DNA from: an uncultured archaeon
GTDB taxonomy: Archaea > Iainarchaeota > Iainarchaeia > Iainarchaeales > CSSED10-239
DNA: 9,480 nt
NCBI GenBank assembly: GCA_964463155.1
Contig: CAYXAY010000028.1
Span: 1-9,480 of the forward strand
Direction: 5' to 3'
Of the stretch, positions 1-9,480 are shown in pieces (position 1 is the stretch's first letter; the number at the start of each line of letters is the position of its first letter). Made by a program: the position numbers and the translations under genes. Below the pieces are notes generated by a model. That model ran no database searches, was not told the origin of the DNA, and saw nothing but the letters and a program-made list of their open reading frames with translations.

Positions 1-184
1 TTTCAATTTTGATACAAGTTACAGGACAGCTATTTGCTGCAACTTGATTACAGCCAATCTCATTCACTTTTGTTTTCTTTGGCACTGGCTTGTCTCCTTT
101 AAATTCCCAATTATCTGGACAAACAGCAACGCAAGCACCACAACCTACACATTTGTTTTTGTCTTGATTAATTTTAAAGCTCAT
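1..184 (-). CDS. Small monocluster (Pyrococcus/Thermotoga-type) ferredoxin, N-terminal 61 codons; 3' end runs off the window
   Basis: Hand translation of the minus strand from the ATG (complement of 182-184) gives MSFKINQDKNKCVGCGACVAVCPDNWEFKGDKPVPKKTKVNEIGCNQVAANSCPVTCIKIE..., open to base 1. C12-x2-C15-x2-C18 plus distal C53-P54 is the classic four-Cys ligand set of a single Fe-S cluster. The extra C22(-P) and C45 sit where the disulfide pair of Pyrococcus-type ferredoxins sits. A minus-strand GAGG (complement of 194-197) lies 9 nt upstream of the ATG. The ORF is absent from the track only because no stop lies in the window. The + strand ORF 44..259 is its antisense shadow. Confidence 0.85.
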   Translation of the reverse strand, partial: MSFKINQDKNKCVGCGACVAVCPDNWEFKGDKPVPKKTKVNEIGCNQVAANSCPVTCIKIE

Positions 185-288
185 TTGTTTTTTCCTCTTT
201 TAATTGCGAATAATAAAATAGAAAATAAACATGTATTTAAATGTTTCTTTCCTTTATAAATATATTTTAATCTTAAAAAAGATGTATA
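185..288. promoter_or_regulatory. Divergent A/T-rich promoter region between the ferredoxin and platform genes
   Basis: 104-bp spacer. On the + strand, TTTATAAATA at 253-262 lies 27-36 nt upstream of ATG 289 with no purine-rich SD in between. This fits an archaeal TATA box driving a leaderless or near-leaderless mRNA. On the - strand, an A/T block TATTTAAAT (234-242) lies about 50 nt upstream of the ferredoxin ATG, followed by the GAGG SD. Transcription starts cannot be determined from sequence alone. Confidence 0.4.
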
Positions 289-2514
289 ATGCCAGACAAT
301 TATAAAAAAATCAAGGTTTCCAAAGAGATGCCTGGTGAAATCTACAGTTCAATATCTGTGGATTCAAGAGACTTCTCCAAACCTTCTGATAAGCTTTCTA
401 AGAAGAAATCAGACCGTTATGTTGACATCTGCAGAAAAATATACAACTGGCTTCCAAGTCTAGGGCATAATGGAAAATACACAGAGGAATATCAAAAGGC
501 AATTGATTTTCTTGATTGGGATCTTAATCCTCAAGAATATACAGCAGCAGTAAAGTTTACATTGATTGCAGGAATACTTATTGCTGTTCTTTTTTCTGGG
601 TTTATTTGGATTTTTTTAAATGAAATAATATCTAATGCCTTTGGCTCTCCAATCTTTGCCATGTTTTTAATTTTTGGTGTTCCGTTTTTATTGTTTTTTT
701 ATTTGTATAATTTTGTTTTAAGATATCCTTTAAAGAAAGTGCAGAATGAAAAAATAAAAGCTTTGACATTTGTTCCTGAAATCTTAGGTTACATGATTAT
801 GTCAATGAAATTGGTACCAAATCTTGAAAAAGCAATTGAGTTTGCTTCAGAGCACGGACATGGAAAGATTGCTGAGGATTTGAAAAAGCTTCTTTGGGAA
901 GTAAAAGTTGGAATAAAAAACAGTGTTGCTGAAGGTTTAGATGATTTGGCTTATCGTTGGGGAGATGTTTCAATTGAACTTAAGAAAGGGCTAATGAAGA
1001 TTAGGGCATCAATTATTGAATCTTCAGAAAGTAAAAGATTTCAGCTTCTTGACCAGACAATGAATGAGACTTTGGTTTCAGTCAAAGGAAAACTTGAAGA
1101 CTATGCAAGAACCCTAAACCAGCCAGCAACAGTTATGTTTTATCTTGGTATTCTTTTGCCATTGTTACTAATCATTGTTCTTCCAGTTGGTTCAGCATTT
1201 TCAGGTTCAGCTCTTGCTCAACCAATCTATTTGATTTTGATTTACAATATTGCAATACCTCTTTGTTGTTTTTTCTTTGCTAGGGGAATTATTAAGAAAA
1301 GACCACCAACCTACAATCCCCCAAATATTCCAGACGATTATCCTGGTCTTCCAAAAAAGAACCATGTTAGATGGAACCAAACCCAAATAAATGTTTTTAT
1401 TTTGATTGCAATTCTTTTGTTTGGTGGAATCTTTATTGGCTTTACTTTGCAAAAGACACTTGGAATGACAAAGGAAAAGGTTCTAGAAGAAGAGTTTGGA
1501 ACAGCAACGCCTGTTTGGGAATGTACAGACAGAGAGGTTTTACAAAAAAAAAACAATCCAGGTTTTGTTTGTGTGACACAGGAAAGGCAGTTTTGGCAAG
1601 ACCCTAAAAACTCTATTGTCCCATATTTCTTAATTTTTTCAATATTAATTTCTGTAGCGTTATCAATATCGCTTTGGTGTTATGCGACTAGCGTTTATAA
1701 AAGAAAGATTCAGTTGTCAACTGAGACTCAAGAAAAAGAGTTTAAGGACGCATTATACATTATTGCTAGTCGTCTTGGTGAGAATAAGCCAATTGAGGAT
1801 GCCTTTGACCATACAAGACATTTCCTACCAAAATCAATGGTTGCAAAGGATATTTTTGGTAAAACTGTCGATAACATTAGAGTATTAGGACTAACACTGG
1901 AGTCTGCTGTCTTTGACAGAACCTACGGCGCCTTAAAGAACAATCCTTCAACAATCATTAGAAGTGCTATGAGACTGGTTGTTGATTCTGTTCAGATGGG
2001 CGTTAATGTTGCTGCAAAGACCCTTATTTCTTATTCTATGCAACTAAGAAACACAGATGAGATTAATCGTTTGTTGTCAACTTTGATTGCAGAGATTACT
2101 GGAACATTAAACAGCATGGCTAAGTTTATTGGGCCAATAATACTAGGGGTAACAACCACTCTTCATAAGATAGTTATTTCAACTTTAGCATCAGTTGCTA
2201 GTAGTGGTGCTATCCAAGAGATGTCTCAGTCTCTAGAAAATATACAGAGTGGAGACATAGGAATGAATCTTGGTTCAATTTCTTCTTTTGGAAACGCAAT
2301 CAATGTCGATATTGTTGGTAAGCTTGCAGGCGCAACAACCTTTACAATTATTGTTGCGATCTATCTGATTGAGATAGTTCTAATTATGACTTACTTTACA
2401 ACAATGATAGAGCAAGAAAACATGATACTTGTTAAGCACAGGATTGCAAGTACTCTTCCAATTGCCGTTGCTTTGTTTATTATAACAATAATTTTAGCAA
2501 ACTTGATATTATGA
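289..2514 (+). CDS. Type IV filament platform protein, FlaJ/TadC/PilC (T2SS-F) family-like, 741 aa, ~9 TM
   Basis: Long ORF with only short nested or antisense ORFs competing. Hydrophobic segments read by eye at aa ~87-109, 120-144, 281-300, 311-332, 367-387, 444-467, 611-636, 682-703 and 721-741. There are two soluble ~120-aa repeats: aa ~155-275 (..ILGYMIMSMKLVPNLEKAIEFASEHGHGKIAEDLKKLLWEVKVGIKNSVAEGLDDLAYRW..) and aa ~483-600 (..FKDALYIIASRLGENKPIEDAFDHTRHFLPKSMVAKDIFGKTVDNIRVLGLTLESAVFD..). Both follow the helical T2SS-F pattern. Two such repeats separated by TM hairpins is the FlaJ/PilC architecture. The gene is followed by prepilin-like genes. The family call is pattern recognition, not a search result. 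Confidence 0.8.
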   Translation: MPDNYKKIKVSKEMPGEIYSSISVDSRDFSKPSDKLSKKKSDRYVDICRKIYNWLPSLGHNGKYTEEYQKAIDFLDWDLNPQEYTAAVKFTLIAGILIAVLFSGFIWIFLNEIISNAFGSPIFAMFLIFGVPFLLFFYLYNFVLRYPLKKVQNEKIKALTFVPEILGYMIMSMKLVPNLEKAIEFASEHGHGKIAEDLKKLLWEVKVGIKNSVAEGLDDLAYRWGDVSIELKKGLMKIRASIIESSESKRFQLLDQTMNETLVSVKGKLEDYARTLNQPATVMFYLGILLPLLLIIVLPVGSAFSGSALAQPIYLILIYNIAIPLCCFFFARGIIKKRPPTYNPPNIPDDYPGLPKKNHVRWNQTQINVFILIAILLFGGIFIGFTLQKTLGMTKEKVLEEEFGTATPVWECTDREVLQKKNNPGFVCVTQERQFWQDPKNSIVPYFLIFSILISVALSISLWCYATSVYKRKIQLSTETQEKEFKDALYIIASRLGENKPIEDAFDHTRHFLPKSMVAKDIFGKTVDNIRVLGLTLESAVFDRTYGALKNNPSTIIRSAMRLVVDSVQMGVNVAAKTLISYSMQLRNTDEINRLLSTLIAEITGTLNSMAKFIGPIILGVTTTLHKIVISTLASVASSGAIQEMSQSLENIQSGDIGMNLGSISSFGNAINVDIVGKLAGATTFTIIVAIYLIEIVLIMTYFTTMIEQENMILVKHRIASTLPIAVALFIITIILANLIL

Positions 2515-3053
2515 AATTAAAACTTTCAAGAAAAGGAGACAGTGAAAGCTTTGAGACTTTTCGTTTACTTATAGCTTTTGTTCTTGCAACAGCTGTTCTT
2601 GTAATTATAATAAGTATGATTTCAAGCACTAACAAGCAATCAATACTTATCAGTGAGCAGAAACTAAAAGAAGGAGTGCAATCAGCAGTAAAGAGTGCTG
2701 GAACAAGCGCAGAGTTTCCTTTTGTTATTGAGGACTTGATGCTTAGAGGAACAATATCAAAGACAACGATAAGCAATTACTCTGGGCTTTCAAAAGAATG
2801 TATAGCCTTTGTTGGCGGTTCTCAGATGATTCCTACAGATGTAAATGTTGATGGATTAAGAATAAAACCCTCATATCTTAAGATGAATATCTGGGTTTAT
2901 TGTAATTTCCAATCAAATAACCAAACTTTGCCATTGTCTTTATCTAGTCTTAGTGTAGATAGGCAGATAAATCAAGATTCTGATGTGTGTCCGAGATATT
3001 GTGTGTTTTTCTTTAATAGAAAACCTGAAGGCCTATATAACTCCGGAAATTAA
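2511..3053 (+). CDS. Prepilin-like protein with class III signal peptide (180 aa), translationally coupled to the platform gene
   Basis: ATGA start/stop overlap with the platform gene (2511-2514). N-terminus is MKLKLSRKG|DSESFETFRLLIAFVLATAVLVIIISMI (basic leader, Gly, acidic/polar residues, then ~22 hydrophobic residues). It has 4 Cys (97, 131, 160, 164). Length and the C-terminal motifs NIWVYCNFQSN and YCVFFFNRKPE parallel YKVIMCVICSNS and VICVIYPRKTR of the 3805..4335 product. Confidence 0.75.
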   Translation: MKLKLSRKGDSESFETFRLLIAFVLATAVLVIIISMISSTNKQSILISEQKLKEGVQSAVKSAGTSAEFPFVIEDLMLRGTISKTTISNYSGLSKECIAFVGGSQMIPTDVNVDGLRIKPSYLKMNIWVYCNFQSNNQTLPLSLSSLSVDRQINQDSDVCPRYCVFFFNRKPEGLYNSGN

Positions 3054-3100
3054 TATTTAAAAATTATTCTTAACATAATATTTATAGAAAGTGATAATGT

Positions 3101-3598
3101 ATGAATATACTAACAAAAATCTTGTTTATAATTCTTGCAATAGCTGTACTTGCATTGGGTTTTTTAGTTGGGACCTTTATACTTATTTTTATATTTGCTT
3201 TATTGGTACTAATGACTTTGTTGTTTATAGTCATCTGGCTGTTTAACAACATAGTGACTGTGTTTAAAAGCAATCTTGCAAAGCTTGCCTTTAAATCCAT
3301 ATTCTCAATATTAGTAACTTATGGTATTATGGAGTTATTCTGGATATTTACAAGTAAATATTTCATTCAGATGGACAAGACAATAGCAATCTGCACTCTT
3401 TGGGTGGTAGCAGCCATATTCTTTGGAGCATTATGGTATTTACTACATATCAAGCATCAAAACAAAAAGCACCATCAATATCTTTGGGACGAATACAAGA
3501 GGGATTCTAGTAAGCTAAACACGTGGGATGCAATAATGATGGTAATCATGCCATCAATAATCCTTTATGTCTTTAATGCAGTTCATCTTATCATATAA
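3101..3598 (+). CDS. Hypothetical polytopic membrane protein (165 aa, ~5 TM) embedded in the pilin locus
   Basis: ATG preceded by AAGTGAT (3089-3095, partial SD). Very hydrophobic: ILFIILAIAVLALGFLVGTFILIFIFALLVLMTLLFIVIWLF, SIFSILVTYGIMELFWIF, IAICTLWVVAAIFFGALWYLL and AIMMVIMPSIILYVFNAVHLI. It has a His/Lys-rich loop HIKHQNKKHHQY. I recognise no family motif. Confidence 0.7.
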   Translation: MNILTKILFIILAIAVLALGFLVGTFILIFIFALLVLMTLLFIVIWLFNNIVTVFKSNLAKLAFKSIFSILVTYGIMELFWIFTSKYFIQMDKTIAICTLWVVAAIFFGALWYLLHIKHQNKKHHQYLWDEYKRDSSKLNTWDAIMMVIMPSIILYVFNAVHLII

Positions 3599-3630
3599 AC
3601 CCCAAGTATCTCCTAAGCTAGGTTCTGTAA

Positions 3631-3666
3631 AAATCCTTTTAGAATATTAATATTGTAAAAGGGTTT
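3631..3666. repeat. 36-bp near-perfect palindrome (16 of 18 positions pair) in the 206-bp intergenic region upstream of the candidate major pilin gene
   Basis: AAATCCTTTTAGAATATT|AATATTGTAAAAGGGTTT, symmetric about 3648/3649. The mismatches are 3642/3655 (g/g) and 3634/3663 (t/g, which would be a G-U pair in RNA). It lies 33 nt after the stop of 3101..3598 and about 80-130 nt upstream of the TATA-like boxes of 3805..4335. It could be an operator or an RNA hairpin. Confidence 0.6.
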
Positions 3667-3742
3667 CTATAGTCCTGCAAAGAATATAACAAGATTTAAA
3701 AAGATTTTGGTAATATAATTTTTGTTAATATATTTATTTTTC

Positions 3743-3795
3743 AATAAATATTAGTTATATAGTGTCTTTAAAAAAAAGAAAACACAAAAAGGTGA
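3743..3795 (+). promoter_or_regulatory. Candidate promoter and Shine-Dalgarno for the major pilin gene
   Basis: TATA-like AATAAATATT (3743-3752) and TTATATAG (3755-3762) lie 40-60 nt upstream of ATG 3805. GGTGA at 3791-3795, 9 nt before the ATG, is the clearest SD in the window. A phased direct repeat AAGATTT at 3691-3697 and 3701-3707 lies further upstream. This is the only long intergenic gap inside the locus. Confidence 0.4.
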
Positions 3796-3804
3796 AAAAA
3801 GATT

Positions 3805-4335
3805 ATGTTAAAATTAAACAAAAAAGGACAAGCATCATCAACATTTCAATTATTGATTGCTGCAGTTGTTGCACTTGCAATACTTGGAGTTTTATTAAGT
3901 ATATTAAATGTAATTCCAGGAATGAACACAAAACCAGGAGATGCTACTAAAACCTTATTAAAAAGCCAAATGGATAGACCTGGAGAAGAACAATGCACCA
4001 CAAAAGTAACTTTTGATACAAGTTCTGCTAGATTATCTGCTGAAGCAATAACCACAGATACTGGATCAAATGCAGACCAAGTTTTTTTTGCTAATCCAGA
4101 AGAGCTCTCGCAATTTGAACCTAGTGGGACTGGGGGTGTAGAAAACCAATTACTTAAATATAATTCCACAAATACCTATAAAGTAATTATGTGTGTTATT
4201 TGTTCTAATAGTAAAACCGGGTTAGGAAATGCCATAGTGCTTAATCGTAGAGACGGTGATACGAACATAACTGTGCCAACTAGCATACAAGATAACCAAG
4301 TTATTTGTGTAATTTATCCAAGAAAAACAAGGTAG
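3805..4335 (+). CDS. Prepilin-like protein with class III signal peptide (176 aa); candidate major filament subunit
   Basis: N-terminus MLKLNKKG|QASSTFQLLIAAVVALAILGVLLSIL. It has its own promoter-like region and a strong SD. It has 4 Cys (64, 130, 133, 168), N-x-S/T sequons (NST, NIT), and a C-terminal Cys-hydrophobic strand-basic tail (QVICVIYPRKTR). Confidence 0.8.
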   Translation: MLKLNKKGQASSTFQLLIAAVVALAILGVLLSILNVIPGMNTKPGDATKTLLKSQMDRPGEEQCTTKVTFDTSSARLSAEAITTDTGSNADQVFFANPEELSQFEPSGTGGVENQLLKYNSTNTYKVIMCVICSNSKTGLGNAIVLNRRDGDTNITVPTSIQDNQVICVIYPRKTR

Positions 4336-4342
4336 ATAATTT

Positions 4343-4567
4343 ATGAACTTCAAACAAGAGTTTAAGAGGTTATTGATGGATAAGAGAGCTCAAGCTGATG
4401 GGGCTTCTACTCTCTATATGTTAATCATCATAGCCATAGTTGCTCTTGTCCTTATTTCTGTTATTAAACCTATGTTTAATAGCAGTATGAAAACACAAAT
4501 GAATGTTGCAGATTTGCCTAATCAAGGAACACCAGCTACACCAACGGTTAACAACACGCCTTCTTAA
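4343..4567 (+). CDS. Very short prepilin-like protein (74 aa from ATG 4343; 63 aa if translation starts at ATG 4376)
   Basis: ..MDKRA|QADGASTLYMLIIIAIVALVLISVIKPMF, followed by a short polar Thr/Pro-rich tail (PNQGTPATPTVNNTPS). It has no Cys. The internal ATG 4376 is preceded by GAGGT (4366-4370, 5-nt spacer) and would give a typical short class III leader. ATG 4343 is preceded by AGGT (4330-4333). The stop is the same either way. Confidence 0.7.
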   Translation: MNFKQEFKRLLMDKRAQADGASTLYMLIIIAIVALVLISVIKPMFNSSMKTQMNVADLPNQGTPATPTVNNTPS

Positions 4568-4577
4568 ATAACAAACC

Positions 4578-4605
4578 TTTTTAAATTCTTTTTCTATATT
4601 TATTT
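4578..4605 (+). terminator. Two oligo-T tracts (possible archaeal terminator/attenuator) overlapping a TATA-like box for the SD-less downstream gene
   Basis: T5 at 4578-4582 and T5 at 4589-4593 lie directly after the short pilin gene. TTTTTAAATT (4578-4587) lies 24-33 nt upstream of ATG 4611, which has no SD. This is consistent with partial termination after the major subunits and/or an internal promoter for a leaderless minor-pilin mRNA. Not verifiable from sequence alone. Confidence 0.3.
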
Positions 4606-4610
4606 CTAAC

Positions 4611-5207
4611 ATGAAAAATATATTTTTGATTAAAAGTAATAGAGCCCAAGCAAGTGCGCCTTTTGAAGTGCTTGTTGCTGTTATCCTTATGGGCTTTGTT
4701 ATTGTTGCTGGGACATGGGCATTAATGAATCTTTCACAAAGCACATGTATAGGAAACAAAAGACAAAGCATGAGTGAATTAAAAGAAGCAATAACGGATG
4801 TTGTTCTTGGTTCTGACTTAACAATCAAAAATATTAATTTTGATGTTCAACCTTGCTTTAAACAAAGCTATGAGTTTATTAATCTTGTAACCTATAATAA
4901 TCCTACAAAATGTAATGCTTATTGTGGTGGCGGAAACAACTGTATTCTTTTAGAATACACTTATGATGATGAAAAGACAAGAAAACAACCAATACCTCCA
5001 ATCTGTATGGATCTGCCCACAGCAATCAGTTTTGTTGACTCAACAGAATCTTGTGGAGTAAATAATGACGACTGGGTAGCAATGAACCTTATGCGAGGAC
5101 CAACTCAACAACGCAGTAACATAGTTTCAGGAAAATACAGGTTGTTCATGCAAAGCGGAACAAATAGTAATATTTCAAGACAAATGTGTTTTTTAAGAAA
5201 GATATAA
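4611..5207 (+). CDS. Cys-rich prepilin-like protein with class III signal peptide (198 aa)
   Basis: MKNIFLIKSNRA|QASAPFEVLVAVILMGFVIVAGTWAL. The predicted exported part has 8 Cys (STC, QPC, TKC, AYC, NNC, PIC, ESC, QMC). The C-terminus QMCFLRKI repeats the Cys-hydrophobic-basic ending of the 2511 and 3805 products. Confidence 0.75.
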   Translation: MKNIFLIKSNRAQASAPFEVLVAVILMGFVIVAGTWALMNLSQSTCIGNKRQSMSELKEAITDVVLGSDLTIKNINFDVQPCFKQSYEFINLVTYNNPTKCNAYCGGGNNCILLEYTYDDEKTRKQPIPPICMDLPTAISFVDSTESCGVNNDDWVAMNLMRGPTQQRSNIVSGKYRLFMQSGTNSNISRQMCFLRKI

Positions 5208-5208
5208 A

Positions 5209-5859
5209 ATGATTGAATTTTCTTTATCAAAACTAAATATGCTAATCTTTGTTACAGCAGTAGCAGCAATAGTTATATTTTTTATGGCAGCAGTAAATTC
5301 TAATATGAAAACAAGGCAAAGCTATGAGCTTGTCTACAAGGTTGGAAAAGAATTAAAGACTGGAATTGAAAGCAATAGCTATTGTACAGTTAAGTTCATA
5401 TATATCCCAAAAACAATACAAACAAATTCAGGAAGCTCTGATGTCTTTAATATAAAATATAAACTAAATATTTCTGTATACAATCGTGAGCCGAAAACAC
5501 TTGTGTTTGCTATTCTTGACCGAAAAACACATAAGCAAAGAATATATGCTGCAGAGTCAATTGATTACAATGGAGAGATTAAACTTTATAAGTCAAATTG
5601 TACGAATACTGATTGTAATATTGTACTAGTAGAAGACAGAAATTCAGTAGACTATGACCCTTTAAAGGCAAGTTCAATAGACACAACAATATTGTTTGCA
5701 AAAACTATAGATGATGGAAAGCCAAAGGTATATTTGATGCCTTGCCTTTATAAAAACGGCATATATTCTTGTAATGATTTTTTAAATAGTAATAACCTAT
5801 TTAAAATAATTCCGTGCTTAAAGTCTGTTCCTGAACTTAATGAGACGACGCCAACATGA
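5209..5859 (+). CDS. Exported/anchored protein with N-terminal hydrophobic helix, pilin-like but without a canonical [KR]-[GA] cleavage motif (216 aa)
   Basis: Starts 1 nt after the upstream stop (TAAAATG). N-terminus is MIEFSLSKLNMLIFVTAVAAIVIFFMAAV. It has 6 Cys in the exported part and sequons NIS, NCT and NET. Position inside the coupled pilin block supports a minor-subunit role. The pilin call itself is weaker than for its neighbours. Confidence 0.6.
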   Translation: MIEFSLSKLNMLIFVTAVAAIVIFFMAAVNSNMKTRQSYELVYKVGKELKTGIESNSYCTVKFIYIPKTIQTNSGSSDVFNIKYKLNISVYNREPKTLVFAILDRKTHKQRIYAAESIDYNGEIKLYKSNCTNTDCNIVLVEDRNSVDYDPLKASSIDTTILFAKTIDDGKPKVYLMPCLYKNGIYSCNDFLNSNNLFKIIPCLKSVPELNETTPT

Positions 5860-6359
5860 ACAAAAAAGGATATATCGGAGCAATTGGAGATGATCTTCCA
5901 AGTCTTATACCAATCTTTTTAGGTATAACAATCTTCTTTGCTGTGTTTTTAAACACCTACAATGTCTATAGAAACAACACAGACCTTTATTCCCTAAGAA
6001 ACGACGCAATTAACATTTCAGCAATCATGAAAGAAGAACCATTAATCTCTGATAGAAACCAGTTTTTAAAATCCTGTCAAAGAGTAAACACCAAATATAA
6101 TTGGAATGCATTTATTACTCCCGCGCATTTAAACTCGCAAAATTATGAGGGGCTTTCGCCTAATGACTTAAACAATAATGTGTTACTGCGCCATTGGGAT
6201 TCTTCTGTAACGGATTATCTAATCTGCAGTAATGATGGACTAGATATTTTAAAAAACGCACTAAAAACAAAAGATGTAACAATTTATAAATACCCAATAA
6301 GTGTTCAAGAAAAATTCTATGTTGCGCCTGCTTGGCTATATGTGGTTGTTTGGAAGTGA
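5856..6359 (+). CDS. Prepilin-like protein with class III-like signal peptide (167 aa)
   Basis: ATGA overlap with the upstream gene (5856-5859). N-terminus is MNKKG|YIGAIGDDLPSLIPIFLGITIFFAVFL. It has 2 Cys and sequons NNT and NIS. Confidence 0.65.
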   Translation: MNKKGYIGAIGDDLPSLIPIFLGITIFFAVFLNTYNVYRNNTDLYSLRNDAINISAIMKEEPLISDRNQFLKSCQRVNTKYNWNAFITPAHLNSQNYEGLSPNDLNNNVLLRHWDSSVTDYLICSNDGLDILKNALKTKDVTIYKYPISVQEKFYVAPAWLYVVVWK

Positions 6360-6367
6360 TTAAAAGG

Positions 6368-7171
6368 ATGTTACAAATAAAAACAAGAAAAGGACAAGCA
6401 GCAATAACAGACGCCTTATTCTTCTTATTGGTAATTGTGACCCTTTCTGTTCTTATGTTTAGATATTCTTCAACATATGGTTCAAGAATAGACCAAGCAA
6501 CATCAGACCTTTACTACAAAGAATACACAAACTCTGTTCTAAAAACAATATTTTATGTTTCTGCGCCATTAGATTACAATCTAAATCTTGAAGAAAGCAA
6601 GGAAAACGATTATCTTATGGCAATGGTAAAACAAGACTTTTATGCTCATGGAAAAATTGGGTTTTCTGATGTTAACAAGTTGTCCACTTCTAACTCGTCT
6701 AATGTAATCGACTACAGAGACCTTGCAAAATACCATCTTTATCACACAGTAAAAGCTACAATGGCCCCTTTAACCGCTCACGATTATTTGTTTTATCTTT
6801 ATAATACAGATAACGATTCATTTGCATATTTCATGATAAAAAACACGGATTTTAATCTTGAACAAATACCTTCCCTACCAAGAAATGCAAGTGCAAGAGG
6901 CATTGTTGTTTATGGTATAGCTGGCGAAATCAACTACTTATGTAATCCAAACAGCTATTCAGATGTCAGAGCAGTTGTCTCAAAATCTCCAAAGATATTC
7001 TCTTCATCAATACCTTTGTCTTTTGTGCATAATGAAACAGGAAGCGAGGACCAGACAGTAAAATTAACAGACCACACGATTGTTGCGACCTTTGCTCTTT
7101 GGCCAGCAACAGTTGATATTAACTCTAGTGTTTTAGAAAATCTTTCTTGTGAAATAGTAAATTTAAGTTAA
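6368..7171 (+). CDS. Prepilin-like protein with class III signal peptide (268 aa), largest of the set
   Basis: The track ORF begins at a TTG (6332) that overlaps the upstream gene by 28 nt. ATG 6368 lies 8 nt after the upstream stop and gives MLQIKTRKG|QAAITDALFFLLVIVTLSVLMF, the same leader type as 3805. It has 2 Cys and many N-x-S/T sequons (NSS, NDS, NAS, NET, NSS, NLS). Confidence 0.75.
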   Translation: MLQIKTRKGQAAITDALFFLLVIVTLSVLMFRYSSTYGSRIDQATSDLYYKEYTNSVLKTIFYVSAPLDYNLNLEESKENDYLMAMVKQDFYAHGKIGFSDVNKLSTSNSSNVIDYRDLAKYHLYHTVKATMAPLTAHDYLFYLYNTDNDSFAYFMIKNTDFNLEQIPSLPRNASARGIVVYGIAGEINYLCNPNSYSDVRAVVSKSPKIFSSSIPLSFVHNETGSEDQTVKLTDHTIVATFALWPATVDINSSVLENLSCEIVNLS

Positions 7172-7863
7172 AACTTTAATCCAAGTTCATCTGTTTCTTC
7201 ATTTTCTTCAGTAACTTCTTCTTCATCACCAAAGTTAAGCTTTAACTCTTCTTTTTCTTTCTTTTCTTTTTTTTTCTCTGCAGGCTTTTCTTTTGGTTTC
7301 TCTTCGTGTTTTTTACTTTTTGGTTTTTCTTCAGTCATTGCCTTTTGAAGATTTTCTTTTTCATCTTTAGTTCTTATGTCTTCTTTTTTATTTTCTTCAA
7401 CAACATCATCAATTACAAGTTCTAATTCTTTTCTATCCATTAAAAAATCAAAGTTTTCGCCTGTTCTAGATGCGACATCTGTTGTGTTTTCTGTACTTGT
7501 ATTTCTTCTTGAAGACCGGTAATGCGCATTATTCTTAACAGCTTGCTTAACGCTCTCTAGAGTTATATTTACATCTGTGTTTGATTTTGACAATTGTGAA
7601 TAAATCACATCAGTTATCTCATCAATATCAGGATTAATTGTGTTTTTCATATCTTTTAGAATTTTGTCAATGATTATTTTCTTTTCATCACTAGTTATTT
7701 CTTTTGATGGCTTTGAGGCAGAGAGGATTTCTGTTTTTTCTATCCTGTTTTCTTTTATAACTGATGTTTCTTTCTGTTTCTGACCAGCATTATACTCTAT
7801 CTCCCCATCCTTTTCTGTCCTGTAAAATCTTCTTTCTCTTCTCTTGATTTTAGTAATGTCCAT
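7168..7863 (-). CDS. Hypothetical highly charged K/E-rich protein (231 aa) with acidic C-terminal tail
   Basis: ATG (complement of 7861-7863) is preceded on the minus strand by AGGA about 9 nt upstream. The C-terminal third is low complexity (EEKPKSKKHEEKPKEKPAEKKKEKKEKEE) and ends in GDEEEVTEENEETDELGLKF. It has no TM segment or signal peptide. It converges on the pilin block with a shared TTAA (7168-7171) holding both stops. Confidence 0.7.
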   Translation of the reverse strand: MDITKIKRRERRFYRTEKDGEIEYNAGQKQKETSVIKENRIEKTEILSASKPSKEITSDEKKIIIDKILKDMKNTINPDIDEITDVIYSQLSKSNTDVNITLESVKQAVKNNAHYRSSRRNTSTENTTDVASRTGENFDFLMDRKELELVIDDVVEENKKEDIRTKDEKENLQKAMTEEKPKSKKHEEKPKEKPAEKKKEKKEKEELKLNFGDEEEVTEENEETDELGLKF

Positions 7864-7963
7864 AATTTTATTCCTGTTATTAACATTAACATATAAGTAT
7901 ATAATATTTATAAACTATTATGCTAATATATATTTAACTATAAAATTGTAAAAAGAGACATTT
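7864..7963. promoter_or_regulatory. Divergent A/T-rich promoter region
   Basis: 100-bp spacer between divergent ATGs. It carries TATA-like blocks TATATAATATTTATAAA (~7899-7915) and ATATATATTTAACTATAAAA (~7926-7945). ATG 7964 has no clear SD, so a leaderless mRNA is possible. Confidence 0.35.
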
Positions 7964-8488
7964 ATGAACCAAATAATATCTACAATACTAAATTATGTAT
8001 GGGTTTTTATAAAAATACTGCTATTTAGTGCAGCAATGTCCTTACCATTTATTGGCGTAACATATTTTTTACAAAAACCATTTGATTGGCTTAGAACAAA
8101 GAAAAAACTAAGTTTTTCCTTGTCTTTGTTTATTACAATCTTTTGTTCATCATTCATTATTCTTATATTTGTTTATTTCTTGCCAATACTTGACAAATTT
8201 GCAAGATTTACTTTCCTAGAAGGAATTGCTTTTTTCTTTTTACAGATTGCAAGATTATTGCTTGTAAACCTATTATTCTCAGGAATGATTTTTATAATTG
8301 CAATGTTTATTGTATTATTGTATGATTCTTTTAAAGAAAAGAAAAAGACAAAAACAAAAGCCAAGCAGAAATCGTCTTTCTTAAAACTCTGGAAGGCATT
8401 TACTATGGTTTTCTTTGTTGTCTTTTTGTTTGTGTTCATTATTTTTCCAAAAATATTTGCAATAATTTTATATTTGATATTTATGTAA
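7964..8488 (+). CDS. Hypothetical polytopic membrane protein (174 aa, ~5-6 TM) with Lys-rich loop
   Basis: The sequence is hydrophobic throughout (VWVFIKILLFSAAMSLPFIGV, LSLFITIFCSSFIILIFVYFLPIL, IAFFFLQIARLLLVNLLFSGMIFIIAMFIVLLY, AFTMVFFVVFLFVFIIFPKIFAIILYLIF). It has a basic loop KEKKKTKTKAKQK. The stop lies 12 nt before the next ATG. Confidence 0.7.
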   Translation: MNQIISTILNYVWVFIKILLFSAAMSLPFIGVTYFLQKPFDWLRTKKKLSFSLSLFITIFCSSFIILIFVYFLPILDKFARFTFLEGIAFFFLQIARLLLVNLLFSGMIFIIAMFIVLLYDSFKEKKKTKTKAKQKSSFLKLWKAFTMVFFVVFLFVFIIFPKIFAIILYLIFM

Positions 8489-8500
8489 GGTGTTTTTCAA

Positions 8501-9480
8501 ATGAACGAGTCAATAAAAAAATTATGGGTTTTTTTCTTTCTAATAATTATCTGTAATAGTGTGTTTGCATATGGCATAGACCCTGACAGACTTTATTTTG
8601 CAGAAAGCACAAAGTCTTCAGATGGAGTTGTCTTTGATCGTGGAAACGGCTGTATGACTAAAAAGCTTTCTGAAAAGGAAGTTAACGCTTTATGGAGTAA
8701 GATATTGGTTAAAGGCTTTTCAGCAGACATTTTTGACTCTGACCAGCCAGCAAACCCAAAAAGAGAAACACTTAACAAAAATGAAGTAATACTTGCAGGA
8801 GCAGACGCAAAAGCAGGGGATTTGGCTTTAAAAAGAGAGATTCCTTCAAAGTTAATGAATCCAGCAGACACTCCAATGCTTATTGGTAAAACCTGTGAAG
8901 GGCCTTATGGTTACGGACTTAATCTTAAAGACACATTTAGAGTAGGAAGATGTACAGATCCTAATGGAGCATGTTATCTTGACGAACCAGGAATGTATAG
9001 ACAAAATGGATTAACTGGCTTTTGGAAAGAAACAAAATCAGTTACAAAAGATCTCTTTGTTGGAGTAAAAGATATGTTTAAAGCAGATACTAATACTGAA
9101 GCCAACAACACAATAAAGGAAAATCTTGATGTTTTTTCTGACATGTCAACCTACGAGATTCAAAAGATTCAGGAATCAATGCAATCAAACAATGTTAATG
9201 CTTTAGAACTTGAAACCTGGTCAGCAATAAGCGACAAGGTTATTCAAAATTCTTCAAAGACTACAAACTTCTTAGTAACAATGCAAACAACCTGTAGTGG
9301 AGAAAACTGTTACATCAACACATATTCTTTATTTGACAAAATGTTTAATCAATATTTTTCTATAGATATGGTTTACAGTTCAGCAACTCCTTTCTTGTTT
9401 AATGGCGCAGCAAGAATATTTACTGTTCCTGGTGTAAAGAATGCGGTTATGAAACCAACAAAATGGATGAAAGATAAAGG
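8501..9480 (+). CDS. Secreted protein with Sec-type signal peptide, N-terminal 326 codons; continues beyond the window
   Basis: Hand translation from ATG 8501 (GGTG at 8489-8492, 8-nt spacer) gives MNESIKKLWVFFFLIIICNSVFA|YGIDPDRLYFAESTKSSDGVVFDRGNGCMTKK...GKTCEGPYGYGLNLKDTFRVGRCTDPNGACYLDEPGMYRQNG...TTCSGENCYINTYSLFDKMFNQYF...KPTKWMKDK. There is no stop through base 9480. The n-h-c signal has V-F-A at -3..-1. The mature part seen so far has 6 Cys, including C-x6-C and C-x4-C pairs. It is missing from the ORF track because there is no stop in the window. The - strand ORF 8593..8871 is its shadow. Confidence 0.8.
   Translation, partial: MNESIKKLWVFFFLIIICNSVFAYGIDPDRLYFAESTKSSDGVVFDRGNGCMTKKLSEKEVNALWSKILVKGFSADIFDSDQPANPKRETLNKNEVILAGADAKAGDLALKREIPSKLMNPADTPMLIGKTCEGPYGYGLNLKDTFRVGRCTDPNGACYLDEPGMYRQNGLTGFWKETKSVTKDLFVGVKDMFKADTNTEANNTIKENLDVFSDMSTYEIQKIQESMQSNNVNALELETWSAISDKVIQNSSKTTNFLVTMQTTCSGENCYINTYSLFDKMFNQYFSIDMVYSSATPFLFNGAARIFTVPGVKNAVMKPTKWMKDK

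Follow-up and report, generated by a model that had tools for sequence, protein, structure and literature searches.

Epd pili, the archaeal type IV pili (T4P) of Clade 1 or 'System 1', occur in Methanococcus, Methanobacteriales and Thermococcales and have been reported in some DPANN (Makarova, Koonin & Albers 2016, PMC4858521; Sivabalasarma & Albers 2026 preprint, 10.64898/2026.04.22.720090), and their major pilins are ~70 amino acids (aa) long (PMC4858521). For DPANN, 'dark-matter' type IV pili islands have been described: after a recognisable FlaI-type ATPase and TadC/TadB-type proteins come small, uncharacterised signal-peptide proteins, for which a role as divergent pilins has been predicted, and surface proteins also belong to the islands (Makarova, Wolf & Koonin 2019, PMC6393860, Fig. 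2A). This description exactly matches the situation of the window, as we call the whole stretch of 9,480 nucleotides (nt) analysed here. However, the islands are generic in that paper, and neither Iainarchaeota-wide pilin families nor a clade from which the ATPase has departed is described there.

The window carries one half, membrane platform and pilins, of a divergent surface-filament machine of the type IV pilus kind (Table 1). It is likely that it represents the platform and pilin operon(s) of a T4P-like filament system distributed throughout the Iainarchaeota/Diapherotrites (DPANN), with the ATPase acting in trans. Like Epd/System 1, this system includes a secretion ATPase, a TadC-type platform, a pilin of ~70 aa without a globular head (the 74-aa g74, for which the Epd major pilins offer an analogy), at least five minor pilins, large surface proteins encoded alongside, and Gln at position +1 of most pilin-like proteins. 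The likeness is one of architecture, and several features differ. Two TadC genes are present in Epd/System 1, whereas the window has a single 741-aa platform gene, possibly a fusion. An EppA-type peptidase, a MinD/FleN ATPase and a transglutaminase-like gene are missing from the window locus, the secretion ATPase is unlinked in the window's clade, and no relation in sequence between the pilin families and arCOG06620 or DUF361 could be detected (Pfam gave no match).

The first-pass annotation had called an archaeal type IV filament locus, and T2SSF matches in orthologues, ATPase synteny and motif conservation bear this out. The 741-aa reading frame, the seven same-strand reading frames behind it with their N-termini, and the lack of an ATPase or peptidase gene in the window (Pfam, NCBIfam) all stood, as did the ferredoxin upstream. 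The gene count did not, as an eighth reading frame (the 165-aa membrane protein) had been missed, nor did the two platform repeats or a strict motif for all leaders. Moreover, the conserved unit does not end at position 7171 but continues through the K/E-rich gene on the minus strand, the 174-aa membrane protein and the giant secreted protein that leaves the window.

Table 1 Features of the window. The slash marks the putative cleavage site.
Feature	Coordinates	Strand	Description
Promoter-like 5' region of platform gene	214..288	+	TATA-like CCTTTATAAATATA ~27-36 nt before ATG
Platform protein	289..2514	+	741 aa, ~8 TM segments (hydropathy); one detectable T2SSF-type cytoplasmic domain, residues ~150-300
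g180, pilin-like	2511..3053	+	KG/DSESFETFRLLIAF...; start overlaps platform stop by 4 nt
Polytopic membrane protein, 165 aa	3101..3598	+	~4 TM (hydropathy); clade-specific accessory gene; not pilin-like
AT-rich gap, 206 nt	3599..3804	+	TATA-like stretch and GGTGA ahead of g176
g176, pilin-like	3805..4335	+	KG/QASSTFQLLIAAVVA...; globular head, invariant Cys pair; strict class III pattern
g74, short headless pilin-like	4343..4567	+	RA/QADGASTLYMLIIIAIV...VKPMF; strict pattern
g198, pilin-like	4611..5207	+	RA/QASAPFEVLVAVILMGF...; strict pattern
g216, N-terminally anchored	5209..5859	+	MIEFSLSKLNMLIFV...; without cleavage motif in the window's clade
g167, pilin-like	5856..6359	+	KKG/YIGAIGDDLPSLIPIF...; loose rule only
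g266, pilin-like	6371..7171	+	RKG/QAAITDALFFLLVIV...; strict pattern
K/E-rich soluble protein, 231 aa	7168..7863	-	ORF; neighbour conserved in position
Membrane protein, 174 aa, 4 TM	7964..8488	+	ORF, hydropathy; precedes giant protein
Giant secreted protein, N-terminus	8501..9480	+	Sec-type signal; runs off window

The platform family comprises full-length proteins of 725-790 aa, among them orthologues at ~44% identity over their full length (E ~1e-200). For the window protein itself, Pfam and NCBIfam gave no T2SSF match, and a PDB sequence search with the family profile found nothing; both results count against the type IV filament reading. The first-pass annotation had named the lack of a T2SSF match as refuting its call, but this is overturned by the orthologues. 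Among 26 family members, 20 match PF00482 (best 27.8 bits versus a gathering score of 25.2), in every case within the N-terminal half, and several orthologues at ~44% identity lie above the gathering score. Judged by transitive homology, the platform protein is thus a member of the T2SSF/GspF/PilC/TadC/FlaJ family. Of the two T2SS-F/FlaJ-like repeats proposed at first, the second was not demonstrable by sequence: the match in orthologues is confined to residues ~170-310, the C-terminal halves show no T2SSF match even at E<=10, and hhalign of the N-terminal against the C-terminal half returned E=0.21. An AF2 model of the platform is all-helical and polytopic (pLDDT 77), and its best Foldseek match is PilC in 3jc8, a model of the T4aP machine (E 0.22, prob 0.82). 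The weakness of this match and the undetected second repeat also count against the type IV filament reading.

The motor belonging to this platform is found next to it in most relatives. Of the 73 ATPase loci from GTDB species representatives that were informative, 65 (~89%) have a T2SSE ATPase gene of ~760-770 aa ahead of the platform gene: the platform lies within 300 nt in 56, within 0.4-4.2 kb in eight and, by estimate, overlaps in one. The other eight have none. For example, a PF00437 ATPase of 761-764 aa lies immediately 5' of the platform in loci L005, L006, L008 and L010, and in ATPase-coupled loci the same small-protein families (six or seven) and the giant protein come after the platform. 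In 12 loci of the window's clade, no ATPase was found in the 10 kb on either side of the platform gene. Instead, a stand-alone orthologous ATPase sits in conserved MCM-RPA synteny (L088, L115, L116, L142-144). Identity to the window platform is bimodal, with 43 clusters at 56-100% and the remainder at <=48%, and the ATPase shows the same pattern (31 clusters at 72-93%, the others at <=61%). For the closest well-sampled relative, the exact sequences of the ATPase (P0246) and the platform (P0003) share the same three metagenomes and their DNA correlates in tetranucleotide composition at r=0.98-0.99, while the ATPase of L115 and the platform of L007 come from one assembly, NPIE01 (r=0.98). Accordingly, of the two alternatives raised by the first-pass annotation, an ATPase acting in trans is favoured, the evidence for it coming only from relatives at 80% and 62% platform identity to the window. 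Since the platform and pilin families directly follow a T2SSE ATPase in most relatives, the favoured explanation of the orphan platform is a lineage-specific operon split, derived and limited to one clade. As the motor has moved rather than been lost, the locus is a diverged version of a machine already known, which speaks against the other alternative, a differently organised filament system.

No A24 peptidase was present in any locus fetched, which counts against the type IV filament reading. Yet no linkage of a prepilin peptidase was seen in any arrangement among the relatives examined, and its absence near the window locus is therefore unremarkable.

Upstream of the platform gene, the divergent ferredoxin was confirmed as a 4Fe-4S protein on the minus strand starting at ~183, with Fer4 matches on its orthologue. 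Every member examined that shares at least 56% identity with the window protein has a ferredoxin and an AP-endonuclease upstream of the platform (L001-4, L007, L009, L091-94 and L140-141), and only in this clade does a ferredoxin replace the ATPase. The ~75 nt before the platform gene, CCTTTATAAATATA included, hardly vary among six loci from the 72-84% subgroup and are better conserved there than the coding sequence. This agrees with the earlier claim that the platform gene is first in its unit and has its own TATA-like box, and the region probably acts as the platform promoter.

Each small-protein N-terminus is conserved in 35-49 Iainarchaeota loci. The family consensus is [KR]G/Q[AE]F[ED]x[FY]RLLI for g180 (35 loci; Asp at +1 in the window subgroup), [KR]G/QESAPFELLIAVIVM for g198 (47 loci), MLG/FTLSKLNLLILV for g216 (40 loci; Glu replaces Gly in the window's clade) and [KR]G/QAAITDALYFL for g266 (45 loci), while g167 displays a near-invariant KGF[IL]GPIGDDLPSLIPL in 41 loci. 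The N-terminus of g176 is kept in 49 loci, and its family spans 265 representative clusters. The gene for g266, listed as a 279-aa ORF from TTG 6332, most likely starts at ATG 6371 (MLQIKTRKGQ...). Of the six leaders claimed, four fit the strict FlaFind-type pattern, whereas KG/D (g180) and KG/Y (g167) satisfy the loose rule only, and g216 fails both. Six related loci contain 124 ORFs that reach 100 aa; the loose rule picked out 21 of these, and 19 of the 21 were orthologues in this cluster. The concentration of [KR][GA]-plus-hydrophobic motifs is far above chance.

The AF2 model of g176 (pLDDT 89.8) consists of a hydrophobic N-terminal helix (residues 11-34) and an alpha/beta head, in which C133 and C168 are invariant. 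Three observations count against the type IV filament reading: the g176 head has no fold neighbour in the PDB, solved pilins included; none of the pilin candidates matches a Pfam model of pilin, archaellin or class III type; and the two loose leaders and g216 depart from the canonical cleavage pattern. The family of g74 measures 49-81 aa in 36 loci, ends in a conserved VKPMF tail and matches Flp_Fap weakly (E 0.13), and g74 is a candidate major filament subunit.

The ATPase is FlaI/GspE/CpaF-like (FlaI E 8.7e-27, CpaF E 4.6e-26) and carries an N-terminal Cys-rich region. As in the archaellum, with FlaI/ArlI and FlaJ/ArlJ, ATPase and platform thus belong to the same superfamilies; however, archaellin (PF01917), FlaH, FlaF, FlaG and FlaCDE/X are lacking, and the ATPase is ~250 aa longer, with the Cys-rich region. 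Bacterial Tad/Flp pili share the CpaF-similar ATPase and a short headless pilin-like subunit (the weak Flp_Fap match of g74), and the window platform would be equivalent to two TadB/TadC-like halves, yet forms a single polypeptide. The Tad/Flp motif is G/xxxxEY rather than [KR]G/Q, and the window system is archaeal and lacks a secretin or RcpA/TadD.

From these features, it is proposed that the 741-aa protein forms the membrane platform and that the six small proteins whose N-termini are of class III type, [KR][GA]/Q/F, enter the membrane, where a prepilin peptidase encoded elsewhere would cleave them. On the platform, the processed subunits would then polymerise into a surface filament, energised by the ATPase. 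The main subunits may be g74 and/or g176 and the others minor or initiating pilins, with the giant protein as a likely adhesin or surface partner; the system may serve adhesion or host contact. Ancestrally, the ATPase gene probably lay directly upstream of the platform; in the window's clade it has relocated beside the MCM and RPA genes, the platform gene acquiring, or keeping, its own conserved promoter.

Alternatively, the same machine may build no adhesive pilus but a short pseudopilus that secretes proteins, takes up DNA or nucleotides, or displays the giant surface protein. DPANN archaea rely on nucleotides and lipids from outside, and there are many distinct minor pilin-like proteins with one short headless subunit and no clearly dominant major pilin gene, an always linked giant secreted protein, and an ATPase equally close to GspE, CpaF and FlaI. 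The data do not discriminate filament length or function; a secretin, DNA-binding components and substrate-binding domains in the class III proteins are lacking, however, and we regard this as rather unlikely. A cluster decaying since the operon broke might explain why the window platform has drifted below Pfam detection and why, in its clade, g180 lost the +1 Gln and g216 the -1 Gly. Yet the window and at least 12 relatives at 56-84% identity retain every gene intact, gene order and the upstream region are preserved, and four families strictly keep their N-terminal motifs, leaving a non-functional remnant very improbable. The missing ATPase within ±10 kb could also reflect an ATPase-independent or otherwise reorganised filament system, but with the same families ATPase-coupled in most relatives and an orthologous ATPase persisting in the clade and co-occurring with the platform sample for sample, this is barely plausible. 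Finally, the small proteins could be ordinary N-terminally anchored or Sec-secreted surface proteins beside an unrelated 741-aa protein, as the missing Pfam and fold matches and a hydrophobic stretch beginning 7-12 residues past the putative cleavage site would allow, but T2SSF matches above gathering in orthologues, physical coupling to the ATPase in ~89% of species and the invariant [KR]G/Q that several independent families, unlike Sec signals, carry immediately ahead of their hydrophobic helix make so superficial a pilus likeness extremely unlikely.

Homologues of the 165-aa protein occur only in the window's clade; it has no Pfam match, and a GxGD motif was not seen by eye. In the position of the AT-rich gap behind it, relatives hold 1-4 extra genes, and the gap is possibly an internal promoter and variable cassette site. 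A minus-strand gene of 240-280 aa occupies the position of the K/E-rich gene in all relatives, while sequence homologues of the 231-aa protein, which has no Pfam match, are limited to the window's clade, and it is uncertain whether this gene belongs to the locus unit. At the position of the 174-aa membrane protein, likewise without a Pfam match, a gene of ~178 aa is conserved in relatives. The giant secreted protein matches no Pfam model and reaches 1,500-1,770 aa in relatives; it is a candidate adhesin or surface component, and even distant loci have an orthologue, at 25-33% identity, lying downstream of their cluster.

The locus belongs to a known kind of machine, of which it is a divergent example, and involves no new mechanism. 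The first-pass annotation had called it an archaeal type IV filament locus, and platform family, synteny and N-terminal motifs all agree with this call. The window has a G+C content of 32%, and tRNA and Rfam scans of it came back empty. The 741-aa ORF proposed as the platform is present in the ORF list, and the N-termini quoted for the pilin-like ORFs are all correct. The seven ORFs said to follow the platform on the same strand are there as well, but the full number is eight, as the 165-aa membrane protein gene (g165TM) had been overlooked. Spacing between the ORFs from the platform to g266 ranges from -4 to 47 nt, except for a single AT-rich gap of 206 nt before position 3805.

Features of the window, with consensus N-termini of the pilin-like families (↓, putative cleavage site; pilin-like proteins are named by length in aa)
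Feature	Position	Strand	Description	Family consensus	Source
Ferredoxin		-	4Fe-4S ferredoxin upstream of platform		
Platform	289-2514	+	741 aa		ORF list
g180	2511-3053	+	180 aa	KG↓QAFEAYRLLIA	ORF list
g165TM	3101-3598	+	165 aa, ~4 TM segments (hydropathy)		ORF list
g176	3805-4335	+	176 aa	KG↓QAFSVFKLLIAAVVA	ORF list
g74	4343-4567	+	74 aa; entire protein just 49-81 aa in the family	RA↓QSEWxSxYMLIVL...VKPMF	ORF list
g198	4611-5207	+	198 aa	KG↓QESAPFELLIAVIVM	ORF list
g216	5209-5859	+	216 aa	MLG↓FTLSKLNLLILV	ORF list
g167	5856-6359	+	167 aa	KG↓FIGPIGDDLPSLIPL	ORF list
g266	6332/6371-7171	+	279 or 266 aa by start used	KG↓QAAITDALYFLLIV	ORF list
K/E-rich protein	7168-7863	-	231 aa, soluble, convergent		
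g174TM	7964-8488	+	174 aa, 4-TM membrane protein		
Large Sec-signal protein	8501-9480	+	start only, rest beyond window edge		

The platform is encoded by a single gene, in the window (741 aa) as in its relatives (725-790 aa). A homologue search returned 354 matches of this length, conserved over the full protein and derived from sources labelled Iainarchaeum, Diapherotrites or ainarchaeum, some of which name the protein 'type II secretion system F family'. Searches against Pfam (E ≤ 1) and NCBIfam gave no T2SSF match for the window protein, and likewise none for P0003, a relative 80% identical to it. The match that the first-pass annotation had set beforehand as decisive is thus absent from the window protein itself, yet it is found above the gathering score in several of its orthologues. 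PF00482 is matched by 20 of the 26 aligned family members, always at residues about 170-310, with 27.0-27.8 bits for P0074, P0064 and P0082 against a gathering score of 25.2. Because full-length orthologues (43-48% identity, E about 1e-200) match PF00482, placement of the platform in the GspF/PilC/TadC/FlaJ superfamily is supported transitively. The AlphaFold2 model is all-helical and polytopic (pLDDT 77, pTM 0.72), and hydropathy indicates about eight TM segments. Foldseek of the model against the PDB returned nothing at E ≤ 1e-3; the best neighbour was a weak one, PilC in a type IVa pilus machine model (3jc8 chain Ca; probability 0.82, E 0.22, TM 0.15/0.28), and the family profile had 0 matches among PDB sequences. 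The two T2SSF/FlaJ-like repeats previously described in the platform were not recovered at the sequence level: in 10 members the C-terminal half by itself gave no T2SSF match even at E ≤ 10, and hhalign of the N-terminal against the C-terminal half was not significant (E 0.21). The helix pattern of the AlphaFold2 model is compatible with a second bundle, and from such patterns two T2SSF repeats may be present.

The small proteins downstream were scored for class III N-termini by two rules. The strict rule was a FlaFind-type pattern, reportedly that of Szabo et al. from 2007, and the loose rule was [KR][GA]x. Six of the seven pilin-like proteins, with a short basic leader, [KR][GA] and a hydrophobic stretch of about 20 residues, follow the loose rule. 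Four of these (g176, g74, g198 and g266) also follow the strict pattern, and g180 (KG↓D) and g167 (KG↓Y) the loose rule only; g216, in which the first-pass annotation had seen no obvious cleavage site, fits neither. When the loose rule, combined with a strong hydrophobic stretch, was applied to 124 ORFs of at least 100 aa from six related loci, 21 were positive; judged by this count, the motif is not an artefact of AT-rich composition, because 19 of the 21 are orthologues of the window's cluster. Within each pilin-like family the N-termini are sharply conserved over 35-49 Iainarchaeota loci. A Gln at position +1 is carried by g176, g74, g198 and g266. In the window's clade, made up of relatives whose platform shares at least 56% identity with that of the window, g180 has Asp where its family has Gln at +1, and g216 has Glu (start MIEF) where its family has Gly. 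Outside this clade, the g216 family (orthologues in 40 loci) displays MLG↓FTLSKLNLLILV, a bacterial-pilin-like G↓FTL motif behind a leader of 2-3 residues with no basic residue. The g167 family (41 loci) has a near-invariant KGF[IL]GPIGDDLPSLIPL, and its hydrophobic stretch starts about 12 residues past the putative cleavage site; to our knowledge, this motif resembles that of no pilin.

None of the pilin-like proteins matched a curated pilin, archaellin or class III model in Pfam or NCBIfam, and g74 gave a sub-threshold match to Flp_Fap (E 0.13). The confident AlphaFold2 model of g176 (265 representative relatives; pLDDT 89.8) has an N-terminal helix, residues 11-34, that leads into an alpha/beta head in which a pair of Cys residues is invariant; Foldseek against the PDB found for it no pilin and no other significant neighbour. 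Since curated models gave no match and the g176 head has no PDB neighbour, the small proteins are best described as pilin-like by architecture and motif and appear assignable to no named pilin family, as the first reading by eye had also concluded.

The platform had been described as an orphan, which is true of the window and its clade, where no ATPase gene adjoins it, but not of most relatives, where the platform is ATPase-coupled. In distant orthologues of 43-48% identity (loci L005, L006, L008 and L010), the platform gene lies directly 3' of a gene for a 761-764-aa PF00437 (T2SSE) ATPase and is followed by a string of small genes as in the window, then a minus-strand gene, a ~178-aa gene and a 1,500-1,540-aa protein. 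An ATPase-based scan of species-representative genomes yielded 80 loci, 73 of them informative; the complete AR10 genome is among those represented, as is Ca. Iainarchaeum andersonii. The ATPase is adjacent to a platform orthologue in 65 of these 73: the platform lies within 300 nt in 56 and 0.4-4.2 kb downstream in 8, and an overlap is estimated in 1, with no platform in the remaining 8. In contrast, every examined locus of the window's clade (L001-4, L007, L009, L091-94 and L140-141) has a ferredoxin and AP-endonuclease pair upstream of the platform and no ATPase within ±10 kb of it. The 75 nt 5' of the platform ATG, including CCTTTATAAATATA, are nearly invariant within the subgroup of 72-84% identity, which is consistent with a dedicated platform promoter. 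Judged by the contexts of relatives, the orphan platform is explained by the break-up, in one lineage, of a canonical operon of ATPase, platform and pilin genes.

Where the ATPase stands alone, its FlaI/GspE/CpaF-like orthologues are unchanged in length, keep the N-terminal motif MKIG..KVGD...C..C...C..H and occur in two settings. One type, seen in L053 (Ca. Forterrea), L054, L058, L065, L067, L070 and others, is found near FttA/aCPSF1, and the other (L088, L115, L116 and L142-144) has conserved synteny with MCM and RPA. Homologues of the MCM/RPA-type ATPase are distributed bimodally, with 31 clusters at 72-93% identity followed by others at 61% or less, and the homologues of the window platform likewise fall into two groups (43 clusters at 56-100%, with the rest at 48% or less). 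L115 (NPIE01004678.1) and the window-type platform locus L007 (NPIE01002285.1) come from one assembly, with a tetranucleotide correlation of 0.98, and L088 correlates at 0.99 with the platform loci L001, L002 and L091. Moreover, the exact ATPase P0246 (three contigs) occurs in exactly the three samples (JGI 3300014204, JGI 3300035208 and ENA ERZ27247350) that hold the exact platform P0003, and the contigs of the two correlate at 0.98-0.99. The L054/Forterrea-type ATPase was rejected as the partner on two grounds: its tetranucleotide correlations are 0.84-0.93 against 0.98-0.99 for the L088/L142 type, and L115 shares just 56% identity with it. The assemblies of three platforms (P0009, P0006 and P0007) differ from those of the stand-alone ATPases. 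ATPase and platform neighbourhoods of the window's clade have no genes in common, and the two therefore lie more than 10-20 kb apart. From these sequence comparisons we conclude that the ATPase would act in trans in the window's clade, and, by extension from these relatives, presumably also in the window's own genome. As a stand-alone ATPase also occurs in another Iainarchaeota subclade, the one that contains Ca. Forterrea, uncoupling of ATPase and platform probably happened more than once.

An A24 prepilin peptidase gene was found neither in the window nor in any examined flank, whether of the coupled or the stand-alone arrangement. Archaeal prepilin peptidases are commonly encoded away from the loci they serve (PMC4858521), so this absence is uninformative. 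The one protease of GxGD type encountered was an A22 SPP/presenilin homologue (PF06550, E 7e-22; L142:4058-4903, minus strand). Its gene lies some 5 kb upstream of the stand-alone ATPase in L142 and is conserved in L088 and L116 as well; as a member of family A22, not A24, the protein was rejected as the peptidase. A 336-aa protein upstream of coupled ATPases, which has no Pfam match, was likewise rejected, as were g174TM and g165TM, both without a Pfam match and lacking a GxGD motif by eye.

As described by Makarova, Koonin & Albers 2016 (PMC4858521), ATPase and TadC genes form a module that evolves independently of pilin sets. In the same census, which includes no Iainarchaeota, Clade 1 (Epd) comprises an ATPase, two TadC genes, major pilins of ~70 aa, at least five minor pilins, large proteins and the EppA peptidase. 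By gene content rather than phylogeny, the window locus would be closest architecturally to this Epd/System 1 plan, with which it shares a headless 74-aa pilin, a Gln at +1, a range of minor pilins and a giant protein. Where the Epd locus has two separate TadC-type genes, it has a single large platform gene, and, like other window-type loci, it has no peptidase gene where the Epd locus has EppA. The archaellin and FlaH/FlaF/FlaG set of the archaellum is absent: neither the window proteins nor the annotations of related loci gave a Pfam match to archaellin, FlaH, FlaF, FlaG or another Fla accessory protein. For DPANN archaea, Makarova, Wolf & Koonin 2019 (PMC6393860) described dark-matter islands with a FlaI-type ATPase, TadC/TadB and signal-peptide proteins, predicted to be divergent type IV pili. 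A preprint by Sivabalasarma & Albers 2026 (10.64898/2026.04.22.720090) reports System 1 in some DPANN, using co-localisation-based models, with Nanobdellati (DPANN) screened in unordered mode.

It could be speculated, with considerable doubt, that the Iainarchaeota system is a distinct subtype of archaeal type IV filament machinery that has not yet been classified. This subtype would be marked by a double-size single platform whose second half is not recognisably T2SSF, an ATPase of ~770 aa with an N-terminal Cys-rich domain, and pilin families of its own (KG↓FIGPIGDDLPSLIPL, MLG↓FTLSK without a leader, and a head fold that has no counterpart among solved structures). In one clade, moreover, the normally inseparable ATPase-platform module is split, leaving the platform with the pilins. 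For DPANN archaea, which are thought to be host-attached, type IV filaments are a leading candidate for the means of host contact. What had been a row of 'hypothetical proteins' can now be read as an Iainarchaeota-wide parts list with one platform, six or seven families of pilin-like proteins and one giant surface protein. Detectors that require co-localisation of ATPase and platform will overlook the system in at least one clade, the one whose ATPase gene adjoins replication genes. The findings are of moderate relevance to DPANN surface biology and to the automated detection of such systems.

Several further features of these loci were observed. The AT-rich gap (3599-3804) upstream of g176 is a variable site, where relatives carry 1-4 additional genes (L001:13430-14209; L002:13305-16310), among them g176 paralogues with a ~95-aa N-terminal extension (P0298, P0299, P0301 and P0304). 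With its TATA-like stretch and with GGTGA as ribosome-binding site, the gap may hold an internal promoter for the pilin genes. Homologues of g165TM, which sits inside the pilin-like cluster, were found in the window's clade only. The positions of the K/E-rich minus-strand gene, the 4-TM gene and the giant secreted protein 3' of the pilin genes are kept even in distant relatives; the last is 1,500-1,770 aa long in relatives, has no Pfam domain and is a candidate adhesin.

The ~760-aa ATPases possess an extra N-terminal region of ~250 residues in which alignments reveal an invariant C-x2-C ... C-x2-H at residues about 26-44, suggesting a zinc-binding domain specific to this family. Seven Iainarchaeota orthologues (P0150, P0151, P0155, P0172, P0178, P0179 and P0182) are 1,260-1,290 aa in length and contain an intein with a LAGLIDADG homing endonuclease (PF14528, PF14890). 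In L115, a gene 2 kb upstream of the stand-alone ATPase (3341-7783, minus strand) codes for a 1,480-aa protein that may be a giant pilin-like surface protein: it carries the canonical class III signal peptide MNKKLNKG↓QASLEVLLILGVV and, at its C-terminus, a Hint/intein-like region. Just upstream of the coupled ATPase in three loci lie a giant protein of 2,600-2,800 aa and an exosortase/archaeosortase-like gene of 182-189 aa (PF09721; L005:5922-6470, L008:4835-5404 and L010:5644-6198, all minus strand), a weak homologue of which also precedes L054-type stand-alone ATPases (L065:9206-9847). Finally, three ATPase-platform contigs (L015, L020 and L023) are filed in MAGs labelled Candidatus Falkowbacteria and Chloroflexota/Chloroflexi, and these bacterial labels are probably binning contamination.

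Follow-up and report, generated by a model that had tools for sequence, protein, structure and literature searches.

Four adjacent genes, which we refer to as A, B, C, and D, probably encode four minor pilins that form a set specific to this lineage, three of them processed and one leaderless, and belong to an Epd/Tad-like type IV filament of the Iainarchaeota; we put the probability of this reading at roughly 0.6. The genes come from an Iainarchaeota/Diapherotrites (DPANN) archaeon, and the window, by which we mean the whole stretch of DNA analyzed (9,480 nucleotides), is an entire 9.5-kb contig. A first-pass annotation of this DNA had taken A–D to be pilin-type proteins, and their conserved motifs, their N-terminal helices, and a nearby platform gene do place them, as such, within an archaeal type IV filament locus.

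A type IV filament locus in a DPANN archaeon

The contig has a G+C content of 32% (A+T 68%) and carries an Epd/Tad-like type IV filament locus, in which a divergent PilC/TadC-type platform gene is followed by seven consecutive pilin-like genes. Their products, each with a single N-terminal hydrophobic helix, are U (the 2511 product), Maj (the 3805 product), Sm (the short 4343/4376 product), A, B, C, and D. The features surrounding A–D are:

289..2514, + strand, platform protein of the divergent PilC/TadC/FlaJ type (T2SSF), 741 aa, polytopic, recognized from its homologues
2511..3053, + strand, pilin-like protein U, 180 aa, its start overlapping the stop of the platform gene (ATGA)
3805..4335, + strand, pilin Maj, 176 aa, the major subunit presumed at first pass, assigned from its motif and orthologues
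4343..4567, + strand, short Flp/EpdE-like pilin Sm, a 74-aa precursor without a globular domain, assigned from its conserved leader and size
7964..8488, + strand, small polytopic membrane protein, 174 aa, conserved after the module

The platform protein has 354 homologues, among them some with PF00482 or with the annotation type II secretion system F family protein, and every named source is a Diapherotrites/Iainarchaeum MAG. The Pfam scan gave no T2SSF match for the window protein itself, and a search by hhalign for an internal duplication was negative. No ATPase gene lies within the 9.5-kb window; in two distant relatives, a T2SSE ATPase of the TadA/CpaF/FlaI type is encoded directly upstream of the platform gene. 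The pairing of ATPase and platform that we used as the test of a type IV filament context is therefore found, with the platform in the window and the ATPase adjoining it in these relatives. None of the window proteins had a credible match in Pfam or NCBIfam, scanning the window for tRNA genes and Rfam families was likewise negative, and the ORF list and Pfam scan revealed no archaellin genes at the locus. A prepilin peptidase (polytopic, with a G.GD motif) was sought among the ORFs of the retrieved neighborhoods without a credible candidate, so that processing of A, C, and D is assumed.

The N-terminus of U reads RKG↓DSESFETFRLLIAF (orthologue consensus KG↓QAFE.FRLLI, the arrow marking the presumed cleavage site). 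U is a paralogue of Maj (hhalign 99.3% over the full length and 90.8% for the globular part alone) and was present in 76 of the 81 platform-gene loci, adjoining the platform gene every time. Maj, which occurs in one to three copies per locus and whose gene is preceded by a GGTGA Shine-Dalgarno-like site at 8–9 nt, carries the motif K-G↓Q-A-F-S-T-F-(Q/K)-L-L-I, with G/A at −1 and Q at +1 in 50/50 orthologues. Sm, which probably starts at 4343 rather than at 4376, has a leader ending RA↓Q that is followed by ..LYMLI..IAAL.LIAVIKPMF, a pattern conserved in 55 loci. With seven pilin-like genes at the locus, the arrangement of one major and four minor subunits envisaged at first pass is too simple. 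The major pilin of M. maripaludis, EpdE/MMP1685, is 74 aa in length (PMC3875500; bioRxiv 10.64898/2026.04.22.720090), and since Sm has the size and shape of that protein, it may be the fiber subunit instead of Maj. The gene for the 174-aa membrane protein comes after D in 35 of the loci anchored on the platform gene and in many of those anchored on C, and is tied to the module by synteny alone.

Four tightly coupled genes and a putative promoter

The module itself comprises the following features:

4580-4587, + strand, TATA-like box TTTAAATT, read from the sequence, 24–31 nt upstream of the ATG of A
4611..5207, + strand, family A pilin-like protein, 198 aa, motif present in 43 orthologues
5209..5859, + strand, family B pilin-shaped protein without a leader, 216 aa, 44 orthologues and an AF2 model
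5856..6359, + strand, family C pilin-like protein, 167 aa, motif present in 41 orthologues
6368..7171, + strand, family D pilin-like protein, 267 aa, motif and an AF2 model

The tight packing reported at first pass, with spacings of +1, −4, and +8 nt, was confirmed on the sequence. The TAA stop of A (5205–5207) is separated by one nucleotide from the ATG of B (5209), the stop of B and the start of C share ATGA (5856–5859, a 4-nt overlap), and the TGA stop of C (6357–6359) is followed after 8 nt by the ATG of D (6368). The product lengths of 198, 216, and 167 aa given earlier for A, B, and C stand, whereas the 268 aa given for D included the stop codon and should read 267. ORF calling starts D at TTG 6332; the orthologue alignment favors ATG 6368. 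Across the relatives, the genes of the module are spaced by median gaps of 6, −4, and −4 nt, and those upstream of it by 71, 65, and 37 nt.

Neither GGTG nor GGAGG occurs in front of the start of A at 4611, and a TATA-like box does lie upstream, both as noted at first pass. Given that the genome is 68% A+T, such a box by itself is weak evidence, and it is the conserved position that carries the weight: in seven relatives a TATA-like box stands at the same distance from A. The box at 4580–4587 suggests a leaderless A-B-C-D transcript.

Conservation of the four genes as a unit

The first-pass annotation had called for a check of synteny, and the four genes proved to be co-conserved as a unit. 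All four were present in each of the 34 metagenome loci that were found through C alone and had enough flanking sequence, as well as in 37 of the 46 species-level loci found through the platform gene. The order A-B-C-D was retained where the block is inverted or moved, as in five of the loci. Four genes in one coupled, co-conserved block are what a GspHIJK-type set would present, and A–D have that form. At seven platform loci with 10 kb of flank, A–D were not nearby, so that the module may be dispensable in those genomes or encoded elsewhere in them.

Every database copy of A–D is named a hypothetical protein, and this lack of annotation, together with the low G+C content (32%), is all that could be said for regarding the four ORFs as chance or mis-called genes in an A+T-rich contig. 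Against it, orthologues with 20–75% identity, their length, order, and motifs preserved, occur in >100 independent contigs, and AF2 models reach a pLDDT of 94. The probability of such an artifact is close to nil, and the conservation data rule it out.

Cleavage motifs of A, C, and D

The four N-termini correspond to four distinct motifs, each conserved in 37–48 orthologues, and, judged from these alignments, the conservation is more than chance. Each of A–D has exactly one hydrophobic segment, at about residues 11–38, and none elsewhere. The mean frequency of the commonest residue is 0.67–0.75 in the first 30 mature residues vs 0.36–0.38 in the rest, an approximately twofold difference, and in all four proteins the single N-terminal hydrophobic segment is thus the most conserved part, as in a pilin.

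At position −2, [KR] was found in 42/43 orthologues of A, 39/41 of C, and 36/37 of D; at −1, [GA] was found without exception (43/43, 41/41, and 37/37); and at +1, Q was found in 43/43 orthologues of A and 37/37 of D, and F/Y in 40/41 of C. A, C, and D therefore have a short charged leader ending in Gly or Ala, and B does not. The motif of A is [KR]-[GA]↓Q-E-S-A-P-F-E-L-L-V-A-V-I, with Q, P, and F invariant in 43/43 orthologues; that of C is K-[GA]↓(F/Y)-(I/L)-G-(P/A)-I-G-D-D-L-P-S-L-I-P, with G, I, G, D, D, P, and S invariant in 41/41; and that of D is [KR]-[GA]↓Q-A-A-I-T-D-A-L-F-F-L, with Q and D invariant. All three have an invariant Glu/Asp at mature positions 6–8, which lies at +7 in A and is the Asp at +6 in D.

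Substrates of the peptidase EppA have a short leader ending in Gly and Gln at +1 (PMC3875500), a rule that the class III motifs of A and D fit (G/A at −1, Q at +1). The full signature of the EppA-substrate/DUF361 family (Gly at −1, Gln at +1, Glu at +5, and a match to Pfam Class_IIIsignal) was not found, and the Pfam model matched none of A–D even at E ≤ 1, nor any member in the family-wide scans. Because the acidic residue occupies +7 in A and +6 in D, the +1 residue of C is F/Y, and Pfam gave no match, we describe the relationship as resemblance to DUF361, not membership.

Protein B, the leaderless member

The first-pass remark that B has no canonical cleavage site holds for every orthologue. 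In 44/44 of them the protein begins directly with M-(L/I)-x-F-x-L-S-K-x-N-L-L-I, in which Ser7 and Lys8 are invariant, most of the 91 B cluster representatives align residue 1 to residue 1, and neither a leader nor a cleavage motif was seen in the 44 orthologues or the 91 representatives. A longer leader is excluded in the window, since an in-frame TAA lies four codons upstream of the ATG with no start codon among the intervening four. An always leaderless, pilin-shaped protein is the most unusual detail of the module. The AF2 model of B (pLDDT 94.0, pTM 0.86) predicts a helix at residues 2–53 and nine beta strands; Foldseek against the PDB gave no match at E ≤ 0.001, and several FnIII/Ig-like domains are among the weaker ones.

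These properties of B bear on whether some or all of A–D are filament subunits at all, or instead bitopic accessories of the assembly machine that are retained in the membrane and align, anchor, or gate the filament, as do archaellum FlaF/FlaG or bacterial PilN/PilO/GspL/GspM. B would be the strongest candidate for such a role: it lacks a leader and cleavage motif throughout its family, and in its uncleaved N-terminal helix and beta-rich head it follows the layout reported for FlaF (PMC4425475). The equal stoichiometry expected from translational coupling suits a sub-complex of the machine no less than a tip complex, and the conserved gene for a small membrane protein after the module also fits. 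Mere membrane anchors, on the other hand, would not be expected to keep the strict class III motifs and acidic residues of A, C, and D; FlaF and FlaG were absent among the 50 Foldseek matches listed for B; Pfam gave no archaellin, FlaF, or FlaG match; and the continuous 52–57-residue helix predicted for B and D is pilin-like. We regard the accessory role as unlikely, and continue to favor minor pilins.

Folds and heads of the four proteins

The AF2 model of D (pLDDT 93.6, pTM 0.84) predicts a helix at residues 7–63, two short helices, and a five-strand antiparallel sheet, so that B and D both have, in their predicted structures, the lollipop architecture of pilins, with a 52–57-residue helix and a beta-rich head. 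Foldseek of the D model against the PDB gave no match at E ≤ 0.001, and GspK was absent among the 50 matches listed. Likenesses of D to GspK/PilX and of B to FlaF/FlaG consequently lack structural support.

The globular parts of A–D look mutually unrelated (hhalign probabilities between families <1%), and A resembles U and Maj in the N-terminal helix only (hhalign 83–90%). Conserved cysteines occur in the heads of all four: A has seven invariant Cys and two more that are nearly so, C has two Cys and a C-terminal Trp that are invariant, and D has a conserved Cys192/Cys261 pair. The 105 homologues of D are all hypothetical proteins without Pfam domains. Searches with Pfam, NCBIfam, and PDB sequences, and with Foldseek for B and D, matched A–D to no known minor pilin, pseudopilin, or archaeal pilin, GspH/I/J/K and FimU/PilV/W/X included. 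Profile searches of PDB sequences yielded nothing significant, the best being a match of A to the type IV pilin PilE1 (E = 0.047, N-terminal helix only, not significant), and a Pfam scan of every family member (about 140) gave isolated chance matches only.

Four unrelated, Cys-containing heads of extracellular type would also fit a role outside the main pilus, in which A–D rely on the class III signal and the platform for export or display alone, as a separate short pseudopilus, a second filament, or bindosome-like adhesins or binding proteins. In the clade of the window a putative promoter of its own precedes the module, which is sometimes apart from, or opposite in orientation to, the platform gene, and in M. 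maripaludis the main pilus does not require several of the pilin-like genes, whose products may build other structures (PMC3875500). At first pass, clear homology to non-pilin families, such as substrate-binding proteins, had been named as a refuting outcome; Pfam, NCBIfam, and PDB searches found none, with no match to bindosome-type substrate-binding protein families among the window proteins and about 140 orthologues, and no similarity to substrate-binding or adhesin families among about 140 family members or in the PDB. The strict 1:1:1:1 co-occurrence in fixed order points to one complex, not to independent surface proteins, and the module nearly always stands directly after the major and short pilin genes. 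We consider display alone decidedly improbable.

A possible route to filament initiation

If A–D are minor pilins, as we think probable, then in the clade of the window their own TATA box would give rise to one leaderless mRNA covering all four, and translational coupling would yield the four proteins in roughly equal, low amounts. All four would enter the membrane by means of the N-terminal helix, and a class III (EppA/PibD-type) prepilin peptidase would cut A, C, and D after [KR]-[GA] while B stays uncut. The conserved N-terminal helices could then bring A–D together into a stoichiometric sub-complex on the PilC/TadC-type platform, which would start a filament of the abundant pilin(s), Sm and/or Maj, and stay attached to it. 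B has no acidic residue near its N-terminus and an invariant Lys8, and A, C, and D have Glu/Asp; B is, for this reason, the best candidate for the first (distal) or the membrane-retained member.

It had been proposed at first pass that the largest member caps the complex in the manner of GspK/PilX. GspK is not known to have an equivalent of Glu5, whereas D, the largest, keeps an invariant Asp at mature position 6, and the Foldseek matches listed for D do not include GspK, so that the proposal found no support.

In bacterial pilins, the N-terminal amine pairs with Glu5. One speculative arrangement, which we think has little chance of being correct, is an independently evolved archaeal priming complex with inverted charge logic, in which leaderless B would nucleate distally and its buried Lys8 would dock the Asp/Glu at positions 6–8 of its partners (C, D, and A), replacing that pairing. 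Such an initiation complex, if real, would be the first to be defined for an archaeal (and DPANN) type IV filament, and would consist of four families without known relatives, the folds of B and D having no significant PDB match.

Implications

DPANN archaea are tiny, mostly uncultured, and often dependent on a host. Surface filaments are prime suspects for their attachment, and the pilus components of these organisms are almost all unannotated "hypothetical" proteins. Defined here are four unannotated protein families and three more pilin families of the same locus, which come with signature motifs, a strict gene order, and, for two of them, confident pilin-like models; with these, roughly 200 Iainarchaeota genomes could be annotated better. 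To our knowledge, the question of how an archaeal type IV filament starts has genetic answers in Methanococcus only and no structural answer, and A–D offer a compact candidate set for addressing it.

The novelty claimed at first pass was nevertheless overstated, since archaea were already known to have multiple minor pilins. In M. maripaludis, genetics has established four of them as essential for piliation (PMC3875500), a 2016 study predicted sets of at least five for archaeal loci (PMC4858521), and in 2019 unannotated proteins bearing signal peptides at DPANN loci were read as pilins (PMC6393860). With several minor pilins per archaeal locus in the literature, our finding is an extension of modest novelty.

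Comparison with known systems

A block of minor (pseudo)pilins forms the tip complex that primes assembly in bacterial T2SS and T4aP systems. Like GspH/I/J/K and FimU/PilV/W/X, A–D form a four-gene pilin-like block beside a major pilin, with unrelated heads, predicted co-transcription, and predicted low, similar levels. Unlike them, they have no Pfam or PDB sequence match (the matches listed are weak and unrelated) and are associated with machinery of the archaeal Tad/Epd type. The acidic residues are also distributed differently from GspHIJK, in that D, the largest, keeps its invariant Asp, and leaderless B is the member without one.

The likeness to FlaF/FlaG concerns B only, which is predicted to share with them a monotopic, uncleaved N-terminal helix and a beta-rich extracellular domain (PMC4425475). 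B differs in having neither a Pfam nor a Foldseek match (E ≤ 0.001, and none among the 50 listed) and in belonging to a pilus locus, not an archaellum operon; with no archaellin genes at the locus either, the features that would identify a FlaF/FlaG-type stator protein are absent.

The bacterial Tad/Flp system (Flp, the pseudopilins TadE/TadF, and TadG) resembles the locus in its headless pilin, Sm giving a weak Pfam match to Flp_Fap (E = 0.068), and in combining a CpaF-like ATPase (present in the relatives) with extra pilin-like proteins. The differences are that no member has a TadE-family Pfam match and that the accessory pilin-like proteins number four, not two. Because the archaeal host has a single membrane, secretin/Rcp components are not expected, and none were seen.

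For the Tad system itself, an origin in archaeal Epd-like systems has been proposed (bioRxiv 10.64898/2026.04.22.720090), and the comparison with the Epd pilus (archaeal TFF "system 1") brings in one headless 74-aa major pilin, EpdE, and four larger or additional minors needed for piliation, EpdA, EpdB, EpdC, and EpdD. The locus differs from Epd in several respects: its proteins show no detectable relationship in sequence to Epd pilins and do not match the Pfam class III signal model, the acidic residue in the A–D locus is at +6 to +8 and not +5, one double-length platform gene stands in place of two, B has no leader of any kind, and A–D form one compact coupled block, whereas the pilin genes of M. 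maripaludis lie at several loci. As in Epd, there is a 74-aa headless pilin in the window; the leaders of A, D, and Maj end in [KR]-[GA]↓Q, and those of Epd are short and Gly-ended with Gln at +1 (PMC3875500; bioRxiv 10.64898/2026.04.22.720090); and the ATPase of the relatives is of the archaeal afGspE/CpaF/FlaI type. A–D are most likely a known kind of component, and not a new kind of system.

Gene content and filament machinery

An exact look-up identified the window, which has a G+C content of 32%, as a complete 9,480-bp NCBI contig. tRNA and Rfam scans of the window gave no matches, and no Pfam or NCBIfam model was matched by any of its pilin-like proteins.

Features of the window
1-200, minus strand: small 4Fe-4S ferredoxin gene, upstream of the platform gene in the window's clade
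289-2514, plus strand: ORF, 741-aa polytopic platform protein
2511-3053, plus strand: ORF, U, pilin-like, 180 aa; start overlaps the platform stop via ATGA
3101-3598, plus strand: 165-aa four-helix membrane protein between U and the 3805 gene
3805-4335, plus strand: ORF, Maj, 176 aa
4343/4376-4567, plus strand: ORF, Sm, short protein
4611-5207, plus strand: ORF, A, 198 aa
5209-5859, plus strand: ORF, B, 216 aa
5856-6359, plus strand: ORF, C, 167 aa
6368-7171, plus strand: ORF, D, 267 aa
7168-7863, minus strand: Lys/Glu-rich 231-aa protein; end overlaps the D stop
7964-8488, plus strand: ORF, 174-aa polytopic membrane protein
8490-9480, continuing past the window end, plus strand: ORF, very large secreted protein, N-terminal part only

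The platform protein has 354 homologues, a subset of which carry the Pfam T2SSF domain (PF00482) or are annotated as type II secretion system F family protein; every named source is a MAG, either of Candidatus Diapherotrites/Iainarchaeum or of an unclassified archaeon. In the distantly related loci L003 and L004 (44% identity), a T2SSE ATPase of 764 aa, which is extended at its N-terminus by a long segment, is encoded directly upstream of the platform gene (ATPase region at 7700-9994 of L003); among proteins of solved structure it is closest to afGspE (2oap), an archaeal secretion ATPase, to CpaF, the ATPase of the Tad pilus, and to FlaI. We therefore read this as the locus of an archaeal type IV filament of the Tad/Epd type, in a DPANN archaeon. 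The window's clade has the ferredoxin gene, not the ATPase, upstream of the platform gene, and the ATPase of this organism must be encoded elsewhere in its genome.

Several neighboring genes deserve brief mention. The 165-aa protein has roughly four hydrophobic helices; it matched no family and is restricted to the window's close clade (16 loci). Orthologues of the minus-strand protein, which is probably cytoplasmic, retain an N-terminal RRERRFYR and a C-terminal DELGLKF motif; the distant L003 orthologue has a C-terminal zinc-ribbon domain instead. The 174-aa membrane protein lies downstream of the A-D genes in at least 35 loci. The next gene encodes a giant protein (1,543-1,772 aa in relatives L001-L003) that carries a Sec-type signal and no Pfam domain; it could be an adhesin or S-layer-like pilus partner, of the sort suggested at other archaeal loci. 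L003 also encodes, immediately upstream of its pilus ATPase, an exosortase/archaeosortase-family protein (EpsH; 5922-6470) and a 2,797-aa surface protein, which hints at a larger cell-surface gene island.

Conservation and coupling of the A-B-C-D module

Scanning one genome per GTDB species for the platform protein yielded 209 stretches, of which 80 loci were analyzed with HMMs for each family, derived from the window plus three relatives. Gene order around the platform was near-invariant: platform, U, Maj (one to three copies), Sm, A, B, C, D, a minus-strand gene, and a membrane protein. The complete A-B-C-D set was present in 37 of the 46 platform-anchored loci with enough sequence, and partial in two, one of them interrupted by a contig end. 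The other seven had no A-D genes within 10 kb of downstream flank: four consist of platform-U-Maj-Sm (L030, L037, L058, and L075, with unrelated genes after Sm in L030, L037, and L075) and three of platform-U only (L026, L045, and L047). Of these, L075 belongs to the complete genome CP064981. Elsewhere the block is found on the upstream side of the platform gene and inverted relative to it, with its internal order kept (L039, L065, L078, and L084; likewise L076, where a contig end cuts the block), or is rearranged in a further way (L125).

In a second, independent search, metagenome contigs were screened with family C as the sole anchor, through the pattern G[PA]IGDDLPS, which returned 196 loci. 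Here, A, B, and D surrounded C in 34/34 loci with sufficient flank on both sides; D followed C in 46/46, and A preceded it in 42/42. Co-conservation of the four genes, a check proposed in the first-pass annotation, is thus borne out in both the platform-anchored and the C-anchored set.

The same annotation had placed A and B 1 nt apart, B and C in a 4-nt ATGA overlap, and C and D 8 nt apart, all of which is exact on reading the sequence. Its protein lengths are correct for A, B, and C; the 268 aa given for D becomes 267 aa, as the stop codon had been counted. Median gaps were 6 nt (A-B), -4 nt (B-C), and -4 nt (C-D) within the module, and 71 nt (U-Maj), 65 nt (Maj-Sm), and 37 nt (Sm-A) upstream of it. 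Given the co-occurrence in both scans and the tight gaps, we conclude that A-D are a co-inherited, translationally coupled unit. As had also been noted, no Shine-Dalgarno-like sequence precedes A at 4611; the TATA-like box (TTTAAATT) lies 24-31 nt upstream of its start. A similar box occurs at equal distance in relatives down to ~56% platform identity; it is consistent with a putative leaderless A transcript, although such boxes are common in A+T-rich DNA.

One could imagine that A-D build a separate surface structure or display binding proteins. This is quite unlikely, given their strict 1:1:1:1 co-occurrence and the lack of any binding-protein domain in the four proteins.

N-terminal motifs and family relationships

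Each of U, Maj, Sm, A, B, C, and D has a single strongly hydrophobic N-terminal segment and none elsewhere. With an arrow separating positions -1 and +1, the N-termini read [KR]-[GA]↓Q-E-S-A-P-F-E-L-L-V-A-V-I in A, K-[GA]↓(F/Y)-(I/L)-G-(P/A)-I-G-D-D-L-P-S-L-I-P in C, and [KR]-[GA]↓Q-A-A-I-T-D-A-L-F-F-L in D. Leaders are ~4-12 residues long, position -1 is G or A in every A, C, and D orthologue, +1 is an invariant Q in A and D, and the acidic residue, which is Glu7 in A, Asp7/Asp8 in C, and Asp6 in D, falls at +6 to +8, not +5. The Pfam class III signal model found no match among the window proteins.

B had been described as lacking a canonical cleavage site, and indeed a leader is absent from 44/44 orthologues. 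The protein starts M-(L/I)-x-F-x-L-S-K-x-N-L-L-I in all 44 and in most of 91 representatives from a search of 1.84 billion proteins, with Ser7 and Lys8 invariant and no acidic residue. An in-frame TAA lies four codons upstream of the B ATG with no start codon in between, and a longer leader is therefore impossible.

In every family A-D, conservation over the first 30 mature residues is about double that of the remainder. The heads contain conserved cysteines (seven invariant and two nearly invariant in A; four in B; two each in C and D). By hhalign, U and Maj are paralogues (99%). In profile-profile comparisons, A resembled U/Maj in the N-terminal helix only (83-90%), and B, C, and D were unrelated to all other families compared. 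Profile searches of A-D against PDB sequences gave nothing significant; the best match was that of A to the type IV pilin PilE1 (E = 0.047), confined to the N-terminal helix.

Predicted structures and the proposed role of A-D

AlphaFold2 models of B and D, built with family alignments, both have the pilin lollipop shape. The D model (pLDDT 93.6, pTM 0.84) comprises one continuous helix (7-63), a pair of short helices, and an antiparallel sheet of five strands, to which the conserved Cys192/Cys261 pair could tie the C-terminus by a disulfide. The B model (pLDDT 94.0, pTM 0.86) combines a helix (2-53) with nine beta strands; its short tail is helical and contains Cys. Foldseek against the PDB returned nothing at E <= 0.001 for either model; several weak matches of B were FnIII/Ig-like sandwiches.

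We favor, with a probability of roughly 0.6, the reading that A-D are lineage-specific minor pilins. All four would be produced at equal, low levels, and a class III peptidase would cut A, C, and D. The N-terminal helices would join the four in a sub-complex that initiates or decorates the filament. Gene structure, co-conservation, coupling, cleavage motifs, and fold are demonstrated here, whereas processing, complex formation, and filament position are inferred. As the main alternative, some members, above all the leaderless B, might never leave the membrane and would serve there as accessory or anchoring components, in the manner of FlaF/FlaG of the archaellum (PMC4425475) or PilN/O. Neither FlaF nor FlaG was among the 50 Foldseek matches listed for the B model; we regard this alternative as rather unlikely.

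Within the minor-pilin reading, the idea that the largest protein is a GspK-like cap finds no support: D retains its invariant Asp, and neither GspK nor any other pseudopilin was among the 50 Foldseek matches listed for its model. Should the complex have a distal subunit that lacks the acidic residue, that subunit is B. A further, unlikely possibility is a priming complex with inverted charges in which B acts as the nucleus.

The remaining pilin-like genes

The "1 major + 4 minor" organization proposed in the first-pass annotation is too simple for a locus with seven pilin-like genes. U, left out of those four, is a candidate fifth minor pilin: in 76 of 81 loci it comes directly after the platform gene, including loci whose A-D genes lie elsewhere. 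Sm probably starts at 4343, not 4376, because orthologues keep the longer, conserved 16-residue leader (MNFKQEFKRLLMDKRA↓Q). At 74 aa and headless, it is like the Methanococcus maripaludis major pilin MMP1685/EpdE and bacterial Flp in size and shape (PMC3875500; bioRxiv 10.64898/2026.04.22.720090), and it gave a weak Flp_Fap match in the Pfam scan. By this analogy, the fibre itself may be built from Sm and not from the 176-aa 3805 product. An additional paralogue of the 3805 pilin occurs in close relatives (L001, 13430-14209); its C-terminal half resembles the pilin head, and its N-terminal half has several hydrophobic segments and no class III signal.

Comparison with known systems

The M. 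maripaludis pilins processed by EppA have a short leader ending in Gly and a Gln at +1 (PMC3875500). The leaders of A and D are alike in being short, with G/A at -1 and Q at +1, whereas the acidic residue of A, C, and D is displaced from the +5 position of the EppA-type pattern. Genetics has established that M. maripaludis needs four minor pilins for piliation (PMC3875500). For many archaeal loci, five or more were predicted by Makarova, Koonin, and Albers (PMC4858521), and Makarova and colleagues later described DPANN pilus loci with unrecognisable signal-peptide-bearing proteins, presumably pilins (PMC6393860). Several minor pilins per archaeal locus are therefore an already known kind of component. 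What is new here is the definition of four families without relatives outside Iainarchaeota (only 105 matches for D and 91 for B), their strict modular organization, confident pilin-like models for B and D, the two families modelled, and an always-leaderless member, B, with an invariant lysine.
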